Virus record (IMG/VR): IMGVR_UViG_3300042566_001780
Location: 1-64,000 of that record
Strand: one strand, 5' to 3'
DNA length: 64,000 nucleotides
In this document: positions 1 through 64,000 of the stretch, one piece after another
Layout of the letters: the number at the start of each line of letters is the position of its first letter
Numbering within the stretch: position 1 is the stretch's first letter
Translations under genes and position numbers: made by a program
Notes under the pieces: model-generated
Databases searched by the model: none
What the model was told of the DNA's origin: nothing
The model's input: only the letters and a program-made list of their open reading frames with translations

Positions 1-9
1 TGATATAAT
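1..9 (+). promoter_or_regulatory. Extended -10 sigma70-type (early) promoter TGATATAAT upstream of tRNA-Asn
   Basis: TGnTATAAT about 20 nt upstream of the tRNA; the same TGTGATANAAT motif recurs at 947, 3266 and 61715 (minus). Confidence 0.6.
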
Positions 10-28
10 TCATCATACGATAATTAAT

Positions 29-105
29 TGGCATATAGCTCAGTTGGTAGTAGCAAGTGACTGTTAATCACTAGGTCCCTGGTTCGAGCCCAGGTATGCC
101 AGCCA
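29..105 (+). tRNA. trnN: tRNA-Asn(GTT)
   Basis: Acceptor TGGCATA/TATGCCA, D arm, anticodon arm AGTGA-CTGTTAA-TCACT, T loop TTCGAGC, G73 and encoded CCA. Confidence 0.95.
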
Positions 106-133
106 GTTTTAAACTTTTTGAAGAACTTCAAAA

Positions 134-337
134 ATGCTCAAAGATCGAAAAGCCCTTCTTGAAGATGAAATCAGGAAGAATCACAAGAAAGCCGCAGACC
201 TCTATCTCATGATGGTCTCTGGTACAAAGAAAACTGTTGAAGATCACTCAGAAGAGTATGAACTTTTGAAAGCTAAACTGACTGATCTTCGATTTGAATT
301 GAATTTAGTTGATTCCCTGATTTCTCAAGGCAATTAA
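134..337 (+). CDS. Small hypothetical coiled-coil protein (67 aa)
   Basis: ATG ORF with upstream AGAAG between tRNA genes; helical, charged composition. Confidence 0.65.
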   Translation: MLKDRKALLEDEIRKNHKKAADLYLMMVSGTKKTVEDHSEEYELLKAKLTDLRFELNLVDSLISQGN

Positions 338-345
338 TAATTTTG

Positions 346-511
346 TGCCCGTGTAGTTGAGTGGTAAAAACAGACACTGAGTTGCAGCAATTCTAGACAT
401 GATGCAACAATGCTTTCATAACACGAAGGTAGTAGATCGGCCGGTTTGCTATCTGATTATGAGAGTGTAAAGGTGGAAGGTCGTGGGTTCGAGTCCCTCC
501 ATGGGTAGCCA
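346..511 (+). ncRNA. tRNA-like RNA with ~85-nt structured insertion replacing the anticodon loop
   Basis: Acceptor (T)GCCCGTG/CATGGGT(A), D arm GTT-GAGTGGTAAA-AAC, stem ACACT(374-378)/AGTGT(464-468), T arm GTGGG-TTCGAGT-CCCTC, terminal GCCA; internal 12-bp hairpin 427-454. Confidence 0.75.
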
Positions 512-652
512 TATCAAAGTGTTCATTGTTAGGTTCCTCTGATTATCCTAAGGTGTCATCAGAGCAGGGTCCTTGGAATTACAAGGAAGAAGAATGAGGA
601 AACTCATTTGGAAGGCAAGTGCAAATCCCCCTGGTGAATTCTTTGATATGGT
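508..652 (+). ncRNA. Putative multi-branched structured RNA between tRNA genes
   Basis: 12-bp closing stem GCCATATCAAAG/CTTTGATATGGT; hairpins 537-564, 570-587 and 593-608 (GAAA tetraloop); no ORF. Confidence 0.55.
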
Positions 653-660
653 TTAAAGAT

Positions 661-737
661 GCCGTTGTGATGGAATTGGTATACGTGTCTGATTCAAAAT
701 CAGAATTCTGTGGGTTCGAGTCCCACCAGCGGCACCA
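661..737 (+). tRNA. trnL: tRNA-Leu(CAA), short variable arm
   Basis: GCCGTTG/CAGCGGC acceptor, TCTGA-TTCAAAA-TCAGA anticodon arm, 5-nt variable loop, A73, CCA. Confidence 0.9.
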
Positions 738-742
738 TCAGT

Positions 743-836
743 TTTCCAAAACACATAGTCTCGCCGTTAGGCTAGCATGACGGATTATTGTTAGAGACCT
801 TGCATGATTAGACTTGAGTGCAATGTGTTTTGGGAA
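743..836 (+). ncRNA. Putative pseudoknotted small RNA
   Basis: 14-bp closing stem 743-756/823-836; GTCTC/GAGAC; hairpin 764-783 whose loop CTAGCA can pair with TGTTAG 789-794. Confidence 0.55.
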
Positions 837-847
837 TTATAGTTTTT

Positions 848-924
848 CTGCCCTTGGCGCAACTGAATAGCGCAACTGCCTTCTAAGCAGTAGGTTGTGG
901 GTTTGACTCCCGCAGGGCAGGCCA
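848..924 (+). tRNA. trnR: tRNA-Arg(TCT)
   Basis: CTGCCCT/AGGGCAG acceptor, ACTGC-CTTCTAA-GCAGT anticodon arm, CCA; T loop TTTGACT and D loop lacking GG are non-canonical. Confidence 0.88.
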
Positions 925-946
925 TTCATTTTTAATCAACCAAAAA

Positions 947-957
947 TGTGATACAAT
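947..957 (+). promoter_or_regulatory. Early-type extended -10 promoter TGTGATACAAT
   Basis: Matches the recurring motif; upstream of the 1008/1214 gene pair. Confidence 0.5.
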
Positions 958-969
958 CAATCTATGGAA

Positions 970-977
970 CTAAATAG
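970..977 (+). promoter_or_regulatory. Putative late promoter CTAAATAG
   Basis: Same 8-mer found upstream of many structural genes in this window. Confidence 0.55.
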
Positions 978-1007
978 CTTATTGTTATACCACTAACTTT
1001 TTGAAGG

Positions 1008-1217
1008 TTGAATATGAATTTGATGAATGAAGTTCTTCAAGTCTCTTTGATTGAAGAAGACATCCAAGAAAACGGCGCTGGCTTCAAAGCTGAGGACCTC
1101 CGCCAAGTTATTCAGTGTGTTACTACACTGAATGAGCAACAGCTCTCTGAGCCTCTTGAAGCTGATGACTTCCTTGCTCAAATGCGCAAAGAAGGTCTTT
1201 TGCCTGGAGGTGAATGA
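1008..1217 (+). CDS. Putative acidic antitoxin (69 aa)
   Basis: Small acidic ORF coupled by an ATGA overlap to the downstream RelE/YafQ-like gene. Confidence 0.55.
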   Translation: MNMNLMNEVLQVSLIEEDIQENGAGFKAEDLRQVIQCVTTLNEQQLSEPLEADDFLAQMRKEGLLPGGE

Positions 1218-1630
1218 AAATGGCAAAAGCAAGTAACGCCCCAGCAAAGAAGGTCGTTTTTCAAAGAACAGGTTTGTTCAATGACACCTTCGCAAACTAT
1301 GCAAATAATGCTACTGTGACAGCTAAGTTTGAGGATTTCATTGCCTTCAAGCGTCAGAATCCTCTTTTGCCTTATGGTAGCAAAGACGAACATTTCAAGG
1401 GCAATGGTCCCTTAGGTCAATCTAAAGTTATTCACGTTCACTTAACGCATAACGTCAATTTAATCTATAGTCGTGCCGGCAGTAATCCTATGACTATCAC
1501 TTTAATTTGGATTGGCGTTCATGATGAAATGGGCACAGGGCAACCACCAAATGCAAAGTTGCAAAAGAATGCTGCAGCAAAATTCTTAGCTGCTAAACCA
1601 GAAGGAAAAGTTTTTGAAAATGGAAAATGA
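1214..1630 (+). CDS. RelE/YafQ-like ribosome-dependent mRNA interferase
   Basis: Pattern PYGSKDEHFKG...IHVHL..NVNLIY...ITLIWIGVHDEM resembles YafQ KDHxLxG...CHI..D.LLIY...TGSH. Confidence 0.7.
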   Translation: MKMAKASNAPAKKVVFQRTGLFNDTFANYANNATVTAKFEDFIAFKRQNPLLPYGSKDEHFKGNGPLGQSKVIHVHLTHNVNLIYSRAGSNPMTITLIWIGVHDEMGTGQPPNAKLQKNAAAKFLAAKPEGKVFENGK

Positions 1631-1711
1631 TGTAAGATGGTCTCTTACGACTGCCTGCTAAGCAGTTCGTCCAGTCAAATGGATTCGGTTCGATCCCGAC
1701 GTTTTCCGCCA
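1622..1711 (+). tRNA. trnS: tRNA-Ser(GCT) with 8/4 acceptor/T-stem architecture
   Basis: 8-bp acceptor GGAAAATG/CGTTTTCC, 4-bp T stem TCGG/CCGA, 5-bp D stem GTAAG/CTTAC, anticodon GCT, long variable arm TCCA/TGGA, G73, CCA. Confidence 0.85.
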
Positions 1712-1728
1712 TAATAAGGAACTAGAAA

Positions 1729-2403
1729 ATGAAAAAAGTTATTGAGATTAGGCCTGCTGAAGGCGGTGAAGATTCTAAGTTGTTTGTCAGTGATCTGGCA
1801 AACGCATATGTGAAGTTGTCCATGAAAAAGGGCTGAAAGCACCAGCTGTCAGATTGTGATTCTTACACAACAATCACAATTACTGGTCACGATTTGACAG
1901 CTCTATCTCAAGAAGCCGGTGGTCACAGAATTCAGCGAGTACCGCCAACTGAAAGAAAATGTCGGGTACACACATCAACTGTTACTGTAGCAGTTCTAGA
2001 TGGTGATTCTTTAGTTGGCACAATTGCACTAGATCAAAAAGATCTCAAGCTTGAATGGTATTCTGGTACTGGATGTGGTGGCCAAAATCGTAATAAGGTG
2101 ATGGCTTCTTGTAGATTGACGCACGTTCCAACAGGAATTGTGAAAACGTCCCAAACAAGAAGCCGCGAAACTTCTTATGCTCAAGCATTGACTGCATTAA
2201 CTCAAGCAGTCAATGAAGGTTTGACAAAATCAAAGTTGAGCCAATTCAATCAAATTCGTAAGAATCAGGTTGGAAGTGGCGAACGCGGTGATAAAATAAG
2301 AACTTATCGATTTCAAGATGATTCAGTAAAAGATCATCGCACAAACAAAAGTGCTTCTGTTGCAAAAGTAATGAATGGTCATTTTGACCTTCTTTGGAAA
2401 TAA
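1729..2403 (+). CDS. RF1-type peptide chain release factor homolog lacking domain 1, with in-frame TGA at 1834-1836
   Basis: ATG 1729 with AAGGA RBS gives MKKVIEIRPAEGGEDSKLF..., in frame with GHRIQRVPPTE (PxT), GTGCGGQNRNK (GGQ) and GERGDKIRTYRF; the TGA occupies the conserved Trp position of RF1 (xxGW). Confidence 0.88.
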
Positions 2404-2405
2404 TA

Positions 2406-2678
2406 ATGGCTAAGTTGAATGCACGACAAATTGGTGAATTGGAAGCTCGGCAATTCTTGGGTGATGATGTTTGGAAGGCTTACAAAACTGATTATGATCA
2501 GTTGATGGCTTTTCGCAAAACACTTAAGGGAAAACCGACTGAAGAACAGAAAATCATTTTGGCTGCTAATAATGCGTTCATTGATTTTTATGGGAGCATT
2601 TTGTTCCATTCTGCAAGGTTGGCTTCTAGTGGAAAATGTGACTGCACGCGTTGCGGAAAGATTCGCAACGCTAAATAA
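2406..2678 (+). CDS. Hypothetical protein with C-terminal CxCxxC cluster
   Basis: ATG directly after the RF stop; ends ...KCDCTRCGK. Confidence 0.6.
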   Translation: MAKLNARQIGELEARQFLGDDVWKAYKTDYDQLMAFRKTLKGKPTEEQKIILAANNAFIDFYGSILFHSARLASSGKCDCTRCGKIRNAK

Positions 2679-2714
2679 TCTTAGTGCTATCACTATTCTC
2701 AAAGAAAGATTCTT

Positions 2715-3089
2715 ATGAAACTCGAAAACCTCGTTATTGACAAAAAGCCTGATACAAAAGCAGCTACTACTTCTGCTCCAGAGGAAACTCCGGGTGGTGC
2801 CACTGTGATGATCTTGAATGATCCTATCACTCCAGCAGAAGTTGTAGTTGAAGCTATCATGCATGGTACTGGATTGTCGAAACAGGCTGCTATGAAGCGC
2901 ATGATGCGTGCTCATCGTAATGGTTGGGTGCCTATTGCTTCTTATGCTACTAAAGACATTGCTGAAACGATTGCAAACAAAATCGAGCAACACGCTCGAA
3001 ACAATCCGAACTATGACCACTATCGTCCATTTGTTCGTCATAACGGACCTTGGCCGCTAGCTGTTGAAGTAATGGATGCTGAACAATGA
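2715..3089 (+). CDS. clpS: ClpS-like Clp protease adaptor
   Basis: VMILNDPITPAEVVVEAI...MMRAHRNG...YATKDIAETI matches the ClpS core. Confidence 0.85.
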   Translation: MKLENLVIDKKPDTKAATTSAPEETPGGATVMILNDPITPAEVVVEAIMHGTGLSKQAAMKRMMRAHRNGWVPIASYATKDIAETIANKIEQHARNNPNYDHYRPFVRHNGPWPLAVEVMDAEQ

Positions 3090-3095
3090 AATGAT

Positions 3096-3172
3096 GCACC
3101 GATGACGGAGCGGTCTAACGTCTACGCCTGCAAAGCGTGTGTTCCCAGGTTCAAATCCTGGTCGGTGCTCCA
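3096..3172 (+). tRNA. trnC: tRNA-Cys(GCA)
   Basis: GCACCGA/TCGGTGC acceptor, anticodon GCA, U73 discriminator, CCA. Confidence 0.95.
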
Positions 3173-3245
3173 AAGTTTTTGCTACTCAAGTGATGAGGAA
3201 GACATCTCGGTGATTGTGACAAATCATCAACAAAATGAGTAGCTA

Positions 3246-3276
3246 TTGAACAAATGATGAGTTTTTGTGATATAAT
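3246..3276 (+). promoter_or_regulatory. Early-type promoter (TTGAAC ... TGTGATATAAT)
   Basis: Extended -10 at 3266-3276; possible -35 TTGAAC with a long (19 nt) spacer. Confidence 0.55.
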
Positions 3277-3284
3277 TCACCTAC

Positions 3285-3367
3285 AAACTCTTCATAAACT
3301 GAATCTTGCTTCTATTACCAACGTTTTTGCCGAAACACCAGGGTGAGATTCAGTTTATGAGTAGTTT
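3285..3367 (+). ncRNA. Long stem-loop RNA immediately downstream of promoter
   Basis: 18-bp stem 3292-3309/3343-3360 plus AAACT/AGTTT; pyrimidine-rich loop starting TTCTA. Confidence 0.5.
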
Positions 3368-3371
3368 TATT

Positions 3372-3445
3372 GGGACCTTAATTTAAAAGCAAAATGTCTC
3401 CCTTACATGGAGAATTCGGCGGGGCAGTACCGTCAGGTCCTACCA
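3372..3445 (+). tRNA. trnV: Non-canonical tRNA-Val(TAC)
   Basis: GGGACCT/AGGTCCT acceptor, TCTCC-CTTACAT-GGAGA anticodon arm, A73, CCA; T loop GGCAGTA instead of TTCRAAT; D loop without GG. Confidence 0.75.
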
Positions 3446-3479
3446 CATTTTTCAAAATCTAGAATAGATTTACTTTTTC

Positions 3480-3638
3480 AGACGGCTATTTGATCAGCTA
3501 CTTCTACATCTTAATTACTGTTTTGCTGATCACGCTTTCCGTCTACACTTTTCAAGTTGGCTACTAATTCAGTTACTTCATAATCGCATCAGCGGTTGCA
3601 AAAACCGCTACCATTCCACTGAATTTCCTTTCCAATTT
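3480..3638 (+). ncRNA. Two tandem copies of a structured RNA motif (GG-CTAYT-N8-TACTTC...N8'-NNCTTT-CC)
   Basis: Copy 1 at 3480-3544 (stem TGATCAGC/GCTGATCA) and copy 2 at 3554-3638 (stem AATTCAGT/ACTGAATT): different stem sequences, same geometry and same loop motifs. Confidence 0.7.
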
Positions 3639-3658
3639 CATTTTTTGAAAGTTTCATC

Positions 3659-5788
3659 ATGAACAAGCTCTCCATTGCATTTGCAAACAATCTCGCCATC
3701 ATTCCGACCCATGATAATGGCGATACCAAAAATACCGCTCTTGCAATGAGTGTTCAAGCTGAACTAATGAATGTCGGCTTCATGTTGAGCAAAGAAGCTT
3801 TCTCTTATCTTGAGACACGCACTGAGTCTTTCATTGCATCCTTCCATAACGGTATCATTCCTCTTGCAAAATCCGCAAAGGGCGTCACTAGCAAGAAGTA
3901 TTCTCCACTTTGGAAGAACTTCCCAATTGATGTTATGGCTGCATCTGATGCAGAGCTCTACATCACTGCGCTTATCCATTACTGGACTAATGGTACTTGG
4001 TCACCAGACGCGGAGCTGAAGGCTCGCGGTTTTGCTTTTGAAAAGAAAAACTTTATTGAGCTAAAGCTTGCTCCTGAAAATTGGGAGCAAAGTCTTGTCA
4101 ATGATTTGGCGGCTTTCACCAAACCGCTTGATCCCACCAATCTAAATAACCTGGTGTGGCTTGCGCAGAACTGTCAAGTCACCATTCCGGAAGTTTCTGT
4201 CAAAGAAACTATGGCAGCTTTGGCTGTAGCTGGAATTCCAGTGAAGGTGAAATCTCCTGTTGATGTGCTGCGGATTGCAGTCGGCATGTCTGGTGGCGAT
4301 ATGGCTCTCCCTTCTATGCCAAAAATCCCGCAAATGAAGGATAAGAGCTTGATGCGTGGCAGCTACGCATTTAATGCAAAAGTACAAGAAGCTAATGCGT
4401 TGCGTGAAACTTTCAAATTCAAGAAGTTCACTCGAAGCGAACGCCGGTACATCCTTGGATTGCTTGAGTCGCTGAAATTTGTTGATGAAGCAGAAATGCA
4501 GCGTCATCTTGGCCGTTGGGTTCGTCTTGGCGAAGTTCTCCATCCAGGCGAAATGAAGAGCAAGTTTCCAAAAGCAGCAGCTGCATTCTCCAAGATTCGC
4601 AATCAAGAAGAAGTGAAGGTTCGTACCTTTGCTGGTCGTGTTGATCTGGCGTTCAAGCAATCTCCTGATGTTGGTATGCAAGTTCTTCAAGAACGTCCTG
4701 GTGAATTTGCACGTCGTCTTGATGCACTGGTTCGTAATGAAAAGCATGATGCACAGCAGGTGATTGATCGATTTGCAGAAGTTGCAGGCAAAGTGTCGAC
4801 TAAAGTGCTGTTCGAGATGTTTGATCATTTTGAAGGTCGCTTGAAGGACAAGCCGCGTATGGTCATGATCAAGGGTAAAGGTTCCAAGGTTAAGAATCTG
4901 GAAACTCTCCCGAAACTGCCAGATCATATTGTGGAAAATATCCAGAAGATGATCAAGCAACAATTGGCTAATCGCGCTGCAAAGTTGCCAGCAATGGGTA
5001 ATGTGTTTGTTGATGATCAACTGCTGAATATGCCGGTGCCATATTCTATGCAATCCTCTGCAGAGGGTACTTCTACTTTGGTTCGCGGTACTCGCATGCC
5101 AATTGTTGAAGGTGCCAATACACTGCGTGGGTTTGTTCACTGGTATGATGAGAATGGCGATGACGACATTGATTTGTCGGCTACGTTCCTGGGCGCAAAG
5201 TTTGAAATTCTTGGTGAATGTGCATTCTATGATCTGCGGTCCACGAATTTGAAGGCGTATCACTCTGGTGATGTTCGCCATCGTATTGGGCATAATGCAG
5301 AGTACATTGACTTTGATTTGAATTCTGCTAAGGAACATGGTGTCAAGTATGTGGTGTTCTCTGCATACAATTTCAATGGTAATGCCATTAAGTCTGTACC
5401 TGAATGCACCTTTGGCGTGATGGAGCGTTCTAAGCCAAAAAGCAATGAGATCTTTGACCCAGCTACTGCCCCACAAGCTATCAAAGTTCAGGCAAATAGC
5501 AATTCGGTGTTTCCTGTCATGATTGATGTGGAAGCACATGAATGGATTTGGTTGGATCTTGAATCTGAAGGTCGAGGCTTTGCTTCTTTCCATAGTAATT
5601 CTTCTACTCTTGACAAAATCAAGGCATTCACACAACAAGCAAAGTTCAGTGTCTATGATCTGATTTCTCTGCATGTTGGCAGTCGCTCTGGTACCATTGT
5701 GAACAAGATGGAAGATGCTGATCTCATCTATTCGTATGACGACATTGTTCGAAACTATTCGAAACTGACTGAGTTCTTGAACATCTAA
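3659..5788 (+). CDS. ROT/TROVE-like helical protein fused to C-terminal TerD domain (709 aa)
   Basis: Helical N-region with RPGEFARRLDALVR; C-terminal TerD-like segment (W...DDIDLSATF...HSGDVR...AEYIDFDL...YVVFSAYNF); architecture recalled for the Prok-RING_4-associated family, but no RING finger here. Confidence 0.65.
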   Translation: MNKLSIAFANNLAIIPTHDNGDTKNTALAMSVQAELMNVGFMLSKEAFSYLETRTESFIASFHNGIIPLAKSAKGVTSKKYSPLWKNFPIDVMAASDAELYITALIHYWTNGTWSPDAELKARGFAFEKKNFIELKLAPENWEQSLVNDLAAFTKPLDPTNLNNLVWLAQNCQVTIPEVSVKETMAALAVAGIPVKVKSPVDVLRIAVGMSGGDMALPSMPKIPQMKDKSLMRGSYAFNAKVQEANALRETFKFKKFTRSERRYILGLLESLKFVDEAEMQRHLGRWVRLGEVLHPGEMKSKFPKAAAAFSKIRNQEEVKVRTFAGRVDLAFKQSPDVGMQVLQERPGEFARRLDALVRNEKHDAQQVIDRFAEVAGKVSTKVLFEMFDHFEGRLKDKPRMVMIKGKGSKVKNLETLPKLPDHIVENIQKMIKQQLANRAAKLPAMGNVFVDDQLLNMPVPYSMQSSAEGTSTLVRGTRMPIVEGANTLRGFVHWYDENGDDDIDLSATFLGAKFEILGECAFYDLRSTNLKAYHSGDVRHRIGHNAEYIDFDLNSAKEHGVKYVVFSAYNFNGNAIKSVPECTFGVMERSKPKSNEIFDPATAPQAIKVQANSNSVFPVMIDVEAHEWIWLDLESEGRGFASFHSNSSTLDKIKAFTQQAKFSVYDLISLHVGSRSGTIVNKMEDADLIYSYDDIVRNYSKLTEFLNI

Positions 5789-5807
5789 AGAAGTTCAAGT
5801 CAAAAAG

Positions 5808-5832
5808 AAAAGGGAAGCATTTGCTTCCCTTT
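5808..5832 (+). terminator. Intrinsic terminator
   Basis: AAAGGGAAGC-ATTT-GCTTCCCTTT followed by a T-rich tail. Confidence 0.8.
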
Positions 5833-5839
5833 GTTGTTT

Positions 5840-5847
5840 CTAAATAG
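5840..5847 (+). promoter_or_regulatory. Putative late promoter CTAAATAG
   Basis: Recurring motif, 25 nt upstream of ATG 5872. Confidence 0.65.
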
Positions 5848-5871
5848 GTCTTAAGACAGTAAGGATTTCAT

Positions 5872-6402
5872 ATGAAGCTAACAGACCTATTTGAAACACA
5901 TTTTTCAGATGATAATTTTGATGATTTAGATTTTGGATCGGAAGATCTCATTAGATTGACACCGCGCATTTCTGATAAGACACTTAGAAAAACAATTTCT
6001 GAAAATGTTGAAATCCATTTTGTCAATTTCCTCAGCAAGTACTGGGTACTTACCGTAGATAGGGAACCCGTCGCTTTCTTGCAGTTGGGCTATCTATTTG
6101 AAGTAGCCGATTCCTATTACATGACAGTGGAACTTATCTACGCGGCTCCTAAAATTAGGAAATCAATTTTGTTAGGAAAGTTCTTTTTAGAGCTCAAGCC
6201 ACTGTTGAGTCACCCACTTATTATTGGGGCTGGTGATTGGGGTGGAGTAACCTACAAACATGGTACGATCCTAATCAGGAAGTTAGCAAAATCCCATCGA
6301 TTCAAACTCCAATCCTTAGACCTAAGGACTGGTGAACTATCAGACTTTGATCCCGAGACTGACATGGTATCAACCAAAGGAAAGACTATAGTCTTCAAAT
6401 AA
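5872..6402 (+). CDS. Hypothetical late protein (176 aa)
   Basis: AAGGA RBS, late motif upstream; N-terminus MKLTDLFE. Confidence 0.7.
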   Translation: MKLTDLFETHFSDDNFDDLDFGSEDLIRLTPRISDKTLRKTISENVEIHFVNFLSKYWVLTVDREPVAFLQLGYLFEVADSYYMTVELIYAAPKIRKSILLGKFFLELKPLLSHPLIIGAGDWGGVTYKHGTILIRKLAKSHRFKLQSLDLRTGELSDFDPETDMVSTKGKTIVFK

Positions 6403-6419
6403 CTCTCGGGTCACCCAGA

Positions 6420-6476
6420 TGAAGCCCGGGAGTGAAGAGCTTTTCGTAATGATTGGCTCTTCACTCCCGGGCTTCA
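6420..6476. repeat. Perfect 21-bp GC-rich inverted repeat (15-nt loop) between convergent genes
   Basis: TGAAGCCCGGGAGTGAAGAGC / GCTCTTCACTCCCGGGCTTCA. Confidence 0.9.
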
Positions 6477-6488
6477 ATGTCTCTAAAG

Positions 6489-8459
6489 TCACTCTGCTAT
6501 AGTTGAGAACCCATGTTCTTTCTGCACTATGAGTTTCTTATCAAGTCTACCATCAATTAGTGGATGATGCGAAATAACATAGATTGATAGGGCTTCATCA
6601 CGACTCTTATTCTTCAAAATGCCAGTGATTGCATCAATACCACCAGGATCTAATTGACCATCAAGCTCATCAATCAACAAAATGTTGAATTGATTGTGCA
6701 ATCGGTGCAACACATCCCTAAAAGCTAAAGATAGAGCAGTATTTACCCGGCGTTTTTCGCCAGCAGACAAATTACCAAAGTCAAGTTCTCTACCATATTC
6801 AGAAACGGTGCAACTCATGTCGGCATCAAACTTGACGATATGGGGAAGACCAAGAGATGATGTGTAAAAGTTGATTCGGTCATTCAAAAATGGAACAGAG
6901 CGGTTAATAATTCTTTTTCGAATAAAAGAATCTTTACCAGTCAGTAACTTTAGCAAAAATTGTTGGTGATCAAGGCGCTTTTTGAGAGCATCAACCTTAG
7001 CTGTATCAATCACAACCTCATCTTCTAGCATAAGTTGCTCAAGAGTCGAGACATACGGATTTTCAGTTGATGCAAGATCCTCAATCCGCTGTTTGGAGAT
7101 GGCAGCATTCTGCCGTGCTTTCAACAAAATCTCAAGATTAGGCTTAGTGATTTTTGCCTTGACATCTTTCAACTTTTCTTGAAGAACAGCAAGATCAGAA
7201 TTAGATGCAGCTAATTCTGTATTCTTTAAATCAAGAGCAGTATTGTTCTCGATTAAAGATGTCTTAAGTGCTTCAAGTTTGTCTTTTGCTTCTGCATAAT
7301 CTTGCAAACAATAAGGACATTTGGCATCTTCCAAATGAGCAATATCATCCTGCTGCTTTTTGATTGTTTTCTGTAGATTGCTAATTGCTAACTTGATAGG
7401 TGTCAGTTTTGCATTTTGATTAGAAATTTGCAAAGTCAGTTGATCGCGTTCAGCATGCAGTAATTGTTCAGCTTCAAGATCATCAGATGATACTAAATCA
7501 AGTTCAGCTTGAAGCTTCTTGATTTCTGTATCTCGATTAGTTTCCCAGTTCAAAGCACGTTTTTCTGCATCATTGATGTGCTTTTTCTGTGTATCACGAG
7601 CTTGTTGTTGTTGAACAATAATTGCTTCTTGAACTTTAATATCACCTTCAGTTTGCTTTATAAGCTCTTTTAGCTTTACTGCTTTTTCTGAAAGAAGGGT
7701 GATGTTAAGCAGCTCTTCAATATGAAGTCGTTGCTGAGCAATAGGCAGTGCTAAGAATGCCTGAGAATTACCAGAGAAGATGACCGTTTTGGTAAACAGT
7801 TCAAAAGAAATTCCAATGATGTCTTGGATAAAATTGTCGCACTCAGTAACACCTTTGCCTGGTGTAATATCATCACCATTCTTTGTGATTGAGATTGAAT
7901 ATGATTCTCCACGAGAGCGAATGATTTCATATTCATCCAATCCTTTAGTGAAAGAAATACCAACCTGCATCAACGTGTTTTTTGTAGCATTTGTGCTATT
8001 GATAAGTCGTTGAAGACTAATGTTATCGAATGGCTTGTTGAATAGGACATAGCAGAGTGCATTAATGATAGTAGTGTTGTGAGATACTATATCGTTAGTA
8101 TAGTATCGATGATCATCAGAATCTACCTGAACATCGTACATATTTTCAAATCGATCAGTTTGAATAATCGACTTGATTTCACTATCACCAGCCCGTGTTT
8201 TTATTTTGTTGCCAACTTTAAGGTTCTTGACAAAAATTTCGTTGAAACTTTCATCAAACACAATGTGATCATCAGCACACTCAAGAGTAAATCCATCCCC
8301 AGTTTCAAGAATGAAAACTTGATACTGGATAGTCTTAACTACTTTTGAAATAGGTTGAAAACCACTATCAGTCTCAATCTCAAAATTTGAAACATCAAAG
8401 CTTTCAAGAATTTTTCGACTGACTATTTCTGAAGGTTTAAACAATTGGTTATGATTCAT
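6489..8459 (-). CDS. gp46: Rad50/SbcC/gp46 ATPase, C-terminal fragment with 128-aa N-terminal split-intein C-half
   Basis: Intein blocks LECADDHIVF and MYDVQV...YYTNDIVSHN|T; then TTIINAL, coiled coil, Zn hook CPYC, signature LSAGEK, Walker B LLIDELD. Confidence 0.9.
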   Translation of the reverse strand: MNHNQLFKPSEIVSRKILESFDVSNFEIETDSGFQPISKVVKTIQYQVFILETGDGFTLECADDHIVFDESFNEIFVKNLKVGNKIKTRAGDSEIKSIIQTDRFENMYDVQVDSDDHRYYTNDIVSHNTTIINALCYVLFNKPFDNISLQRLINSTNATKNTLMQVGISFTKGLDEYEIIRSRGESYSISITKNGDDITPGKGVTECDNFIQDIIGISFELFTKTVIFSGNSQAFLALPIAQQRLHIEELLNITLLSEKAVKLKELIKQTEGDIKVQEAIIVQQQQARDTQKKHINDAEKRALNWETNRDTEIKKLQAELDLVSSDDLEAEQLLHAERDQLTLQISNQNAKLTPIKLAISNLQKTIKKQQDDIAHLEDAKCPYCLQDYAEAKDKLEALKTSLIENNTALDLKNTELAASNSDLAVLQEKLKDVKAKITKPNLEILLKARQNAAISKQRIEDLASTENPYVSTLEQLMLEDEVVIDTAKVDALKKRLDHQQFLLKLLTGKDSFIRKRIINRSVPFLNDRINFYTSSLGLPHIVKFDADMSCTVSEYGRELDFGNLSAGEKRRVNTALSLAFRDVLHRLHNQFNILLIDELDGQLDPGGIDAITGILKNKSRDEALSIYVISHHPLIDGRLDKKLIVQKEHGFSTIAE

Positions 8460-8710
8460 TTTTGCTTTGCAATCATTTCATGAAATTCACCAATTTTCAT
8501 AGTGAATAATTCTTTAGTAGTTTTATCTCTGATAGTGATCATTACGTCATGTGTGACACATTTGCCGGATCCATTAGAGCCTCCAGTATCGAGGTTTTTA
8601 CCCTCAACCAATATAGTGCTTGGTTGAGATAAATCAATTTCATTTACATTTTGACCAAAGCTTAAAAAGTTACTAAACCAAAGTTTGTTGAATGTAATAT
8701 CATTACTCAT
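8456..8710 (-). CDS. gp46: Rad50/SbcC/gp46 N-terminal fragment (50 aa) plus 34-aa split-intein N-half
   Basis: MSNDITFNKLWFSNFLSFG...GGSNGSGK (Walker A) followed directly by C-VTHDVMITIRD (intein block A); ATG at 8710 preferred over 8761. Confidence 0.88.
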   Translation of the reverse strand: MSNDITFNKLWFSNFLSFGQNVNEIDLSQPSTILVEGKNLDTGGSNGSGKCVTHDVMITIRDKTTKELFTMKIGEFHEMIAKQK

Positions 8711-9083
8711 CTTTGGAAACATCCTTAGAAAAAGCAAATTGGACATCACTAGTGACATCAACCTCGCTAACTACTTTGTTGATGTATTTCCAGGTGCCCC
8801 AAACATATAATGCATCTGAGTTATTTCCAGGTTCTCCAGCAAATTCGTAGCATCGTCCAGAAGAAGTAAAAATCTTCTGTGAGGTTAGATCAATAGATTT
8901 GATAGCAGAAGAAACTCGCCCCTGATAAAACCGCGGTTCATAGCCAATTACGTGTCGAGTTTTTGTCCCATCAGCATAAGAAGCTTCCATAATTTTCCAT
9001 TGGGTCAATACTACTTCAGGCTGGTCTTCAATAGATTCAACATTCCATACTGATGAAGCTAAAATTTCGTTAATCATTTTCAT
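8703..9083 (-). CDS. Conserved hypothetical protein inserted between gp47 and gp46
   Basis: ORF overlaps both neighbours; motifs GRVSSAI, TSSGRCY, PGNNSDALYVW. Confidence 0.7.
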   Translation of the reverse strand: MKMINEILASSVWNVESIEDQPEVVLTQWKIMEASYADGTKTRHVIGYEPRFYQGRVSSAIKSIDLTSQKIFTSSGRCYEFAGEPGNNSDALYVWGTWKYINKVVSEVDVTSDVQFAFSKDVSKDE

Positions 9084-10120
9084 TTCCTTTCATCAAACAA
9101 TTCGTCAAAAATAGTAACTAAAGTATTTGGGTCAATTGTGGCCGTAGGAGTAACGCCGTCCTTGATTAATTGACGAACAGTATTATCAAGTTGATCAAGA
9201 GCATCATCCTCAACTTCAAGTCCTTCAGATATTGCTTGCTTTTGATTAACTGCATCCTGTTCAATAACAAACTCTCTCAATTGATACGCTTCAATCATTT
9301 CTGCTTTAAGAGCCTGAACATCAGTATAACCAATATCAATATCAAGTAGACATTTGACGCGAGAACCAGGTTTAAAGTCTGCATTTTCTGCAGCTAATAC
9401 ATGTGATAACCGAGTCTTGTAGAATAATGGGCACTTAGGATAATCATAGAAAATGATGTCTTCAGATTCAGTGTCTAACATAGCAGCACCGCGCTCTGAA
9501 TCACCAGCATCCCCATAGTTTGTTGGGAATGCATTTCCAATGTAAACTACATTACCAGAAAACTGGCGCTTATGAAAATGCCCAGATAAAATGTATCGAG
9601 GACCCGTAAATTGCTTAGCATCTGGACCATGATCAAGAACTTTATCCTGACCAGTCACAACAAAGTTTCTAAATTCAAAATGGCCTAGCACATATTTGTA
9701 AGAGTTAATTTTGGCTGCAAGCTCTGGATACTCTGGATGAAACAAATAAGGAGCAGCATACATCTCTTTATTAATTTCTTGTGGTTCTGATATGATCCTG
9801 AAATTTTTGAAATCAGAAAATGGATCGGTTGAAAAAATATTTCGATTAGATCTGTAAAAAAGATCATGGTTACCAACTATAAAGAAAACTGGCAACCCAA
9901 GATTATCAAGTTTTCTTGCAGCAGCATGGGAAGAATTTAGAGTTCTAACACTGATTTGGTTTCGATTCTCATACCAATCACCCAAAAAAGCAATGTGAGT
10001 AGCTTTTTCGCGAATAGCTAGATCGCAGAACCAATCAATGAACTCATGACAGTCATTCAGATGTTGTTCTGAGTTGAGTCTTGCACCAAAATGAATGTCA
10101 GTAAAGCAAAGTAATTTCAT
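9080..10120 (-). CDS. gp47: Mre11/SbcD/gp47 recombination nuclease
   Basis: Metallophosphoesterase motifs TDIHFG, LGDWY, VGNHD, SGHFH; adjacent to gp46. Confidence 0.92.
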   Translation of the reverse strand: MKLLCFTDIHFGARLNSEQHLNDCHEFIDWFCDLAIREKATHIAFLGDWYENRNQISVRTLNSSHAAARKLDNLGLPVFFIVGNHDLFYRSNRNIFSTDPFSDFKNFRIISEPQEINKEMYAAPYLFHPEYPELAAKINSYKYVLGHFEFRNFVVTGQDKVLDHGPDAKQFTGPRYILSGHFHKRQFSGNVVYIGNAFPTNYGDAGDSERGAAMLDTESEDIIFYDYPKCPLFYKTRLSHVLAAENADFKPGSRVKCLLDIDIGYTDVQALKAEMIEAYQLREFVIEQDAVNQKQAISEGLEVEDDALDQLDNTVRQLIKDGVTPTATIDPNTLVTIFDELFDERK

Positions 10121-10133
10121 TGTCTGAAGCAAA

Positions 10134-10169
10134 AACAGGCAGAAGTTTCAATTGTAACTTCTGCCTGTT
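10134..10169 (-). terminator. 14-bp hairpin, probable terminator downstream of gp55
   Basis: AACAGGCAGAAGTT/AACTTCTGCCTGTT with a T-run on the minus strand. Confidence 0.6.
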
Positions 10170-10192
10170 ACACATGTAACGCGGTTTTTGGA

Positions 10193-10654
10193 TTAGTCTT
10201 CTTTGAAGGACATGAATGAATGGTCGTCTGAAGACTTAGATTGATAGTTAAAGGATGGATTTGCTCCGGCATCCATCAGTAACTCATCACGAATGTCTCG
10301 TTCCTTGCGTTCTGCATTGATATAACCTAAGAATGAACGATAAACTGAGGTTGTATAATATGAAAATGGATTAGGAGATTCGGATTTGGTATGATCAAAT
10401 TTATGCCAATTATTGACCAAATTAACTACGGCAGTTGCTACCATGTCTTCGCGAAATGAATAACCTGCAAACCATGGATGGTAGGAATATCGTTCTGCAA
10501 TCAGAACCAAATATTGGCCTAAACGATCTGTAAGAACGCCTTTTTCTTTTGCCTCTAAAAATGCTTCTAAAATTTGAGCATTAGATACGTAATGCTTTTT
10601 ACTATCTGTTGATTTTTCTTTTTTGTATTTTTTCTTTGGTTCTGTTGCTGCCAT
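10193..10654 (-). CDS. gp55: gp55-like late-transcription sigma factor
   Basis: HYVSN...LIAERYS...GYSFREDM...NPFSYYT...INAERKE; T4-like synteny 55-47-46. Confidence 0.88.
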   Translation of the reverse strand: MAATEPKKKYKKEKSTDSKKHYVSNAQILEAFLEAKEKGVLTDRLGQYLVLIAERYSYHPWFAGYSFREDMVATAVVNLVNNWHKFDHTKSESPNPFSYYTTSVYRSFLGYINAERKERDIRDELLMDAGANPSFNYQSKSSDDHSFMSFKED

Positions 10655-10767
10655 AGAATCCTCTATTAGGTTGTTGGACAGCAGTGTATATTTTAACCTA
10701 ATAACCTCAAATTATTTAATTGGTTTTAGGATGAAATGCTGCTGTTTTGTGCAATAGTCATTTGTAG

Positions 10768-10775
10768 CTAAATAG
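10768..10775 (+). promoter_or_regulatory. Putative late promoter CTAAATAG
   Basis: Start of the rightward structural operon. Confidence 0.7.
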
Positions 10776-10809
10776 TTAAGTCACATTCTTATTGATAGAA
10801 TTCCTAATC

Positions 10810-11430
10810 ATGTTACAACCAGCAGCTATTATTATTGGCCGATATCAGCCTCCGCACTTGGGGCATTATGCTATTATTGACATGGTCAAAGAGCACATTA
10901 AGAATCATGCTGATATTTATCCTAACCCGATCGTAATTGTAATAGATGGCGAAAAAAGTAGCAAGGATAAAAAGCGCAATCCATTGACACCCGACGATCG
11001 TATTTCAGCTATGCGTGCTTCTGGCAGAGCATCCGGTGTCAAATATCTTATTGCAAAAGATGTTATTAGTGCTATGGAGAAGCTAAAGGCTGCTGGGTTT
11101 GAAGCTGCTGTAACAGCTACAGGTTCAGATAGAAATGATAGTTACATTAAAATCCTAGACAAATACTATGAGTCTGGCGTAAAGAGAAAAAACCTTAGTT
11201 TGAAGAGAAGTGAGCTTGATGTAAAGCCTGAAACCATTGATGACATTTTGAACAATTTTGATTATGATACACCTGTTGAATTCATATCAGGCACCCTAAT
11301 TAGAGCAACTGTGGAAAAGGGTGATTTTGACAAATTTGCTATTATGACAGGTTTGACAGAGAATACAGATCTTGCAAAATCGATATTCAATAAAATTAAA
11401 AAATCAATGAAGGCAGATAGCGATGTTTGA
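10810..11430 (+). CDS. Cytidyltransferase-like (HxGH) nucleotidyltransferase
   Basis: GRYQPPHLGH, GSDR, ISGTLIR motifs. Confidence 0.8.
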   Translation: MLQPAAIIIGRYQPPHLGHYAIIDMVKEHIKNHADIYPNPIVIVIDGEKSSKDKKRNPLTPDDRISAMRASGRASGVKYLIAKDVISAMEKLKAAGFEAAVTATGSDRNDSYIKILDKYYESGVKRKNLSLKRSELDVKPETIDDILNNFDYDTPVEFISGTLIRATVEKGDFDKFAIMTGLTENTDLAKSIFNKIKKSMKADSDV

Positions 11431-12904
11431 TAAATTATTCGATTTACCAAAAATTGCTTCCTCTGTAAGTCAGGAAGTCACAAGCAAAATAGGAGAAGCT
11501 GCATCAAAAGTTAGTTCTTCTTTAGCTACTTCTGCATTAAACAAAATTGCTAGCGGGGTGCCATCATTTACTGAGCTTGCATCAAGCAATATTCTCGGAA
11601 AAGCTGTATCACCAGTTTTGAGCGAATTATCTGCTAATCTTGGATCTGCAGCATCAGCTTTAGGTGGTCTGGGAACAGGACTTGGTAATTTAGCAAATAA
11701 TCCGTTTGGATTAGATGCAGCATTTGGAGATGCTACAACATCCTTATCTGCGTCTGCATTGCGAGAAACTGTAGGTGAGCCGGCAGATTCTGCAGTAGAT
11801 GAAACTCATAAGGTCAAGCTAATATCTATAGTTGATAATAACTCGGTATATTTTGAAAATATGCCACAAATTCAAGAAACTAGAAGAGCTGAATATGAAG
11901 CTCTTCAACCGCCTCAAATGCCTGGTGAATTCCAAAAATACAAAGGCACAAAGAGCGTTCAATGGACTATTACTGCAACACTAACAGCAGCAACTGTATT
12001 TGAAGCATCTGTCAATCGAGATTATGTGAATTTGCTCAGAACGTGGACATATCCGTATTTCGGTGATGCTCAGCAAGGAACTGGCCGGCTTGGAGCACCA
12101 CCACCAGTAATCTTATTTTCTGGCTGGAGAAACTTAGTTGGAGAAGTGCCAACAGTCATAACAGATTTGAACTGGACTTGGCCAAAAGATGTTGATTGGA
12201 TACCTACTGACTACATAGATCAGTATAGCGGAATGCCGGTACCATTTCCAGCTGTTATTGAAGTGACTATAACTTTAGTTGAATCATTTAGTGCAAATCA
12301 ATTGAATAGTATCAACTTAATAGATTATAGAGATGGAAATATGGTTGGGGCATTTGCGATTCCGGCAAATCAACCAGAAAATTCAGGTGAGCTTTCTAGC
12401 AGCATTGAACCTGATGTTGAAAGTATGATGGCAGAAAGTGAAGCGATGATTGCTGAAATGAGCGCTGTTCCAGAAATTGATATTCCAAATATTGAAGCCT
12501 TGAATCCATTGCCTAATCTTTCTGCAGATGAAATAACAGCTACTATCCCTGAATTAGATGGCGCAGATAGTATGCCAACTTTAAGTGATTTAGGTGACTC
12601 TGATTTTATTGCTCCTTCAGAATTTAACGATCCACCAATTAGTAACTTAGCTGCTGATACAGATGACGTTAATGTAGATGAAGTATTAACAGAAGCATCA
12701 TCCGGGACAATTGAAGAAACTGCAGAAGATATGTCAGTTTTTGCTGCAGCTAGTGCATCATTTAATTTGAATCAATCGACATATTTTGGCGTAGCCTCAA
12801 ACCAATTGACATACACTGGCGATGATCCAATAGTATGGGACAATGTTAATACTGAAAGACTTCGTCGTGGTCTATCAGGATTGCCTAATACTAGACCCGT
12901 ATGA
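11423..12904 (+). CDS. Baseplate/tail-tube initiator-like protein (gp48/54-like)
   Basis: Core FENMPQIQE...PGEFQKYKGT...WTITATL...APPPVILFSGW; position upstream of the LysM and hub genes. Confidence 0.55.
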   Translation: MFDKLFDLPKIASSVSQEVTSKIGEAASKVSSSLATSALNKIASGVPSFTELASSNILGKAVSPVLSELSANLGSAASALGGLGTGLGNLANNPFGLDAAFGDATTSLSASALRETVGEPADSAVDETHKVKLISIVDNNSVYFENMPQIQETRRAEYEALQPPQMPGEFQKYKGTKSVQWTITATLTAATVFEASVNRDYVNLLRTWTYPYFGDAQQGTGRLGAPPPVILFSGWRNLVGEVPTVITDLNWTWPKDVDWIPTDYIDQYSGMPVPFPAVIEVTITLVESFSANQLNSINLIDYRDGNMVGAFAIPANQPENSGELSSSIEPDVESMMAESEAMIAEMSAVPEIDIPNIEALNPLPNLSADEITATIPELDGADSMPTLSDLGDSDFIAPSEFNDPPISNLAADTDDVNVDEVLTEASSGTIEETAEDMSVFAAASASFNLNQSTYFGVASNQLTYTGDDPIVWDNVNTERLRRGLSGLPNTRPV

Positions 12905-12916
12905 TAGGAATCTCAA

Positions 12917-13291
12917 ATGATTAAAAATTCTGTATTATCACAAAATTCCAGATATGTTGCCGGCGGCGCCACTGAAGTTAATGTCAATGCATTAGAGTGG
13001 TGGGAACGAACAAAGTTTTCTTTTGATCAGACTGATATTATCTATTCTGTAGAAAAACACCGAGAAGGAAGATTAGATTTGATTGCGCATGATCATCTTG
13101 GGGATTCAAAACTGTGGTGGTTGATAGCTCAATACAACTCCATCTTAGATGTTTTTACTGAAATTTCTGAAGGAAGAATAATAAGAATTCCCGCTCCAGC
13201 TAGAGCAAAAAGTATGGTAACCGGGCAATTAGGAGGGATTGAATCCCAAAGAATAGTGCCAGTTAATAAATTTGGGCCAGTTATCCTATGA
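12917..13291 (+). CDS. LysM-type baseplate wedge protein (gp53-like)
   Basis: YSV...GRLDLIAHDHLGDSKLWWLIAQYN. Confidence 0.75.
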   Translation: MIKNSVLSQNSRYVAGGATEVNVNALEWWERTKFSFDQTDIIYSVEKHREGRLDLIAHDHLGDSKLWWLIAQYNSILDVFTEISEGRIIRIPAPARAKSMVTGQLGGIESQRIVPVNKFGPVIL

Positions 13292-15411
13292 AATTGATTA
13301 ATGAATTAGATGATTTCCAATCACATTCAATACACTATGTGATGGTTGGATCAAATAACACTGAAGATATTAGATTGTTGTTTGATCCGCAATATCAATC
13401 GTCTACAATACAAGCTATTGATGCATGCAGATCATTAGGTGATAGGGTATTTTTAAAAGATGTAGCTACAAATAGCTCATGCTTTTTGGTATTAGACACC
13501 CGCAGATTTAGTCAATTTTCCATTGACAATTTCGAAATTACAATGTACCCCCAGTCATTGTCTAATCCAAAATCGCTGTCATCATACGTTCATTACACTG
13601 AGGGCAAATTAAGAATTATTGATTCAGTTGGCATATCTTTTGCTAACTTTATGCAATATATGACTGAAAAGTTGTTACAGGTAAATTTCACGGGTGCTGT
13701 TTTTGCACTTCGAATTTTATTTGTGGGCCATTTGTCTGATGGCAGCAGCAAAATGGTTCAGTCAATCACTATTCCCGTTACATTCCAAGACATTAAACTG
13801 GACTTGAATGACGTAAGAGGCATTTATGATTGCACATTTATGCCGGTAGTATCTCTAAAGGACTATGGCAATGGCGCGGATTGGACAAATATAGGCAATG
13901 CTACGTCTTATTTTTCTGGTACAAGTGTCAATAATCTTGGGGATTTAGTTCAGTCATTTGAAGATAACTTGAATAAAGAATCATTAAAGCTTTATCAAGC
14001 AATGACCGCGCGGGTTGTCAATCGCGGGCAATCCTTTAAAAATGTTGACAGTATTGGAAGACCGGTTCAATACATGATAACTATACCCGAGTCATGGGCA
14101 AAGTATCAGTTTAGTGGGCCATCTCAGGGTGCAGCAACAGAAACAAATTTTGTTGATGTTCTTAAGCAAGAAGACTTAAGAAGAGCCCAAACCTCAGAAA
14201 ATCAAGAAAAGAAAACACAAAATACAGGAACTCCTGTTACTAAAGATTCTTATTTGACGGTACCTGCAGGTTGGACAATTATGCAGGTGCTAGATAAGAT
14301 GTTTGCGCAATGCATTGAAATATCAAAACTTGCAAATTTTGCATCTACTGAATCTACGCCAAAATCAGTCAAATTCTATAAGCAGCTAGTTATGTTAACT
14401 AGCGATGCCGAAACTTTTACCGTGCATGTTGATGTTATTGAATTTGAAGTTCCTAATGTTTATTTGGCAGAAAGCGGCCAAGCTTCCCAGATTACTGAAA
14501 AAGATGATGCCATATTTGAAAAAAGAATGGTAAATGGTAAAGAAGTAAAGGTACCAAGAAACTTCATTGAGTTTGATTACATTTTTAGTGGTAGAAACAT
14601 TGATGTGCTACAACTTGATTTGAATATTCAAAATCTGGCATTTATGCTGTCAAATAAAATTGCTGTCGGCAGTGCTAACTTAGTTAGCAACGTTAGCGCT
14701 GAAACACCAGAAAATGGAAAAGGTGTTACGAATGACCAGCATGTCGTGCAATCGTTTAGACAAAAAGACCCAGTTCTTATTCCGCGTTTAACTCAGAGCC
14801 AAAAGAACAATTTCTCTGATTTTTCTGCCAATGCAACTACATCTGATAATTCAAGCCCGCAGGAAATAAATCAACAATTTACTCAAAATTTGTCAAATTG
14901 GTATTTTCAAAGCCCGGTCCAAGCTAAGATGATAATGCGAGGCAATCCTCACTTTTTAAGTAAAGCTACATTTCAGTTTTTGCCAGAGCATATTAGACCG
15001 CGCACCTTAGTTGACGACTCAGGCACTGTAAGTACTGCAAACAGTTCAGTAAAGCAGACTTATAGAAAAAAGCTTGAAGAACATTTAGCAGGTCCAAATA
15101 TGGCTCGACAATCCGATGGTTCATTTAGAGTGACTGGGCAATTGTCTGGTCCAAATATAGCATCGTCGCCGCTGTTTGCAAAGATAAATATTTTTGGCCC
15201 AAATGTCAATTTTATTAATGCAGAACCTATCGCTGGTCAAGACTTTGCTCAAAAGCTTTTTGATACCGGATACTTCAACGTAATGGAAGTAGTATCAAAA
15301 ATAGAAAATTCCAAATTTACGCAAGAATTGAAATTGTATTCTAATGGCTTATATGGAGCGCCTAGCATTACTGCACAAGGTGCCCAAGCTAAACCTAATC
15401 CTCAGGAGTAA
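13288..15411 (+). CDS. Baseplate hub-like protein (gp27-like)
   Basis: Position between LysM and gp5; C-terminal AKMIMRGNP...YFNVMEVVSKIENSKFTQEL hub pattern. Confidence 0.5.
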   Translation: MKLINELDDFQSHSIHYVMVGSNNTEDIRLLFDPQYQSSTIQAIDACRSLGDRVFLKDVATNSSCFLVLDTRRFSQFSIDNFEITMYPQSLSNPKSLSSYVHYTEGKLRIIDSVGISFANFMQYMTEKLLQVNFTGAVFALRILFVGHLSDGSSKMVQSITIPVTFQDIKLDLNDVRGIYDCTFMPVVSLKDYGNGADWTNIGNATSYFSGTSVNNLGDLVQSFEDNLNKESLKLYQAMTARVVNRGQSFKNVDSIGRPVQYMITIPESWAKYQFSGPSQGAATETNFVDVLKQEDLRRAQTSENQEKKTQNTGTPVTKDSYLTVPAGWTIMQVLDKMFAQCIEISKLANFASTESTPKSVKFYKQLVMLTSDAETFTVHVDVIEFEVPNVYLAESGQASQITEKDDAIFEKRMVNGKEVKVPRNFIEFDYIFSGRNIDVLQLDLNIQNLAFMLSNKIAVGSANLVSNVSAETPENGKGVTNDQHVVQSFRQKDPVLIPRLTQSQKNNFSDFSANATTSDNSSPQEINQQFTQNLSNWYFQSPVQAKMIMRGNPHFLSKATFQFLPEHIRPRTLVDDSGTVSTANSSVKQTYRKKLEEHLAGPNMARQSDGSFRVTGQLSGPNIASSPLFAKINIFGPNVNFINAEPIAGQDFAQKLFDTGYFNVMEVVSKIENSKFTQELKLYSNGLYGAPSITAQGAQAKPNPQE

Positions 15412-15414
15412 TGA

Positions 15415-16521
15415 ATGTTAATGGAAGGCTTTGTGGTAGATACCAATGATCCACAACAAATGGGTCGCGTTAAGGTATGGGTGCCATCAATCGATGGAGA
15501 CAAATACCAAATTAAAAATCTGCCATGGGCTACGTTTGTATCTCCCTTAGCAGGTCAATTAAGAAATTATCCTTCTGGCCCAAATGCATCAGTATCAAAG
15601 GGGCTAGCATCTTATGGATGGTGGGCAATACCAAAAGAAGGATCTCTTGTCATTGTTGGATTACTCTACAATGACCAAAATAGACGCGTTTATATGGGAT
15701 CTTTTTTCCGTGATCATGGAAATAGATCTTTGCCTGCAGGTAGAATGCGGCCAGATATTGGCGATGTGCCATTAACTGATACATTTGATCCTTTAGAACC
15801 CGCAAGTACTAACCTTAAAGATCAATTTAACGGTAAGTTGTCTGCAAGTGAAGCCAAGACCCGCGGAGCAGTTGAGCGTCCAGTAGCGCAAGACAAAACT
15901 GAAAAAGACGGTACTAATGGATACCATGGAGATTTATTAAACCCAAAGGATTATGATAGCAAACCAGCATTTGACCCGCAAACTGTATCATTAACCACTC
16001 CGGGACATCACACTATTGTTTTCCAAGATAACCCTGAAAATGGTCGTGTCCGAATTAAAACAGCTGCCGGACATCAAATTATTTTAGATGATGCCAATGA
16101 GCGAATTTATGTCTCAACTGCAAAGGGCAAAAACTGGATTGAATTTGATCAGGATGGCCGTGTCCATTTATATGCCGAGCAGGATATAAGCATTGCTACA
16201 GCTGCATCAATGAACATCACTGTTGGAAAAGATTTTAAGCTTAATGCTGGTGGATCGGTCAATATCCAAGCAGGATCATCAATGAACTTGGCTTCTTGTA
16301 AAGATATGAATGTTGCTGGCACTGGTGTAAATCTTCAGTCGACAGCAGATTTCAATATCTTAGCTTCATCAAATTTACTGCAAACTGCTAGCAACATTCA
16401 TTTGAATGGTCCATCTGCAAAAAGTGCAGTATGTCCAGTTGTACCATCCGTGGTACCGCAACATGAGCCATGGGTTAGGGAGGCATCAAAGTCAGCCCGT
16501 AATAAGAATTGGAAAGCATGA
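15415..16521 (+). CDS. gp5: gp5/VgrG-like central spike (OB fold plus beta-helix, no lysozyme domain)
   Basis: GFVVDTNDPQQMGRVKVWVP, WWAIPKEGS, GHQIILDD, beta-helix repeats. Confidence 0.85.
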   Translation: MLMEGFVVDTNDPQQMGRVKVWVPSIDGDKYQIKNLPWATFVSPLAGQLRNYPSGPNASVSKGLASYGWWAIPKEGSLVIVGLLYNDQNRRVYMGSFFRDHGNRSLPAGRMRPDIGDVPLTDTFDPLEPASTNLKDQFNGKLSASEAKTRGAVERPVAQDKTEKDGTNGYHGDLLNPKDYDSKPAFDPQTVSLTTPGHHTIVFQDNPENGRVRIKTAAGHQIILDDANERIYVSTAKGKNWIEFDQDGRVHLYAEQDISIATAASMNITVGKDFKLNAGGSVNIQAGSSMNLASCKDMNVAGTGVNLQSTADFNILASSNLLQTASNIHLNGPSAKSAVCPVVPSVVPQHEPWVREASKSARNKNWKA

Positions 16522-16898
16522 TTATGAGACAAAGTTTATATCGAGGTTTTTCAACTGCAGATTTTCAAAAAACAAAAACATTTTCTGTTGTTAATCAGGA
16601 ATTAGTAAAACGAGATTTGCTCAATTACATCTACACAATTCCCGGTGAACGACCGCATATGCCAGATTTTGGTACCCGGATTCCTTTACTGACTTTTGAG
16701 TTGCTTGATGATATTACGCTAAACATTATTCGTGAAGATCTAAGAAAAGCAGTCAACTATGATCCACGACTTCAACTGCTGGATATGGTGGTATTAGCTG
16801 CACCAGATGCAAACTCGGTTATTGCGGCTCTTGACGTCAGATATGTTGAGTTAAATGTTGTCGACACCATTAGATTAGACTTTGCGAGATCACTATGA
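16518..16898 (+). CDS. gp25: gp25-like baseplate wedge subunit
   Basis: LVKRDLLNYIYTIPGERPHMPDFGTRIP...DPRLQL; ATGA overlap with gp5. Confidence 0.9.
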   Translation: MIMRQSLYRGFSTADFQKTKTFSVVNQELVKRDLLNYIYTIPGERPHMPDFGTRIPLLTFELLDDITLNIIREDLRKAVNYDPRLQLLDMVVLAAPDANSVIAALDVRYVELNVVDTIRLDFARSL

Positions 16899-17170
16899 AA
16901 ATAAGAGAACTTATTGAGGGTAAAATTAAGCAGTTTGTGATAGACAACCCTACTGCCAAAGAGTTGCCCAGAGTCACCCAGAAGGCCCCAGAGACCCCAA
17001 ATCACTCCTCTATAGATACCACTATAACCAAATTGGCTATGAAGTCTAGGAGGCCCGTAGAAGACGTGAGGGCCATATATGATCAGCTAAAAGCCGCGCA
17101 TCACCCAAACAGTCATCAAGACTATGCCATTCTCATTAGCACTTTGAAGCGCCAATTACGGATTGACTAA
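16895..17170 (+). CDS. Hypothetical protein (91 aa)
   Basis: ATGA-coupled to gp25; N-terminus MKIRELIE. Confidence 0.65.
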   Translation: MKIRELIEGKIKQFVIDNPTAKELPRVTQKAPETPNHSSIDTTITKLAMKSRRPVEDVRAIYDQLKAAHHPNSHQDYAILISTLKRQLRID

Positions 17171-17175
17171 TTTTT

Positions 17176-17183
17176 CTAAATAG
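17176..17183 (+). promoter_or_regulatory. Putative late promoter CTAAATAG
   Basis: Upstream of gp6. Confidence 0.7.
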
Positions 17184-17213
17184 ACTACTGCAACTCTAAA
17201 TTACCAAAAGATT

Positions 17214-20200
17214 ATGGCATTCAGAAATACTCCCGACGCAGAAAGCTGGTCAAAAATATATGAAGCTTTTTCGCAAATAAATTTCACTTCATATGACTAT
17301 GATACTATCAAAGCCTCATTGATAGATTATCTCAGGATCTATTGGCCAGAATCTTTCAATGATTTAATTGAGTCATCGGAGCTCATTGCATTATTAGAAA
17401 TGTTTGCGTATGTAGCAGAGCAATTGGCTTATAGGGTTGACATGGTATCCCATGAAAACTTTATTTCTACTGCTCAGCGAAAACAATCCATTTTGAGACT
17501 GGCCAAGTTGATTTCATACAAGTCAACTCGTAATGTACCAGTTCGTGGATTAGTGAAATTCACTAGCATTACCACTACAGAAAGAATTATTGACAGTCGC
17601 GGCGTTGATTTATCTGGATTAACTGTTAATTGGAATGACCCAAATAATAGCAATTGGAAAGAACAATTTACTACGATCATTAACCGTGTGATGACGAGTC
17701 GACTCGGGCTACCACAAAAGAGCTTTCAAGTCGGTGATGTAGTAATGGATCTATACTCGTTGAATGCTACACCGGCTTCAACAAAAAATGGAGTTCATGC
17801 TTTTTCTGTGCAGACTGGTTTAGATCGCTATTCAATGGAGTTAGTACCAGTTGATTTAGATGTCAATGGACCATATGAACGAGAGCCGGATGTCAATGGA
17901 AATATGTCCATTATTTTTGCAAATGATGGTATTGGTGATAGTTCAGAATACACTGGATTTCTAGGATACGTTAAGCAAGGTACATTAATTCGTATTGATT
18001 ACGCAATTAATGATCAATTACCTAATCGTAAAATCGATTTCTTGCCAGACAACATCAACCATACCGACGTTTGGGTGCAAAAGCTTGATACTAATGGAGT
18101 TGTTGCTGAAAGATGGAAACAAGTTGATACGATATCTGAGCAAAATATCATTTTTAACGGTGACAAGTCAACTCGATTAAAATACGAAGTTGATTCACTC
18201 GAAAATGATCAAATATCAATTGTGTTTGGCGACGGTGATTTTGCTGAAAGCCCAGTTGGCCAATTTAGATTCTGGATGCGCCAATCAGCAAACAGAAACG
18301 TAGTAATTCCAAAAAGCAAACTGGTCAATGAAACATTTAGTTTTACTTATGTTTCTGCTAATGGCACCACTGAGACATGCACGCTTACATTTAGCTTGAC
18401 ATCAACAATGCAGAATGGTTCTGCATCTGAGACAATAGAACACATTCGCCAATCTGCTCCATCCACTTACTATTCCCAAAACCGAATGGTTAATGGTCAG
18501 GACTATAACACATACATGTTGAAGGATCCTTCAATCCTTAGATTGAAGACTATCAATAGAACGTTTGCGGGACAACCAAAATACATTGATTGGAATGATG
18601 CATCTGGAAGCTACGAAAACGTAAAATTGTTTGGCGATGATTTATCAATGCGATATGATTTGAGTCTAAATTCTTTGACTACCACAGTTAGTGGTCAGGC
18701 TTTGATTGATAATGTCATAGAGCCGTTATTGAATGATTCTGGTATTATTACGGCATTAACATATTTGTCAGCTACACATCCTGCTACAACCGGCGTCATA
18801 TCTTCCCCTCGCCGTACTTTCATAGAAGATAATCGTGCGGGCTTACACTATTCAACAGCCAATTCGTTGATTTCATTAATTGCTGGTTCTACTGGCGATG
18901 GATCATTGAAAGAGAAAACTGCTATTCAGGGTCTAATTGATAGACATTGGTATGGAGAGCCCCTCGAGTACATTAAAGGCGATGGTTTACAAGTATGGGC
19001 CAAGATACCAGATCCTGCTCTTAATCCAAAAGATGATTCAAAAATCTATGCAGCTACCGTTCCAAGAACAATTGATGGCATCAATAAGTATCCTCCAGGT
19101 GATGTTGGTTCTGGATTTCAGCCAATTGCCGAGCAGGATTATTTTGCATTAAAATATCATCGCACATCTTTAGGAATTGGTACTGGATCTATTGTTGTCC
19201 ACAATAGGCCAACTGCTGGAAGTGACTTCGACGGAGAAGTTTGGACTATTGAAATAGGTGCAGATTCAAAGACAATTTATGTTCGCTCTTCATTGCGCGG
19301 AACATTCCCGACAGGTGTTGTTGGTGAGGTTTATGAAATAACTCCTGCAGGTCAAATAGCCCCAATAGACTTTTTTACAATATCGCAATTACCAACGGAT
19401 ATCGTATTTGAGCCAGGCGATGCATTTATTTTAGATACCCCAACTAATGCAGCTCCGACTGTTAGAAATATTGCCCCGTATTTTAATACTAGCTCGGTGA
19501 TTAACTTAAATGGTTGGTGGGAATTACTTACTACCGGTGCTAATGACTTGGGTGCAGAATTTGCAAACGGTCCAACCAGTGCAGCTCCTTATTTCCATGA
19601 TCAAGTATATGATCCATTTGGCGATAGGAAGAATAGTTGGTTGATTTTTGTCAAGAAAATCAAGCAACAACCAACTAACGTTGTGATTGGTTATGAAGTA
19701 TTCTATAGAAGTTTGAAATTGCTCGTTGAATCCCCAACAACCAAATTTTGGTTCAATGAAGTAGATCAGATTCTTGACAGCGATACTAAGAAGAGAGTAT
19801 TTGATAACATTAAAGTTTTGCGGTCTAATAAAGACTGGGCAGGGAATGTTATTAAGAGCACTCAGCTTTATGACGTCATTGGAGCGGTGAAAAAATCCAC
19901 TGGCGAAAATGACATCAATAAATTGCACATAGTACCATCTGATTTATTACAAGAAGATACTAGTGGAAATCTTGAGCCAGATCGTTTATTGCAATTTATC
20001 AATTTTGCTGGATTAAATGCCGCTGAAAGCTTTGAGTATTTTGATTTAGAGAATCAGGCCGTTATCCTTGCTGGCACTAGCAAATCGGCAGCTGTTAATG
20101 CTTTCAGCAGTAAAAGTATTTCCGCATTTGGTGTAGTTGCTTCATCTAATCCAGTTCAAGCTTATGGTCGCAGATTGTCTGCTGCAAATAGAACAGATGC

Positions 20201-20825
20201 TGCTGCAAAAGGTTTGGACTTTATGTGGCAACATTTTGCTCCTAATACTAACATAATTGATCCATCAGTAACAAATATCCATGATTGTTATATTTTGACT
20301 GAGGGATATTATTCTTCTGTGATTAATTTCGTTCGCGGAATAAGTTCAATTACGCCAATAGAACCAACATCACTTGACCTAAGAAATTCATATAGCTATT
20401 TGTTGAAAAACAAAATGTTAAGTGATACTTTGGTATTACATTCTGGTAAAATAAAGCTTTTATTTGGTGCTTTAGCTGAACCACAGCTAAGAGCAAAATT
20501 CAGAATAGTTAGATCACCAGGTTCAAGACTGACAAATGAAAAGATAAAAGAAGAATTGCTAAACGTAATTAATTCTTATTTTGAAATATCAAATTGGGAT
20601 TTTGGTGAAAGCTTCTATGCAACAGAATTGATTGCATTAATGCATCAAAAATTACCTACTGAAATTTCATCTGCTGTATTAGTGCCGTTGTACTCAACCA
20701 ATTCATTTGGAGATATGTTTACAGTTGATTGCGGTGAAAATGAGTTATTGCAATCGGCCGCAATGATATCTGATATTGAAATTGTTGATGCGCTAACTCC
20801 CACCACATTGAGACAAATCAAGTAG
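17214..20825 (+). CDS. gp6: Baseplate wedge protein gp6-like (1203 aa)
   Basis: YDYDTIKASLIDYL...DLIESSELIALLEMFAY...ILRLAKLISY; VFGDG; QNRMVNGQDY. Confidence 0.85.
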   Translation: MAFRNTPDAESWSKIYEAFSQINFTSYDYDTIKASLIDYLRIYWPESFNDLIESSELIALLEMFAYVAEQLAYRVDMVSHENFISTAQRKQSILRLAKLISYKSTRNVPVRGLVKFTSITTTERIIDSRGVDLSGLTVNWNDPNNSNWKEQFTTIINRVMTSRLGLPQKSFQVGDVVMDLYSLNATPASTKNGVHAFSVQTGLDRYSMELVPVDLDVNGPYEREPDVNGNMSIIFANDGIGDSSEYTGFLGYVKQGTLIRIDYAINDQLPNRKIDFLPDNINHTDVWVQKLDTNGVVAERWKQVDTISEQNIIFNGDKSTRLKYEVDSLENDQISIVFGDGDFAESPVGQFRFWMRQSANRNVVIPKSKLVNETFSFTYVSANGTTETCTLTFSLTSTMQNGSASETIEHIRQSAPSTYYSQNRMVNGQDYNTYMLKDPSILRLKTINRTFAGQPKYIDWNDASGSYENVKLFGDDLSMRYDLSLNSLTTTVSGQALIDNVIEPLLNDSGIITALTYLSATHPATTGVISSPRRTFIEDNRAGLHYSTANSLISLIAGSTGDGSLKEKTAIQGLIDRHWYGEPLEYIKGDGLQVWAKIPDPALNPKDDSKIYAATVPRTIDGINKYPPGDVGSGFQPIAEQDYFALKYHRTSLGIGTGSIVVHNRPTAGSDFDGEVWTIEIGADSKTIYVRSSLRGTFPTGVVGEVYEITPAGQIAPIDFFTISQLPTDIVFEPGDAFILDTPTNAAPTVRNIAPYFNTSSVINLNGWWELLTTGANDLGAEFANGPTSAAPYFHDQVYDPFGDRKNSWLIFVKKIKQQPTNVVIGYEVFYRSLKLLVESPTTKFWFNEVDQILDSDTKKRVFDNIKVLRSNKDWAGNVIKSTQLYDVIGAVKKSTGENDINKLHIVPSDLLQEDTSGNLEPDRLLQFINFAGLNAAESFEYFDLENQAVILAGTSKSAAVNAFSSKSISAFGVVASSNPVQAYGRRLSAANRTDAAAKGLDFMWQHFAPNTNIIDPSVTNIHDCYILTEGYYSSVINFVRGISSITPIEPTSLDLRNSYSYLLKNKMLSDTLVLHSGKIKLLFGALAEPQLRAKFRIVRSPGSRLTNEKIKEELLNVINSYFEISNWDFGESFYATELIALMHQKLPTEISSAVLVPLYSTNSFGDMFTVDCGENELLQSAAMISDIEIVDALTPTTLRQIK

Positions 20826-20865
20826 TTTTGAACCGGGGCGTCCCGGGACAGTTTGCGAAAATTCT

Positions 20866-20873
20866 CTAAATAG
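20866..20873 (+). promoter_or_regulatory. Putative late promoter CTAAATAG
   Basis: Upstream of the 3128-aa structural gene. Confidence 0.7.
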
Positions 20874-20913
20874 GCTTAATTGATCGTTATGTCCAATTTA
20901 GAGAATTTAAAAC

Positions 20914-23900
20914 ATGTCCAATGACTTCTCAATAAAATATCAAAACATGATAAATTTGATTCCTAGCCAGCTTAGGAATCCAACGGTTGTCACAATTGTT
21001 GATAATTTATTCAATCGCTTTTTAACAGCAGAAGAAGCCATTCCGCTTTATGGATATGTTGGTACTCCCTCAATCTCAACAGTTAATCTACCTCAAATTC
21101 GCCAACTGACGGTTGAGCGTTCTGTTAATACTCTGCTTCCAGTTTATTCATTTAAACTCGGCACAAAAAATCATTCATTTACTCCGCAAGACATCATCAA
21201 CAAGATGTTAGTGCTTGGGGCATCTGACAACCAAGCAACTTGGCTGTATTCACAAGGCAATAACTTCGCTCCGCCGATTGATTTTGACAAATTTGCCAAT
21301 TTCTACAATTACTATTGGATAGCTGCTAATGTTACTGATTCAATTTCGTGGAATCCTGATTTAGTACCAGAATATTACTGCATTGAAAAACCTAAAGAAG
21401 CTGATTTAGACAAACTTAATGTGGTCACTGCATCTTCCGGAAGTACGGCATTGACTGGAAGTGGATTCTTTAACCAAATCTGGAATCTTACGTTTACTTC
21501 TAGCACAACTGTTACCGTTACCGCCACCGGACCGTTGGTTGGTTTTTTACCAAACCAGCAAATTCAATTTTTCACCTTAAAACCAATCCCCGCAGTTCCG
21601 GATGGTGGATCTTGGCCTGTTATTGAAGACACTATTGAGTTTAAGGCTGGTCGTCTTAATCAAACTTTGATAGCATTAAAGATTCGTAGAGAACCTATAT
21701 TTGACATTAATGGTGATCTGGTACAATACGAAACATTTGCGGTCAATGATCAATTCATTATTGATGCGCCGTTTATTTCAAATATTCACAATTTAACTTT
21801 TACTGGATCAACAGGCCCTAAGGGATCTATTGTGTCAGTAAACACATTATCAGAGTATCAGATCATCAGTGGCGTCACTTTGAAAAAGAATGATCGTGTT
21901 CTTATCAAAGACAATCCGGCATTTGATAATGGAATTTATGTGGTGTCTGAAGGCACATGGTCAAAGGCTGCCGATTTTAATTCCACTACTGCTGCAGCTG
22001 GAGCTCGAGTTTGGGTCCAAGGCGGCTCAAATGCAAGAAATCTTTATACGGCAGTTCAGGCATCTAATGGATGGAACTGGACATTGACCTCATCCAATGT
22101 TGAGAGTAATGTTAATGACTGGCAGCAATATAACTTCTGGGTATCTAGAGATGATTTAGCTAGCTTAGGATTAACAGTGTCCGATGCGCAGCAAGCAGTG
22201 CGCCCCATCATTGAATTTAAGAATGGCATCAAATTAAATTCGTATGTTAATAACGGATTACCAGCAGATTCTGGAATTGCATATACTCAATTAAAGTCGC
22301 AAATTAATCAAATCCCGTTATTTGATGTCTATCATTATGATGGCACGCACGCAAATGTAGCATCTGGAATATTTTTCTATGTTGAAGATCATACTTCAGA
22401 TATTGATCCAGCATTGCAAAAACGCGTTAAGTTTTCTACTGGACTATCAAAGGATTTTATATTTGATCATGGCCTTTATAATCCAAGCGGATCAACTTTT
22501 TTCTACAAAATCAATAACCAATTGAAGTCTATATGGCACCCAGGTTACACTGAGAAAACTGTGGTAGATACCGTTTTTGCTGGTGAAGGAAATGGTACGT
22601 TAAGTGTTAGCTTAAGCAATGCAAGCCCATTCATAACACAGCAAATTTGGACACTTACTGCTATTTCTGCAACACAATTCTCAGTGTCTGGCTCAAAAAA
22701 TAAGATAGTAAATCCCCCATATAATGTGTTAACTGTCGGGCAGCCGTACAACTATGCATTGTTTAGCGCCACTATCACTAATGGATCTATTCCATTTTCT
22801 ATAGGTGATACATTCACGTTTAGAGTAGGAAACCTTGAAACTGCACGTTATTCTAGATTGCTGGATACCGGTGAAATTTGTGATGTGTGCGGTGGATTTG
22901 AGTATGATGCTCTCCAGATCGGTGCATGGAAAATTCCTAAGATGTTTTATACAAATATTCGTGGATCTTCTGGCAGTGAGGTATCAGAGGGAATTGTAAA
23001 TTCTCATTTAAAGAGCATACTAGCTAATCAACCAAGTGGCGCTTTAGAGAACCGTGCATTTGGTGGGTCCATTAAACTATGGTCAGAACCGGTCAATTTG
23101 TTTGCATCACTCATGATGCAGAGAGATGTGACTCCAATTACATTAGTTGATTTAGCTGAAAGACAATACCAAAATACATATTTGGCAATCATCTCGTTAT
23201 TCCAAAAGAATGTTCTACCATTTATTTCTGCAAATGGTGCGATTAACACAATTGAAAAACTAGACATTTTCATTGATCATTTACTAAACTTACGTGCATT
23301 AGATGAAGATGTCAAAACTGTATTGTTTGATAGCACATCACCAGTGAAAGGCTTTCCTCCTACACTTCCACAAATGGGTGCTATTCCATTAGTGTCACCT
23401 GGTTTAGTGTTAGATGAGGAACTTGGAGTAGTAGCGCTACGCCGCCACGATGGAAGTTTGTTCCCGCTTTTCAACAATACCCAAGACTTTTTAGACCAAT
23501 TTGTTCCTCCTGGTACTTCGCTTCCGCAAGATTTGGCCCAATTGTTGAATGATGTCATTGCACAATTGGAGGTCCGGCTATTCAGGGGAATTTCATCTCA
23601 GCAAAAGACATATTTTTCATTAGACGATGTCAAAAACGCGTTGTCTGGTCCATTAGCTTCATACATGCATAAAGAACTTGCAAGTTGGGCTGCATCTAAT
23701 AACTACGATATGTATGGAACTGATTATGAAGCCGGAAATGCGTTTACTTGGAATTATTCTTTTGCTAATACTAACGATTGTGCGTCAATTTCCCAATCAG
23801 CAGTCCCAGCGCGGTGGTTTAATTTCCTTCAGTCTCACCAATCATCTGTAACTGGTGTAATACCGACTTCACGCCCAGATTTGAATCCTTGGAAGCTAGT

Positions 23901-26900
23901 TGGATTAGCCAATGATCCTGGAAGTTCATGGGACATCTATAGATCGCAAGTTACTCCATCAATGCTGAATTCTGGATTTATTGATGGTGGATCAGTTTCT
24001 GTTGTTCTTTACAATTCTTCTACATTACAGTCAACGTCATTATTTGGATTGCCTATTATTGATGGATATCAGTGTGTTGAAGGTGAAAAGATTCTGTTAG
24101 CATCAGAACAAATGGCACGAAACAATGGTATTTGGGTCGTGTCTTCAGGATCATGGACTCGTGATTCAATTGCACTAGTAGAAGGCACAGTAGTATTTGT
24201 TGTCAATGGTCAATACAGAAATAATACTCGTTGGTATTTGCTTAATGATGTAGATTCTATTAACGTAGATGACGTTAATTTCTGTCAGGTAAGACAATGG
24301 TCTGATGCAATGTGGCAATTTATTCAGACTAGCAAGCCGAATCTAAAAATCTCGGTCAATCCATTTACTGATGAGCTATTACCACCATACGTTAATAATG
24401 GTTTGATTATTGCTCCATATGCATTGACTAATGTGATGCCTTCAAAGGCATCGTCAACATACGAATTTGGTGAATCATCTCCAGTTGAAACTGCATGGCA
24501 GCGAACTGCCGAATTTAGATACGGTTTGGTTAGAGCACTCTTTAGAAAAGATCCACTGGGATGGTTGAGTCACCTTTGGGGAATGGAATGGGTGACTGTC
24601 GACAATATTGCCTATTGCATGTCATTGGTCACAATGCCGACTACTGAAAATCTGCCATTACATGGCGATGTTACTTCTGCTGTTGAAAGACAGAATCCAT
24701 TCATATTTGCTAGCATAACTGGGCCCGCAAATTCAAGCTTGACTGTTGTTCGTGACAGCTTCACTGCAGATAATAAACAGGGATGGACCGTCTTCTACCA
24801 AAATTTACCAATTGGGCATTTGAAAGAGGGTGTCCTTTACTCAAATATTACGTCATCTGGATTTACATTTATTGGGTTACAAATTGAAGATGAAGGAAAA
24901 CCATTCTCATTAGGCGACAAGTTTGAAATTCAAATCAATAGTTTGGGCTATTCAGACAATGTGCTGTTTATTCCGATTAATCGACGCGTCATGAATGGTT
25001 TCTGTCAAATATTTGCATTTGCGCTAAGACAAGCTGCACTTAGCAGTGAAAATGCATATGCAATGAAAGCATATAGATCTTGGACGCCCAACCTTGGTTA
25101 TAGAGCTGGTGGATTAGTTTCATTGGATGATTTGAAAATTGATGCTAGCAATGGCGATGTATCAAGTGCAGCTTTTGAATTACGTCTAAAGAAATCACGA
25201 TTTGCTAAAGACTCATGGCTACACGCGTTACGAATTAAAGTAGCTGCTATCGGTTCTTCATATGCAAGCACCAATAAAACTTTTGTACCTGCGTCAAATG
25301 CAGATGATTGGGTGTTCCGTATTGAGGGATACAACGATCGCTATACCGAGCTGTCTTTCTATGAATTAGCACAAGATTCTAATTACATAACATTTAATGC
25401 TCTTGATAAAACTGCTACGAAATTAGAGTGGAAAAAATATGCTACAAAAGTAGAACTAAAAACTACTCAGCTTCCAGTCACTATTACCGGTTTGCAGAAT
25501 GTCATCAATTTCTTATTTGGATATGAATATAAGCTAATTGAAGATGGTTGGAGATTTGATGATCCGACTTCTAGTTCTATTGACGCTGAAACTGGAAGAG
25601 CAAGATCTTGGCAGCTTGAAGTTGAAAAATTAGTTGATCGTGTATTCCGTGGTATCAATGAAAGCCAAGGAACCGTTATTAATCCATTCCTTGATAAGGT
25701 TTGGGTTGATCACCCAACTGGTTTATTGGGAGACTTCAGCGTTACTGGAATGTTTGACATCAACGCTGATGCTGCAATATTCGACATATTTGGTACCAAA
25801 ATTGCGCCAAATGAAATGAGCGTATTACGCCAACGCGAAAGATCGGAAATATCTTCAAACATTCCTATTTTCTCAGCGCACATTCAAATAGATGAAATTG
25901 AGCACTTATTCGTGTTCAATAATTTTGCACAGCCTTCTTTAAATGATCAATTGCTATATGATCCTTACAGTGGAGCCCAAATAGCAAATATCACGTTGAA
26001 TGGCAGATTCCAAGGAAATGGTACGCTACGTCCAGAAATTGGTGGATACTTCCTATCTGATGGCCAATTAAAGAGAAATATTAGAGCATCGGTTGATGGC
26101 GTAGCAACCATGTATGACGCCAATAAGGCATTTGAGAATAGCACTATATCTAATCACGCTTTTGCATTATTAGGCTTCAATCTAAAAGACTATCTTTCTG
26201 ATCTAGATTTAACTGATAAAAGCCAATTTAATTTCTGGCGTGGTCTAGTTCATATGAAGGGCACTAATGAATCAATAGATGCATTTTTGAATAATGGAAA
26301 ATTTGCTGATACTATATTGGATGAGTTTTGGGCTTATAAAGTAGCAGAGTATGGTGATAGCAGATCTAAAGTATTCCCAGAGTTAAAAATACAATCAGCA
26401 GATGCAATTCAGCAGTTCACTAAGTTGCAGTTTGATGGTACTACGCCGCTCTTAGACTTTACTCAAATTTCATCATTAGATGAAGATAGATGGTTTTCAA
26501 TTGACGATATTTCAGAGAAAACCAAGTTTGAAACAAAGTTGGTTGGAAATTATGACCTATCTAATGGAGTCAATTTAATTGATACTAGCTGGTGGGCGCA
26601 AAATGCTGCAGTGCCAATTGGCTGGGCAATTTATGGATCAGCTCCAGAAAATAGTTTCATATTAGCAGAAACATATTACGGCGTCAATGAAGATCTTTGG
26701 TTAGCAAATGCTGGCGCTGCAGGATCATCCTTCTTTGGTCCTGACGGCGGATGGTCAATTGGTGGTTTTAATGCTGATATCGATCGCACAAAAACCTATC
26801 GATTTATCCTTCCGGTCAAGCGCTTAACAGAAGAAAACGGTACAGTTCAGTTCGGATTAACTGGTGTAGCTAATTTGAATACGCCCGTTGAAGCCAGTAA

Positions 26901-29900
26901 CGGTTTCTTTATATCGATTGCATTACCTGAAGTTGATGTTTGGTATTACATTGTTGGATATGTTTACCCGGTAGACTCGATTGGTAATACTAACGATGGA
27001 TCTGGACTTTACAAAATCGAAAATAATCAGTTGATTAGCACCGGGATTAGCTTTAATTGGCATGATTTGTTGCCAATTAGACATCGTGCGCAATTATCCA
27101 ATGCTGATGAGGGTGCCCAAATAATCTTCGGAAAACCTGCCGCACATGCAATAGATGGTTTTGAACCAACTTTATCAGATATTATTTCTGGACAACGCCC
27201 AATCATAAAGCTCCCATTTATTGCTGATGAATTGGTTATTTCTGGTGCTGCTGCAAAAATAAATGACACAACTATTCAGTCAATTACACCATATCCTTCT
27301 AAACTAAATGTAGTTGGTTATGGTCCAGACGCCAATAGTTTTACTCCAATAAAGCTGATCAACTACGCAGATAATGAGCTTGTTGAAGAAATATCATTGT
27401 GGCACCCAGCTGCTGGTTATCATAATGTGACAGCTATTGAGTCGATCAACATTATTTCTAATAAGGATCCTGCTCGTTATAACTCTTCTACACAAGTAGT
27501 CGGAAATGACAACTATGATCCATTAAGAAGTTGGGGATCGAAAGAAGTTGGCAGAGTTTGGTTAGATACAACCAAACTGAAATATGTTCCTTACTACGAT
27601 TCAACTATTTTTGACAATATAGAGCAACGTCTAAATCGTTGGGGTACATTAGCTGATTATGGATCAGTTGATGTTGTTGAGTGGGTTGAATCAACCGTTC
27701 CACCTGCAGAATATGCAGCTCAAGCCGTTTTAGATTTGGCAAATCCCGATATACCTAATAATCTAAAAGCAGATGGTACTGTATACGGCGCAACTACATA
27801 TTCTAGAAATAGACAATGGCAAATGCGCCCTATAGCATGGAGCTACTCAGAGCGCCCTGAAGCTGCTGCACATACTGGTGGTATGATTGGTTCGCGTGGT
27901 TCGTTTAATGCGGACTACGATGCCGGGTTGTTCTTCGTTGAAGATGAATTTGGTAATGGAGAAGTTATTCTCGGAGAAGGTAATTTTGCAGATGCTGGAA
28001 TAACAATAGGCATGCATTTTGGTGAGTTTGAAGACACCCCGGCGAACTTGCGTGCACGGTCTGAGAATGTTATTACTGCTTTCACAAAATCTGTGTATTT
28101 TGGTGAAGGTGATAACTACACCGTCATTACATCTGGAAATAGATTTATTGATGCTTCTGGTAGCCTAAATGGACTTTCTGCAAAGGTTAACATAGAGCTT
28201 CTTCCAGATACTACTTTGACTGGTGAATTAGTTCTGTCTAATCGCGTTGAAGTCATACCAATTTATGACACCGATGGAATAACATCCGGAAAGCAGATCG
28301 TCAAATCATATCTGCGTGCAAGAATTCCCGGTACTGATCAAGATGAAGAAGTTTTAGTTCGTGAAGATCAAGGCTCTGTAGGTATTCAACTTTATGCTAT
28401 CGACACTGCAGCAGTAATTGCTGGTTTGTATGAGGCAGTAAACAACGTTGAACCAGGCAAGGCATTATTCAAAGACACATTGATTGGAACTCGCCCATTA
28501 GCTGACATTTCTAATGAAGGTGACGTATCATTCTATGATCTAGCAGTGTATCAATCCTGGGTTGATGGATCTATCTCTAATCAAACTATGATTGATTACA
28601 TTGAAAATGTTTTTAATCCATACATCCTGTCTAATCCAACCATCTATGAAAACTATATCAACAATGTAGAGATTGTTGCTACGGAAGCTACCACCATTGA
28701 CATAGAACCCAATCAGCTGTTTACCACAAAGTTCCTAAGTTTAGGTCTCACTGTTAAACTTGAATCTTTGAGCACGACAACTGTTAGTGTGCCAAGTACC
28801 ACGATTTCTCAAATTATGGTAAATGAGCTTAGTACCAATAGACAACTTCGTGTATTAGATGCTGCAAAGTATGATGTGCTAGTTGCAGGTTTAGGATTAA
28901 CATATCTCACCAATGATTTCACTGATCCGGCAAGCTTTGCTGATGATAATGGTACTGGTGGCATTGGGTGGAGAGCTTGGAATGTACCAACCCAAGAAAC
29001 TCTTGACGCGGATAGCAAATATCCAAATTCATCATGGTATCCGATGGCTGGTCCTTTAAGCAATATCTCTACGCCGAGTATTACCGTCATACAGCAAATT
29101 GCAGAGACTAATGGCAAGATCACTTTAAGCAATTCAAGTGTAATTGATAGATACAAGTCAGTTTGGACTGATTGGCAATCTATGCTAGATGTCATGATTG
29201 AAAGAACATCACTGGCAACAGGTCAAATGGTAATCACCCTACCAGAAGCAATAGATCCATCTAGACTGTCGGTGTACATCAATGGCATTGCTCAATTAGC
29301 TGGTACATATGATTTGCAAGGTACCTCATTGACAATCAATAATGTCATTTACGGGCATGAGGTAACTGTAATACTTCGTGCATATTCACCATCAAATGAA
29401 GAACTGGAATTTAACCCCGATGTTGAAGATGATTTGCTAAGAGCTTCTCAATACAAGGTAGACTACCAATGTGTAGAAATGCCTATTCGCGATACAAGTG
29501 GTTCTATTTTGACTACTAAGTATTTCTTCTGGGTCAAAAATAGATCATTTACCGCTAGCAAAAAGAAATTATCTGTAAAAACAATTTCTGAAAAACTTCG
29601 TGTGGGTCCTGAGCAATATTTGATCTTCCAAAATATAGTTGACAAGTCATATTACGATTCAGTCAGCATTTTTGGATTATCGCAAATTGTGTCTAAGGAC
29701 AATACCTTTAAATTGCGATTTGTCAGAGATTTGACCTTGCGCGATGATCCAAATGGTTTAGATTTGAAGGATACTCATACAGAGTGGGCATTAATACGCC
29801 CGCGGCAGAGAAATAAGATTCCAGAAGCTTTATGGAGTAAAATGGTTGATTCTGCATGTGGTATGGATTTAGCTGGAAATGCTATTCCATCAGCCAGAAG

Positions 29901-30300
29901 AGCTTCTTATGATTTACGTAACGGCACTTCTATTAGATATGGTTTTGCAGCAGACCAAATTTTGGCTGATCCTAATTTGATCAAATCAACACTTTTGAAC
30001 ACTATTCTAAATACAAAGTTAACCGAAAAATCTGGTGATCTGGTTTTTGCAGACTATATAACATTCTTAGATTATTCTAATTATGAAGCTTGGTTTGCTA
30101 CTCCTGAATCTACTAGAGCAATATTAACTGATATTTGGAATAAAGCAAAGTCTAGTCAAATCAATGAATTGTTTTTTGCAGTCCTTGAGGACGTAGTTGC
30201 AGCGAATTATGAATTGACAGATATTTTCAAAACGTCTAGATTGAGTGTTCAATCTGTTCGTACAGTGGATACTTTAGCTTACATCCCAACTTATGAATAA
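20914..30300 (+). CDS. Very large baseplate/tail structural protein (3128 aa)
   Basis: Follows gp6; beta-rich; two copies of the tail-protein module RVL.K....NGI.VVS.G.W. Confidence 0.7.
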   Translation: MSNDFSIKYQNMINLIPSQLRNPTVVTIVDNLFNRFLTAEEAIPLYGYVGTPSISTVNLPQIRQLTVERSVNTLLPVYSFKLGTKNHSFTPQDIINKMLVLGASDNQATWLYSQGNNFAPPIDFDKFANFYNYYWIAANVTDSISWNPDLVPEYYCIEKPKEADLDKLNVVTASSGSTALTGSGFFNQIWNLTFTSSTTVTVTATGPLVGFLPNQQIQFFTLKPIPAVPDGGSWPVIEDTIEFKAGRLNQTLIALKIRREPIFDINGDLVQYETFAVNDQFIIDAPFISNIHNLTFTGSTGPKGSIVSVNTLSEYQIISGVTLKKNDRVLIKDNPAFDNGIYVVSEGTWSKAADFNSTTAAAGARVWVQGGSNARNLYTAVQASNGWNWTLTSSNVESNVNDWQQYNFWVSRDDLASLGLTVSDAQQAVRPIIEFKNGIKLNSYVNNGLPADSGIAYTQLKSQINQIPLFDVYHYDGTHANVASGIFFYVEDHTSDIDPALQKRVKFSTGLSKDFIFDHGLYNPSGSTFFYKINNQLKSIWHPGYTEKTVVDTVFAGEGNGTLSVSLSNASPFITQQIWTLTAISATQFSVSGSKNKIVNPPYNVLTVGQPYNYALFSATITNGSIPFSIGDTFTFRVGNLETARYSRLLDTGEICDVCGGFEYDALQIGAWKIPKMFYTNIRGSSGSEVSEGIVNSHLKSILANQPSGALENRAFGGSIKLWSEPVNLFASLMMQRDVTPITLVDLAERQYQNTYLAIISLFQKNVLPFISANGAINTIEKLDIFIDHLLNLRALDEDVKTVLFDSTSPVKGFPPTLPQMGAIPLVSPGLVLDEELGVVALRRHDGSLFPLFNNTQDFLDQFVPPGTSLPQDLAQLLNDVIAQLEVRLFRGISSQQKTYFSLDDVKNALSGPLASYMHKELASWAASNNYDMYGTDYEAGNAFTWNYSFANTNDCASISQSAVPARWFNFLQSHQSSVTGVIPTSRPDLNPWKLVGLANDPGSSWDIYRSQVTPSMLNSGFIDGGSVSVVLYNSSTLQSTSLFGLPIIDGYQCVEGEKILLASEQMARNNGIWVVSSGSWTRDSIALVEGTVVFVVNGQYRNNTRWYLLNDVDSINVDDVNFCQVRQWSDAMWQFIQTSKPNLKISVNPFTDELLPPYVNNGLIIAPYALTNVMPSKASSTYEFGESSPVETAWQRTAEFRYGLVRALFRKDPLGWLSHLWGMEWVTVDNIAYCMSLVTMPTTENLPLHGDVTSAVERQNPFIFASITGPANSSLTVVRDSFTADNKQGWTVFYQNLPIGHLKEGVLYSNITSSGFTFIGLQIEDEGKPFSLGDKFEIQINSLGYSDNVLFIPINRRVMNGFCQIFAFALRQAALSSENAYAMKAYRSWTPNLGYRAGGLVSLDDLKIDASNGDVSSAAFELRLKKSRFAKDSWLHALRIKVAAIGSSYASTNKTFVPASNADDWVFRIEGYNDRYTELSFYELAQDSNYITFNALDKTATKLEWKKYATKVELKTTQLPVTITGLQNVINFLFGYEYKLIEDGWRFDDPTSSSIDAETGRARSWQLEVEKLVDRVFRGINESQGTVINPFLDKVWVDHPTGLLGDFSVTGMFDINADAAIFDIFGTKIAPNEMSVLRQRERSEISSNIPIFSAHIQIDEIEHLFVFNNFAQPSLNDQLLYDPYSGAQIANITLNGRFQGNGTLRPEIGGYFLSDGQLKRNIRASVDGVATMYDANKAFENSTISNHAFALLGFNLKDYLSDLDLTDKSQFNFWRGLVHMKGTNESIDAFLNNGKFADTILDEFWAYKVAEYGDSRSKVFPELKIQSADAIQQFTKLQFDGTTPLLDFTQISSLDEDRWFSIDDISEKTKFETKLVGNYDLSNGVNLIDTSWWAQNAAVPIGWAIYGSAPENSFILAETYYGVNEDLWLANAGAAGSSFFGPDGGWSIGGFNADIDRTKTYRFILPVKRLTEENGTVQFGLTGVANLNTPVEASNGFFISIALPEVDVWYYIVGYVYPVDSIGNTNDGSGLYKIENNQLISTGISFNWHDLLPIRHRAQLSNADEGAQIIFGKPAAHAIDGFEPTLSDIISGQRPIIKLPFIADELVISGAAAKINDTTIQSITPYPSKLNVVGYGPDANSFTPIKLINYADNELVEEISLWHPAAGYHNVTAIESINIISNKDPARYNSSTQVVGNDNYDPLRSWGSKEVGRVWLDTTKLKYVPYYDSTIFDNIEQRLNRWGTLADYGSVDVVEWVESTVPPAEYAAQAVLDLANPDIPNNLKADGTVYGATTYSRNRQWQMRPIAWSYSERPEAAAHTGGMIGSRGSFNADYDAGLFFVEDEFGNGEVILGEGNFADAGITIGMHFGEFEDTPANLRARSENVITAFTKSVYFGEGDNYTVITSGNRFIDASGSLNGLSAKVNIELLPDTTLTGELVLSNRVEVIPIYDTDGITSGKQIVKSYLRARIPGTDQDEEVLVREDQGSVGIQLYAIDTAAVIAGLYEAVNNVEPGKALFKDTLIGTRPLADISNEGDVSFYDLAVYQSWVDGSISNQTMIDYIENVFNPYILSNPTIYENYINNVEIVATEATTIDIEPNQLFTTKFLSLGLTVKLESLSTTTVSVPSTTISQIMVNELSTNRQLRVLDAAKYDVLVAGLGLTYLTNDFTDPASFADDNGTGGIGWRAWNVPTQETLDADSKYPNSSWYPMAGPLSNISTPSITVIQQIAETNGKITLSNSSVIDRYKSVWTDWQSMLDVMIERTSLATGQMVITLPEAIDPSRLSVYINGIAQLAGTYDLQGTSLTINNVIYGHEVTVILRAYSPSNEELEFNPDVEDDLLRASQYKVDYQCVEMPIRDTSGSILTTKYFFWVKNRSFTASKKKLSVKTISEKLRVGPEQYLIFQNIVDKSYYDSVSIFGLSQIVSKDNTFKLRFVRDLTLRDDPNGLDLKDTHTEWALIRPRQRNKIPEALWSKMVDSACGMDLAGNAIPSARRASYDLRNGTSIRYGFAADQILADPNLIKSTLLNTILNTKLTEKSGDLVFADYITFLDYSNYEAWFATPESTRAILTDIWNKAKSSQINELFFAVLEDVVAANYELTDIFKTSRLSVQSVRTVDTLAYIPTYE

Positions 30301-30311
30301 CGAAATGAATT

Positions 30312-33300
30312 ATGGCATCAAATAAAAACACCGTTTATACGAAGGCATTAGTTAGTTTTCTGCTTGATACAAAGCCGTATAGTAGAAAACTAACTGAAAT
30401 CAATGAAATCTATAAACTGGATGAATCCATAAGTGTTTCATTTAGTGATGAATTATTCACGGGTGCTACGCTAAAGTCTGCTTGGCCATATTCATTTTTT
30501 TCAAGTGGTTCTTCATCGCTGCAACCATTAAAGTTCCAGCGTATTAGCAATTACCAAGATTACGGCAAATATGTCAATAATCAACAATTACTAAGTCGTG
30601 GGGCTTTTAAAATTGGCCGAGATGAGAGCGTCAGCCTTAGCATGATTCCTAATACCTATGATCCAAAATCATTATCTGGTATTGGGCTTAAGGATTGCTA
30701 TGTCCAAAAAGAGGGCAATCCTGTTGATGTCCAATACTTAATTGAAGGTATTGATCATTTCTTAAGTAAAGGTAGTTATTCATTTCAAGTAAAACAGATT
30801 ACTGGATCAAATGTATCCGGGACCATTATCAAAACTTATGATGATTTAGATGGTCCATTTCCGACAGATGTTGAGATTACTTTTGAATATGATGAGTTAA
30901 TTTTACTTGGGCCAGTGATTCAAGTTGATAGTAATACTATTCGTGTAACAAACCCAGGTGAAATAAAGGTTTACGGTACGATTAATGGTGGTGCATATAG
31001 CCCGCAATTCACTGAACTGCGCAATGAAGCTATTATTTCTGCAGCGCAACAAGCGGCAGCAAATGCTGCATATGATTTGGATAATCCAAATAGCGCTATT
31101 AATCAAATTTCTAGCATCATGGATGCAATTGATGCTCAGTTGACAATCACGCCAAATACTGAAGCACAAAGGGAAGTTGACTCCATCTTTTCTATTTTAG
31201 AAACACCGAAATTACCTTATTCTTATGCAGATCTAATTGGTGCATTAATTAATGCAAGCACACCAGTAATATCTGGATATGCTTCATGGAATAATGTATC
31301 TCTTAAACTTGAATCTCTTAGCCCAAGAATCTTGTTTAATGATTTCACTGATATGAGCTTGAGAGAATCTGGCAAGCTTAATTATGTCGATATTGTTGAT
31401 GACACTATCCAAATAACTAATATTGATCCAAATATTGATCGTGAAAATTACGAAGAGTTTACAGTAACGGCTATCAGCGACACTCAATTATTAGTGTCGG
31501 GTAGTTTATCAGGTAATATTGGACTTGCAGAATTAGGTTCACGTTTTGAGAGTGATTATCTAAACTTCGACGTGTCTGCAGGAACTAACTTACTTGTGGT
31601 TGGTTCAAAATTTGTACTAACGCCAAGCGCGAAAATTACAGTTTCTAAAAATACTACTGCACAATCATGGTCAGTAATAAAAACTAATCCAATTGCTTAT
31701 TCGCGCCCGGTATATGCATCACCAACTAATGCATATGCAAAAATAATATCGTTAGATGCAAAAGAAGGTCAAATAACATTTTTAGATCAAGATTTTCCAT
31801 CTGGCAAATTAGAACTAGAAGTCATTTCTGCTACCCAAGCCCGGATGTATTGTGAAAATGAGCCTACTTATTCTCCATTAATTACATTCAACACTGTATT
31901 CAATGACGGTCGTCTTGGATTCACTGTTGTAAATGGCACTTTTGCGCCATTGCAAATAGGTGATCGCATCTTAATGCGAGTATTAAATCTTCCTCCAAAT
32001 GTTGAAGGTTTAGATTTGTACTTTGGTTATGATGTTGATGCATATGATGCAAACAATTTAGTTTACAACAATGTGTCATCAGCTATTGAAAACTACCTAA
32101 CAACAATCGACTTTGGTTTTGACAGCAGGTTTATCGGATACGATCTTGCAACATTTAATTTAGTCATTGATGATAATGCAGTTAGCAATAGAGCATGGAG
32201 ATTAAGGGCTCTTGCTGATTTATCAAAACCGCTGTTAATGCCATCTGGGATTGTTAATTTGCTTGGTACAGATGATCCAACAAATCCTACAGCATTTGCA
32301 AAATATGATAGTGATAATGATGCTACATCAGAAGGAATTCAGAGCTCCACTGATTTTGATGATTTAGATGATTTGCAATTGTGGTATGCAAATAGATTTG
32401 CATTAGAATATCAGGATGGGGAAGCCGGCATATGGCAAACAGTGAATGCGAACATTCAAGTAAATCAGCGTTACACTTTTTCTGAATATGGAATAGCTTT
32501 TACTGTCGTTCCAGCAGCAAAACCATTTATTGCATCTAGATCCACATCCACTCAATATGTAAACACCTCTGGCGGATTAGTTACATCAGTGGTTGATGGT
32601 GGCGATATTATCTATTTCAAGATCGTTAATCCAGAACCGAAATTAGAAAATCCAGCATCTATTCTATCCAACACTCCTAGAATGATAATGTATGGAGAGC
32701 ATTTTCATAAATGTCCTTCAGCAAATTGGGTAGTTACGAAAGTCGCAGGAGGCTTCACTCTTCAAGGTAAGTACTCTTCTAATAACATAAATGTCTATTC
32801 AACACCTCTATTTTTATCTTCTGAAGATGGTTTAAGCTATCACATAAAAGAAAACAGTCTGCATTTCACCATAGTTGAAGGTAGAGGAATGGCAGTTGGT
32901 GATACTTTCACCTTCACAACTTTTGAAAATCATGCATCGTTCTTAGTGTATGGATCTGTGACTGGATGGACTGCTCCGGCCAGATTGAATACATGGTATT
33001 GGAATGGACACATCGGCTTCAAGATACGTGCTGCCCAATGCGAATTGTTTGTTGATGGCGAATTACAGTCGACAAATGCTACAAGTTGGGTTACTTCTTA
33101 TGGAAATATTGAGCTTGATTATCTAAAGGAAGATCTATCTGATTCAATTATCAATTTCCAATCATTAGGAAATGGTACTTGGTTAGCATATCGCAATGGT
33201 AATTTACTTGGATCTGGAGTAAATGAAATTGTCATTGATGAATTTGGTATTACTCTGCCAAATGCTCCTGAATCTACAAACATTTCAATGAAGATTCTAG

Positions 33301-36300
33301 GAGCTACTCAAGATTTTGCATTGGGCCAAGACCTTGTTATTCTCAATAGATCAAGTGAAAGATTCCCAGATAACGGAGACTTTCTGGTTATAGAGAGAAT
33401 CGATACCGATGATATGCAATTAGCAATTAAATCATTGGATGTATCGCACTTCAATGATTTACGTAACCTAGGTGCTCAGACAATAGATATCCGCTTCACT
33501 GGTAGCACTAATTCGACTACATCACCAGAGCTGAATACATTGTCCAATTGGATACCTTTAACTAAAAAGTTCATTGGACCTTCTGGAAATGAAGTGCCAT
33601 TTGGGGCAGTATCAACTTCAGTAGAAATATCATCGCCTTTTACATTAGAGAAAATTGCAGAAATAAAGAGCATTGGCAATAATCTAAATGAAGATGTGTA
33701 TGTATTCTGGGATGCAGACTTCTATGAATCTTATTTGCCTCTTAATGCTGAAAGCATCGTATTAGCTAGATCTGCGGGAATGAATGAAAAAGTTAATGTT
33801 AGCTTGACAGAAACTATCAACTTCTTGACATCTGCACCAGGATTGAATGAAAGTTCATTATTTGCAGATACTGTATTTGTGAATATTCAGGAACTTGCAC
33901 AATGGTTTGTTGGCATGAACTATTCAGATGCCATCAATATTGCTGCAGTGGATGGACCATTTGACGGATTCTTACCGGGTTTTGATAATCTTCCGTATGA
34001 CTATGAAACCCTAATAGGTGATTTGAACGGTGAGGGCGGCGGTTATTATGATGCTGGACAACCGTTATTAGCTGCGTTTGATAGAGCTAAAGAGTTAAGC
34101 AATCTTTCAACAATTAGTCCTCAAGAACAACTTGAATTGAATACTTTAATTGGGGTAGTGAATCCTTACTTGGTAGATGGTAGTCTTGCAAACACGTCTA
34201 TTGGAGAATTTATAACTGCAATTGATAGTGATGATGCAATTAACTTTAATTTGACCAATCAGGGATTCGGTTTCCCGAATGTTGGTTTAGCTACTCATAT
34301 AAAGGAAAATTCTACATCTAGTGCATCAAGCAGCATTTTTGATGTGATGACGTTAATCTCTAGGAATCCTGGTACTGCATATGATGCGCGGGGCTATGAT
34401 ATCGGGATGTACGACGAGCCAGCAAGTTCTACTACAATTATTTCTTCGTCAAAAGACGATTTGTATAAGTCATTGCCTGTAGGAATATCATTTAACGAGT
34501 TTGAAACTGATTTGTATGCTATTGCAGATACTGAATCCATTGAATTAAATTTCAATTCTGATGTTAATGGATACCCAGATATTTTCATTTGGGAAAATAG
34601 TTGGAGTAAGCCGGTAAAAGCCTATTATCAAAAGCTGTCTAATAGACAAATTACTATGTCGGTGCCAAGTGCAGGCGAAGTAAAGATAGCAACTTTGGCT
34701 TCTCCAGCAGAGTTATTTGCTAATAATAATGAGATTGGCGCATGGTATGATCCTAGTGACGTGAGCACGTTATTTCAAGACAGCGCAGGAACAATTCCAG
34801 TTACAGCAATTGAGCAGCCGGTGGGGCTTATGCTGGATAAGAGTCGTGGCGGAATAACTAATCAAGGATCCCAGAAGTATAACCTATTATCATTTACAGA
34901 TAATCCTACTGCCATCGGCTGGACTCGTGATAGCGTTACAGCACAAATAAGTCAAATAGAATCTCCATTTTCAACTGGAGCTATCTACAAAGTTAATGAA
35001 AATATAGGTACTGCCCTTCATAGATTCTATAGATCAGTATCAGTATCAACTGCAACAACATATACTTCTACGTCTATTGTTAAAGCTGGAGAAAAAACTA
35101 GGGTAATGCAAACTATGGCACATAGTAGTAGTACCCGTGCGTTCTTAGGTACATTCGATTTATCTACAGGTACAGTGGTATCTTTAACATATGAAGGAAC
35201 TGGTAGTGGTGGGAGCGCAAATATTAAAGATCTAGGTGATGGATGGTATCAAATATCAGTAACTGGTTCTATGAATGCAGCAACTATTTTTGCTGGAATA
35301 CGGTTAGTTGGCCCAGATGGAACATCTACTACTTATGCCGGTGATGGTGTCTCTGGCATATTTTTTGCTGGTATTGATTTACGAATTACAGAATATGTTA
35401 ATAATTTACCTCAATACCAGGTTATTGGTGCGAATTGGACTGATACTATACCAGGAAACCACGCCACTCAATCGACCTCGGCATCTCGGCCTGTGCTGAG
35501 TGCGCGGGTGAACTTGCTGACGAAGACTGAGCAGTTCAATGATGCTGCTTGGGTGAAATCTGCTGTTTCCGTGGTTGGTAATGCCGCGCTTGCTCCAGAC
35601 GGAACATCGACCGCCGATTTGGTTTACCCGTCTTCAAGCGGTACAGGAAGAGTTATTTACCAAACATTTGCACTTACTGCCGGCTCCTACAAGACCTCGT
35701 TTGCATTAAAAGCCGCAGGGAAACAGTGGGCGGCTATTGACGGTACAAATACAACAGCAGCCGCATACTTTGATCTTCAGAATGGTTTAGTCGGCACTGT
35801 TGCTGCTGGGCATACAGCTTCAATACTTCCTCTTGGGGGTGGCTGGTATCGTTGCACAGTAGAAAATACAGCCGCAGGAGGAGCTGCATTTTTCGCAGTA
35901 AGGACAGTTGATGCTAATGGATCAGCAAGCGTCACAACCAACGGAACAGATGGCATCTACATCTGGGGCGCAGACCTGCGAGTAGCCAACGACGGCGTAG
36001 GCTTGCCAGCGTATCAGCGCGTCAACACCAGCACGGATTACGACACGACCGGATTCCCGATGTATCTGCGCTTCGACGGTGTGGATGACGGCATGGTCAC
36101 GAACAGCATCAACTTCACGTCAACTGACAAGATGACGGTATGGGCTGGGGTACGGAAGTTAAGTGATGCTGCGACTAGTATTATTTACGAATTAAGTGCA
36201 GAAGAGACTGTTAATAATGGATCAATGGTTGCATATGCACCAATTACAACATCAGAGTATTCTATACGCAGTCGAGGCACGGCAGCTGCAGTGTCACAGA

Positions 36301-36611
36301 ACCGTGCAATTGTTGATTCGGCACAATATGCAGCGCCCATAACAAACGTGTTTTCAGCAATTCATTCAATTGCTTTAGACAACACAGTGCTTAGACTCAA
36401 TGGTGCCCAGGCAGCGCAATCGAACGGCGATCAAGGAGCAGGAAACTTCGGCAACTACCCACTTTATATTGGGCGGCGTGGCGGCACTACTCTGTCATTC
36501 AACGGCCGTATCTACAGTCTAGTCATCCGTGGAGCTCAATCTTCAGAAGAAGAAATCACTACAATTGAATCATGGGTAAACCAAAGAACTAAAGCGCTCC
36601 CGTCTCTATGA
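30312..36611 (+). CDS. Large tail fibre/baseplate protein with C-terminal carbohydrate-binding/LamG-like modules (2099 aa)
   Basis: Beta-rich; C-terminus WYDPSD...LRFDGVDD...LYIGRRGG..FNGRIYSLVIR typical of concanavalin/LamG-like folds. Confidence 0.7.
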   Translation: MASNKNTVYTKALVSFLLDTKPYSRKLTEINEIYKLDESISVSFSDELFTGATLKSAWPYSFFSSGSSSLQPLKFQRISNYQDYGKYVNNQQLLSRGAFKIGRDESVSLSMIPNTYDPKSLSGIGLKDCYVQKEGNPVDVQYLIEGIDHFLSKGSYSFQVKQITGSNVSGTIIKTYDDLDGPFPTDVEITFEYDELILLGPVIQVDSNTIRVTNPGEIKVYGTINGGAYSPQFTELRNEAIISAAQQAAANAAYDLDNPNSAINQISSIMDAIDAQLTITPNTEAQREVDSIFSILETPKLPYSYADLIGALINASTPVISGYASWNNVSLKLESLSPRILFNDFTDMSLRESGKLNYVDIVDDTIQITNIDPNIDRENYEEFTVTAISDTQLLVSGSLSGNIGLAELGSRFESDYLNFDVSAGTNLLVVGSKFVLTPSAKITVSKNTTAQSWSVIKTNPIAYSRPVYASPTNAYAKIISLDAKEGQITFLDQDFPSGKLELEVISATQARMYCENEPTYSPLITFNTVFNDGRLGFTVVNGTFAPLQIGDRILMRVLNLPPNVEGLDLYFGYDVDAYDANNLVYNNVSSAIENYLTTIDFGFDSRFIGYDLATFNLVIDDNAVSNRAWRLRALADLSKPLLMPSGIVNLLGTDDPTNPTAFAKYDSDNDATSEGIQSSTDFDDLDDLQLWYANRFALEYQDGEAGIWQTVNANIQVNQRYTFSEYGIAFTVVPAAKPFIASRSTSTQYVNTSGGLVTSVVDGGDIIYFKIVNPEPKLENPASILSNTPRMIMYGEHFHKCPSANWVVTKVAGGFTLQGKYSSNNINVYSTPLFLSSEDGLSYHIKENSLHFTIVEGRGMAVGDTFTFTTFENHASFLVYGSVTGWTAPARLNTWYWNGHIGFKIRAAQCELFVDGELQSTNATSWVTSYGNIELDYLKEDLSDSIINFQSLGNGTWLAYRNGNLLGSGVNEIVIDEFGITLPNAPESTNISMKILGATQDFALGQDLVILNRSSERFPDNGDFLVIERIDTDDMQLAIKSLDVSHFNDLRNLGAQTIDIRFTGSTNSTTSPELNTLSNWIPLTKKFIGPSGNEVPFGAVSTSVEISSPFTLEKIAEIKSIGNNLNEDVYVFWDADFYESYLPLNAESIVLARSAGMNEKVNVSLTETINFLTSAPGLNESSLFADTVFVNIQELAQWFVGMNYSDAINIAAVDGPFDGFLPGFDNLPYDYETLIGDLNGEGGGYYDAGQPLLAAFDRAKELSNLSTISPQEQLELNTLIGVVNPYLVDGSLANTSIGEFITAIDSDDAINFNLTNQGFGFPNVGLATHIKENSTSSASSSIFDVMTLISRNPGTAYDARGYDIGMYDEPASSTTIISSSKDDLYKSLPVGISFNEFETDLYAIADTESIELNFNSDVNGYPDIFIWENSWSKPVKAYYQKLSNRQITMSVPSAGEVKIATLASPAELFANNNEIGAWYDPSDVSTLFQDSAGTIPVTAIEQPVGLMLDKSRGGITNQGSQKYNLLSFTDNPTAIGWTRDSVTAQISQIESPFSTGAIYKVNENIGTALHRFYRSVSVSTATTYTSTSIVKAGEKTRVMQTMAHSSSTRAFLGTFDLSTGTVVSLTYEGTGSGGSANIKDLGDGWYQISVTGSMNAATIFAGIRLVGPDGTSTTYAGDGVSGIFFAGIDLRITEYVNNLPQYQVIGANWTDTIPGNHATQSTSASRPVLSARVNLLTKTEQFNDAAWVKSAVSVVGNAALAPDGTSTADLVYPSSSGTGRVIYQTFALTAGSYKTSFALKAAGKQWAAIDGTNTTAAAYFDLQNGLVGTVAAGHTASILPLGGGWYRCTVENTAAGGAAFFAVRTVDANGSASVTTNGTDGIYIWGADLRVANDGVGLPAYQRVNTSTDYDTTGFPMYLRFDGVDDGMVTNSINFTSTDKMTVWAGVRKLSDAATSIIYELSAEETVNNGSMVAYAPITTSEYSIRSRGTAAAVSQNRAIVDSAQYAAPITNVFSAIHSIALDNTVLRLNGAQAAQSNGDQGAGNFGNYPLYIGRRGGTTLSFNGRIYSLVIRGAQSSEEEITTIESWVNQRTKALPSL

Positions 36612-36617
36612 TTTTCA

Positions 36618-36625
36618 CTAAATAG
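36618..36625 (+). promoter_or_regulatory. Putative late promoter CTAAATAG
   Basis: Upstream of 36649 with GAGG RBS. Confidence 0.7.
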
Positions 36626-36648
36626 ATCAAATTACTTAAGAGGAATTT

Positions 36649-37281
36649 ATGAAAGAAGTCTTAAAAACAATCGTATCTGGCGATGTTCAAATTTACGAAG
36701 ATGGTAAATTAATTCGCGAAAAGAAAAATGCAATCCACCCAGCAAATATGGCTATTGCTATTGCGCGGGGTTTATCGAATACAAACAATCATCAAGTATT
36801 CAAAATCAAGTTAGGCAACCAAGGTACGTATGTTGATTCATCTCAACAGATTATCTTCCGCCCAGCAAATACAACTGGAGCCACTGCAGATCTTTATAAC
36901 CCAACTTACGTGGAGGTTGTGGATGATGGTGATTCTGCTGTTGGCGTTGGTAATAGTGTAACTTACACGACTATTCCTGCATCTACATCTACACGTGTTA
37001 TCGTCACTTGTGTTATTTCTTCAAATGAAGCAGTAAATCGTACTACTGATGGTGCAGATTCTTCTACTGGCGATGGTCTTGATGGCGTAGATAATACTCC
37101 TGTTGAAGGTCAATTCTTCTTTGACGAACTTGGCTTATTCACAAGTGGCGGCACGGGAACCCCATCGTTATTAAATGAAGATGAAGAATTAATGCTGTCG
37201 CATCTAATCTTCTCCCCAATTGAGCATACAGGTAATCGCGAAATCACTATTATCTATTCGTTAACTATCACAGTAACGTAA
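36649..37281 (+). CDS. Virion structural protein (210 aa)
   Basis: KKNAIHP..., FFFDELGLF, MLSHLIFSPIEHT...ITIIYSL resemble tail/baseplate collar proteins. Confidence 0.6.
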   Translation: MKEVLKTIVSGDVQIYEDGKLIREKKNAIHPANMAIAIARGLSNTNNHQVFKIKLGNQGTYVDSSQQIIFRPANTTGATADLYNPTYVEVVDDGDSAVGVGNSVTYTTIPASTSTRVIVTCVISSNEAVNRTTDGADSSTGDGLDGVDNTPVEGQFFFDELGLFTSGGTGTPSLLNEDEELMLSHLIFSPIEHTGNREITIIYSLTITVT

Positions 37282-37682
37282 TGTTTTCATTCTTAGCATC
37301 TAAACTAAAGCTCACATTAGTGGTTGCTGCAATAGCTTTTGCTATTGCAGCATTTCTGTATGTGCAAAGTTTAATTGGCAAAAATGAAGATGCATTAACA
37401 ACCATCCAAAATTTGCAAGCTGAGTTAGTTCTTCTGCAGGAAGCTAATGTAAAAAATCTAACAACTATTAATAACTTACAAGAAGAAAAACGCCTGATTG
37501 AACAGGCTAATTTAAATTTGCAAAATTTGAATAAGCTTGATAGAAAAACAATATCGTCTCTTCAAAAGAAGTTAAAAAGCTTTGAAAAAGATCCTGCGAA
37601 TACGGTGCCATTAAGCCCAGTGTTAAAGGACACGGTGGATACCATACAGAATGAGCGATTAAAGCGGAGCAAAACAAAATGA
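37281..37682 (+). CDS. Inner-membrane spanin (Rz-like)
   Basis: N-terminal transmembrane helix plus coiled coil; coupled to the downstream lipoprotein. Confidence 0.75.
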   Translation: MFSFLASKLKLTLVVAAIAFAIAAFLYVQSLIGKNEDALTTIQNLQAELVLLQEANVKNLTTINNLQEEKRLIEQANLNLQNLNKLDRKTISSLQKKLKSFEKDPANTVPLSPVLKDTVDTIQNERLKRSKTK

Positions 37683-37945
37683 AATTGATAAGCATTTTAT
37701 TTGCAACAATTTTTTTATCTGGCTGTTGGTCTACTTCACCAAAGATCATAGTTGAAAAAGAATACATCGTCAGAATAGCACCACAGAATTTAAAGACTCT
37801 TCCAGAATATCCAGCAAAATTGGATACTAATGCAAATCAAATTGATTTGGCAAACTGGATTTTATTGTCTGAAGAGCGACAGTGGCAGTTGGAAAATATG
37901 ATTTCTGAGCTTATTAAGTTTTACGAAGCTCCAGTTAAGAAATAA
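37679..37945 (+). CDS. Outer-membrane lipoprotein spanin (Rz1-like)
   Basis: Signal peptide with lipobox LSGC; ATGA overlap with the i-spanin. Confidence 0.78.
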   Translation: MKLISILFATIFLSGCWSTSPKIIVEKEYIVRIAPQNLKTLPEYPAKLDTNANQIDLANWILLSEERQWQLENMISELIKFYEAPVKK

Positions 37946-39555
37946 TGGCTTGCTGTAAAGATACACCCTTTCCCAAAATAAGTTCTTCTTCTGGTGATGC
38001 GAATGGGCCAGAGAGTGACATACGGCCTGGAGAATCAGCTGAATGCTATATGAATCGCGCTGGGAATACCACCGGGTTGCAGGATGATGCTACTGAAGAT
38101 GTTGAGAACAAAATAGCAAATACAGCTATTCCAATTTCTCAAAATCCAGTGAGATTTGAAAATATTCAATTCAAGTTAACTCCAAATAGCACTAGAAAAG
38201 CACTTGAGTGGAGATGGTCGAATAATGGTGGGGAAATACTCTCGTCGTTGGGAGTTACATTAAGTCCATCTGGTGTGCTGAATGGAAACATATCACCATC
38301 TGCATTAGGTAAAAAATTCAACGTTATAGTAACTGTTCTGGATGGTTCTGGTGTAGTTGACAGCCGAGGATTTGCATTTTCGCCAGCAGTGGCAAAAGAA
38401 GGTGAAATACGGTTAATAAGCCCATTACCGGGTGCAATTGTCAATTCAAAATATGGTCCTCGGTTGCACCCTATTAAAAAGGTGATGAAGCCTCATACCG
38501 GGATCGATATGAAGTACGCTGATCGCTCGGTCAAAAATGTAGTTGCTGCAGCTGATGGGGAAGTTATTCAGGCTGGTGGGGATGCAGCTCGGGGTTATGG
38601 TCTTAAGGTATGGGTAAAGCATTCTGCAAATGGTAAACATCTCTGTACCACCACATATAACCACTTAGCAAAAATCTATGTATCTGTCGGTCAAAAGGTT
38701 ATGGCAGGTCAAGCCATAGGGCTAGAAGGAACTACAGGTTCCTCAACTGGTAATCATTTACATTTTGAAGTGCGTTTGCCAAATGGTACTTTCACCGATC
38801 CAGAGCCGCTTATAAATGGTAAGTTGTCAGTAGCAACATCTACTGATACTTCCGGAAATGCAGTAAATCCAACTGAAAGAACAAGCTCTGCATCATTAAC
38901 ACCTGAAGATGCAGAAGCAAAACAGTCTTCATGCGCTGCATATGGACCAACTTATCCAGCAGATCCAAATACTACAGATGATGAAATACCGCCAAATTTA
39001 AACCCTTTTGAGCTAGCATGGTATTTCACTATGACCCATGAGGTAGGACCATTTTGGACAACCAGTCTAGAAAATGATCCAGACGTAATAGCGGGAAACA
39101 TAGCTACACCAGAGCAACGTAAAAAATGTGGATACGTAAACACACCTAATTTTCCAGGTGGCGAAACGAAATTTGGTATTGCTCAAAAACCAAATCCGCA
39201 ACTAGTCGTTAAAACCATCACCTATGCAGCAGCAAAAAAGACTGGCTACAATAATTATTGGGCTGGCGGAATAATAAAAAGCACACAGCACCCGCCATAC
39301 GTGGGCATAATGTTATTTGACTTGAATTATTTGCATGGTATGGGTAACGCAAGAAAAATATGGAATGATGCCTTAGCTAAAGGTATGAGCCCAACAGGTG
39401 ATAAAGCAGCGCAGATAAAAGCATGTGAAATTTTAACAGCTGCAAGAATAGCATTCATCAATAATATCGGGAATCCAGCCTATACTAGAGGCTGGTTAAA
39501 ACGCGCTAATGATTGCTTAGGTTATGTTAAGAACCTTCCCAATAATCTTATTTGA
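37945..39555 (+). CDS. Modular peptidoglycan hydrolase: Ig-like + M23 peptidase + GH108-like muramidase
   Basis: M23 HTGID and HLHFE; GYVNTPNFPGGETKFGI and RGWLKR of GH108/PG_binding_3. Confidence 0.8.
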   Translation: MACCKDTPFPKISSSSGDANGPESDIRPGESAECYMNRAGNTTGLQDDATEDVENKIANTAIPISQNPVRFENIQFKLTPNSTRKALEWRWSNNGGEILSSLGVTLSPSGVLNGNISPSALGKKFNVIVTVLDGSGVVDSRGFAFSPAVAKEGEIRLISPLPGAIVNSKYGPRLHPIKKVMKPHTGIDMKYADRSVKNVVAAADGEVIQAGGDAARGYGLKVWVKHSANGKHLCTTTYNHLAKIYVSVGQKVMAGQAIGLEGTTGSSTGNHLHFEVRLPNGTFTDPEPLINGKLSVATSTDTSGNAVNPTERTSSASLTPEDAEAKQSSCAAYGPTYPADPNTTDDEIPPNLNPFELAWYFTMTHEVGPFWTTSLENDPDVIAGNIATPEQRKKCGYVNTPNFPGGETKFGIAQKPNPQLVVKTITYAAAKKTGYNNYWAGGIIKSTQHPPYVGIMLFDLNYLHGMGNARKIWNDALAKGMSPTGDKAAQIKACEILTAARIAFINNIGNPAYTRGWLKRANDCLGYVKNLPNNLI

Positions 39556-39564
39556 GAATTTTGA

Positions 39565-39861
39565 ATGTCAAACACGGTTCGAATAGGTGATAGCGTATCT
39601 TGCGGAGACCATGCAGCAGAGGGATCTTCAAATGTTTTTGCAAATGGTCTTCCGATAACACATGCCGGTAAGAAGAAGACTACCGGTCATGGCTGTTTTC
39701 CGCCCACAGTTTTTTCTGGCGGGTGGTCTAGTACAGTTTTTGTGAATAATCAGGTCGTGGCTTTAAAGGGAAAAACTGCTATTACTCCGCATCGTTGTGG
39801 ATCTAAAGCTCATAGCGGGGTTGCAAGTAGTGCATCTCCAGATGTTCATATTGAGGTCTAA
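39565..39861 (+). CDS. PAAR-like spike tip protein (gp5.4-like)
   Basis: RIGDSVSCGDH...GSSNVFANG...GHGCFPP...VFVN...HRC...H. Confidence 0.88.
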   Translation: MSNTVRIGDSVSCGDHAAEGSSNVFANGLPITHAGKKKTTGHGCFPPTVFSGGWSSTVFVNNQVVALKGKTAITPHRCGSKAHSGVASSASPDVHIEV

Positions 39862-39866
39862 GCACT

Positions 39867-40757
39867 ATGCCGCTGAATGTGCCAAAGTCATATGAGTATA
39901 CACCGGTTTCATCTGGTGAAACAATAATTAATACTAAAGTTTCAAAGAGAGCTAGAGCCTATGCAGGTGGAACTTTCTTTAGGTCCAGAGAACGAGGTCA
40001 ACAAACTAACTCTATTAAGGTTGATCTTGATGAAAATAGAACTCAACATGTTGGTGACTTGATTGTTCATTTTGATGCAATAAGATCGAGTGAGATGTTA
40101 ATTTCATCAGATGAAATTCAATTGGAGATCTTCAGTATAAACCTCAATTGGAATCAAGAGATAGAGATTATTGGAGAAGGCTCAGCCATCAGCCGCGTGC
40201 GATTTATAGGCATTATGGGGCAAATAAGCGTTGGCGGGCTAATATCAGAACATGGCCCATTTACGATGGGATCAATAATACGATTGCCTAACATAACCTT
40301 CAAGCTAACTGGATCTTTGACTGCTGGAACAGTGACTAAGATAGTGCCTAGGGTCAAACGATACCCATTAACATGGACACCTAAGACCATTGATGTTGGT
40401 GGATTCCCAGTTACGATCTATGGATGGTCAATTGACCGCCTCAGACAAGCAGTAAATGCTGATCTAACTGGATGGATCTATATGCCCCGCAGACCTTCTG
40501 GACCTGGATTAACGGATGGGGAAGATGTGACCGACAATAAAGTAGATGCTGATCTACTTCAGACTTTTTCAACCATTGTATTGACCGGTGGTGATGGTCT
40601 TCCACTCTACCCAAGTGGATTAAGTACTGGTCCTGATAGGACCTTAATTCATCTTAACTACTCAGAAGAGGATGATGGTTCACTTGGAGTGGTGAACCAA
40701 ATATTTGAATGGAATGGAAAATCGAGTACTGATGGTTTCTGGGATGTTTACGCCTAG
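39867..40757 (+). CDS. Hypothetical, probably virion protein (296 aa)
   Basis: End of the tail operon; beta-rich. Confidence 0.6.
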   Translation: MPLNVPKSYEYTPVSSGETIINTKVSKRARAYAGGTFFRSRERGQQTNSIKVDLDENRTQHVGDLIVHFDAIRSSEMLISSDEIQLEIFSINLNWNQEIEIIGEGSAISRVRFIGIMGQISVGGLISEHGPFTMGSIIRLPNITFKLTGSLTAGTVTKIVPRVKRYPLTWTPKTIDVGGFPVTIYGWSIDRLRQAVNADLTGWIYMPRRPSGPGLTDGEDVTDNKVDADLLQTFSTIVLTGGDGLPLYPSGLSTGPDRTLIHLNYSEEDDGSLGVVNQIFEWNGKSSTDGFWDVYA

Positions 40758-40839
40758 GTGACATCAGGGGTGTTTTCTTAGAAAGCTATAATGTACTATA
40801 TCTTTCAGAACAGGGTGTCCCTGAGTGTCCCTGGTGACT

Positions 40840-41457
40840 TCAGAACCATTCTCTAAATGTACCACCAAACTGCTCAGACTTATATTCCAGCGGACTGTTG
40901 AGGGTAATACCAAAAACCAACTGCTCTAGCGAACCATACAGTACATGGCTCAATGCATATGCAAAGTTTGGCGTTGCTGGGAAAATAACCAAGGTGCCAC
41001 GAACAGGTACAAAGCTGAAATCAAAAGATGGAAATTCTAATTTTCCACCATATGTCTCAAATCTTGGATCTAATGGAACTGAGTCGTTATAGTCTTTGAG
41101 CCAAACTATTCCAACTAAATCTACACCAGATAATTTTGTCCACTTTTTTCTGCTATATTTCCAACCTGGCAAAGAAATTTGCTGTGCAGGCGATTTAGCA
41201 TTTTCCCAAAACTGCTGAAATTTTACTGATTGGGAATTAATTGACACGTTGTAATATGAATTTATTACACTCGACATGTCATCCAGCTTTCCCACTAGGT
41301 TAGCTTCAACATCCTTTGGCAGGTATCTTTCATATGCAAATGGCTCACCATTCTCCATCTTTGAAGGAGTGACCAAGGAAAAATCCTTGGTCAACTTCTC
41401 ACATTGACTTGGAGATAAAAATTCTTCAAATACGAAAAATGGGCTTTTGATTTGCAT
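40840..41457 (-). CDS. 2OG-Fe(II) oxygenase-fold protein, metal ligands apparently degenerate
   Basis: FVFEEFLSPSQCEKL, IVWLKDY...GGKLEF...PVRGTLVIFP; no HxD and no distal His/Arg. Confidence 0.6.
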   Translation of the reverse strand: MQIKSPFFVFEEFLSPSQCEKLTKDFSLVTPSKMENGEPFAYERYLPKDVEANLVGKLDDMSSVINSYYNVSINSQSVKFQQFWENAKSPAQQISLPGWKYSRKKWTKLSGVDLVGIVWLKDYNDSVPLDPRFETYGGKLEFPSFDFSFVPVRGTLVIFPATPNFAYALSHVLYGSLEQLVFGITLNSPLEYKSEQFGGTFREWF

Positions 41458-41458
41458 T

Positions 41459-42100
41459 TTAGCCTAGCATCGAGGCAATGATAGTCGGATCAATCACCAA
41501 TTTAGCAGTAGCTGCAGATTCACCGAGGACTGCGCTGATCGTCATAGTCGAATCATCACGAGCCAAAGCAACAACATTTGTCACCGTGAAATCAGATGAC
41601 GGAACCCATTGCTTAAAAGTAGCTTCGTTGATCTGATAAGACACTTTGCAAGCATGTTCAGATTCAACTGTAATAGAACGCATTTGGGGATGAATAACTG
41701 CTTTGCTACCTTTGGCACCAGCATAAACATCAATCTTGACACCATTAACGAAAGCTTCAACACCTTCCATTTTAGGTTCAATCATGTCACTTTCACCAGT
41801 TTTTTCTGGAGCGGAATTATCTGGCACAGTTTTTTCTACTGCAGAATTATTGTCGCCAGTTTTTTCTGGCGCAGTTTTTTCTGGTGCTGAATTTTCTACA
41901 TCAGTTTTTTCTGGTGCTGAATTTTCTTGCTCATCAGCCTCCTCAGATTCAACATCTGCCAGTGCGCCAAGAAAGTCAACCAACATTGACTTTGGCGTTT
42001 CAAGCACTTTAACGGTGTGACCTGCATCTTTTAGAACCTGCATTGCGTTTTTGACTGAATCGTCAGTTTCGTGCGTAATGATGAGAATAGGATGTAACAT
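41459..42100 (-). CDS. Hypothetical protein with acidic (EN)SAPEKT repeat linker
   Basis: ENSAPEKTDVENSAPEKTAPEKTGDNNSAVEKTVPDNSAPEKT. Confidence 0.75.
   Translation of the reverse strand: MLHPILIITHETDDSVKNAMQVLKDAGHTVKVLETPKSMLVDFLGALADVESEEADEQENSAPEKTDVENSAPEKTAPEKTGDNNSAVEKTVPDNSAPEKTGESDMIEPKMEGVEAFVNGVKIDVYAGAKGSKAVIHPQMRSITVESEHACKVSYQINEATFKQWVPSSDFTVTNVVALARDDSTMTISAVLGESAATAKLVIDPTIIASMLG
41790..41922 (-). repeat. Imperfect tandem repeat encoding APEKT units
   Basis: Repeated GTTTTTTCTGG(T/C)GC(T/A)GAATT on the plus strand. Confidence 0.8.
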
Positions 42101-42119
42101 TTTAACTCGCCTTCAACTA

Positions 42120-42674
42120 TTAGAATTTTGAAATTTTAAGGATCAATGATCCAGGATATTGATTAGGGATGACATCATCAGCCATCTTAATGAGAGCATG
42201 ACCTTCATTACGAGCTGAAATCATGAATGAATTTTTAGCACCAGTTGATTCAATGAATGACACTTCAAAAATTTGTTTGCCGGCATCAATAGGCATTTTT
42301 GCTAATCTCTTTGCTTCAACAATAGATTTCTCAGCATCATATTGCTTCTTCAATTCTTTACTAGAAAACACTGAATCAAAATGCTCAACTACACAAACTG
42401 GATTCTGCTTTGCTTCATGTGCAATCTTGAACTTATCAAAGCCTAATCTTTTTACAAGCTTATAGGATTTTTGATGACCTGTTTCGTTGTGCGTACAGAT
42501 AATGCTGAGCACGACATCCACAAATACTTGACTACCTTCTGGTGAGAACTCTACCATGGTGAAAGAGTCTGGAGTAATGGTGATAGTTTCATTATCTTCA
42601 TAAGATGCATCTTCTAAATCTGTTGGATTCAAATCATAGAAGTCAAATTCTGGCATTTCATCATTCATTTTCAA
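42120..42674 (-). CDS. Hypothetical protein (184 aa)
   Basis: ORF in tight operon; acidic N-terminus. Confidence 0.65.
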   Translation of the reverse strand: MKMNDEMPEFDFYDLNPTDLEDASYEDNETITITPDSFTMVEFSPEGSQVFVDVVLSIICTHNETGHQKSYKLVKRLGFDKFKIAHEAKQNPVCVVEHFDSVFSSKELKKQYDAEKSIVEAKRLAKMPIDAGKQIFEVSFIESTGAKNSFMISARNEGHALIKMADDVIPNQYPGSLILKISKF

Positions 42675-42680
42675 TCTCTT

Positions 42681-43367
42681 TCATAATTTGCTAGCATTAG
42701 ATTCCATGAATGAATCTACTCGAATAACTAAATCATAAAGTTCATCCTCAATGTCGAAGATGAATTCTTGCGGCATTCCACCAGCTCCAGCCAATAGCAC
42801 CACGCCCTGTTTGATGTCAGTATCAAACATTTCATTATGGGCAATTGCATAAAAAGCTAGTTGCAATGCATAACTTTTTATCTCTTCACGATTCTTTAGT
42901 CTATTTAGACTAGTTTTGAAATCGATTATAGAAGGAATTCCCTTGTATAATCCAGCACAATCAAATCGACCCGCTACCAGTAAGGAGTATGAATAGATTG
43001 ATTTTTCCTGACCCCAAATTGGGCTAATCAACTTTAGCTTTAATTTGAGCGAATTAAAAGCTGCCATGTCTGGCCAAGGTATAGGTTTTCCATTTACTGG
43101 AGCATCTATTTGCTCGCCTTTTAGAAATCGTTCAGCCAGCAAATGAACCATAGTCCCATGGTCTGTAGCTTTCTTGCTTACTTCAGCAGACTTTACTGGG
43201 CCTAAAGCATTTCTCCAAGACTCTAAAGAAGCCTTCTTTTCAGCTGGTTCAGTATGACCGAGCACTGTCGTAATAGATGGGAGATAACCTATAGGCGTGT
43301 TATAGAGTCGCATTCCATTTTTAGAAATGGTCTCATAATCTCCATAGTCAAAAAAGTCACAGCTCAT
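42681..43367 (-). CDS. PD-(D/E)xK exonuclease (T4-like phage exonuclease, Cas4-like fold)
   Basis: LPSITTVL, HGTMVH, GQEK, AGRFDC, IIDFKTS, LQLAFYA. Confidence 0.85.
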   Translation of the reverse strand: MSCDFFDYGDYETISKNGMRLYNTPIGYLPSITTVLGHTEPAEKKASLESWRNALGPVKSAEVSKKATDHGTMVHLLAERFLKGEQIDAPVNGKPIPWPDMAAFNSLKLKLKLISPIWGQEKSIYSYSLLVAGRFDCAGLYKGIPSIIDFKTSLNRLKNREEIKSYALQLAFYAIAHNEMFDTDIKQGVVLLAGAGGMPQEFIFDIEDELYDLVIRVDSFMESNASKL

Positions 43368-43900
43368 AAATTTTGGTTTAACCTTTTCAACTTTAAAGAA
43401 ACTGTCTTCTTTTTGGTGATCTTGGATTTAAGTGCTCTAACAAATTTATTCTTTGCTGCAGCCCGGCTTAACTTCAACCGAGTTTTTGCTGGCTTCATCG
43501 GTTTAAAGGCAGTAGAAATATTCATCACCACTTCACCTTTTCTAGGTCCTGAAGTAACACGGAACCCCCGTTTTATTTTAGATCCAACTCGCTTATATGC
43601 TCTCGTAACACCTTCATGCAATGAATCAATTTCTTCAGTAAAATCTGACAATGGTAGTTCAATTATCTTAGTTGAACCATCTGGCTTGCTGATATTGAAA
43701 ATAACAGAATCTTCAGTAGGTTCAACTAAAACGGGATTACCATCTTGATCATATAAAGATCCAATTTCACCTGATGACAAAATTGCAACTAAGTTATCCA
43801 TTTTATCATGACTTAATTGAAGATAGAAATCCCCAGAACTTAAAAGCAGTCCAGCTGGACTGTGTCCTACATTCCAATTAGACTGCTTATGTTCCATCAT
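43364..43900 (-). CDS. Hypothetical protein with highly basic C-terminal half
   Basis: Acidic N-half, LHEG, then K/R-rich RAYKRVGSKIKRGFRVTSGPRKG. Confidence 0.7.
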   Translation of the reverse strand: MMEHKQSNWNVGHSPAGLLLSSGDFYLQLSHDKMDNLVAILSSGEIGSLYDQDGNPVLVEPTEDSVIFNISKPDGSTKIIELPLSDFTEEIDSLHEGVTRAYKRVGSKIKRGFRVTSGPRKGEVVMNISTAFKPMKPAKTRLKLSRAAAKNKFVRALKSKITKKKTVSLKLKRLNQNL

Positions 43901-45384
43901 TGTTCTCTTTTCTGGGTATTGGCGTTGATCATGCTTAGCAGAATATCCATACGCTGCTCAATCATTCCGCGTGAACGCAGCGAAAGTTTCTTTTCTCTCA
44001 TTGCACGGATAAGAACAGATTTGCGGTAGTTCAGATTGTCTTCAGGAACTCCAAGAGCCATGACTAATTGAATAACCTTTTGCAAGAATTCATCATTACC
44101 CACATCAACTTCTTCATTAAGTTTAGATTCACCAACTTGCATATCAATATCTGCAGAGTGAAGGCCTAAGCGAAGCGCCAAATTATTCAATGCTGATTCA
44201 AGACCTTGGTTGGAATCAATCAATTTAGCAACACGGAACAACATTGGACTGGTAACAGATGGACCTGAGGAACTAACTAATTGCTCCGGCATACCTAAAG
44301 CAATCAGAATGGTTTCAAATTTCTTTTGCAGATAAGTACCGCGCTTTGCAGAAGTACCATCAGATTCACTGACCTTTTCAATTGCAGAAAAGCCTTTAGC
44401 TTGTGCAAGCAGCATGTAAAATTCGTCAAATGCACGACGCACTGACATGTTTTTACGAAGCATATCAGCAGAAGAACGAATAGCATCATCAACACCATCA
44501 ACATTGATGACATAACGACCAGGAATTCCAGTCATAGAGAAGAATGCAACAATCTTCTTCTCAACTGGGCGCTTCAATCTCATAGCTAACAGTGAATACT
44601 GAGAATCCATGGGAATGTTCATTCCATCACGAACGCCATCCACATCATCTTCTTCATTCAATTTTGCTTTACGCTTGCGAGAATCAAAATCAGAGGTATA
44701 TCCAACAGTAAAACCGAGCTTGTCACCACCAAGGTCTTCAGCTTTCTTTTTAGCCTTATTCTCATCTTTCATTGGACCTGCAATAGGCACATCCTTTTGG
44801 TTGTATACGTACCAACCTTCTTCAATATCCAAGTTCATCTTTTTTGACTCCTTAACGGGTGGGGGATTATCTTCAGAATCCGAAATTTCGGATTCTGTAT
44901 CATTCAATTCATCTTCATCATCTTCAATACTGTCAATATCAAAATCATCTTCAGCAGGTACATCATTATCAGATTCTGTTGATTCCGGATCTGCAGGCCA
45001 AACCACATCGACAATATCAAACGTTTCTGCAGCTTTGTTAATTGCCGATTCTAGATCATCTTCAAGACCAAGCAATTCGCTCATTTTTGCTTCAAAATCA
45101 TCTGCTTGATCTGCAGCAACATAAATTTTTACGATATCACCATTTTCGTCTTCAAGACCAAAAACAATGGTATCAACTTCGTCATTGATTTCAGCAGCTT
45201 TTTCAAGATAATCCTTGACAGCGGCACCAGTAATTTCATCTGGTTTGCTAATACCATTTCTTAAAGTTTTAAATTCTAAGTCGGTAACATCTGATGAATC
45301 TCCATTACCCGCATCTGTGGCATCAGACTTCTTTAAATCTGCTTGGATATTTGCAGTATTTTCTAATTCTTTAATTAGTTTCAT
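43897..45384 (-). CDS. Acidic multi-segment protein, probable head-internal protein (495 aa)
   Basis: MKLIKELE start; several (L/V)xE motifs; D/E-rich linker. Confidence 0.65.
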   Translation of the reverse strand: MKLIKELENTANIQADLKKSDATDAGNGDSSDVTDLEFKTLRNGISKPDEITGAAVKDYLEKAAEINDEVDTIVFGLEDENGDIVKIYVAADQADDFEAKMSELLGLEDDLESAINKAAETFDIVDVVWPADPESTESDNDVPAEDDFDIDSIEDDEDELNDTESEISDSEDNPPPVKESKKMNLDIEEGWYVYNQKDVPIAGPMKDENKAKKKAEDLGGDKLGFTVGYTSDFDSRKRKAKLNEEDDVDGVRDGMNIPMDSQYSLLAMRLKRPVEKKIVAFFSMTGIPGRYVINVDGVDDAIRSSADMLRKNMSVRRAFDEFYMLLAQAKGFSAIEKVSESDGTSAKRGTYLQKKFETILIALGMPEQLVSSSGPSVTSPMLFRVAKLIDSNQGLESALNNLALRLGLHSADIDMQVGESKLNEEVDVGNDEFLQKVIQLVMALGVPEDNLNYRKSVLIRAMREKKLSLRSRGMIEQRMDILLSMINANTQKREQ

Positions 45385-47603
45385 TTCGCTATTCCTTTTT
45401 TGAATTTCATAAACATTTTGAATAATTCAGGATTTCTGACTCGCTTAATGATCTTTTTGTCATTATTTGCAAATAGCTTAGTTGGCACAGAAGCAATATC
45501 TCCGGCGCTAGTAGATGCGGCATCACCATCTTCCTTAATCTTACTGACTTCAGCAAGCAGATTTAGATTTGAATTTCCCATAATGATATTAGTTTGAATG
45601 TGTTTGAATCTATTTAAGAGTAATGACCGCGGAGTGAATCTTAAAGCATGCATGTATAACTCGCCAAGATATTTGACTTTTTCATCAAATGTCATTTGGT
45701 CCCACCCAAACGCATTTCTAATCAAATAATTCAGCTTTTTAGATCTGAAACCGCTAAAGTCTATTAATTGCTTTATCGTGAAATGATGAGATTTCCAATC
45801 AATCTTACGATTTAAGTCAGTTGACAAATCCATATGCAACATATTCCACCAGAGCTTTGGAATAGGCTGTGTCATTCTTGCTATTACTTTTTCAGCATCA
45901 GAATTTAGAACGCTTTTCACATCTTTTCTATTTGCCGACCATATGATATATCCCCAGTGATTTAAGGGACTCATATCGTAATTCCACTTTTTCAAGTGCA
46001 TGTTCTTTTGATCACGCAACAATCGTCGAGCTTTTGTATCATTCTCTTTAAGAAGAATAATAGACATCATCAAAATGGATAGGTATGAATTTAGAATGTG
46101 AAACCCATCCAAATTCTTTGCATTTTGAAGATCAACTTCGCCATATGAAGAAGCTTTATGCTTTTTAGCTTCCTGAATTGGTGAGTTATCACCAATCAAG
46201 TGACCATACAAAATATCTAATAGTTCTAGCGAATTATTAGTACCTTTGATTTTGTTAAATTGAGATATAAAGCTTTTCCGGGTTTCAGCAAAAATTGTCA
46301 GTGTTTTCTTAAAAACTTCATCAGATAACTTAACTACCTTACCGCTCTTCAACTTTAATTCATATTTGTCTTTGTTTTTCTTAAAGTCATCCAATTTGGA
46401 ATCTAGCTCTTTCTTAGTAGCCGATATCATCAACAAAATTTTTCTTTTTGTTTGCTGAAAGTCTTTAATCTCAAAATAGTTTTCAAGATTGCTTAAGACT
46501 TCTTCCTTAGAGTCTCCGCCAAGCTCTGCTAATTTCTTCTTCATAGTAGCTGCCTTGGCTAGACTTGCTTCACCCAAAAACTTTGCAATTCGAATTCTCA
46601 AATGACCTGTAAGACCACCTTGAGCTTCTAGCGAGGCGTTTTCATCAGTTGTCATAAGTGGACCACGAATAATATCACGCATCGACTGGTTGAATCTATT
46701 GGTAATTAGAAATTCATCCTTATTGACCAACTTAACTTGTTCATTTGTATTTGGATCCCGAAAAACAATACCTTCTAGATTAGCATCACCTAGACTGGAT
46801 TTTAAAGATGCCGATCTGTCAAGCAGCGCGCGTTTAATATCGGCTTTGTATTCAGAATCAATCTTAGCCAAAACTGCAGACCTGGCAGCTTTTACTAACT
46901 CACGTGAGTCAGTTTTTACTGATGAAAGATTAACCGAAGCCAATTCTTTATTTGTGTATTGCTTGATTTCAGACTTTTGATTTAGAAAGTCTTCAAGATC
47001 TTTAAGAGACTTTAAAAGTTGTTCACTCTTAAGTTTTTCCAAATCAATTTTTTGCGGAGATACTATTTGGAATGTAGTGCGGATTTTTTCATCAATCAGT
47101 TCAATACCATCATTAGATGAAACTACTTCAACCTCAGTATCTATCTTTTGGTTAGCTAGAGATGCAGCCAACTCATCTGCCACATTATCTGGAGTACCAG
47201 CAGCACCGCGTAATATGACCAAATAAGAATTGCCAGATCCACCATAGTTGACGGTGTTCGGTTGTGCGCCGAACAAAACTTCTATTTCAACAGTAGCACC
47301 AGGAAATAATACTTTTTTAATATCAGTTTCTATATTTGAAAGGGCTATATGTGCTGCTCTGAATTGATTGAAATCTGCGATTTTGGGCCATTCGTCTGGT
47401 GAATAGTACCTAATTGCTGCCGATCGTTTCCCCTCACGGGAAGTATAAAACTGGCCGTCATCATCTACGCCTATCCAAAGCTGAGCACCATCAACCTTTT
47501 CTAGACCCTTTAAATCTGATAATCGGTTTAGCACAGAAATAAAATCTTCCAATGGAAGATCTTCAATATGGCTAATACCTTCTGACAAAAAAGTTGATGA
47601 CAT
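45381..47603 (-). CDS. Ligase-like nucleotidyltransferase-fold protein (late)
   Basis: Motif I EKVDG, EIE, motif IV EGIVF, VKLVNK; start 47603 fits the late motif 30 nt upstream. Confidence 0.6.
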   Translation of the reverse strand: MSSTFLSEGISHIEDLPLEDFISVLNRLSDLKGLEKVDGAQLWIGVDDDGQFYTSREGKRSAAIRYYSPDEWPKIADFNQFRAAHIALSNIETDIKKVLFPGATVEIEVLFGAQPNTVNYGGSGNSYLVILRGAAGTPDNVADELAASLANQKIDTEVEVVSSNDGIELIDEKIRTTFQIVSPQKIDLEKLKSEQLLKSLKDLEDFLNQKSEIKQYTNKELASVNLSSVKTDSRELVKAARSAVLAKIDSEYKADIKRALLDRSASLKSSLGDANLEGIVFRDPNTNEQVKLVNKDEFLITNRFNQSMRDIIRGPLMTTDENASLEAQGGLTGHLRIRIAKFLGEASLAKAATMKKKLAELGGDSKEEVLSNLENYFEIKDFQQTKRKILLMISATKKELDSKLDDFKKNKDKYELKLKSGKVVKLSDEVFKKTLTIFAETRKSFISQFNKIKGTNNSLELLDILYGHLIGDNSPIQEAKKHKASSYGEVDLQNAKNLDGFHILNSYLSILMMSIILLKENDTKARRLLRDQKNMHLKKWNYDMSPLNHWGYIIWSANRKDVKSVLNSDAEKVIARMTQPIPKLWWNMLHMDLSTDLNRKIDWKSHHFTIKQLIDFSGFRSKKLNYLIRNAFGWDQMTFDEKVKYLGELYMHALRFTPRSLLLNRFKHIQTNIIMGNSNLNLLAEVSKIKEDGDAASTSAGDIASVPTKLFANNDKKIIKRVRNPELFKMFMKFKKGIAK

Positions 47604-47631
47604 GGACTGACCTTGAATTTGTTTCAATTGT

Positions 47632-47639
47632 CTATTTAG
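47632..47639 (-). promoter_or_regulatory. Putative late promoter CTAAATAG
   Basis: Reverse complement CTATTTAG. Confidence 0.65.
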
Positions 47640-47659
47640 ACGTTTTTGGCTCAAATGAC

Positions 47660-47688
47660 AAAAAGGGTGTTCAATGAACACCCTTTTT
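47660..47688 (-). terminator. Intrinsic terminator
   Basis: AAAAGGGTGTTC-AAT-GAACACCCTTTT flanked by A/T runs. Confidence 0.8.
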
Positions 47689-47705
47689 AATCAACTACAC
47701 AGAAA

Positions 47706-47939
47706 TTACTCAGCCGTAGCTGGCTCATCCTTAGCAGCAAGCTCTTTCTTTACGGCATCACCAATTTGGGAGCCGATAGTTTGCATAGCTGCCTGAAGCT
47801 TAAGCACTTCAAGTTGTGCTTGCTGGAGATCAGCAGCAAATTTATGATACACCGTTACTGCTTGTTGCACTGTATCAGAAAATTGTGCAACATCGTAGTT
47901 GACGCCATCAATAGTAAGATGATTTTTAGCTTGATCCAT
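47706..47939 (-). CDS. Small coiled-coil hypothetical protein (77 aa)
   Basis: LTIDGVNYDV followed by a heptad helix; GGAG RBS; late motif upstream. Confidence 0.75.
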   Translation of the reverse strand: MDQAKNHLTIDGVNYDVAQFSDTVQQAVTVYHKFAADLQQAQLEVLKLQAAMQTIGSQIGDAVKKELAAKDEPATAE

Positions 47940-47975
47940 AGTTGTTAAACTCCAAATGTTATGTTAATGGTCTGT

Positions 47976-47983
47976 CTATTTAG
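47976..47983 (-). promoter_or_regulatory. Putative late promoter CTAAATAG
   Basis: Upstream of 47939. Confidence 0.65.
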
Positions 47984-48001
47984 CGCTCAAAAACGCCTTT
48001 T

Positions 48002-49348
48002 TCAACCTTGATTCAGCAGTGATTCAAGTGAATCAGAACGATCGCCTGGAGTCACAGTTGTCATCATTGGTTTTTTACCAGTTGGACGTTCAAGCTTAAG
48101 ATTAGATTTCATATCAGAGATTCTCAAGCTTTCGGCATTCCAATCCATCTCTAGCTTTTTGTTGACGGCACTAGAGTTACGGGACTTGAGGAATTCAAAA
48201 CGATACAAACCTGCAGCATCCATAGCCTCATCTTTAACAAGAGCAATTGCCAGATCAGCAGTGTTGATTTTCGAGATGCCGCCCTGAATCATATCTTGCC
48301 CGAGACTCTTTTGTTCACGAGTAGCGGTAATTGCGGAGCGTCCTAGTTGACTCGAACTAATAACTACTGCATCAAAGTCAAATCCAATTGCGCGCACTTC
48401 TTCAGCAACAAATTTGTCTTTGACAAACAGAGAATCTCCTGCGTGCTTTTGAACTGAAGCCATCAGATCCAAGTAATCAACAATAATGAAGTCTGGTCTA
48501 AATGCGCACTCAACTTCCAACTCGCGCAGATATGAAGTAATATGATCTGCAGTCGTAGTAGTCTCTCTCATTCGCTTGATGAAGAATCTACCAAAACCAG
48601 AATCACGAGCAATTTCAATATCTTGCCCGACTTTAAGCTTGTTGGCAAAAATGTTCTTACCACTGATACGGCTGATGATGGAGTCAAGACGTTTTGCAAC
48701 TACTCGATCACGCATTTCGAGCGTAATATAAACACCATTCAACCCGGCTTTCAACAAATTGTAACCGAGATTCAACTTTGCTACAGATTTACCACCGCCG
48801 CTATTAGCCAAAAATAGAATCAATTCTTGTCGACCAATACCACCGCCAATCAAATCATCAACAGAATTCCAGCCAGTTGGAATCAAAATTTCTGCAGATT
48901 CGGAAGCAGTTAACCGAGAAATAGGATCGCTGAAGTAGTCAATACCTAAATCACTGTGCAGTGCAATCTGAGATGCTAGCTTGATCTCATTGACCATTTG
49001 GCCAAAAGAACCCTTCTCAATATGAGATGGAGCTCTCAAAACAGCTTCAGTGACTGCGCGAATTTGACAAAATGACGCAATTTGTTCTGCAATGTATTGA
49101 GCATCTGCTTTATTCAAAGCAGGAATCGCATCGATTTTAGCCTTAGTGGCTACCTCAACGATATGAGAAGGCGGCACACTTCTCTGCTCTTGAAAATACT
49201 CTTTCATGAAAGAGATTGTCTTTTGCAACGATGGGTCAAAGTAGCTTGGTTTAATCAAATGATGCACCCGTGCAAATAATCCCGGATTGCTAATCATACT
49301 TGCAATATATAACCGCTGCGCGGTATCATCAATCAATGCTTCACTCAT
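48002..49348 (-). CDS. gp41: DnaB-like replicative helicase
   Basis: Walker A ANSGGGKS, YITLEM, IIVDYLDLM, SSQLGR, KSRNS. Confidence 0.93.
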   Translation of the reverse strand: MSEALIDDTAQRLYIASMISNPGLFARVHHLIKPSYFDPSLQKTISFMKEYFQEQRSVPPSHIVEVATKAKIDAIPALNKADAQYIAEQIASFCQIRAVTEAVLRAPSHIEKGSFGQMVNEIKLASQIALHSDLGIDYFSDPISRLTASESAEILIPTGWNSVDDLIGGGIGRQELILFLANSGGGKSVAKLNLGYNLLKAGLNGVYITLEMRDRVVAKRLDSIISRISGKNIFANKLKVGQDIEIARDSGFGRFFIKRMRETTTTADHITSYLRELEVECAFRPDFIIVDYLDLMASVQKHAGDSLFVKDKFVAEEVRAIGFDFDAVVISSSQLGRSAITATREQKSLGQDMIQGGISKINTADLAIALVKDEAMDAAGLYRFEFLKSRNSSAVNKKLEMDWNAESLRISDMKSNLKLERPTGKKPMMTTVTPGDRSDSLESLLNQG

Positions 49349-50382
49349 TTCGTACCTTTAAGTTTTGACAATGCAACTGCCATATTCAATGCCAACATTG
49401 TAGTTAGAGATTTGTTTTCAGAAGTTGTAATAGTATCCGGTTTACTCATATTCTTCATAAGAGACCATGCAGTAAAACTTCTACCAAACTTTTTGACACT
49501 ATCATTTACGTCCGTTGCTCTATCATCCACGAATGTAATGTCCCATCCCAGATCAAGAGCATCATTAGCAACTCTGGCTCCGTTCTTGTTCTTGTCAATG
49601 ACAAATACTTTTTTGCGTGGGCTTTTCTTCAAGATTTCAATCTTGGCTTCATTCAATGAAGAGCCTAGCAATGCTACTCCATCAAATTCATAAGCATCAA
49701 AAATGCCTTCAGCAATGAATAGCGGATAGTCAAAGTTCTTAAACAGATTATCATATCCCCACATCACCGCTTCTTTATTTGTGCTCGGGGATTTATACCT
49801 CATTTTGTCATTTGGCAATATACTACGTGCTTGCCAATAAATGAGCTTGCCATTTCGATAAACTGGAATGATGATTCGATTCAACCACTTCTCATTTAAG
49901 CTGAAGCCGCACTTCAACCTAGTGTAATCAATTGATCTTGAATTCAAATAATCAATTAGCGGTTGCTGAATAGTTTTAGCTCGATCATCACCAAGAAAAA
50001 ATGTAGATGGGGGAAAGTCAATCTCTGGGGTACTTAGATTGACTTTCTTTTTGAGAGTGTCTAAAGTAATGTCTTTAGATTCTTCAGGTTTAACGAAGAA
50101 CTTATGCGCAGTTATCTGAGCTAGTTGATCATCATTTAGACCATATGCTTTTAGAACTCGAGATGCGCTTTTTGATAAATGACCGGTACTGTGATCATAG
50201 TTGAATGCAGCGCCACAGTTGAAATCATGCCAAACTACGTTATCGCCTTCAAACAAAAAGCCTGCACGTTCTTTATAGTCATTGCAAACCGGGCATTTGC
50301 TAATAAACCAGCCAGATGGCAGTTGCCTTCCCAGAGGAATATTATTTTGAATAAGCTCACGAAGAGATACTATTTTCTGCAT
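49345..50382 (-). CDS. gp61: DNA primase
   Basis: Zn finger CPVC...HDFNCG; RIIIP; TOPRIM IAEGIFDA, VIDKN, DVND. Confidence 0.9.
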   Translation of the reverse strand: MQKIVSLRELIQNNIPLGRQLPSGWFISKCPVCNDYKERAGFLFEGDNVVWHDFNCGAAFNYDHSTGHLSKSASRVLKAYGLNDDQLAQITAHKFFVKPEESKDITLDTLKKKVNLSTPEIDFPPSTFFLGDDRAKTIQQPLIDYLNSRSIDYTRLKCGFSLNEKWLNRIIIPVYRNGKLIYWQARSILPNDKMRYKSPSTNKEAVMWGYDNLFKNFDYPLFIAEGIFDAYEFDGVALLGSSLNEAKIEILKKSPRKKVFVIDKNKNGARVANDALDLGWDITFVDDRATDVNDSVKKFGRSFTAWSLMKNMSKPDTITTSENKSLTTMLALNMAVALSKLKGTK

Positions 50383-50422
50383 TAGCTAATTCTAACATTT
50401 TCAGCTAATGAATGTAACCTCA

Positions 50423-50941
50423 TTAGAGGATTCCCATGTAGTGCCGAACCTTCTTAGCATAATAGAAGTTTGAATTAGAAATTGATTTAGATCCAGGTCC
50501 TTGATTATAGGAATTAATCAGCGTGCTACCAGTAAATCCAAACCGATTTCTAATCATTAGCAAGTACTTTGATGCTACTTCAATATTGAATTTGAAATCA
50601 TATGCAAGTGCATGCTTGATAGCTTTGTCAGATTTTTGCACATCATATTTTTCAAGCAAATATGGCCATTGCTTGAGGACATCTTTAGCAGCACCAATGG
50701 TCAATTGTGCCATACCGTAATAGGTGCTTTTTCCATTACGAACAATTTCATACTTAGGATGTTTACCAGCCTTTGATTCAACCATAATGATGGCTGCTAT
50801 CAAATTCTCAGGATGATCATGCTCAATTGCGATTTCTTTTGCAAATTCAATAGCTTCATGATCAATTGAATTTGCAATTGATAGGTTATTTGAAAGTGTA
50901 AAGAGCGCCAGACCTAGTAAAAGGTGTTTCAATTTTGTCAT
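50423..50941 (-). CDS. Soluble lytic transglycosylase (SLT) with N-terminal signal/anchor
   Basis: AIIMVES, GMAQL, NIEVASKYL, SYNQGPG, YAKKV; hydrophobic N-terminus. Confidence 0.85.
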   Translation of the reverse strand: MTKLKHLLLGLALFTLSNNLSIANSIDHEAIEFAKEIAIEHDHPENLIAAIIMVESKAGKHPKYEIVRNGKSTYYGMAQLTIGAAKDVLKQWPYLLEKYDVQKSDKAIKHALAYDFKFNIEVASKYLLMIRNRFGFTGSTLINSYNQGPGSKSISNSNFYYAKKVRHYMGIL

Positions 50942-51050
50942 AAGATTTTCTCCAATAATGACTTTTTGCGAGATCTTAACCCAAAGCAGAAACTTTAGGA
51001 CCTAAGAAAGTCATTTTGATTTTAGGCTTGTTCCAAGCCTATTCTAAACT

Positions 51051-51076
51051 ACAAAGGAGCCCGAAAGCTCCTTTGT
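51051..51076 (-). terminator. UUCG-capped intrinsic terminator
   Basis: Minus strand ACAAAGGAGCT-TTCG-GGCTCCTTTGT. Confidence 0.8.
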
Positions 51077-51094
51077 TTTTGGTTTGCCCAAAAA

Positions 51095-51520
51095 TTATCG
51101 CAACACAGAAGGTTGCTCGGAAGCAACACCTGCACCACGTGGATCAGAGAACTGAGATCCAATCATCGTACCATCATCGGCATCAATAGCCACAGTAGCT
51201 AAACCGCCACCAAGTACAGAACCCTTCGGTCGCTTAACCTTAACATAGTTTGCGTGGAAGAAATCCAGTGCATTCATGCCATTGTTGAGCTTTGCTTGAG
51301 ACAAGAGTTCCCAAAGGGGATATTTGTCTGCGTGTACTGAAGTCACAATCTTTTTCAGACGACCTTTATCAATGGGATGAAGCTTTTCAACATCAACACC
51401 GAAAATAGTGCCATCTTCAGTTTCCATAACGACAGCAATTTCTTTCAAAATACCATCATCATTCCATTCGATCAAATATACGTGACGCATATTTGTTTCG
51501 CGCTTTTCAATTTTTGCCAT
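51095..51520 (-). CDS. Conserved hypothetical phage protein
   Basis: Probable start MAKIEKRE at 51520 with GGAG RBS; late motif at 51615. Confidence 0.7.
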   Translation of the reverse strand: MAKIEKRETNMRHVYLIEWNDDGILKEIAVVMETEDGTIFGVDVEKLHPIDKGRLKKIVTSVHADKYPLWELLSQAKLNNGMNALDFFHANYVKVKRPKGSVLGGGLATVAIDADDGTMIGSQFSDPRGAGVASEQPSVLR

Positions 51521-51614
51521 AGTTTTTCTCCAATTCGGGATATCGTCAAACGATTTACTTGCTAAGAACCTTCTTAGCAAAACCCATTAAGCCACTATTT
51601 TTCAAGTGGTAAAA

Positions 51615-51622
51615 CTATTTAG
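51615..51622 (-). promoter_or_regulatory. Putative late promoter CTAAATAG
   Basis: Intergenic CTATTTAG. Confidence 0.6.
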
Positions 51623-51648
51623 CAGAATTGAAAAGCCTTCTCCGGAGG

Positions 51649-52047
51649 TTAACTGACCTTTTTCAGGATGCTGATTTCATCTTGCTGCCATCCATTCTTG
51701 AGATGTATATTGAATGCCCTATTGACTTCATTGAACGTCATGGGAATAGAAAGATTTAATTGATGCTGCACCAAAAAATAGTCTCTTGGTTCTTTAACCT
51801 TGATGAAAAACCAGCTTTCACCACTAACTATTTCACGCGTAACTAGATCAGGTTTTTCTTTTTGAATCTGCTTAGCTTCTTCAAGAGTGAGCTCATCTGC
51901 TTCAATGTAGAAGTCAAATGGTTTCAACAACTTAGAGCGAAGCTTTGTGGAAATAGCTTTGATTGTAGTTGATGTCCCAACAACAGTGAGAATAGTGCGA
52001 TCAGTCATTTCAAAAAACAAAGCCTTTGATAACTGGTTTGCTGACAA
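51649..52047 (-). CDS. Hypothetical protein
   Basis: ORF following RNase H; true start may be internal. Confidence 0.6.
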   Translation of the reverse strand: MSANQLSKALFFEMTDRTILTVVGTSTTIKAISTKLRSKLLKPFDFYIEADELTLEEAKQIQKEKPDLVTREIVSGESWFFIKVKEPRDYFLVQHQLNLSIPMTFNEVNRAFNIHLKNGWQQDEISILKKVS

Positions 52048-53053
52048 TCTTCTTCACAGGTTCTTCACCATTAATTTGCTCAGGATAACCTGTTCCAGAC
52101 AGCATTGGGACAAAATCAGTAGATTTCTCCGAGATTTGTTGAAGCTCATACTTGCCAAGGAACTTTTGGAATTGAAAGAAGTTAAATTGACCGTGATTTT
52201 CACTTTCAAACTTAATGACTTCTTCAATCCTCTCACGAATAGGAGCAGGTTGCATCTTAAGATTCATGAGAAGATTATTTTCCTCATACATCTTATCGAC
52301 TGACATCATTCGCTTATCGCCCGTTTCTGGATCCATGAATTCCCAAGTTGAATTCAATAAGTTAGACATTTCAAAAGCATCTGCTTGCTGCAAATCAACT
52401 TTATCACCAACTACACCAAAAGCCTTATGTAAACGAGTCTTTCTCACTCGAGGAAATGCAGGGAGCACATTATCGCCAGAATCTCCACGCATACATTTCT
52501 CAAACATGAAATAGTCTGCGTCATCTACACCACACACACCCAGCAAAGAGCGCGGCTTTCCGTCATCTGGATTAATAACTCGAATCTTTGGGTTGCCAAG
52601 AAGCTGAACGAAGTCTTTATCTCCAGAGAGAATATCTACTTCATCGCCCTGAGCTGCGAAATAATCAGCATACCCTCCAATCAAATCATCACCCTCAAGA
52701 ATGGGATTTGTAAGGGTGACAATGTTAGTATGCGATCTGGCAAGTTCTTCAAATGATCGAAGCACATCAAAAAGAACCGCCATTGATGGATCTGCTACTC
52801 GATTAGCTTTGTATACACGTTTTGAATAGCAGTCTTCTGACCTAGTGTATGCTTTGCGCCAGTTCTGGGAACCCTCAAAAACTACAGCCAGCTTTTGGGG
52901 TTTAATTGCCATGTAATGTTTACGAAGTGACATTAAAGCACTGTGCAAACCTAGACCCGCAGTTTCTCTCGCATCTGCTGGACCATAGCGATTTACTGCT
53001 GCAACAGAACGCCAAAACAAATTGCTCAAATCTACAACAAGTCTCTTAGTCAT
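52010..53053 (-). CDS. rnh: T4-type RNase H / FEN-like 5'-3' exonuclease
   Basis: VVDLSN, YKANR, EGDDLIG, SGDKDFVQL, GDSGDNV. Confidence 0.92.
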   Translation of the reverse strand: MTKRLVVDLSNLFWRSVAAVNRYGPADARETAGLGLHSALMSLRKHYMAIKPQKLAVVFEGSQNWRKAYTRSEDCYSKRVYKANRVADPSMAVLFDVLRSFEELARSHTNIVTLTNPILEGDDLIGGYADYFAAQGDEVDILSGDKDFVQLLGNPKIRVINPDDGKPRSLLGVCGVDDADYFMFEKCMRGDSGDNVLPAFPRVRKTRLHKAFGVVGDKVDLQQADAFEMSNLLNSTWEFMDPETGDKRMMSVDKMYEENNLLMNLKMQPAPIRERIEEVIKFESENHGQFNFFQFQKFLGKYELQQISEKSTDFVPMLSGTGYPEQINGEEPVKKIVSKPVIKGFVF

Positions 53054-53377
53054 TTGACCATCCGATTAATGTCATTCATCAAATTTGGGTGCGCTGCAGA
53101 TTTTGCTTGCTCATCTTCTTCAGCAAAAGACACATCCGTTGGTTTCATTTGGCTAGCATAAAAGAAGAGCTGAACTGTATCTTCTTCAGTCTCAGCTTGA
53201 AACCCCATTTTATTGATTGCCTCAATAAAAGGCTTATTCCAGTTGAACTCAACCTTAATACGCCCATCATTTTCAAATCCAACAACCTCGAAACAAGACC
53301 AGGGTTCTTTAGACTTTTCCTGTGACTTCAGATAAAGCTGACGTGAATTGACAAATTTGCTAATGAATTTGAACATC
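53050..53377 (-). CDS. Hypothetical protein
   Basis: Probable start MFKFISK at 53377; overlap-coupled to rnh. Confidence 0.65.
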
Positions 53378-53734
53378 TTACCAATTTCCTGCTGATTGAA
53401 TTTTATTTGCAGAAGCAAGAACGCGTTCTACTTCTGGTTTGATGACTTCTTTGAATCGATCAGCAATGCTAGACTTCACAAAAGCATCAACAATTTCAGT
53501 TACCAAAGTAGTCGTATCTTCGATATTGATCTTGGTGTAATCAATATTGACTTGTGATTTCTTACCAGCAAAAGAAACTGCTACACTCAACATGTTATTG
53601 GTGATTTCGGCTTTAGCCACTGGCGTCCACTTAACTGCATCTGCTTTATAAGCATTGAGCTGCTGTGTAGCATGCTTCAACTGGGCCTCAAGCTTTGCCA
53701 CATATTCAGCACGGCTTTTTTCAATATCGTCCAT
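53378..53734 (-). CDS. Hypothetical protein (118 aa)
   Basis: Coiled-coil N-terminus; operon context. Confidence 0.65.
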   Translation of the reverse strand: MDDIEKSRAEYVAKLEAQLKHATQQLNAYKADAVKWTPVAKAEITNNMLSVAVSFAGKKSQVNIDYTKINIEDTTTLVTEIVDAFVKSSIADRFKEVIKPEVERVLASANKIQSAGNW

Positions 53735-53744
53735 AGTTCATCTT

Positions 53745-54467
53745 TCAGTAAGTGTCAATTTTAGGAATGGCAATCAACTCATACGAGTTATACGTAACTC
53801 GAAGTTGCCCAGTTTGAGAAATAGAGAATGTGACTGGATCGCATTCTTTACTTGAAGCATCAAGAAGTTTTGCAATAACCCCGCCTGCTCCGTCGAAGCT
53901 TGTCAACATTGGAGTTGCTTCATCAATAAACTCGGCAGGATTTTCAAGTTTGAATTCAAACGTATCGTTGGTACTGTCTTTGGCTTCAAACCGGATAATT
54001 TGGTTGCGGTCAATGTGCATCATGATTTTTTCAGACGACAGCACGTTGACGCCACGAACAATCTGCGATACTTCTGCTTTAGACATTACACCCACTGCAA
54101 CTACAGGATCTGTAATTTCTGTAGGCGCTTTGATCATCTTTGGATCTGTACATCTAAACTCAACTCGACCAGATGCCGTCTTGATGTGCATAATTTTAGC
54201 TTTACCTTCAGATGTTACATCTAAAGTCACGTCAATGCTATCACCAAAAAGAGACAAACGTTTGTCAAGTTCGCTAAGACGATTTAAGCCAATCTTGATA
54301 TCGTGATTGTCGGTAAATGAAAAATCTGAGAAGATGCAGCCATTCATCTTCTCAGACACACCACTTACTTTTCCATCTCGAATAACAAATGCATCAACAC
54401 CAACTAAGCGAGCTGCAGAAATAGCATTTTTCAATGCCGTGATATCTTGAGGAGTAAATTTGATCAT
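53745..54467 (-). CDS. gp45: Sliding clamp (gp45-like)
   Basis: 240 aa with a two-domain alpha/beta clamp pattern, directly downstream of the polymerase. Confidence 0.65.
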   Translation of the reverse strand: MIKFTPQDITALKNAISAARLVGVDAFVIRDGKVSGVSEKMNGCIFSDFSFTDNHDIKIGLNRLSELDKRLSLFGDSIDVTLDVTSEGKAKIMHIKTASGRVEFRCTDPKMIKAPTEITDPVVAVGVMSKAEVSQIVRGVNVLSSEKIMMHIDRNQIIRFEAKDSTNDTFEFKLENPAEFIDEATPMLTSFDGAGGVIAKLLDASSKECDPVTFSISQTGQLRVTYNSYELIAIPKIDTY

Positions 54468-54473
54468 AGTCTA

Positions 54474-54501
54474 ATTGTAACAAAGTGTAAGCGGTTTTCA
54501 A
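54474..54501 (-). promoter_or_regulatory. Sigma70-type promoter TTGAAA-N16-TACAAT (extended TG)
   Basis: Minus strand TTGAAAACCGCTTACACTTTGTTACAAT upstream of the clamp gene. Confidence 0.55.
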
Positions 54502-54503
54502 CA

Positions 54504-56113
54504 TCAAAATTTGAACACGGAATTGATATAGCTTCCTTGCAGCGTTGGCTTTTCAATTCCCATTGCATCAAAGATACCTTCAATTTTTGAGTCAATCAAT
54601 TTTTCTTCTGTTAGCGCCATATCAATCCTGAAGTTTTCGTTGAACCATTGAGGAATATGCATTAAGTCAGAAGGGAATGCGATTGATTTAAGACCGAACT
54701 CATTGGGCATTAAGTAAAAAACGACACCTTTATCACCTGATTTGATCATAGGTGCATCAGGTTGGAATTGAGTAATTAGTTCATTGTAGTTGATTGCTGC
54801 TCTTACATGTCCTGGGAGATTAATCTTCTTATTGTTCTTTTTCTCATTCAACGTCCAATCAGCATACAACTTGTCGAGGTTATTAATCTGCTTAGCGCCG
54901 CCAAGAGCAAGAACATCTTCCGACTTATGAATCAATTTACCACGAGATTCATTGACTAGTTTTTCAATATCTGAATACGGCTTTTTATCAAGAATCAAAT
55001 CCATCAGTTTCTTCAAGAAATCTTGAATGACTTTAGGAGTGTCGGCTTTCTTGATTTCTGAACCCATCGATTTCAGTTTAGGTTTTTCACGAAGATCAAG
55101 ACCTTCTAAGTTGACTACTTTAAGCGTGTACTTTTTCTTTGCAGTCAAGAATAAACCAGTTTCTGCAACTACTTCACGTGCTACCTTAATAAGATCTTCA
55201 CGACCTTCAGTACAGTTGAAACTCTTTTTCATGAATGCTGAGAACATGTCATTCACTGTAGAAGCAACATCATCAGCAATAGTTACAGCATCTTCATAGT
55301 TGTCGACAGGAATGCTGAAATACGCAGAGTCGGTATCAGAATAGATGCACTGAGTGTTTTTCGAATAGTAGAATGCGCCATAGCATGGATGCGCAGTTCC
55401 CTTGTACATTAGCAGTTCGCCAGCCCGCGTTGGGAATTTTTCCAACTCGTTCCATTTGCAATGCTTACGGTATAAAGCTAGATCATCACTTGAAATGACT
55501 GTTTTATATGAAGATCGAGTTTCACCTTCATCAGTAACTGTAGTTACCAAACGAGATGGTGCATAGCGTTTTTCAATAACACACTCTTGACCAGACACTA
55601 ATTCGCCAATAGTCTCATTCATGAAATGCGTAATTTGACGCCCACACCCGGTTACTGATGCGCCAACCTCTCGCCGCCCAAATCTGAAGGCCACGTTAAG
55701 AAGAGAACCGTACGTGCTGTTCCTTAGTGTTACGGTGATATCGTTTCCATATCACCTCTCATTGTTGCCAATGAGAGCAGACTATATCATCATCCACATG
55801 GGATGCCGGGCGCTTCGAGATCACTTGACCCCTACGAGCATATGCTCTAGTCGTTGCACCTTCCGTGTTAGCGGCTTGGCTCAGGATTGTCCACTTGGGA
55901 GTTTCCCTGAATTCACCCGGTTTTCGACAACCATTGCTGATTGAAGGCTCTAAATCAAAGCTGAATTTTTTTCGTAAGCTGTAAAAGATCGTAGTGTTCT
56001 GCTTGTTGAGCAGCATATTGGATCTTTTCATATTCTTCTCGTGTATACAGTTTGCTTCCATCAAGAATCAAACTGCCATTTTTTATTCCTGTTCTAATTT
56101 CATCAATGTTCAT
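54504..56113 (-). CDS. gp43: Family B DNA polymerase C-terminal subunit; exon 1 56113-55958, exon 2 55721-54504
   Basis: Splicing restores motif B LQLTKKIQL|NSTYG; motif C YSDTDS; KKKY; ATG 56113 overlaps the end of the N-terminal gene. Confidence 0.85.
55722..55957 (-). mobile_element. Group I self-splicing intron (236 nt, no homing endonuclease ORF)
   Basis: 5' exon ends in U (GCUU paired with GAGC in P1); intron ends in G; core GGTGAATTCAGGGAAACTC, AATCCTGAGCCAAG, AAGGTGCAACGACT, GATATAGTCT. Confidence 0.92.
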
Positions 56114-57896
56114 TTTTCAGTTGTTCCAAAATGTCCTCAGTCAATTTTATGCCAGTTACTTCTTTCAATGAAATCATTTCCTTGGTCCATTTCTTCTTTT
56201 CTGCTTGCAATCGTTTACGCTCAGAAAACCAGAATGTCAAAGTGTCTGCTACCATCCCAATCTTATTTTGATCAAACACTGTTCCATAAGCAGAGATTGC
56301 CCAGTTCATATCCTTCATAATCTGTTTCCACTCTTTGCCGGTCTTCTGCTCTGGAGCAAATTCATCAAACTCGAGTGTCCATTGATTTGCATCTTCAGCT
56401 ACAATTCCCAACCAAGCATATTCGCCTTCTGCAAACTGTCCGATAACAGTTTCACGCGACATGTTCAAGGCGCGAATCACTGATGGATACAGCGAGTTAA
56501 TGTCAACAGATGCCACCCAATCATGCAAACCTGCAAGCGGTGTAAGAACCAGGGCACCCTCAACCTTTTCGTTTGCATGCTCAATAATTTCTTTGTTGAA
56601 ACAAACTAGATTATGAACATGATGGGCACGATTCATAATACCAGTTTCAACATATCGAACAGTACCCATGATAGCTACAAATGGCACTGTATTTTCGTGA
56701 GCCATTTGATTGACAAGTTGAATGAATTTGTACTTATCATCAAGCATAACTAGAAGCTGAACGTCATGCAAGTTATAAGCAACAAATTTTAAGAATGAAG
56801 CATCTTTGAATTCTCTATCAATCTCTTCATATTCCTTTTTCAAAGACACATCATTTACAGATTCACGTTTTAACCATGCTCGAATATTAGCTAGGCGAAG
56901 AACTTCATCTTCAATTTCTAGAATTTGCTCAAAGGTTGTACGAGAAATATCTGGCTCAAATGTACCTTTGTAAAGCTGCTCAAGCGTGCCTTCATAATCA
57001 AGCTTTGGAATTCCTAGTTCTTCAAGACCAATGTTTCCAAGAGAGTATGAAGTGCGACCTTCGAAGGTGAACTTCTTGAAGGCATCCAGGTAATCCAGGT
57101 GTGTTCTACCATAAAGCTGATAGACTATAGCAGGCGAGCCAAACCGCATCACTGTGGACTCACGTGGTGCTTGCGCGCCTTTAAAGGACATCCTTGCTAC
57201 AATCTTATCGCCATAAACTCGCTGAATTCGCTTGACAATATATGGAATATCGAAGAACTCAGAGTTCCAACCGCTGATAATGTCAAGATCCTCAATCTCT
57301 TCCAGAAAACCTGCTAGCAACTCTTTTTCATTGGCGCATAGATAGATTTCTGGAAAAATCTTGACATCATGTGCAAGTAGAACCTTCTTTAATCGATCTT
57401 CAAATCCGACTTTACCATTCCAACCAGGAGGAGGAACTGCAAAAGTCACATACTTCTTTGAATTTGAGTGGTAGATAGTGACTGCGTTGATGGGAGCATA
57501 TGGATTCTCTGGAGATGAGAAACCCAAACCTGCTGCCGAAGAATAGTCTGTTTCAATATCGATAAAGCCATAATTGATGATAGGCGTAGGACGATCGTAA
57601 TATTCATCCATCAGCACTCGAGCTGCAGGCTGAACATCAGATTCAAACTTTACTCTGTATGACCTACACAAGTTGTTGAATTCTTCTTCATCGTAACAAT
57701 CAACGCGCTTTACAGTTTCTCCAGTGATTGTTTTTCTATCACCATTTTCATCAGGGACGTAAAAATATCTAGGGGCATCATACTCAACCAGAGTACGAGG
57801 CCCACCTTCAATTGGTCGTTCCCAAACTAACACTTTATCTGACTTACGGTCATGATAAGCAGAGATGAAATTTGTTAGTTTCTTAGGTTGTGTCAT
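56103..57896 (-). CDS. gp43: Family B DNA polymerase N-terminal subunit (3'-5' exonuclease plus motif A)
   Basis: FIDIETD, GWNSEFFDIPY, YNLHDV, VEGALV, SVDINSLYPS; ends after the first finger helix. Confidence 0.92.
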   Translation of the reverse strand: MTQPKKLTNFISAYHDRKSDKVLVWERPIEGGPRTLVEYDAPRYFYVPDENGDRKTITGETVKRVDCYDEEEFNNLCRSYRVKFESDVQPAARVLMDEYYDRPTPIINYGFIDIETDYSSAAGLGFSSPENPYAPINAVTIYHSNSKKYVTFAVPPPGWNGKVGFEDRLKKVLLAHDVKIFPEIYLCANEKELLAGFLEEIEDLDIISGWNSEFFDIPYIVKRIQRVYGDKIVARMSFKGAQAPRESTVMRFGSPAIVYQLYGRTHLDYLDAFKKFTFEGRTSYSLGNIGLEELGIPKLDYEGTLEQLYKGTFEPDISRTTFEQILEIEDEVLRLANIRAWLKRESVNDVSLKKEYEEIDREFKDASFLKFVAYNLHDVQLLVMLDDKYKFIQLVNQMAHENTVPFVAIMGTVRYVETGIMNRAHHVHNLVCFNKEIIEHANEKVEGALVLTPLAGLHDWVASVDINSLYPSVIRALNMSRETVIGQFAEGEYAWLGIVAEDANQWTLEFDEFAPEQKTGKEWKQIMKDMNWAISAYGTVFDQNKIGMVADTLTFWFSERKRLQAEKKKWTKEMISLKEVTGIKLTEDILEQLKNEH

Positions 57897-57898
57897 GC

Positions 57899-58222
57899 TC
57901 AGTTGTCAGAATCGTCTTCAATACCAGTCACACTATTGATTAGCGCAAGCATTTCTTCAAGAGATTGTTTCTTAGAAGAATAGTCATTATCATACGCAGC
58001 TTTGACATAGAAGCTGAAGATTTTAGGATTCAGGTCAAGCTCCTTCTTTGCAACTTCACGAAGTTGTTTGATGTGTTCTTGCTCGAGTTGGATCTTCGTC
58101 TTGCATGTAACAGCTTGATCAACGAGCTGGGTCAATTTAGCTTTGAGCCGATCATCACGCAGGATGTCTTGAATACTACGAAAACGAGGAGCTTCATCTT
58201 TAATAATAAGCGGATTATTCAT
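57899..58222 (-). CDS. DsbA/GapR-like dsDNA-binding protein
   Basis: 107-aa helical pattern AKLTQLVD...EHIKQLREVAKKELDLNPKIFSFYVK. Confidence 0.6.
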   Translation of the reverse strand: MNNPLIIKDEAPRFRSIQDILRDDRLKAKLTQLVDQAVTCKTKIQLEQEHIKQLREVAKKELDLNPKIFSFYVKAAYDNDYSSKKQSLEEMLALINSVTGIEDDSDN

Positions 58223-58238
58223 AATTTCTTTCTTTAGT

Positions 58239-58622
58239 TTACAGAGGGATTTCTACAATGTTTGCAAATGCAACTGCCTCTACAGCTTCTTGATTTGCAA
58301 AATCTGTTGACTCAGGAATAATCCAAAGTTTTGATAATTGGTTTTCTTGCCAATCTGGGGAATAAGATTCAATTCCACTTAATTCAGGATTAATTTCGGC
58401 AATCAATTTGTACACATTTGCTGATTGTTGATTGATGTCCTTAAGACATTCATTCATTACTGAATCACATGATACTACAGCAGACTGCAGATGTTCAAAT
58501 CTTTTTGAAGACAAAATAACAGAATTTGCAAATGGGGCAGCTTTTAGAAAACCAGGTATGTTAAGCAGCGAAAAATTAATACTAATCGCATACTGGTAAA
58601 AACTAGTTGATTTTTTTGACAT
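58239..58622 (-). CDS. Hypothetical protein (127 aa)
   Basis: ORF in operon. Confidence 0.6.
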   Translation of the reverse strand: MSKKSTSFYQYAISINFSLLNIPGFLKAAPFANSVILSSKRFEHLQSAVVSCDSVMNECLKDINQQSANVYKLIAEINPELSGIESYSPDWQENQLSKLWIIPESTDFANQEAVEAVAFANIVEIPL

Positions 58623-59070
58623 GGTCTTGGCTATCTACCAGCATTGCTACTGAAACGTCAGGCAAATCAAAGTCTTCATAGATAACTTTGCCTTTTGCCA
58701 AAACATCTTCAGCTAATGCCAATATAATTTCTGAGATTGCGTATGGATTACTGAAGCCTGCTACACCGACAATTTCACCATCAACATCAAAATCAATATC
58801 ATCTTCTTTGATTGATTGTGGAAGGTAGATTGGATTGAATTTTTCAGAATAGTCAGCTTCAATCGGGAGATTTAGCTTAATGCTCTTTATGAAGTTTGAA
58901 GCAATGCTAAATCCCTCAATATCGCTGTCATATTCTTTGGAAATAATCCAACTCGAATCAATATCACCAGAATGAGCCCCAACAAAGTAGTTAGCAAAAA
59001 CTACTTGTGAAGCATCCTTCTTGAGGGAAATTGAAATTACACATGGAGTACCTTGAGGTGCTTCTATCAT
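58603..59070 (-). CDS. Hypothetical protein (155 aa)
   Basis: ORF in operon with overlaps. Confidence 0.6.
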   Translation of the reverse strand: MIEAPQGTPCVISISLKKDASQVVFANYFVGAHSGDIDSSWIISKEYDSDIEGFSIASNFIKSIKLNLPIEADYSEKFNPIYLPQSIKEDDIDFDVDGEIVGVAGFSNPYAISEIILALAEDVLAKGKVIYEDFDLPDVSVAMLVDSQDHVKKIN

Positions 59071-60242
59071 GAATCTGGCCCGAGGATTATTTGATTATCA
59101 AGTTTGACTGCTTCGCTATTGCCAGTTAAATTACTCATTAACGCCGTTCTAGCATAGTAGTTGGTCGTAACCATAACTGGGAAAATATCTTTGACAGAAA
59201 TTTCCGTAGCATACAAATGCTTAACACCATCTACAAGTTTAATTGTAAGATATTTTGTATCAGAGTTTAATCCGGAAAGTGGGATGTACTTAGATTTTAT
59301 TTGGTCCAGATAGGTGAATACCCCATCTACACTTAGTAGAAAAGCGCATTCTTCAAGATTGAGATCTTTTGAGGATCCATCTGAAAGCATTGGCGGAAAA
59401 TCAGTAGAAATTCGTAATTTGCTATTCAGTGGGAGCAAAGCTTGCTCTGATAGATCACAATAGAACAAGTACCATTTTTGGGCAGAACTATCAATTATTG
59501 TGACATAGTTGACACCCTCCCATGAACCAGTACCAACTCTAGAATTATCGGATATCATTCTTGAGAATGGTAATTGCAGGGTTGAAGTTGGTCGTGATTT
59601 AGAAATAACAACATCAACCTGAATACTGGTGCCTGCAATGGGGTTATTGAACAGAATTGCATTTGGCGGTACTTGAGATGAAGAATCACCAGAATATAGC
59701 TGATATTGGCCAGCACCGGTACCTTCATCAACCTGAATTCCATTGACAAACACGCTAATAACATCAGGATCAGAACCAACAAGTGAGTATCGTAATGTCT
59801 TCTTTTCAACACCGTCTTCAACACCATTTATGATTTTTGTAGGTACAGATTTTCTAAAAGTGTACTTTCGATAATCTTTTGGAGTATCATCCTCAACTAC
59901 AAAAGTAAGATTGACTGATGATATGTCATCAATAATGGTGTCTTGATTCTTGACCGCCAAAATGATCTGTTGAAGTGTACCAGTACTTAAATTAATCAGT
60001 GGTGATTCAGTTGATTCAATAGCGCTAATAATGCGGGATCCTCTAGGCGCCCAATTACTAACATCATTGTCCGATGGAGTACCACGAATAGTATTTCCAT
60101 TATTCGTGTATCCCTCAATTGACAGCAAACCCTCGCACCCTAAAGTGATGTTACACCGATTTGGCACAAAATGAGATATGTTGACTAGTTGGTCAATAGT
60201 ACGAGCACATTCTGAACATTTTAATTTTGCATACTTTTTCAT
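59067..60242 (-). CDS. Hypothetical late, probably virion protein (391 aa)
   Basis: N-terminal CxxC...C....C; beta-rich; late motif upstream. Confidence 0.6.
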   Translation of the reverse strand: MKKYAKLKCSECARTIDQLVNISHFVPNRCNITLGCEGLLSIEGYTNNGNTIRGTPSDNDVSNWAPRGSRIISAIESTESPLINLSTGTLQQIILAVKNQDTIIDDISSVNLTFVVEDDTPKDYRKYTFRKSVPTKIINGVEDGVEKKTLRYSLVGSDPDVISVFVNGIQVDEGTGAGQYQLYSGDSSSQVPPNAILFNNPIAGTSIQVDVVISKSRPTSTLQLPFSRMISDNSRVGTGSWEGVNYVTIIDSSAQKWYLFYCDLSEQALLPLNSKLRISTDFPPMLSDGSSKDLNLEECAFLLSVDGVFTYLDQIKSKYIPLSGLNSDTKYLTIKLVDGVKHLYATEISVKDIFPVMVTTNYYARTALMSNLTGNSEAVKLDNQIILGPDS

Positions 60243-60271
60243 AGCAAAGCACTTTCTAAACAGATTATGGA

Positions 60272-60279
60272 CTATTTAG
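60272..60279 (-). promoter_or_regulatory. Putative late promoter CTAAATAG overlapping upstream stop codon
   Basis: 30 nt upstream of ATG 60242. Confidence 0.55.
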
Positions 60280-60478
60280 ATTTGCCATCTACTATAAGAA
60301 AGAGCGATGATTCAGAAACCCATTTGGTCCATGATCCATCATTCTCATGAGCTGGTGTCACTTCCACTAACTCAATAGTTCGTTTGCTGATAGACGCCAA
60401 TTGTCTAACAGCTACTCTTCCGGTCTTCTTGACTTCTATGTTTTCTAGGACATAGAAGTCTTCTTTTTGGCTACTCAT
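60272..60478 (-). CDS. Hypothetical protein (68 aa)
   Basis: ATGA-coupled to the exonuclease. Confidence 0.65.
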   Translation of the reverse strand: MSSQKEDFYVLENIEVKKTGRVAVRQLASISKRTIELVEVTPAHENDGSWTKWVSESSLFLIVDGKSK

Positions 60479-61065
60479 TGCGATAATCCAATGTTAACAA
60501 GTTGTCGACACATCTGAAGCGCCTTGAGAGATGCCATAGCATCTTCAAGAGCATTATGGGAACCGCGCGTAACGCCAGCAAGAAGTTCAAAAACTACATC
60601 AGATTTGTATTCACCAATACATGCAAATGCCACCACTGAACTGTCAAGGACCACATGGTGTATTTGCGGCATTACTCCATTTGGCTCAAGCAGTTGCTTA
60701 GTTGCATGAATATCAAACCAAGTGTTATGTCCAGCAAACATAACTTTACCATCAATCCCAAAATACTTGACGATAAGAGTAGCAAGATCTAAAGCTGCCT
60801 CTTCAGACGTTACTCCATGTTCCCCAAGATATTCTCGAGATTTTCCATGAATAGCTTCTGCCTCTGCAGACCACGTATATTTTGGATCAAATTTGATCTC
60901 GCGATATAGCGTTTCAATTGGCTCAAGAGTTTCGGCATCTACAATAATAGCACCAAAAGTAATACCTTGAAACTGCTTGAATGTTTCTTCAAACGATGCA
61001 AAAGTGGTACCTGAAGTTTCCCAGTCAATTGCTAGGATGAATTTGGGTTTAGCGCTTCGACTCAT
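60475..61065 (-). CDS. DEDDh 3'-5' exonuclease (DnaQ-like)
   Basis: IDWETSG, GHNTWFD, LDS, HNALEDA. Confidence 0.9.
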   Translation of the reverse strand: MSRSAKPKFILAIDWETSGTTFASFEETFKQFQGITFGAIIVDAETLEPIETLYREIKFDPKYTWSAEAEAIHGKSREYLGEHGVTSEEAALDLATLIVKYFGIDGKVMFAGHNTWFDIHATKQLLEPNGVMPQIHHVVLDSSVVAFACIGEYKSDVVFELLAGVTRGSHNALEDAMASLKALQMCRQLVNIGLSQ

Positions 61066-61685
61066 TGTAAGATTTCCTTTGTAGAAAAAGTTTTCAAAAA
61101 TTTAAGTGTTTCATTTACACGTTTGGTGAGAGATTCATTCTCAATAGTGTGTACCGGAACAGAAGGATCTGCCAAATTGAAATCTGTAATGAATGACGCC
61201 ATTTTGCCATAACAAATTTCAGCATCTTGTTTTGATGCACGTTTTGGGTCATCTTCCCATTGAATGTTTTTCATTAATGGTACCATGATAACCCCGGAAT
61301 ACAGCGTTTGACAGAGTAAGCATGTCATCTTGTACGACGACATCCACTGGTTATAGGATGGATTTAATCGCATGCCCATACGATCAAACCATAATTCTGC
61401 ATATGCGTGAATGTCGGTAAATGAGCGCTCTACTAGAATGACATTATCCCCATCTCGAGCAGCCAGTTGTTTATCATGAGCAAACTTGGCATGTAGGATT
61501 TGCTCCTGGAATTGCATCATTTTAGTTGGGTTGTTATACACTTCATCTAGTGAAGCCCATCCCATTTTCTTTTGCACGGTTCTCGAAACCTTGAAGTCGT
61601 CAACCAGTATATCTTTAGTTTTAAGTTTTTCTAACAGAGTAGTTTTTCCTGAACCTTGCGCACCACTTACCGCAATAATCTTCAT
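61062..61685 (-). CDS. P-loop nucleotide kinase (dNMP kinase / AAA_28-like)
   Basis: MKIIAVSGAQGSGKTT, ILVERSFTD, DDPKR. Confidence 0.8.
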   Translation of the reverse strand: MKIIAVSGAQGSGKTTLLEKLKTKDILVDDFKVSRTVQKKMGWASLDEVYNNPTKMMQFQEQILHAKFAHDKQLAARDGDNVILVERSFTDIHAYAELWFDRMGMRLNPSYNQWMSSYKMTCLLCQTLYSGVIMVPLMKNIQWEDDPKRASKQDAEICYGKMASFITDFNLADPSVPVHTIENESLTKRVNETLKFLKTFSTKEILQ

Positions 61686-61714
61686 TGTTCTTCTCCTACA
61701 TGAATGATTTGAAC

Positions 61715-61725
61715 ATTCTATCACA
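61715..61725 (-). promoter_or_regulatory. Early-type extended -10 TGTGATAGAAT
   Basis: Matches the recurring motif; TTACAG 17 nt upstream. Confidence 0.55.
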
Positions 61726-61778
61726 ATGTGGAAATTCCTGTAACCGAGTTTCTAGGTTGTCATTTGTATGAGTGAACG

Positions 61779-61786
61779 CTAAATAG
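61779..61786 (+). promoter_or_regulatory. Putative late promoter CTAAATAG
   Basis: Divergent intergenic region upstream of 61796. Confidence 0.65.
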
Positions 61787-61795
61787 TTCATTAGC

Positions 61796-62290
61796 ATGTC
61801 ACACTGGAAAGTAACTATGGCAAAAGTAACATTAAAACAATTTTTGGAACTGCAAGAAAGTCAATTAGAACAAAAAGAGGCTTCAACAGTTTGGGATGAA
61901 AATAAGGATTCTGCGTCTACTTATGAAATCACTACTAAATTTCTTATCAAGCCATCTGAAGAGAAAAAGGGTTTCTACGATGTATTTGAGCTAACAGAGA
62001 ATGGAAAACGTAAATTCCAAGATTCTTACAAAGAAGTGCAAATTGATCAATTATTTCGTTTAGCATCCCAAACATCAAAAGCTGATATTGAGGGATTTAA
62101 AGAATACCTTTTACAAGGTACAATTGAAGCAATTAAATGGAATCAAGATCCGGTTGAAATTATGACAGACGGTACTTCATTCACGCTCAAAAAGGGTGAT
62201 TACCTTTTGAGAGAATTAGATGGAAAAGAATTTGTGTTCACTGTAGAAAATCGTGGTACTTTTGAATCATCACCAAGAAAGAAAGTTTAA
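61796..62290 (+). CDS. Hypothetical late protein
   Basis: Late motif upstream; the start may be ATG 61817 (MAKVTLKQFLE). Confidence 0.7.
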   Translation: MSHWKVTMAKVTLKQFLELQESQLEQKEASTVWDENKDSASTYEITTKFLIKPSEEKKGFYDVFELTENGKRKFQDSYKEVQIDQLFRLASQTSKADIEGFKEYLLQGTIEAIKWNQDPVEIMTDGTSFTLKKGDYLLRELDGKEFVFTVENRGTFESSPRKKV

Positions 62291-62292
62291 TA

Positions 62293-62841
62293 ATGACTGC
62301 TGAAAAAACCGAGAAGCCTAAGAGAAAAAATACTTCTAAGAAAAAAGGAAATGGCTTTGAATTGACAGTAGCAAAACTGTTGTCAAAAGAATTAGCACCA
62401 ATGAACTTTATTCGAACCCCTGGATCTGGGGCACGAGTTGGCGGAAAGAACTTTGCTACCATTGGCCAAATGTTCGGTGAAGAGGCATTAAAGATTTTTG
62501 TTGGCGATGTTGTCCCAGTTAATGAAAAACAAATAGGCAAGAAGTTTAAAGTATCATGTGAATGTAAGTTCTATGCAACGCAGGATCACTTTACATCAGT
62601 TATGATGGGATCGGGCTTAATCTTCAAATGGATGAAAGAATCAGAGGATGACGCTCAAAAGATCGATAAACTTCCAGTCCTAATCTTTAAGTGGAATCAT
62701 ACACCTATTTTCATTGCATGTACCGACGACAATATGCCAGTTGACTGCATTAAGATGATTCTACCGAGAGAAAATCTGTCTAGCATCAAAGTTGGTATCC
62801 TTGAAGAAGTTCTCAAACATAAAGATTTTTGGATAGAATGA
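62293..62841 (+). CDS. Hjc-like PD-(D/E)xK Holliday junction resolvase
   Basis: SKKKGNGFELTVAKLL, RTPGSGA, GDVVP, ECKFY. Confidence 0.8.
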   Translation: MTAEKTEKPKRKNTSKKKGNGFELTVAKLLSKELAPMNFIRTPGSGARVGGKNFATIGQMFGEEALKIFVGDVVPVNEKQIGKKFKVSCECKFYATQDHFTSVMMGSGLIFKWMKESEDDAQKIDKLPVLIFKWNHTPIFIACTDDNMPVDCIKMILPRENLSSIKVGILEEVLKHKDFWIE

Positions 62842-62867
62842 AAGCAACGGCGTGTTAGAATAACAGC

Positions 62868-64000
62868 ATGACACGCCCGTTTGACTTATCTCTTAATCGA
62901 GAAATTGAGGAATCTAGTCCTCTACATTGGAGAAAATTTTGGCCAAATCTCCAACGTATACATCCTACTAAAGTAGCATTACGCCAATCTATTATTTTGT
63001 GGGTAGCAAACCTGCATTATTCATGTCAAATGAATCCCCGCGGGTTCAACTATACTGAAATCCGTCTTACTGATTTGCGTCAGCAAGTCCGCGATTATCG
63101 AGTCATTATTGATTATTTCTTTGAAGTTGATCAACGCGGTTTTTGCATAGATGCTGATCATTATGAGGTGTCTCGCTTAATCCCTAAAGAAATTGGGTTT
63201 GAATTATCCCAAGAGATCAAGTTGGAAATCCCAAAGGCAGCATATATACCTCCTTCAAAACCAAAAGATGGTACTGTGTCAACAGTAAACATCTTCAATC
63301 GGGATAGTATAGAACAGCTTTTACTAGAAAATAAGCGCTATGATCTTTGGCCCCAAGTTAAGTGGCTGATAAATCAAGGCGATGCGGTAGAGTTTATTTT
63401 TCAGAAAAGTGGAAAACTTCAACAACGCGATACTAGCATTTGGCCTATTCAAGCAATTGAGACTTGGCCCTCTTGGCTGAGAGAAAAGTTATTTGGACCT
63501 GGGATTGACCTTGATTCTGCATATGTTCAGTTTATGATCAAGTCAGTGCAACCGTGCTATGATTCATTTCATAGTATGAAAACCGCTATACCAGATTTAG
63601 TTGATTTGATTTATGACAAAGAGCAATTTAGAAAATATCTGTGTCAAGATGTAATGAATTTGCCATACACAGAGAATAATATCAAGAGCATAAAACAGAT
63701 CATCATGGCTATTGCCAATGGATCTCGAATATCTGCAGATCTGACAAAATGCAGCAATTATTCTGAATCAGCAAAATTGCTTGTTGAATGTATGCGTGAT
63801 TCAAATGAAGAATATTTGGTCAAAGCTGCTAATAGGTTTCAACAAATTTCCCATCAATTTAGTACAGCTAAAAAGATGGCGTGTTTATATCTTACTAAAA
63901 GACATCCATCACGACTAAATCAAAAAGTAATTTTCAGAAACTATTTTGAGTGGGAAAGAACTGCGCGATATGCTATTTGGGAAGAATGTGGCCGACACGG
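62868..64000 (+). CDS. PolA-superfamily-like protein, 3' end outside window
   Basis: Not in the ORF track; open from ATG 62868 to the window end with no stop (translated by hand); SGKLQQ..., GIDLDSAYVQF, IKSIKQIIMAIANG. Confidence 0.6.
   Translation, partial: MTRPFDLSLNREIEESSPLHWRKFWPNLQRIHPTKVALRQSIILWVANLHYSCQMNPRGFNYTEIRLTDLRQQVRDYRVIIDYFFEVDQRGFCIDADHYEVSRLIPKEIGFELSQEIKLEIPKAAYIPPSKPKDGTVSTVNIFNRDSIEQLLLENKRYDLWPQVKWLINQGDAVEFIFQKSGKLQQRDTSIWPIQAIETWPSWLREKLFGPGIDLDSAYVQFMIKSVQPCYDSFHSMKTAIPDLVDLIYDKEQFRKYLCQDVMNLPYTENNIKSIKQIIMAIANGSRISADLTKCSNYSESAKLLVECMRDSNEEYLVKAANRFQQISHQFSTAKKMACLYLTKRHPSRLNQKVIFRNYFEWERTARYAIWEECGRH

What the first reader, a model, noticed from the sequence alone, without database searches (positions are those of the whole stretch)
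29..5788. Compact translation-control island: RelE-like nuclease, stop-gated release factor, ClpS, Ro-like protein and odd tRNAs
Within 5.8 kb the phage clusters an A-site mRNA cutter, a GGQ peptidyl-tRNA hydrolase lacking domain 1, a proteolysis adaptor, a ROT/TROVE-TerD protein with its own RNA motif, and many structurally deviant tRNAs and tRNA mimics. The individual calls come from sequence motifs. That they act together is inference: for example, generating and rescuing stalled ribosomes, or protecting translation from host anticodon nucleases and TA-based abortive infection.
Basis: inference. Interest (0 to 1): 0.7.

Follow-up and report, generated by a model that had tools for sequence, protein, structure and literature searches.

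The report
Phage tRNA island, UGA-gated release factor
A jumbo lake-water phage places several translation-related genes inside a transfer-RNA gene cluster, and one of them, a shortened release factor, always carries a built-in UGA stop codon followed by a conserved hairpin, which looks like an undescribed case of programmed stop-codon readthrough.

Summary

- **ORF 1214-1630:** it has a RelE/YoeB/YafQ fold. An acidic upstream partner is predicted to bind it.
- **ORF 1729-2403:** this is an RF1-type release factor (PPT and GGQ motifs) without domain 1. An in-frame TGA interrupts it at codon 36.
- **ORF 2715-3089:** ClpS.
- **ORF 3659-5788:** the C-terminal half is a TerD fold. The "TROVE" label rests only on weak, whole-length similarity to Ro60 structures.
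- **RNAs:** five ordinary or near-ordinary tRNAs, three deviant tRNA-like RNAs and several covarying hairpins.

The strongest result concerns the release factor. All 88 homologous phage genes I examined have TGA at the position of a conserved RF1 tryptophan. A covarying 16-bp hairpin starts 7 nt downstream of it. That is the signature of a programmed recoding site, not a pseudogene.

The claim that the genes act together is only partly supported:
- The four-gene set recurs only in one close relative.
- RelE-like, GNAT-like and RF genes recur together in a second lineage.
- The RF family and the TerD family each lie beside tRNA arrays in most phage loci, independently of one another.

The best reading is a tRNA-array hub that collects translation genes, not an obligate module.

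The parts
29..105 (+). tRNA-Asn(GUU), canonical, CCA encoded
   Evidence: ARAGORN; Rfam tRNA 61.6 bits
134..337 (+). 67-aa ORF, probably coiled coil, function unknown
   Evidence: Listed. No family match. No homologue detected at the corresponding place in L002 by tblastn or gene calls.
346..511 (+). Deviant tRNA-like RNA. The acceptor, D and T arms are normal, and a CCA follows. About 105 nt forming two hairpins replace the 17-nt anticodon arm.
   Evidence: Rfam tRNA 35.2 bits with a 105-nt insertion. Fold. The 3' part, including the hairpin with a GGCC loop, is conserved at L002 1-100.
508..657 (+). Structured intergenic RNA closed by a 12-bp stem; absent from L002
   Evidence: MFE -54.4 kcal/mol, z -5.4, 0 of 200 shuffles as stable. 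L002 has only a 22-nt spacer here.
661..737 (+). tRNA-Leu(CAA)
848..924 (+). tRNA-Arg(UCU). In L002 its counterpart is split by a group I intron.
1008..1217 (+). Acidic 67-69-aa ORF that overlaps the next gene by ATGA; antitoxin-like partner
   Evidence: 14 D/E against 4 K/R. Homologous small ORFs abut the toxin-like gene in L002, L171 and L172. Predicted complex ipSAE 0.81 against a best control of 0.01.
1214..1630 (+). 138-aa RelE/YoeB/YafQ-fold protein (toxin-like mRNA endonuclease) with a basic C-terminal extension
1622..1711 (+). tRNA-Ser(GCU)-like RNA with a 6-7-bp D stem and a 4-5-nt D loop. It overlaps the last 9 nt of the preceding ORF.
   Evidence: ARAGORN, but not reported by Rfam even at E 5. 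Cloverleaf MFE z -3.0. Read by eye, the D and anticodon stems show compensatory changes in L002 1733-1822.
1729..2403 (+). RF1-type class I release factor gene without domain 1 (224 codons), with an in-frame TGA at codon 36
1834..1836 (+). In-frame UGA, at the position of the conserved Trp in the RF1 'KGW' motif
   Evidence: TGA in 87 of 87 genes scanned, plus L225. It aligns with W of Thermotoga RF1. It is unchanged in the DNA strains X2 and X6 and in a contig from RNA library X24.
1844..1902 (+). Hairpin 7 nt 3' of the UGA (arms 1844-1862 and 1884-1902); candidate recoding stimulator
   Evidence: RNAalifold consensus of 16 pairs, 10 of them with compensatory changes. 93.2% of cells are paired against 26-44% in slid controls; 84 double-change cells against 7-16; 0 of 500 shuffles reach the observed values. 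Third codon positions here are unusually conserved.
2394..2678 (+). 94-aa ORF with a C-terminal CxC..C motif; unknown function; conserved in L002
   Evidence: no family match
2715..3089 (+). ClpS homologue (124 aa) with Ala at the gatekeeper Met position
   Evidence: Pfam PF02617 49 bits against a cut-off of 23. Best PDB hit is ClpS entry 3g1b, E 7e-6.
3096..3172 (+). tRNA-Cys(GCA)
3247..3276 (+). Promoter-like site with an extended -10 (TGnTATAAT)
   Evidence: 10 of 12 consensus matches plus TG. A matching TGTTATAAT is present in L002.
3285..3370 (+). Long hairpin RNA: about 25 bp of stem and a conserved 31-nt loop
   Evidence: z -5.3, 0 of 200 shuffles as stable. Stem changes are compensated in L002 3395-3465 and the loop is conserved. 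No Rfam family matches.
3372..3448 (+). tRNA-like RNA, Val(UAC) type, with an AU-only D arm, a non-canonical T loop and an ACCA end; absent from L002
   Evidence: Found only in ARAGORN's relaxed (mitochondrial) mode. Fold.
3480..3545 (+). Second covarying hairpin, together with a twice-repeated GGCTAnnnAnTnAGnTACTTC motif, upstream of the 709-aa gene
   Evidence: z -3.7. Compensatory changes in L002 are read directly.
3659..5788 (+). 709-aa protein: an N-terminal alpha-helical repeat region followed by a TerD beta-sandwich (about 473-656). It is a RING-less relative of NF041916.
   Evidence: tRNA-array association
5809..5832 (.). Bidirectional terminator-like hairpin that closes the + strand block
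5872..6402 (+). 176-aa phage GNAT-like protein. It lies just outside the finding, but its homologue sits directly upstream of the RF gene in L225.

Best explanation
The segment is one end of a tRNA-gene region of a jumbo phage (at least 290 kb) from lake water. As in many large phages, this region has collected genes that act on translation.

**Release factor.** This is the best-defined element. The protein keeps every RF1 codon-reading and catalytic element: the GGxD/E helix tip, Q-R-V-P-P-T, H-T-S and GGQ. It lacks the domain that contacts the L11 stalk and RF3. Its mRNA carries a programmed recoding site, a UGA at codon 36 with a hairpin 7 nt downstream. Full-length protein can be made only when a ribosome reads through that UGA. 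The most likely route is near-cognate tRNA-Trp, which would restore the ancestral tryptophan. Output of the phage factor would then depend on the balance between UGA termination by host RF2 and UGA decoding in the infected cell.

**Other members.**
- The RelE-like protein and its acidic partner form a toxin-antitoxin-like pair.
- ClpS probably redirects ClpAP substrate choice.
- The TerD-family protein is a phage protein tied to loci of structured RNAs (tRNA arrays, GOLLD RNA, tmRNA) and may bind RNA.

**Shown and inferred.**
- Shown: the gene identities, the invariant UGA, the covarying hairpin, the coding constraint on both sides of the UGA, and the associations with tRNA arrays.
- Inferred: readthrough as the mechanism, Trp as the inserted residue, sensing of RF2, and any cooperation among the proteins.
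For: **The RF gene is functional and recoded.**
- TGA is at codon 36 in 87 of 87 homologous genes, 74 of them with distinct sequences, plus L225.
- Codons 2-35 vary mostly at third positions: 0.20, 0.15 and 0.52 pairwise differences per codon position.
- Codons 47-64 also show a coding pattern. The first in-frame start after the stop falls anywhere from codon 40 to codon 72, so no conserved restart site exists.
- Third positions of codons 37-46 and 56-59 are 0.74-0.99 conserved (one of them 0.55-0.58 in each run), against 0.35-0.7 elsewhere. These codons form the arms of a hairpin with strong covariation.
- The UGA aligns with W of RF1 'KGW'.
- Independent strains and a contig from an RNA library keep the TGA.
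- TGA is the commonest genuine stop in this genome, and standard-code ORFs cover 94% of it.

**RelE-like pair:**

**ClpS:**

**TerD domain:**

**Hub idea.**
- 642 tRNAs lie in 721 kb around RF genes, and 68 of 84 loci have at least one.
- 388 tRNAs lie in 908 kb around TerD-family genes, and 50 of 80 loci have at least one. All are on the gene's strand, and the array usually ends 200-700 nt upstream.
- GOLLD RNA, tmRNA and long tRNA-like genes lie beside the TerD-family gene in other phages.
- RelE-like, GNAT-like and RF genes recur together in L225 and L226.
Against: - No protein or ribosome-profiling data exist. The one contig from an RNA library could be contaminating DNA.
- The PPT motif predicts UAA/UAG specificity, so the factor would not read its own UGA. 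Simple prfB-style self-regulation is therefore not obvious.
- The RF loci sampled from IMG/VR are mostly one clade (68-88% identity to the query protein of the scan, P0156), so their synteny is partly inherited.
- The RelE-like family lies near tRNAs in only 9 of 53 phage loci.
- ClpS and the TerD-family gene do not accompany RF elsewhere.
- tRNA regions of phages are known insertion hot spots, so co-location may carry no functional meaning.
Confidence: 0.6

Rival explanations
1. Hitch-hiking. The tRNA region is a variable insertion hot spot. The RelE-like pair, RF, ClpS and the TerD-family gene landed there independently and have no functional connection with each other or with the tRNAs.
For: - The four-gene combination occurs only in the window and its close relative L002.
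- The region varies even between these two. The elements at 508-657 and 3372-3448 are missing from L002, and L002 has an intron in tRNA-Arg.
- The RelE-like family is usually not near tRNAs: 44 of 53 loci have none within 5 kb.
Against: - Two unrelated protein families, RF and TerD, each sit beside tRNA arrays in most loci. For the TerD family this holds across identities of 25-40%.
- RelE-like, GNAT-like and RF genes recur together in a lineage with only 33%, 27% and 56% protein identity to the window's copies.
Confidence: 0.3
2. The UGA and hairpin form an autoregulatory terminator. The phage factor, despite its PPT motif, also recognises UGA (relaxed or omnipotent specificity), perhaps because domain 1 is lost. 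It then ends its own synthesis at codon 36 when abundant, as RF2 does at the prfB frameshift site.
For: - A conserved in-frame stop in a release-factor gene has a known precedent in prfB, which is autoregulated (established knowledge).
- TGA is the phage's commonest stop, so a UGA-reading factor would be useful to it.
Against: - All RF1-specific reading residues are kept.
- The protein scores far better against RF1 than RF2: 164 against 103 bits, and E 1e-39 against 1e-22.
Confidence: 0.15
3. The UGA encodes selenocysteine, and the downstream hairpin is a SECIS-like element.
For: A hairpin immediately 3' of an in-frame UGA is the bacterial arrangement for Sec insertion (established knowledge). 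The hairpin is conserved.
Against: - The homologous residue in cellular RF1 is Trp, not Cys.
- The apical loop is about 24 nt long and variable, with no conserved small loop.
- No tRNA-Sec is found in the 292-kb record.
- Sec would have no obvious role at that structural position.
Confidence: 0.05
4. The release-factor gene is a pseudogene, or two separate genes: a 35-aa peptide and an internally initiated 169-aa GGQ protein.
For: Gene callers split it this way.
Against: - The TGA is invariant in 88 genes while flanking third positions are saturated.
- The 35-aa piece is under purifying selection.
- There is no conserved restart codon.
- Coding constraint is seen upstream of the first available start.
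- The two pieces are contiguous halves of one PCRF domain.
Confidence: 0.05

Closest known systems
prfB (RF2) programmed +1 frameshift at an in-frame UGA
   Same: A release-factor gene is interrupted early by an in-frame UGA. Its decoding competes with termination, so expression is coupled to termination efficiency.
   Different: - Here the frame does not change, which points to readthrough rather than frameshift.
- There is no Shine-Dalgarno-like slippery site.
- The stimulator is a 3' hairpin.
- The factor is RF1-type, so by its motif it should not read the UGA itself.
- The UGA replaces a conserved Trp codon.
RF1 of TGA-recoded Jade phages and RF2 of TAG-recoded Lak/Agate phages ('code change module', bioRxiv 10.1101/2021.08.26.457843)
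   Same: Phage-encoded class I release factors lie beside tRNA genes and are proposed to reshape stop-codon use during infection.
   Different: - This phage uses the standard code throughout.
- The module described in that paper is encoded in standard code, and no in-frame stop in its RF is reported.
- Here the factor lacks domain 1 and is itself the gene that carries the in-frame TGA.
PrfH (RFH) of the RtcB-PrfH ribosome rescue and repair pair
   Same: A GGQ release-factor paralogue that lacks domain 1 and is linked to conflict over the translation apparatus (PMC6514570).
   Different: - The match to TIGR03072 is 33 bits against a cut-off of 166.65.
- The phage protein keeps the RF1 tripeptide and codon-reading residues.
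- There is no RtcB in the 292-kb record.
YafQ-DinJ and YoeB-YefM type II toxin-antitoxin pairs
   Same: The fold is the same (TM by target 0.70-0.78), His/Tyr/Asp residues are conserved at equivalent places, and a small acidic upstream gene overlaps the start and is predicted to bind.
   Different: - It is phage-encoded.
- It has a basic C-terminal extension of about 35 aa.
- The partner shows no recognisable DNA-binding domain.
- The window copy has Asn where the family consensus has Asp.
Ro60 (TROVE)-Y RNA ribonucleoproteins, including phage Ro60
   Same: Ro60 structures are the only ones that align over about 300 residues of the 709-aa model. The gene sits among tRNA-like and other structured RNA genes, as bacterial rsr sits beside tRNA-like Y RNAs.
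   Different: - There is no TROVE sequence signal.
- Z is only 4.2-5.9.
- A TerD sandwich stands where Ro60 has a vWA domain.
- No Rfam Y RNA or YrlA match is found.
NF041916 MXAN_6230/SCO0854 family RING-domain proteins
   Same: This is the best sequence family match, 305 bits over residues 316-689. The Atlas finds the same overall fold.
   Different: The score is below the 600-bit cut-off, and the RING domain is absent. The phage form is a shorter relative.

Membership tests
RelE/ParE superfamily (YafQ/YoeB-like mRNA interferases) | Small alpha/beta fold: two N-terminal helices packed on an antiparallel sheet | tested here: met
   Model pLDDT 89.5. All 50 best Foldseek PDB hits are RelE-superfamily toxins, probability 1.00, TM by target up to 0.78.
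RelE/ParE superfamily (YafQ/YoeB-like mRNA interferases) | Sequence-profile relationship to known members | tested here: met
   The family profile hits HP0892 at E 1.6e-4 over the whole toxin. Six of 50 family members hit Pfam YafQ_toxin. The window protein alone hits nothing.
RelE/ParE superfamily (YafQ/YoeB-like mRNA interferases) | Adjacent cognate antitoxin that binds the toxin | tested here: met
   The upstream acidic ORF overlaps by 4 nt and is conserved in other phages. Predicted complex score 0.81 against a best control of 0.01; that mark was reached by 51 of 78 solved complexes and 2 of 108 mismatched pairs. The runs share at least 66% of contacts, and partner pLDDT is at least 58. 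This is a prediction, not a measurement.
RelE/ParE superfamily (YafQ/YoeB-like mRNA interferases) | Ribosome-dependent A-site mRNA cleavage; catalytic residues | not testable with these tools
   Invariant K46, D58, Y85 and H103 and near-invariant H74 suggest an active site. Activity was not assayed.
Class I release factor RF1 (prfA equivalog) | GGQ catalytic motif and RF-1 domain | tested here: met
   PF00472 74.3 bits against a cut-off of 35. GGQ is visible in the translation.
Class I release factor RF1 (prfA equivalog) | PxT tripeptide and RF1-type codon-reading residues | tested here: met
   The string IQRVPPTERK.RVHTS is conserved and aligns with RF1. RF1 models score higher than RF2 models.
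Class I release factor RF1 (prfA equivalog) | Full four-domain architecture including N-terminal domain 1; equivalog score | tested here: not met
   The protein starts at RF1 residue of about 87-112. It scores 163.6 bits against a cut-off of 400. It is RF1-derived but not a standard prfA.
PrfH (TIGR03072) | Family score, and linkage to RtcB | tested here: not met
   33 bits against a cut-off of 166.65. No RtcB in the record.
Programmed stop-codon readthrough (recoding site) | In-frame stop conserved across diverged homologues, with coding constraint on both sides | tested here: met
   88 of 88 genes have TGA. The codon-position pattern upstream is 0.20/0.15/0.52. Coding-type conservation is seen at codons 47-64, before any conserved start.
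Programmed stop-codon readthrough (recoding site) | Conserved 3' stimulatory RNA structure supported by covariation | tested here: met
   A 16-bp hairpin lies 7 nt after the UGA. 93.2% of cells are paired against at most 44% when slid. Ten pairs carry compensatory changes. 0 of 500 shuffles reach the observed values.
Programmed stop-codon readthrough (recoding site) | Full-length product and the identity of the inserted residue | not testable with these tools
   Only a contig from an RNA library spans the site.
ClpS | ClpS domain above the curated threshold, with conserved N-degron pocket residues | tested here: met
   PF02617 49 bits against a cut-off of 23. The alignment with Caulobacter ClpS keeps the N-D..T-P.E and H.NG motifs. 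The gatekeeper Met is Ala, as in mutant entry 3g1b. All NCBIfam equivalog scores are below their cut-offs, so this is a divergent member.
TerD domain | TerD beta-sandwich fold | tested here: met
   Matches 3ibz at Z 14.3, 2qz7 at 12.8, and TerZ/TerD at E 8e-8, over residues 473-656. The Pfam TerD model does not hit the sequence.
Ro60/TROVE | TROVE sequence signature | tested here: not met
   No PF05731 hit at E up to 10 on the protein or up to 1 on the genome.
Ro60/TROVE | Helical-repeat ring followed by a vWA domain | tested here: inconclusive
   Ro60 chains 9l5y_B, 1yvp_A and 2nvo align over 290-312 residues, but only at Z 5.9, 5.8 and 4.2 with rmsd 4.6-6.2. The C-terminal domain is TerD, not vWA.
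Ro60/TROVE | Partner Y RNA | tested here: inconclusive
   There is no Rfam Y_RNA or YrlA match. Covarying hairpins and tRNA-like RNAs lie directly upstream. Binding is untested.
NF041916 RING_SCO0854 | Score above the cut-off, and a RING domain | tested here: not met
   305 bits against 600. The match covers profile positions 381-766 only.
tRNA (for the three deviant elements) | Canonical cloverleaf above the Rfam gathering score | tested here: inconclusive
   - 347-507 passes (35.2 bits) only by skipping 105 nt.
- 1622-1711 is called by ARAGORN but not by Rfam.
- 3372-3445 is called only in relaxed mode.

The most novel reading that the evidence does not exclude
A widespread family of jumbo-phage RF1-derived release factors is expressed only through a dedicated UGA-readthrough element (an invariant UGA at the Trp-36 codon plus a 3' hairpin). 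This makes the phage factor a read-out of the infected cell's UGA-termination capacity, that is, RF2 activity against tRNA-Trp supply. The phage could then switch or time its termination regime. This would be the readthrough counterpart of prfB frameshifting, and a new class of recoding site in bacterial viruses.
Probability: 0.45. Interest if true: 0.8.

Novelty: new variant of a known kind. Interest (0 to 1): 0.72.

Why it matters
**Recoding.** Well-documented programmed stop-codon readthrough with a defined RNA stimulator is rare in bacteria and their phages. Most known cases come from RNA viruses and eukaryotes. A conserved UGA and hairpin in a release-factor gene would be a compact, directly testable recoding cassette. 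It also suggests that phages monitor or manipulate termination.

**Annotation.** Gene callers currently either split these genes or silently translate them with code 4. Public protein databases therefore hold a spurious Trp at this position. That can also mislead screens for alternative genetic codes.

**TerD-family protein.** Its link with tRNA arrays, GOLLD RNA and tmRNA genes gives a first protein handle on phage loci of large structured RNAs whose function is unknown.

Tried and rejected
- **Close relatives in the phage collection.** A megablast of the region found none. Single-protein scans of IMG/VR with the RF piece and the RelE-like protein also found nothing. Alignment-based scans were needed.
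- **Alternative genetic code.** Rejected. Standard-code ORFs cover 94% of the genome and TGA is its commonest stop.
- **'W36' database homologues.** I first took these as TGG-containing relatives. They proved to be code-4 translations of TGA.
- **RNA editing or sequencing error at the TGA.** There is no variant at 1834-1836 in three DNA runs or in the RNA-library contig.
- **The hairpin-loop 20-mer.** Searching it in metagenomes gave four hits from one unrelated context with no stem, so these are chance matches. IMG/VR gave none.
- **Sequence searches of the 709-aa protein.** The protein and its family profile against PDB gave nothing useful.
- **Defence-system models.** PADLOC gave no hits.
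- **Literature.** Searches for a phage release factor with an internal stop found no description. The library does not cover subscription journals.
- **Other interrupted genes.** Candidate TGA- or TAG-interrupted genes elsewhere in the genome were listed but not examined.

Full report
**Setting.** The window is the first 64 kb of a 291,687-bp IMG/VR virus record, estimated 82% complete. GC content is 39.7%. The sequence occurs in a lake-water metagenome, and near relatives occur in freshwater, wastewater, sludge and groundwater runs. The phage uses the standard code. Non-overlapping ORFs called with table 11 cover 94% of the genome. TGA ends 148 of 279 long ORFs, TAA 98 and TAG 33. The non-coding stretch 3042-3658 is one of only three gaps longer than 350 nt in the whole record. 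Everything from 29 to 6402 is on the + strand. A terminator-like hairpin at 5809-5832 follows the 709-aa gene.

**RNA genes.** ARAGORN finds tRNA-Asn, Leu(CAA), Arg(UCU), Ser(GCU) and Cys. Rfam confirms four of them. It adds a 161-nt match at 347-507, where the acceptor, D and T arms are normal but 105 nt replace the anticodon arm. That insert folds into two hairpins. The hairpin with the GGCC loop, together with the T arm, is recognisable at the start of relative L002.

- The Ser(GCU) gene is not reported by Rfam. It has a 6-7-bp D stem with a tiny loop. Its D and anticodon stems carry compensatory changes in L002.
- A third odd element, 3372-3448, ends in ACCA and has a proper anticodon loop (UAC). 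Its D arm is AU-only and its T loop is non-canonical. It is called only in ARAGORN's relaxed mode and is absent from L002.
- Further structured RNAs:
  - 508-657 (z -5.4)
  - a long hairpin at 3285-3370 (z -5.3), downstream of a TGnTATAAT promoter-like site
  - a hairpin at 3480-3545

  The last two show compensatory changes against L002.

None of these matches an Rfam family.

**RelE-like pair.** ORF 1214-1630 has no hit in Pfam, PHROG, NCBIfam or PADLOC. An exhaustive search found 229 cluster representatives.

- Their alignment has invariant F42, K46, D58, Y85, H103 and G107 and near-invariant H74.
- The profile hits the YafQ-like toxin HP0892 at E 1.6e-4 across its whole length. Six of 50 members hit Pfam YafQ_toxin.
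- The model (pLDDT 89.5) matches only RelE-superfamily toxins among its 50 best PDB hits.
- The upstream acidic ORF overlaps the start by ATGA. It has homologues in the same position in unrelated phage contigs.
- That ORF is predicted to bind the toxin-like protein. The score is 0.81 against a best control of 0.01. That mark was reached by 51 of 78 solved complexes and 2 of 108 mismatched pairs. The runs share at least 66% of contacts, and partner pLDDT is at least 58.
- In 34 of 53 IMG/VR loci a 40-110-aa ORF abuts the gene.

The "A-site mRNA cutter" call is supported at the level of fold and cassette. Activity is untested.

**Release factor.** The 35 codons from 1729 match PCRF positions 103-133. 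After the TGA at 1834-1836 the frame continues into PCRF 165-194 and the RF-1 domain with GGQ. RF1 models score far above RF2 and PrfH models. A code-4-translated homologue (P0156) aligns with Thermotoga RF1 residues 87-314, so domain 1 is missing. In that alignment the stop falls on the W of 'KGW'.

- The close relative L002 has the same TGA despite many synonymous differences.
- So do four unrelated large contigs, 79 of 79 IMG/VR loci that include the N-terminus and L225.
- Two short contigs whose database proteins show 'W' also have TGA. Those proteins are code-4 translations.
- In total, 88 of 88 genes have TGA (87 in the single tally, plus L225), and 74 of them differ in sequence.
- Codons 2-35 vary mainly at third positions.
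- The first in-frame start after the stop falls anywhere from codon 40 to 72.
- Codons 47-64 still show coding-type conservation.

**Hairpin.** Third positions of codons 37-46 and 56-59 are abnormally conserved. RNAalifold places these codons in the two arms of a 16-bp hairpin that begins 7 nt after the UGA. Ten pairs show compensatory changes. On the named structure, 93.2% of cells are paired against 26-44% with slid partners. There are 84 double-change cells against 7-16. None of 500 shuffles reaches the observed values. In the window the arms are 1844-1862 and 1884-1902.

Contigs from other DNA samples at about 92% identity (X2, X6) keep the TGA. So does a 272-nt contig from a wastewater RNA library that spans 1738-2007. 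This combination is the standard signature of a programmed recoding site. I found no description of it in the searchable literature.

**ClpS.** ORF 2715-3089 passes the Pfam threshold and aligns with solved ClpS proteins. Its best hit is the Caulobacter M53A entry, because the phage protein has Ala at that gatekeeper position. Phage ClpS genes are already known in jumbo phages (PMC7824862).

**709-aa protein.** No Pfam family matches. The best match is NF041916, below its threshold and without the RING part. The family is large. The model (pLDDT 84.3) has a clear TerD sandwich at about 473-656. The helical N-terminal part matches many HEAT-like fragments of about 90 residues. Only Ro60 structures align over about 300 residues: phage phiLo Z 5.9, Xenopus Z 5.8 and Deinococcus Z 4.2. 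That is suggestive but below the level where helical repeats can be trusted, and TROVE is absent by sequence.

The context says more than the fold.
- In 80 phage loci with homologues of 22-50% identity (25-40% among those with nearby tRNAs), 50 have tRNAs within 5 kb.
- Those loci hold 388 tRNAs in total, all on the gene's strand. The array usually ends 200-700 nt upstream.
- In a sample of twelve loci the neighbours also include GOLLD RNA (two loci), tmRNA (three) and tRNA-like genes of about 125 nt (two).

**Do the genes belong together?** L002 repeats the whole order. Beyond it, the specific combination dissolves. The RF gene's own frequent neighbours are:
- a DSPc-like gene in 77 of 84 loci;
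- Rnl1 in 28;
- an IF1-like gene in 16;
- HD_4 in 13;
- DUF2828 in 11;
- PTH2 in 6.

In this phage the DSPc-like and HD_4 homologues lie far away. Even so, RF genes sit among tRNAs in 68 of 84 loci. In a second lineage (L225, L226) a tRNA array is followed by the acidic ORF and RelE-like gene, a 134-aa ORF, a homologue of the window's 176-aa GNAT-like ORF, then RF with its TGA, then PTH2. The RelE-like family as a whole is near tRNAs in only 9 of 53 loci.

I conclude that phage tRNA arrays act as hubs that repeatedly attract translation-related genes. The window's island is one lineage-specific assortment of them. Cooperation among its proteins remains inference.

**Limits.**
- There are no expression, proteomic or host data.
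- The RF loci are dominated by one clade.
- The association counts are not corrected for shared ancestry.
- The residue inserted at the UGA and the codon specificity of the factor are unknown.

Noticed in passing
window 55758-55967 (-): Group I catalytic intron (Rfam 85.2 bits), lying between ORFs 54504-55694 and 56103-57896. It probably splits one gene.
   Followed up: no
G000 141916-141992 and 165045-166741 (outside the window): An amber-suppressor-type tRNA(CUA) and a second array of 11 tRNAs that includes tRNA-Trp(CCA). TAG is the rarest stop in the genome. It is unexplained why the phage carries both a UAG suppressor and an RF1-like factor.
   Followed up: partly
L002 320-975: In the close relative, the tRNA-Arg(UCU) gene is interrupted in the anticodon loop by a group I intron (Rfam 57 bits at 507-843). 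The intron itself contains a tRNA-like element (603-668).
   Followed up: partly
window 5872-6402 (+); L225 5728-6336: The 176-aa ORF has a phage-specific GNAT-like fold (Atlas TM 0.62-0.69). Its homologue (E 4e-8) lies directly upstream of the RF gene in another lineage. GNAT toxins that acetylate aminoacyl-tRNA are a possible analogy.
   Followed up: partly
L094 4070-4476, L095 3822-4243, L147 7490-7849, L101 11476-11885, L135 10979-11295: GOLLD RNA and tmRNA genes lie beside homologues of the 709-aa TerD-family gene in other phages. Tentative 'long tRNAs' of about 125 nt lie just downstream of the gene in L101 (7718-7843) and L115 (7687-7809).
   Followed up: partly
window 2715-3089 (+): The phage ClpS has Ala at the gatekeeper Met position of the N-degron pocket, so its best PDB match is the Caulobacter M53A mutant entry. 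This may mean a broader N-degron specificity.
   Followed up: no
window 6489-8459 (-): The SbcC-like gene matches its PHROG only from residue 129 onward. The N-terminal 125 aa or so form an unexplained extension.
   Followed up: no
proteins P0125, P0154, P0156, P0226 and others; loci L090, L091: Public protein collections hold 222-237-aa versions of the phage RF with Trp at position 36. Both contigs checked (L090 and L091, for P0226 and P0154) carry TGA, so these proteins were translated with code 4. This is an annotation artefact that hides the in-frame stop.
   Followed up: yes
G000, 8 TGA and 16 TAG candidate sites (for example 128854-130593, 273575-275110, 139784-140887): These are same-frame ORF pairs separated by a single TGA or TAG elsewhere in the genome. 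They could be further readthrough or suppression targets, or simply adjacent genes.
   Followed up: no
window 2394-2678 (+): A 94-aa ORF between RF and ClpS, conserved in L002, has a C-terminal Cys-rich motif and no detectable family. It overlaps the RF stop codon.
   Followed up: no

What the first reader, a model, noticed from the sequence alone, without database searches (positions are those of the whole stretch)
346..511. 166-nt tRNA-like RNA with the anticodon loop replaced by an ~85-nt structured domain
It has a normal acceptor stem, D arm, T arm and encoded CCA. Between the anticodon-stem strands (374-378 / 464-468) lies a long insert with hairpins (379-393, 427-454). It is too short for tmRNA or a group I intron, and it lacks the G3-U70 Ala determinant. 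The acceptor can extend to 8 bp with a G discriminator. Possible roles (inference) are an intron-containing tRNA needing an unusual splicing route, or an elbow/CCA mimic acting as a decoy or scaffold.
Basis: partly seen in the sequence, partly recalled or inferred. Interest (0 to 1): 0.75.

Follow-up and report, generated by a model that had tools for sequence, protein, structure and literature searches.

The report
Anticodon-less tRNA-like RNA in phage
A large freshwater phage encodes, among its tRNA genes, a conserved RNA with an intact tRNA body whose anticodon loop is replaced by a two-hairpin junction, so it almost certainly cannot read codons; what it does instead is unknown.

Summary
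Window 346-511 (+) passes Rfam's tRNA threshold (35.2 bits, cut-off 29) with a ~100-nt insertion in place of the anticodon arm. The insert folds well on the + strand only (z -3.45, against +0.51 on the other strand).

The true anticodon stem is 373-378/472-477, in canonical tRNA register, followed by a 5-nt variable loop (478-482). It opens into a three-way junction with hairpin 1 (381-408) and hairpin 2 (410-468).

Homologues were recovered from other metagenomes: three near-identical haplotypes and a diverged lineage of 180-203 nt. They show compensatory changes in the acceptor stem, anticodon stem, hairpin 1 and T stem, and (by hand alignment) in the hairpin-2 apex. Two loop motifs are conserved: AAUUCUAGA, and AUC-GGCC-GGUU.

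No anticodon loop can be rebuilt. ARAGORN's "spliced" anticodon differs between homologues (AUG against AGG). There is no ribozyme or group I match, and no splicing endonuclease or RtcB gene.

It is therefore a selected, non-decoding tRNA-like RNA, not a pseudogene and probably not an intron-bearing tRNA. The extra eighth acceptor pair is not conserved.

The function is inferred only: the tRNA body provides processing, stability and mimicry, and the two conserved loops act as the effector. No Rfam family covers it. The closest analogue is phage T4 species 1 RNA.

The parts
346..511 (+). The whole tRNA-like RNA (here called TL1). The mature form probably starts at G347 (or U346) and ends at the CCA at 509-511.
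   Evidence: Rfam tRNA 35.2 bits. ARAGORN -i. Present with the insert in every relative fetched.
347..353 (+). Acceptor stem, 5' strand. It pairs with 500-506 (G1.U72, C-G, C-G, C-G, G.U, U-A, G-C).
   Evidence: three pairs changed on both sides between the two lineages. G351>A turns G.U into A-U.
356..371 (+). D arm: stem 356-359/368-371 and an 8-nt loop carrying A14, G15, G18, G19 and A21.
   Evidence: Rfam alignment. Read directly from the sequence.
373..378 (+). Anticodon stem, 5' strand. It pairs with 472-477 (G.A, A.G, C-G, A-U, C-G, U.G).
   Evidence: helix 3 is 100% paired, with two pairs changed on both sides (C-G to U-A, A-U to G-C). The diverged homologues have a perfect UUUGCC/GGCAAA stem. 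U378>C gives C-G. Model R1 aligns this stem to the anticodon stem of ordinary tRNAs.
381..408 (+). Hairpin 1: stem 381-386/403-408 plus 388-389/400-401, with a 10-nt loop (390-399). The loop motif AAUUCUAGA (389-397) is conserved.
   Evidence: helix 4 has four pairs changed on both sides. The loop motif is identical in the diverged lineage.
410..468 (+). Hairpin 2: outer stem 410-421/457-468; internal loop CACGA/GA (422-426/455-456), which has a k-turn-like pattern; inner stem 427-438/443-454; loop 439-442. The apex AUC-GGCC-GGUU (436-446) is conserved.
   Evidence: MFE folds. G429>A and G463>A each turn a G.U pair into A-U. Four G.U pairs make the fold strand-specific. The apex hairpin is kept in the diverged lineage, with three pairs changed on both sides by my manual alignment of the sequences.
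472..477 (+). Anticodon stem, 3' strand.
   Evidence: As for 373-378.
478..482 (+). 5-nt variable loop AGGUC (tRNA positions 44-48). C482 can form the G15-C48 pair with G361.
   Evidence: Rfam alignment. R1 aligns it to the UAGGUC/AAGGUC of ordinary tRNAs.
483..499 (+). T arm: stem 483-487/495-499 (U484.U498 mismatch in the window) and loop UUCGAGU.
   Evidence: U484>G gives G.U in relatives, and one pair is changed on both sides in the diverged lineage.
500..511 (+). Acceptor 3' strand (500-506), A507 (position 73), an extra G508, and CCA at 509-511.
   Evidence: Three of the four diverged variants have A73 followed directly by CCA; the fourth (L211) has CUAA.

Best explanation
This is a tRNA-derived but non-decoding RNA, kept by selection in a lineage of large freshwater, soil and wastewater phages.

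Shown:
- It lies on the same strand as, and between, the phage's tRNA genes.
- It keeps a complete tRNA core: a 7-bp acceptor stem, a D arm with G18G19, a T arm with UUCGA, a 5-nt variable loop and A73.
- Its anticodon stem (373-378/472-477) does not end in a 7-nt loop. It opens into a three-way junction carrying hairpin 1 (381-408) and hairpin 2 (410-468).
- All of these helices are maintained in relatives, and two loop motifs at the tip are conserved.

Inferred:
- It is co-transcribed with the neighbouring tRNAs.
- It is cut out by RNase P and 3' trimming, as a tRNA would be, ending in CCA.
- It folds into the tRNA L-shape.
- With no anticodon it cannot read codons.
- The tRNA body serves as a processing and stability handle and as a mimic for tRNA-binding proteins.
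- The two conserved loops, placed where the anticodon would be, are the working surface. They could bind a protein or pair with RNA. Both have self-complementary cores (UCUAGA and CGGCCG), so loop-loop self-association is possible.
For: - tRNA model hit above threshold, with the insert exactly in the anticodon-arm position.
- Strand-specific stable fold of the insert.
It is the constrained minimum-energy fold in two haplotypes.
- Among four near-identical haplotypes from independent metagenomes, none of the 9 variable sites falls on the 74 Watson-Crick-paired bases of the model fixed beforehand (P = 0.004). Five of the changes improve or keep a pair.
- TL1 diverges by 2.4-4.2% from the close relatives, against 6.9% for the upstream ORF and 6-10% for the spacers.
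- A diverged lineage (L211, L216-L221; 180-203 nt) was found with the covariance model at 40-48 bits, in the same place upstream of tRNA-Leu(CAA).
- Across the two lineages 11 pairs are changed on both sides and 95% of cells are paired. With the partners slid by 1-3 columns only 0-1 pairs change on both sides and 37-51% of cells pair.
- The loop motif AAUUCUAGA and the apex AUCGGCCGGUU are conserved while the stems under them change.
- Three of the four diverged variants encode A73-CCA.
Against: - There is no expression, processing or aminoacylation data. No RNA run was shown to hold it.
- The covariation rests on only two lineages, so one event per pair, and on an alignment fitted to the model.
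- Most of hairpin 2 is rearranged in the diverged lineage, including a duplication in L216, so only its apex is comparable.
- The window copy has blemishes: G.A and A.G at the base of the anticodon stem, a U.U in the T stem, and an extra G before the CCA.
- No partner protein or target RNA was identified.
- The reverse complement of the hairpin 1 loop has no excess of matches in the window.
Confidence: 0.55

Rival explanations
1. It is an intron-containing tRNA. The ~78-93-nt insert would be removed by an unknown bacterial or phage route, for example nuclease cuts followed by the phage's T4 Rnl1-like ligase, to give a decoding tRNA.
For: - ARAGORN -i finds a 5-bp stem ACACU/AGUGU and the loop UUAUGAG.
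- The phage encodes an Rnl1-like RNA ligase and two further RNA-ligase-family proteins.
- In related and unrelated large phages, other tRNA genes carry 28-47-nt inserts whose removal leaves perfect anticodon loops: Arg-UCU in L149, Arg-CCU in G001, Asn-GUU in SCTP-2.
Against: - ARAGORN's stem excludes the far more stable outer stem of hairpin 2, loses a pair in two haplotypes, and leaves an unnatural unpaired 14-nt variable region.
- In the diverged homologues ARAGORN calls a different anticodon (AGG, Pro) at a different intron position, so no decoding identity is conserved.
- In the conserved register no loop with U33 can be assembled in either lineage (my reading of the sequences).
- No group I or small-ribozyme hit at E up to 10.
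- No splicing endonuclease and no RtcB.
- A normal tRNA-His(GUG) already exists in the genome.
- The loop motifs inside the supposed intron are the most conserved part of it.
Confidence: 0.12
2. It is a dead tRNA gene disrupted by an insertion, drifting without function.
For: - Found only in one phage lineage. There were no matches in IMG/VR, the JGI metagenomes, GTDB genomes or cultured phages.
- The window copy has mismatches in the anticodon and T stems and an irregular 3' end (A-G-CCA).
Against: - Substitutions avoid all Watson-Crick positions (P = 0.004).
- Compensatory changes occur in four helices between the lineages.
- Loop motifs are conserved over changed stems.
- It diverges less than the flanking ORF and spacers.
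- Relatives repair the U.U mismatch to G.U.
Confidence: 0.08
3. It is a processing signal only, like the t-elements of plant mitochondria. The tRNA-like body would recruit RNase P to cut the polycistronic transcript just after the upstream small ORF (134-337, ending 8 nt before the RNA). The RNA itself would have no further role.
For: - A small ORF ends a few bases upstream of the RNA in the window and in L211; in L216-L221 a further, possibly spurious, 76-aa ORF call lies between them.
- tRNA-like processing elements without decoding function are known (PMC1920247, listed; I did not read that paper, so what it shows is from my own knowledge).
Against: Such a role needs only the acceptor and T arms. 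It does not explain selection on the D arm, the anticodon stem and hairpin 1, or the conserved loop motifs.
Confidence: 0.12
4. It is a tmRNA-like or suppressor-like translation factor. Either the tRNA-like end is charged and enters stalled ribosomes, or hairpin 1's conserved UUCUAGA acts as a CUA (amber) anticodon loop.
For: - The conserved heptamer UUCUAGA fits the Y-U-NNN-R-N pattern of an anticodon loop, with CUA as the anticodon.
- An open frame of 28 codons runs through the insert (my reading of the sequence).
- The neighbouring genes are a truncated RF1-like protein and ClpS.
- The phage has a separate tRNA(CUA).
Against: - No G3-U70, and no tmRNA call by ARAGORN -m or Rfam.
- The loop is 10-13 nt rather than 7, and sits about 9 bp further from the core than a real anticodon.
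- An open frame of that length is expected by chance.
- 3 of the 4 substitutions in that frame change the amino acid.
Confidence: 0.05

Closest known systems
Phage T4 species 1 RNA (rnaC, 139 nt; NC_000866 70908-71046)
   Same: A stable small RNA of unknown function encoded in a phage tRNA cluster, with a canonical T arm next to a terminal stem formed by its 5' and 3' ends.
   Different: - No detectable sequence homology was noted in the searches made.
- T4 rnaC misses the tRNA model and gets only 17.5 bits against tRNA-Sec, with no clear D arm.
- The present RNA keeps the whole tRNA core and passes the tRNA threshold.
Ordinary phage tRNAs (the best body matches are tRNA-Thr(UGU)-like)
   Same: The acceptor, D and T arms, the variable loop AGGUC and A73 align column by column. 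The anticodon stem is in the same register.
   Different: The 7-nt anticodon loop is replaced by a 93-nt three-way junction, so there is no anticodon.
Engineered tRNA scaffolds for recombinant RNA (Ponchon and Dardel; PMC3401473, listed; I did not read that paper, so what it shows is from my own knowledge)
   Same: A foreign structured RNA is grafted onto the anticodon stem of a tRNA, so that the cell processes and stabilises it as a tRNA.
   Different: That is a laboratory design. This would be a natural, conserved counterpart, and that it works the same way is inference.
Bacterial Y RNAs (YrlA) with a tRNA-like module
   Same: A tRNA mimic joined through its 'anticodon stem' to a further helical domain. 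Y RNAs are known in some large phages (PMC7824862).
   Different: - The topology is permuted: in YrlA the termini lie in the Ro-binding stem, here they lie in the acceptor stem.
- No Rfam Y RNA hit.
- No Ro/TROVE gene in the phage record.
tmRNA
   Same: It has a tRNA-like acceptor/T domain and lacks an anticodon.
   Different: No G3-U70, no pseudoknots, no recognised tag frame, and less than half the usual size. Not called by ARAGORN or Rfam.

Membership tests
tRNA (Rfam RF00005) | Cloverleaf core: 7-bp acceptor stem, D arm with G18G19, T arm with UUCRA, variable loop | tested here: met
   35.2 bits against a gathering score of 29, model positions 1-71. The homologue in L149 scores 36.5 bits.
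tRNA (Rfam RF00005) | 5-bp anticodon stem closed by a 7-nt loop with U33 and an anticodon | tested here: not met
   The stem is present (373-378/472-477), but it opens into a 93-nt junction. The covariance model has to insert 105 nt. No consistent anticodon is found among the homologues.
tRNA with a group I intron | Intron with the group I catalytic core (P3-P9), usually more than 200 nt | tested here: not met
   No RF00028 hit in 250-1000 at E up to 10. The same model does find a true group I intron at 55758-55967. The insert is only about 93 nt.
tRNA with an archaeal-type (bulge-helix-bulge) intron | Bulge-helix-bulge motif at the exon-intron junctions, and a splicing endonuclease plus RtcB-type ligase | tested here: not met
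   The folds show no 3-nt/4-bp/3-nt motif. PF01974 and PF01139 are absent from the phage record. The neighbouring genes are of bacterial type: an RF1-like protein and ClpS in the window, and a sigma-70-like factor in the relative L149.
tmRNA | G3-U70 alanine determinant, tag reading frame, pseudoknots | tested here: not met
   Position 3:70 is C349-G504. ARAGORN -m finds no tmRNA. No Rfam tmRNA hit.
tRNA-Sec / allo-tRNA (8/5 or 9/4 acceptor/T geometry) | Conserved 8- or 9-bp acceptor stem, long variable arm arising from the variable region, G73 | tested here: not met
   The eighth pair U346-A507 exists only in the window lineage and is C.A in the diverged lineage. The 3' end there is A73-CCA. 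The long hairpin arises from the anticodon stem, not the variable region, which is 5 nt.
Y RNA / YrlA | Ro-binding terminal stem, and an associated Ro (TROVE) protein | tested here: not met
   No Rfam hit. PF05731 is absent from the record. A host-encoded Ro cannot be excluded.
k-turn motif (internal loop of hairpin 2) | 3-nt bulge followed by tandem sheared G.A/A.G pairs between two helices; bound by L7Ae-family proteins | tested here: inconclusive
   - The pattern CAC-GA / GA at 422-426/455-456 fits.
- G455 is C in one haplotype.
- The region is rearranged in the diverged lineage.
- There is no L7Ae gene in the phage record.
Type II tRNA(UAU) family of uncultured phages (L010-L026) | ~95 nt, anticodon loop CUUAUAY, variable arm with invariant loop CAGAUUA | tested here: inconclusive
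   The family profile's best hit in the genome is 347-369 (E 0.025), then 476-507 (E 0.59). The body resembles tRNA-Thr just as well. Neither the anticodon loop nor the variable arm is retained.

The most novel reading that the evidence does not exclude
This would be the first characterised member of a wider, unannotated class of phage 'anticodon-less tRNAs'. These are natural tRNA scaffolds that enter tRNA pathways (RNase P, CCA addition, perhaps aminoacylation) and use a grafted RNA domain for something other than decoding. One candidate role is as a harmless decoy or sponge for host defences that attack tRNA acceptor ends. Another is as a partner of the neighbouring truncated RF1-like and ClpS proteins in controlling translation or proteolysis. 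Similar unannotated elements in the cultured phages XacN1 and SCTP-2 would make the class testable.
Probability: 0.15. Interest if true: 0.85.

Novelty: new variant of a known kind. Interest (0 to 1): 0.62.

Why it matters
Phage tRNA clusters are usually read only as codon-supply or anti-nuclease devices. The non-tRNA RNAs inside them, such as T4 species 1 and 2, have stayed unexplained for about fifty years.

Here there is a clear case with comparative support. A complete tRNA body has had its anticodon loop exchanged for a conserved three-way junction. That shows selection for a tRNA-shaped RNA that does not decode.

If it acts as a mimic, decoy or scaffold, it opens a new layer of phage-host conflict or regulation around the translation machinery. 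It would also be a natural precedent for the engineered tRNA scaffold.

Standard annotation misses such genes. ARAGORN's default run skipped this one, and GenBank records of cultured large phages leave comparable elements unannotated.

Tried and rejected
- **Known RNA families.** Rfam at gathering score and at E up to 10 found only the tRNA model.
- **DNA searches for relatives.**
  - Cultured phages: only T-arm-sized matches.
  - Exact motifs in IMG/VR, JGI metagenomes and GTDB genomes: none.
  - Four GTDB hits to a gapped motif were chance; the covariance model found nothing there.
- **Gapped pattern** (D arm, 100-130 nt, T loop). It gave mostly adjacent tRNA pairs. Filtering by acceptor complementarity left no homologue.
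- **Relatives found through the RF1-like protein in IMG/VR** (59-64% identity). These have large tRNA arrays but no homologue.
- **Covariance model R1 on the XacN1, Xoo-sp13, SCTP-2 and LR745208 genomes.** Only ordinary tRNAs matched.
- **Repeat or mobile-element idea.** The insert has no other copy in the 291.7-kb record.
- **Antisense target for the hairpin 1 loop.** No excess of matches.
- **Eight-bp acceptor / tRNA-His or tRNA-Sec idea.** Dropped because the eighth pair is not conserved.
- **tmRNA idea.** Dropped.
- **Y RNA idea.** Dropped.
- **Descent from the type II tRNA(UAU) family.** Suggestive only.
- **The 709-aa neighbour as an RNA enzyme.** It looks TerD-like and is unrelated to RNA.
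- **Public reads.** Only DNA contigs of four metagenomes were laid. They show the locus, with its insert, well conserved: 2-3 differences over 150-230 nt. No contig lacked the insert. There was no RNA evidence.

Full report
**Setting.** The window is the first 64 kb of a 291,687-bp phage record with 39.7% G+C, classed as linear and about 82% complete.
- It has no close relative among cultured phages.
- Public runs holding near-identical words come from lake, fresh, ground and waste water, soil and biofilm metagenomes.
- The finding lies in a tRNA island, all on the + strand. In order: tRNA-Asn (29-105), a 67-aa ORF (134-337), the finding (346-511), a spacer, tRNA-Leu-CAA (661-737), a spacer, tRNA-Arg-UCU (848-924), tRNA-Ser, a truncated RF1-like gene (1894-2403), a ClpS gene (2715-3089) and tRNA-Cys.
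- In a close relative, the DNA upstream of the point where this record starts also carries a CCA-adding-enzyme-like gene, a PF01171 (ATP_bind_3) gene, which I take to be TilS-like, a sigma-70-like gene and many more tRNAs.

**Checking the observation.**
- Rfam's tRNA model matches 347-507 at 35.2 bits (gathering score 29). It aligns the acceptor, D and T arms and a variable loop AGGUC, and inserts 105 nt where the anticodon arm belongs.
- ARAGORN misses it by default. With introns allowed it as 'tRNA-His(atg)' with a 78-nt intron.
- The tertiary-contact bases of a tRNA are in place: U8, A14, G15 with C48, G18G19, A21 and U54-U55-C56 (read).
- The insert folds to -31.1 kcal/mol (z -3.45; 0 of 200 shuffles fold as well). 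Its reverse complement reaches only -15.5 kcal/mol (z +0.51). This is an RNA-level structure on the + strand, helped by several G.U pairs.

**The inner wiring.**
- That excludes the outer stem of the long hairpin (410-421/457-468) and costs about 9 kcal/mol: -39.0 against -48.1.
- In the register set by the 5-nt variable loop 478-482, the anticodon stem is 373-378/472-477 (G.A, A.G, C-G, A-U, C-G, U.G).
- From it spring hairpin 1 (381-408) and hairpin 2 (410-468), joined by GA, A and AAA.
- My covariance model R1 aligns this stem to the anticodon stem of ordinary tRNAs. The best body matches are tRNA-Thr-like.

**Close relatives.** The upstream ORF led to contigs from ENA and Logan assemblies that are 89-95% identical overall. 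These are L149-L158 and L184-L186.
- All carry the RNA with its insert, in three further haplotypes.
- There are nine variable sites.
- Five lie in stems, and all five keep or improve pairing: G351>A, G429>A, G463>A, U484>G and U378>C.
- Four lie in loops or mismatches.
- None of the nine falls on the 74 Watson-Crick-paired bases of the model fixed before looking at the variation (hypergeometric P = 0.004).
- The RNA diverges less (2.4-4.2%) than the upstream ORF (6.9%) or the spacers (6-10%). That is in the range of the flanking tRNAs.

**A diverged lineage.** I walked outwards through an 80%-identical RF1-like protein and its neighbours. Model R1 then found homologues of 180, 190 and 203 nt at 40-48 bits (L211:366-555, L217:942-1121, L219:1754-1933, L216:2025-2227), again just upstream of tRNA-Leu(CAA).
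- They have acceptor stem GGCCUCG/CGAGGUC, then A73.
- CCA follows A73 directly in three of the four variants.
- The anticodon stem is a perfect UUUGCC/GGCAAA in my register.
- The variable loop is AAGUU, and the T arm is normal.

On the model-fitted alignment of seven sequences:
- 95% of cells pair.
- 11 pairs are changed on both sides: acceptor 3, anticodon stem 2, hairpin 1 4, T stem 1, base of hairpin 2 1.
- With the partners slid by 1-3 columns, only 0-1 pairs change on both sides and 37-51% of cells pair.

Further points on this comparison:
- The hairpin 1 loop keeps AAUUCUAGA over a completely different stem.
- The hairpin 2 apex keeps AUC-GGCC-GGUU, with three compensated pairs beneath it (my manual alignment of the sequences).
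- The rest of hairpin 2 is rebuilt in this lineage. It is branched, and has a tandem duplication in L216.
- Caveats: there are only two lineages, so each covarying pair is a single event, and the alignment leans towards the model.

**What it is not.**
- *Not tmRNA.* Position 3:70 is C-G, and neither ARAGORN nor Rfam calls one.
- *Not group I or a small ribozyme.* Nothing at E up to 10, although the same scan finds a real group I intron at 55758-55967.
- *Not an archaeal-type intron.* There is no bulge-helix-bulge, and no endonuclease or RtcB gene.
- *Not tRNA-Sec-like or tRNA-His-like.* The eighth acceptor pair is not conserved.
- *Not a Y RNA.* No Rfam hit and no Ro gene.
- *Not a repeated element.* The genome has no second copy.
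- *Splicing is unlikely.* ARAGORN's forced solutions give AUG in one lineage and AGG in the other, at different intron positions. In the conserved register no U33-containing loop can be assembled. The phage does encode a T4 Rnl1-like ligase and two further RNA-ligase-family proteins, so an unknown cut-and-ligate route cannot be excluded.

**Mechanism.**
- *Shown:* a tRNA-shaped RNA gene under purifying selection, without an anticodon loop, and with two conserved loops at its distal end.
- *Inferred:* co-transcription with the tRNAs. A TGnTATAAT-like extended -10 motif sits at 1-9, just before tRNA-Asn, and is kept in relatives.
- *Inferred:* RNase P and 3' maturation, an L-shaped fold, and no decoding.
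- *Inferred:* the tRNA body acts as handle and mimic, and the loops as effector.
- Both conserved loops have self-complementary cores (UCUAGA, CGGCCG). This would allow loop-loop pairing between molecules, or recognition by a dimeric protein. That is conjecture.
- The internal loop CAC-GA/GA of hairpin 2 has a k-turn pattern, but it is not conserved.

**Comparison with the known.** The nearest precedent is T4 species 1 RNA: a stable 139-nt RNA in the T4 tRNA cluster with a canonical T arm and a terminal stem, of unknown function. The present RNA differs in keeping the entire tRNA core. Functionally it resembles the engineered tRNA scaffold, in which an RNA is grafted onto the anticodon stem. 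No Rfam family covers it.

**A wider pattern, only partly followed.** Long tRNA-model hits with the anticodon region replaced or interrupted occur in several places:
- in the close relative (a second element, L149:8146-8260, 115 nt; an Arg-UCU-like gene with a 28-nt insert that forms a long anticodon hairpin);
- in other uncultured large phages (G001:40125-40245; G005:7728-7843);
- unannotated, in the cultured phages XacN1 (30282-30387) and SCTP-2 (298729-298847).

Some of these look like true interrupted tRNAs, because a perfect anticodon loop remains once the insert is removed. Others look like anticodon-less mimics.

**Verdict.** The finding is real, is selected, and is not explained by any curated family. 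The anticodon stem it proposed, the eight-bp acceptor and the intron reading do not.

Noticed in passing
window 512-660 and 738-847 (+): Both spacers between the tRNA genes fold into closed, multi-branched structures (z -3.1 and -2.8; 0 of 200 shuffles fold as well). In 512-660 the changes seen in relatives fall in loops or turn U.G into C-G (526). These may be further non-coding RNAs of the tRNA operon.
   Followed up: partly
window 55758-55967 (-): A group I catalytic intron (Rfam 85.2 bits). A second group I hit lies in the relative at L149:5679-5879. The host genes were not examined.
   Followed up: no
window 1894-2403 (+) and 2715-3089 (+): A 169-aa protein made only of the end of the PCRF domain plus the RF-1 (GGQ) domain, followed by a ClpS-like adaptor. 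The truncated RF1-like protein belongs to a very large family of 165-225-aa proteins (3033 hits at E <= 1e-20), many of them on phage contigs.
   Followed up: partly
G000:C1:141916-141992 (outside the window): A tRNA with anticodon CUA (amber suppressor) in the same phage. Whether the phage recodes TAG was not examined.
   Followed up: no
L149:8146-8260: A second tRNA-like RNA (115 nt, Rfam tRNA 44.9 bits) in the close relative, lying upstream of where this record starts. It has a normal acceptor stem, D arm, T arm and G73-CCA, but two hairpins in place of the anticodon arm. Its acceptor stem GGGAAUG/CAUUCCC is shared with an unannotated element of phage XacN1 (AP018399 30282-30387).
   Followed up: partly
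L149:10708-10813 (the position of window 848-924): Where the window has a normal tRNA-Arg(UCU), the relatives have a different Arg(UCU)-like gene. It carries a 28-nt insert after the anticodon that folds the anticodon into a 17-bp extended hairpin.
   Followed up: partly
L149:7846-7932 and 9560-9643: tRNA-Thr(UGU) of 87 nt and tRNA-Gly(UCC) of 84 nt, each with an extra stem-loop in the variable region. That is unusual for these amino acids.
   Followed up: no
L010-L026, L001:5658-5752; MN047793 (Xoo-sp13) 47563-47661: A conserved family of ~95-nt phage tRNAs with anticodon UAU and a long variable arm whose 7-nt loop CAGAUUA is invariant across the 11 distinct IMG/VR sequences aligned; the stems covary. 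An unannotated member (loop CAGAUAA) sits in the cultured phage Xoo-sp13. No match at E <= 1e-5 in the cultured-phage collection by blastn.
   Followed up: partly
G001:C1:40125-40245; MF360958 (SCTP-2) 298729-298847: Two unrelated large phages have tRNA genes (Arg-CCU, Asn-GUU) whose anticodon loop is interrupted by a 45-47-nt insert. The insert itself looks like an acceptor-stem-plus-T-arm minihelix. Removing it leaves a perfect anticodon loop.
   Followed up: partly
window 1622-1711 (+): ARAGORN calls a 90-nt tRNA-Ser(GCU), but it is absent from the Rfam tRNA hits, both at gathering score and in the genome-wide scan. The same is true of ARAGORN's 85-nt tRNA-Glu at G000:165220-165304.
   Followed up: no
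G000:C1:280603-281769, 162243-162704, 126120-126638: One T4 Rnl1-like RNA ligase and two further RNA-ligase-family (PF09414) proteins, which suggests a tRNA repair capacity.
   Followed up: partly
L216:2025-2227: In one variant of the diverged lineage, a ~26-nt segment of the second hairpin domain is tandemly duplicated (203 nt in all). That part of the RNA is evolving quickly.
   Followed up: no
window 3659-5788 (+): A 709-aa protein conserved in XacN1, Xoo-sp13, SCTP-2 and other large phages. It has no Pfam hit. Its nearest ESM Atlas clusters are named TerD-family proteins and are linked to prokaryotic RING-domain proteins.
   Followed up: partly

Follow-up and report, generated by a model that had tools for sequence, protein, structure and literature searches.

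A truncated RF1-type release factor gene of a giant lake-water phage carries a conserved in-frame UGA and is predicted to be expressed by readthrough

Within the first 64,000 nt of the IMG/VR record IMGVR_UViG_3300042566_001780 (the window, i.e., the whole stretch of DNA analysed here), which derives from a 291.7-kb phage, we examined a short locus downstream of a tRNA-Ser gene. Following a Shine-Dalgarno-like sequence, an ATG opens a reading frame of 35 codons (MKKVIEIRPAEGGEDSKLF...KKG) that runs into a TGA and then continues in the same frame to a tandem TAA. Together, these parts form one gene of 224 codons. Mechanical ORF calling splits this gene into a 35-aa ORF and a 169-aa ORF starting at a TTG. 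The features of the locus are listed below.

Features of the release factor locus (positions in the 64,000-nt window)
Feature	Position	Strand	Remarks
tRNA-Ser	1622-1711		17 nt upstream of the start codon
Shine-Dalgarno-like AAGGAA	1716-1721	+	7-nt spacer to the start codon
Start codon ATG	1729	+	
Coding part 1 (35 codons)	1729-1833	+	First beta-strand and long helix of RF domain 2
AEGGED	1756-1773	+	Counterpart of the RF1 helix tip that, going by established RF1 structures, reads the first stop-codon base
Gating UGA	1834-1836	+	Followed by A at 1837; position of the conserved RF1 Trp
Spacer	1837-1843	+	7 nt between UGA and hairpin
Coding part 2 (188 codons)	1837-2400	+	Rest of domain 2, domain 3 and domain 4
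RNA hairpin	1844-1902	+	18 bp; 5' arm 1844-1861, loop 1862-1884, 3' arm 1885-1902; candidate readthrough stimulator
GGHRIQR	1918-1938	+	Domain 2
PPT	1942-1950	+	Domain 2, PxT-type tripeptide
VHTS	1966-1977	+	Domain 2
GGQ	2077-2085	+	Domain 3
Terminator TAA	2401-2403	+	Followed by U; part of a tandem TAA TAA, 2401-2406

Profile searches matched both parts of the gene to release factor models. The first part matches positions 103-133 of Pfam PCRF (PF03462) and positions 115-145 of prfA, while the second matches PCRF 156-194 plus the RF-1 domain (PF00472; 6.5e-21). When the TGA is read through, the PCRF match becomes one continuous hit of 67.6 bits over profile positions 99-194, with the single TGA inside. 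The best NCBIfam model is prfA (6e-48), ahead of prfB (2e-29), although the scores fall far below the curated equivalog cut-offs for RF1 (TIGR00019 / NF001859; 163.6 bits against 400, and 155.1 against 423). A structural model of the protein, which shows a strand at residues 2-11 and a helix at 13-34, superposes on ribosome-bound RF1 with a TM score of 0.77-0.80. The window's RIQRVPPTERKCRVHTS aligns with RVQRVPVTESGGRIHTS of RF1, and the RF1-type decoding positions, i.e., the first Pro and last Thr of the tripeptide, Gln in RIQR and Thr in HTS, are conserved, whereas the RF2-type residues are absent. The TGA itself aligns with the conserved Trp of RF1 ("KGW" in Thermotoga RF1). In contrast with canonical RF1, the factor lacks domain 1 (about 105 residues): its match starts at prfA position 107-115, and no PCRF positions 1-98 are encoded anywhere in the genome record, which is estimated to be 82% complete.

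A single in-frame TGA at a Trp codon could simply reflect a sequencing error or decay, and the earlier note had suggested looking for TGG in relatives as a test. This test came out the other way. Judged from assembled contigs, the codon is TGA in 80 of 80 related viral loci, in 12 further close-relative assemblies and in three copies in bacterial genomes (standard-code Proteobacteria), and never TGG, TAA or TAG. Such invariance is far more than expected by chance. An independent, ∼95%-identical strain from another study also keeps the TGA; one RNA-library contig spans the site, although this does not prove transcription. Some database proteins of 222-226 aa looked like full-length relatives with a Trp codon, but both that we checked have TGA in the DNA and are code-4 gene-caller artefacts. 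Across 69 distinct full genes, the TGA is invariant while the Gly codon before it and the codons after it vary. Synonymous sites are near saturation (pS 0.74), yet both flanks are under purifying selection, with pN/pS of 0.25 upstream and 0.32 downstream. A search of GenBank phages by megablast found no close isolates; tblastn hits were all below 60% identity, and several of the "phage" records are bacterial contigs, for example a prfA-hemK locus.

The sequence context of the two stop codons differs. At 130 readthrough gates in the family, the base after the stop is never U, whereas the terminal stop is TAA in 137 of 149 distinct genes and is followed by U in 90 of 149; the effect of a U after a stop has been reported previously (PMC5289835). 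In addition, the hairpin downstream of the window's UGA has a minimum free energy of -23.4 kcal/mol (z = -4.43), with 0 of 200 shuffled sequences being as stable. The family shows peaks of synonymous-site conservation at codons +1 to +8 and +24 to +29, and a mean minimum free energy of -29.9 compared to -21.1 for same-protein synonymous shuffles. When the named stem was tested directly, 69% of cells were paired, against 24-51% for slid partners, and 9 of 11 pairs showed double changes. The strain variant G1852A turns a G.U pair into A-U. Note, however, that RNAalifold did not recover a stem near the UGA in an alignment of 18 very diverse sequences, that the stem emerged only from the named-structure and synonymous-shuffle tests, and that the 3' structure is weak at site B of the second clade.

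Intriguingly, sister clades carry other versions of the gate. Some have TGA at other codons, where homologues have I/V or S/K/T rather than Trp. Others, in 31 loci, carry a prfB-like +1 frameshift cassette (GGAGG, a short spacer, then CUU UGA or CUU UAG), which in the GC-rich subgroup lies at the same codon as the window's TGA. CUU precedes the stop in 26 of 28 distinct sites, and an SD-like sequence is found in 17 of 28. UAA is never used as a gate in the family. Altogether, 169 of 173 assessable genes (about 98%) need recoding, and at least 22 changes of gate type were counted on a quick, midpoint-rooted IQ-TREE phylogeny that contains several long branches.

Based on these data, our preferred reading, to which we assign a probability of roughly 0.6, is that the locus encodes a phage paralogue of RF1 whose synthesis is controlled by programmed stop-codon readthrough. 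Ribosomes starting at the ATG would reach the UGA after 35 codons. If host RF2 acts there, only a 35-residue peptide is released; if a near-cognate tRNA decodes the UGA instead, most likely tRNA-Trp and thereby restoring the Trp that RF1 has here, translation continues to the TAA and yields the full factor. In this reading, the UGA is deliberately leaky, and the hairpin is positioned like a recoding stimulator. Near-cognate readthrough of UGA by tRNA-Trp has a precedent in Qbeta (about 5%; PMC7026636). The phage's own tRNA-Trp shows no UGA-reading adaptation, having a normal 5-bp anticodon stem and a C11-G24 pair rather than a Hirsh-type A24 or a 4-bp stem, and no UCA suppressor is present among the 17 phage tRNAs. 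Because the decoding residues are RF1-type (UAA/UAG), the gate would be read by RF2 and not by the product, and output would rise when UGA termination capacity is short. The extra RF1-type activity might then take over UAA stops (39% of this phage's genes) and free RF2 for UGA stops (53%), closing a negative feedback loop on termination capacity in the infected cell. Readthrough itself, the inserted residue, the stimulatory role of the hairpin, the codon specificity and the homeostatic purpose are all inferred. One observation fits less well: TGA and TAG swap between close relatives in the frameshift clade, which is better explained by a factor that reads both codons or by a generic termination sensor than by strict RF2 sensing.

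These results support the core of the earlier note, which had proposed an RF1-type factor gated by an in-frame UGA at the conserved Trp, analogous to but distinct from the RF2 frameshift; given the cassettes of the sister clades, the analogy turned out to be almost literal. The note's premise that the factor does not itself read UGA rests only on the conserved PxT, Gln and Thr residues. Its suggestion of ribosome rescue rather than normal termination is not supported by anything we found; the stop-codon-reading residues are all intact, unlike in PrfH or ArfB, although in relatives the gene sits among tRNA, tmRNA and RNA-repair genes.

The strongest alternative, which we consider possible but unlikely, is direct autoregulation, whereby the phage factor itself recognizes UGA (and UAG), its PPT loop making it omnipotent or shifting its specificity. 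The in-frame stop would then constitute a classical prfB-type negative feedback on the factor's own level. This would agree with the literal prfB-type cassettes in sister clades, the swapping of TGA and TAG, the absence of UAA gates, and the near-invariant PPT (178 of 181 members), which differs from the usual P(A/V/S)T. The phage, which ends most of its genes with TGA, would also benefit from a UGA reader. On the other hand, the conserved RF1-type decoding positions and the overall similarity to RF1 rather than RF2 speak against it, provided that Pro at the first position of the tripeptide restricts the second base to A, as the rule of Ito et al. 2000 would have it. Less likely still, the UGA plus hairpin might act as a fixed-ratio attenuator that sets a low, constant yield of a factor harmful in excess (no RF3-assisted recycling without domain 1). 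Release factor overexpression reduces fitness (PMC12421855), the gate is kept while its form and position are interchangeable, and Qbeta uses UGA readthrough for a fixed ratio (PMC7026636). However, a weak promoter or ribosome-binding site would achieve the same, the persistent use of RF-specific stops and of the prfB sensor cassette argues for sensing, and any readthrough gate is in any case sensitive to release factor level.

We regard two separate products, as annotated by gene callers, as improbable. Half of the distinct genes have no ATG, GTG or TTG within 39 codons after the TGA, and the positions vary in the rest; in the window, TTG 1894 lies inside the 3' arm of the hairpin and has no SD sequence. 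An internally started protein would lack the helix and strands that complete domain 2, and in sister clades the two parts are joined by a frameshift cassette. Finally, error or decay is effectively refuted by invariance across about 95 independent sequences under strong purifying selection, a TGA=Trp code by TGA ending 182 of 343 genes (coding density 0.926 under code 11 and 0.882 with TGA as sense; neighbouring genes of relatives also stop at TGA), and selenocysteine insertion, despite a hairpin following the UGA as in bacterial SECIS elements, by the lack of an Rfam SECIS match or of tRNA-Sec among the phage tRNAs, by homologues with Trp, Phe or Leu and never Cys at the site, and by a loop about 25-50 nt from the UGA with no conserved apical motif.

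Compared to the prfB +1 frameshift (CUU UGA C with an internal SD), the window's gene is likewise interrupted early by an RF-specific stop, but uses in-frame readthrough with a 3' hairpin, and its UGA would be read by a different factor. The site is in domain 2, not at codon 26 of domain 1, and so is not inherited from prfB; moreover, some relatives use UAG, which was never seen in 8,164 prfB motifs (PMC12421855). The Mimivirus/Megavirus class I release factor gene, which needs one readthrough and one frameshift and has been interpreted as autoregulatory (Jeudy et al. 2012, PMC3521657), encodes an eRF1-like factor in giant viruses of amoebae rather than a bacterial RF1-type factor in tailed phages, where the gate type varies across a large family. 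PrfH and ArfB are also short paralogues lacking domain 1, and the gene neighbours found in relatives (Rnl1, a Pnk-like kinase, phosphatases, tRNAs and tmRNA) recall the PrfH-RtcB2 pairing. Yet PrfH has a divergent decoding domain and acts without an A-site codon (PMC9304027), the window's gene scores 33 bits against a cut-off of 166.65 for PrfH (TIGR03072) and 19 against 100 for ArfB, and no RtcB was seen in the neighbourhoods surveyed. Like the Qbeta coat/A1 UGA, the gate would be a leaky UGA decoded by a near-cognate tRNA, and a downstream structure about 8 nt away is known from eukaryotic-virus readthrough signals (PMC7026636, PMC13517186). In those cases, readthrough makes a C-terminally extended second isoform, whereas here the readthrough product is the only one with all the domains; to our knowledge, a structured readthrough stimulator in a dsDNA phage or bacterial gene is undescribed. 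Stop-codon-recoded phages also encode RF1/RF2 accompanied by tRNAs (10.1101/2021.08.26.457843), but they reassign TAG or TGA genome-wide and their release factor genes are reported as standard-code, whereas the present phage is not recoded and the stop appears to be confined to the release factor gene.

Taking a broader view, the gene may belong to a large, previously unrecognized class of phage-encoded, domain-1-less RF1 paralogues with a PPT motif, represented by 227 relatives in a first viral-contig scan, more than 512 in a broader, overlapping second scan, and 3,230 database proteins. Synthesis of these factors would almost always be gated by recoding, either UGA or UAG readthrough at three hotspots or a prfB-like +1 frameshift at CUU UGA or CUU UAG. 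We consider this more likely than not. Autoregulatory recoding of release factor genes is known only for RF2, plus one giant-virus eRF1; a 2016 review and a 2025 survey both state that no RF1 counterpart is known (PMC5009743, PMC12421855). The family would supply one, including UAG-frameshift versions that look like RF1 autoregulation and UGA versions that cross-couple an RF1-type factor to RF2 activity, and would offer a natural comparative series for how readthrough and +1 frameshifting substitute for each other at one site. It would also imply that large phages invest in controlling translation termination, not only in tRNA supply.

The neighbouring 138-aa and 90-aa ORFs of the window have no Pfam, PHROG or PADLOC hit, and gene context in two bacterial genomes (L105 and L106) was uninformative. 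Seven other candidate interrupted genes in this phage gave no family hits, with five scanned against PHROGs and two not examined. A link between gate codon and stop usage of flanking genes gave only a weak trend. Since gene callers split these release factor genes or mistranslate them as code-4 "W" proteins, the family is hidden or misrepresented in databases.

In the 291,687-bp IMG/VR virus record to which the window belongs (linear, estimated 82% complete, 39.7% G+C, assembled from a lake-water metagenome), the reading frame proposed in the earlier note is confirmed: a good Shine-Dalgarno-like sequence precedes 35 codons, an in-frame TGA, and 188 further codons in the same frame. While mechanical ORF calling splits this stretch into a 35-aa ORF and a 169-aa ORF starting at a TTG, profile searches showed the two pieces to be collinear parts of one release factor, the first matching Pfam PCRF positions 103-133 and the second PCRF 156-194 plus the RF-1 domain. 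A search that reads through stops returned one continuous PCRF hit of 67.6 bits with a single TGA inside. Among NCBIfam models, prfA (6e-48) ranked well above prfB (2e-29), prfH (4e-8), and arfB (8e-4). Similarly, the solved structures closest in sequence are RF1 (7e-39), ahead of RF2 (about 1e-22), and in that alignment the stop falls on the Trp of the RF1 KGW motif. An AlphaFold model of a full-length family member (pLDDT 78.8) superposes on ribosome-bound RF1 with a TM of 0.77-0.80 over its whole length, placing residue 36 between the predicted long helix (residues 13-34) and the next strand (residues 37-44). In contrast, domain 1 is missing; nothing in the genome record matches PCRF positions 1-98, and a tRNA-Ser gene lies immediately upstream.

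Coordinates of the interrupted release-factor gene, its RNA element, and other features noted in the window, in the same phage genome (contig G000:C1), and in related loci (L numbers)
Sequence	Coordinates	Strand	Feature
Window	347-507	+	Match to the Rfam tRNA model (161 nt)
Window			tRNA-Ser gene, ending 17 nt before the start codon
Window			AAGGAA, 7 nt before the start codon
Window	1729		ATG start codon
Window	1738-2007		Region matched by a contig from a wastewater RNA-Seq library
Window	1834-1836		In-frame TGA
Window	1844-1861 pairing with 1885-1902		Stem of 18 bp, 7-nt spacer from the UGA
Window	2401-2403		TAA terminator, followed by a second in-frame TAA
Window	2406-2678		Conserved 90-aa ORF of unknown function
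Window	2715-3089	+	ClpS-like adaptor gene (PF02617, 5e-13)
G000:C1	141916-141992		tRNA with anticodon CUA
G000:C1	159621-160007	-	Two coding-like stretches separated by an in-frame TGA
G000:C1	188419-188763	-	Two coding-like stretches separated by an in-frame TGA
G000:C1	206706-207311	+	Two coding-like stretches separated by an in-frame TGA
G000:C1	207356-207823	+	Two coding-like stretches separated by an in-frame TAG
G000:C1	222390-222911	+	Two coding-like stretches separated by an in-frame TGA
G000:C1	231333-232124	+	Two coding-like stretches separated by an in-frame TGA
G000:C1	258183-258533	+	Two coding-like stretches separated by an in-frame TGA
L001-L080 flanks and G000:C1	e.g., L001:613-1077, L001:1359-1862, L001:3964-4509, L003:4219-5118; G000:C1:280771-281394		RNA-repair genes travelling with the short RF gene
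L105 (Pararhizobium sp. BT-229)	3969-4289		Small ORF with an RF-1 (GGQ) domain

The interrupting stop is not explained by an alternative genetic code. Under the standard code, a greedy gene set covers 92.6% of the genome and 182 of 343 genes end in TGA, while treating TGA as sense lowers the coding density. At seven other places in this phage, a single in-frame stop separates two stretches that both score as coding, with no nearby restart codon; the five that were searched had no PHROG hit, and these places may be chance or further gated genes.

Nor is the TGA an error or the mark of recent decay. A profile scan of viral contigs found 227 relatives, and all 80 that were examined carry TGA at exactly this codon, never TGG, TAA, or TAG, as do 12 further assemblies of close relatives. 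An independent strain of about 95% identity, from a terrestrial metagenome of another study, differs at 30 of 628 positions across the region but not in the TGA. A 272-nt contig from a wastewater RNA-Seq library matches the gene across the TGA with one T>G difference whose position is not known, showing that a near-identical phage occurs in wastewater, although it does not prove transcription. Public databases do hold 222- to 226-aa versions of this protein with Trp at the site; however, the DNA of both that we checked reads TGA, these being artifacts of metagenome gene callers switching to code 4 on short contigs. Among 185,579 cellular species genomes, the family is almost absent (6 loci), yet the copies in Pararhizobium and Thalassospira isolates and in a gammaproteobacterial MAG, at 46-48% identity, still have TGA at the same place.

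We next looked for signatures of selection. Across 69 distinct full-length genes, synonymous sites are near saturation (pS 0.74), yet both sides of the stop are under purifying selection, with a pN/pS of 0.25 for the 35 codons upstream and 0.32 downstream. The TGA itself is invariant, while the Gly codon before it (GGC/GGT) and the codon after it vary. Half of the genes have no ATG, GTG, or TTG within 39 codons after the stop, so independent initiation of the second part is not conserved. Intriguingly, the stop contexts differ between the two kinds of stop. At 130 readthrough gates across the wider family, the base after the stop is A (81), C (29), or G (20) and never U, whereas the true terminators of the same genes are TAA in 137 of 149, followed by U in 90 of 149; for comparison, U follows 36% of all stops in the window phage. 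Since a U after the stop is the context reported to strengthen termination (PMC5289835), the internal stop is built to leak and the terminal stop to hold.

Codon-identity analysis revealed the strongest synonymous-site conservation of the whole gene at codons +1 to +8 after the TGA (up to 3.2 times expectation), with a second peak at codons +24 to +29. These are the two arms of a stem, which in the window has a folding energy of -23.4 kcal/mol and a z of -4.43 against dinucleotide shuffles, 0 of 200 being as stable. On 18 diverse sequences, this named stem has 69% of cells paired, against 24-51% when partners are slid, and 9 of 11 pairs change on both sides, which 0 of 500 shuffles reach. Note that the stem was derived from one member of that set and that RNAalifold alone did not find it on the diverse sequences. 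An independent control nevertheless supports it: the 96 nt after the TGA fold to a mean of -29.9 kcal/mol, against -21.1 for synonymous-codon shuffles encoding the same protein and -19.9 for other windows of the same genes, with a mean z of -2.24 and 84% of sequences below -1. In the independent strain, G1852A converts a G.U pair into A-U, while some family members (loci L023 and L059) replace the long-range stem with a local hairpin. No Rfam family, including SECIS, matches.

The wider family extends to GenBank huge phages of 600-735 kb, which carry short PPT-type RF1 genes at about 37% identity. Their in-frame TGAs sit at other codons, where homologues have I/V or S/K/T rather than Trp, and a 50-kb sample of one of these genomes (LR745206) shows no genome-wide recoding. 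Not every record labeled as phage belongs here: the 232-kb entry CAKLQH020000004.1 ("Acinetobacter phage MD-2021a") carries an ordinary full-length prfA-hemK operon and other chromosomal-looking genes and is probably bacterial sequence, and several other short "phage" records look similar.

A second viral scan, seeded with the huge-phage clade, found more than 512 relatives. Sorting loci by gate type, we counted 115 with one TGA (readthrough), 20 with two TGAs (readthrough), 3 with TGA plus TAG (readthrough), 20 with a +1 frameshift at TGA, 11 with a +1 frameshift at TAG, and 4 ungated, while in 8 the N terminus was not found or was misclassified, mostly because it was cut by contig ends. The frameshift sites are textbook prfB cassettes, with CUU preceding the stop in 26 of 28 distinct sites and a GGAGG-like sequence within 12 nt upstream in 17 of 28. 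In the GC-rich subgroup, the cassette sits at the same RRG-L/W position as the window's TGA; in the AT-rich subgroup, it sits at the second hotspot. Gates cluster at three positions, 35/34, 29, and 21/19 codons before the PPT motif, which is itself present in 178 of 181 loci. UAA is never used as a gate, and flanking genes in every class use TGA as an ordinary stop. An illustrative example of combined gating is given by loci L144, L145, and L149, where TGA at the middle site and TAG at site B would make one gene sensitive to both RF2 and RF1.

A quick maximum-likelihood tree placed the window in a well-supported clade of 75 sequences, 74 of which read through at site A; the one exception, L104, has a doubtful N terminus. 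In the sister group, by contrast, the gate types are interspersed, with at least 22 changes and repeated TGA/TAG swaps. Ungated members are rare and are either basal on long branches or nested within gated clades. A gate of some kind is therefore old and persistently maintained, while its form turns over.

Regarding what is already known, one review cites only the giant-virus factor (PMC5009743, PMC3521657), and a 2025 survey of more than 12,000 genomes found no programmed frameshift in prfA and no TAG in any prfB motif (PMC12421855). Work on huge phages and on recoded phages reports phage RF1 and RF2 genes but no internal gate (PMC7162821; 10.1101/2021.08.26.457843), and we found no description of this family or its gates within the literature we could search in full text. 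We therefore consider the gene a previously unreported variant of the regulatory recoding of release-factor genes, and not a member of prfA, prfB, PrfH, or ArfB.

How might the gate work? UGA is terminated only by RF2, near-cognate tRNA-Trp is a natural UGA reader, with Qbeta using about 5% UGA readthrough (PMC7026636), and termination efficiency at an internal stop is what the prfB cassette senses (PMC5009743, PMC12421855). Given one gene interrupted by a conserved, leaky UGA, a selected 3′ hairpin, and equivalence in position and logic to the prfB-like frameshift cassettes of sister clades, we infer that full-length factor is made in proportion to failure of RF2 at this codon. Because the decoding residues of the product are RF1-type, it would not close its own gate directly; rather, by taking over UAA stops (39% of this phage's genes), it would free RF2 for UGA stops (53%), giving negative feedback on termination capacity. 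The interpretation in the earlier note, which had proposed a readthrough sensor analogous to but distinct from the RF2 frameshift, is supported, although readthrough itself, the codon specificity and physiological role of the factor, the inserted residue, and the effect of the hairpin are predicted rather than measured. The main rival is direct autoregulation by a factor that also reads UGA, a possibility favored by the TGA/TAG swaps and the unusual PPT loop but disfavored by the intact RF1-type residues. A simple fixed-ratio attenuator, a split protein, selenocysteine insertion, an alternative code, and a pseudogene are progressively less likely.

The phage has 17 tRNA genes, among them a tRNA-Trp(CCA) without UGA-reading adaptation, but no UCA suppressor and no tRNA-Sec. 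Another of its tRNAs has a CUA anticodon and a weak 3-4-bp anticodon stem, making it an amber suppressor (ARAGORN labels it "Pyl") in a standard-code genome where TAG is the rarest stop (27/343); the RF1-type factor should oppose it at UAG. Near the start of the window, a stretch that ARAGORN did not call matches the Rfam tRNA model (35 bits, above the gathering score) and looks like a tRNA gene interrupted by an insertion of about 85-90 nt, possibly an intron.

In relatives, the gene sits inside tRNA arrays, sometimes beside a phage tmRNA (nearby in loci L002, L013, and L079). Its most frequent neighbors, out of 79 loci, encode a DSP/PTP-like phosphatase (52 loci), a calcineurin-like phosphoesterase (34), a Pnk-like kinase (13), and a T4 Rnl1-type RNA ligase (11), and the window phage has an Rnl1 gene near its other contig end. 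The gene thus belongs to an island of translation-maintenance and tRNA-repair genes, a context that is not evidence for the ribosome rescue function suggested in the earlier note. The ClpS-like gene, preceded by the conserved 90-aa ORF, follows the RF gene both in the window (310 nt downstream) and in its close relatives (L091, L092, and L098). In the bacterial genome of Pararhizobium sp. BT-229, a second small ORF with an RF-1 (GGQ) domain, of ArfB-like size (106 aa), lies about 430 nt downstream of the gated short RF.
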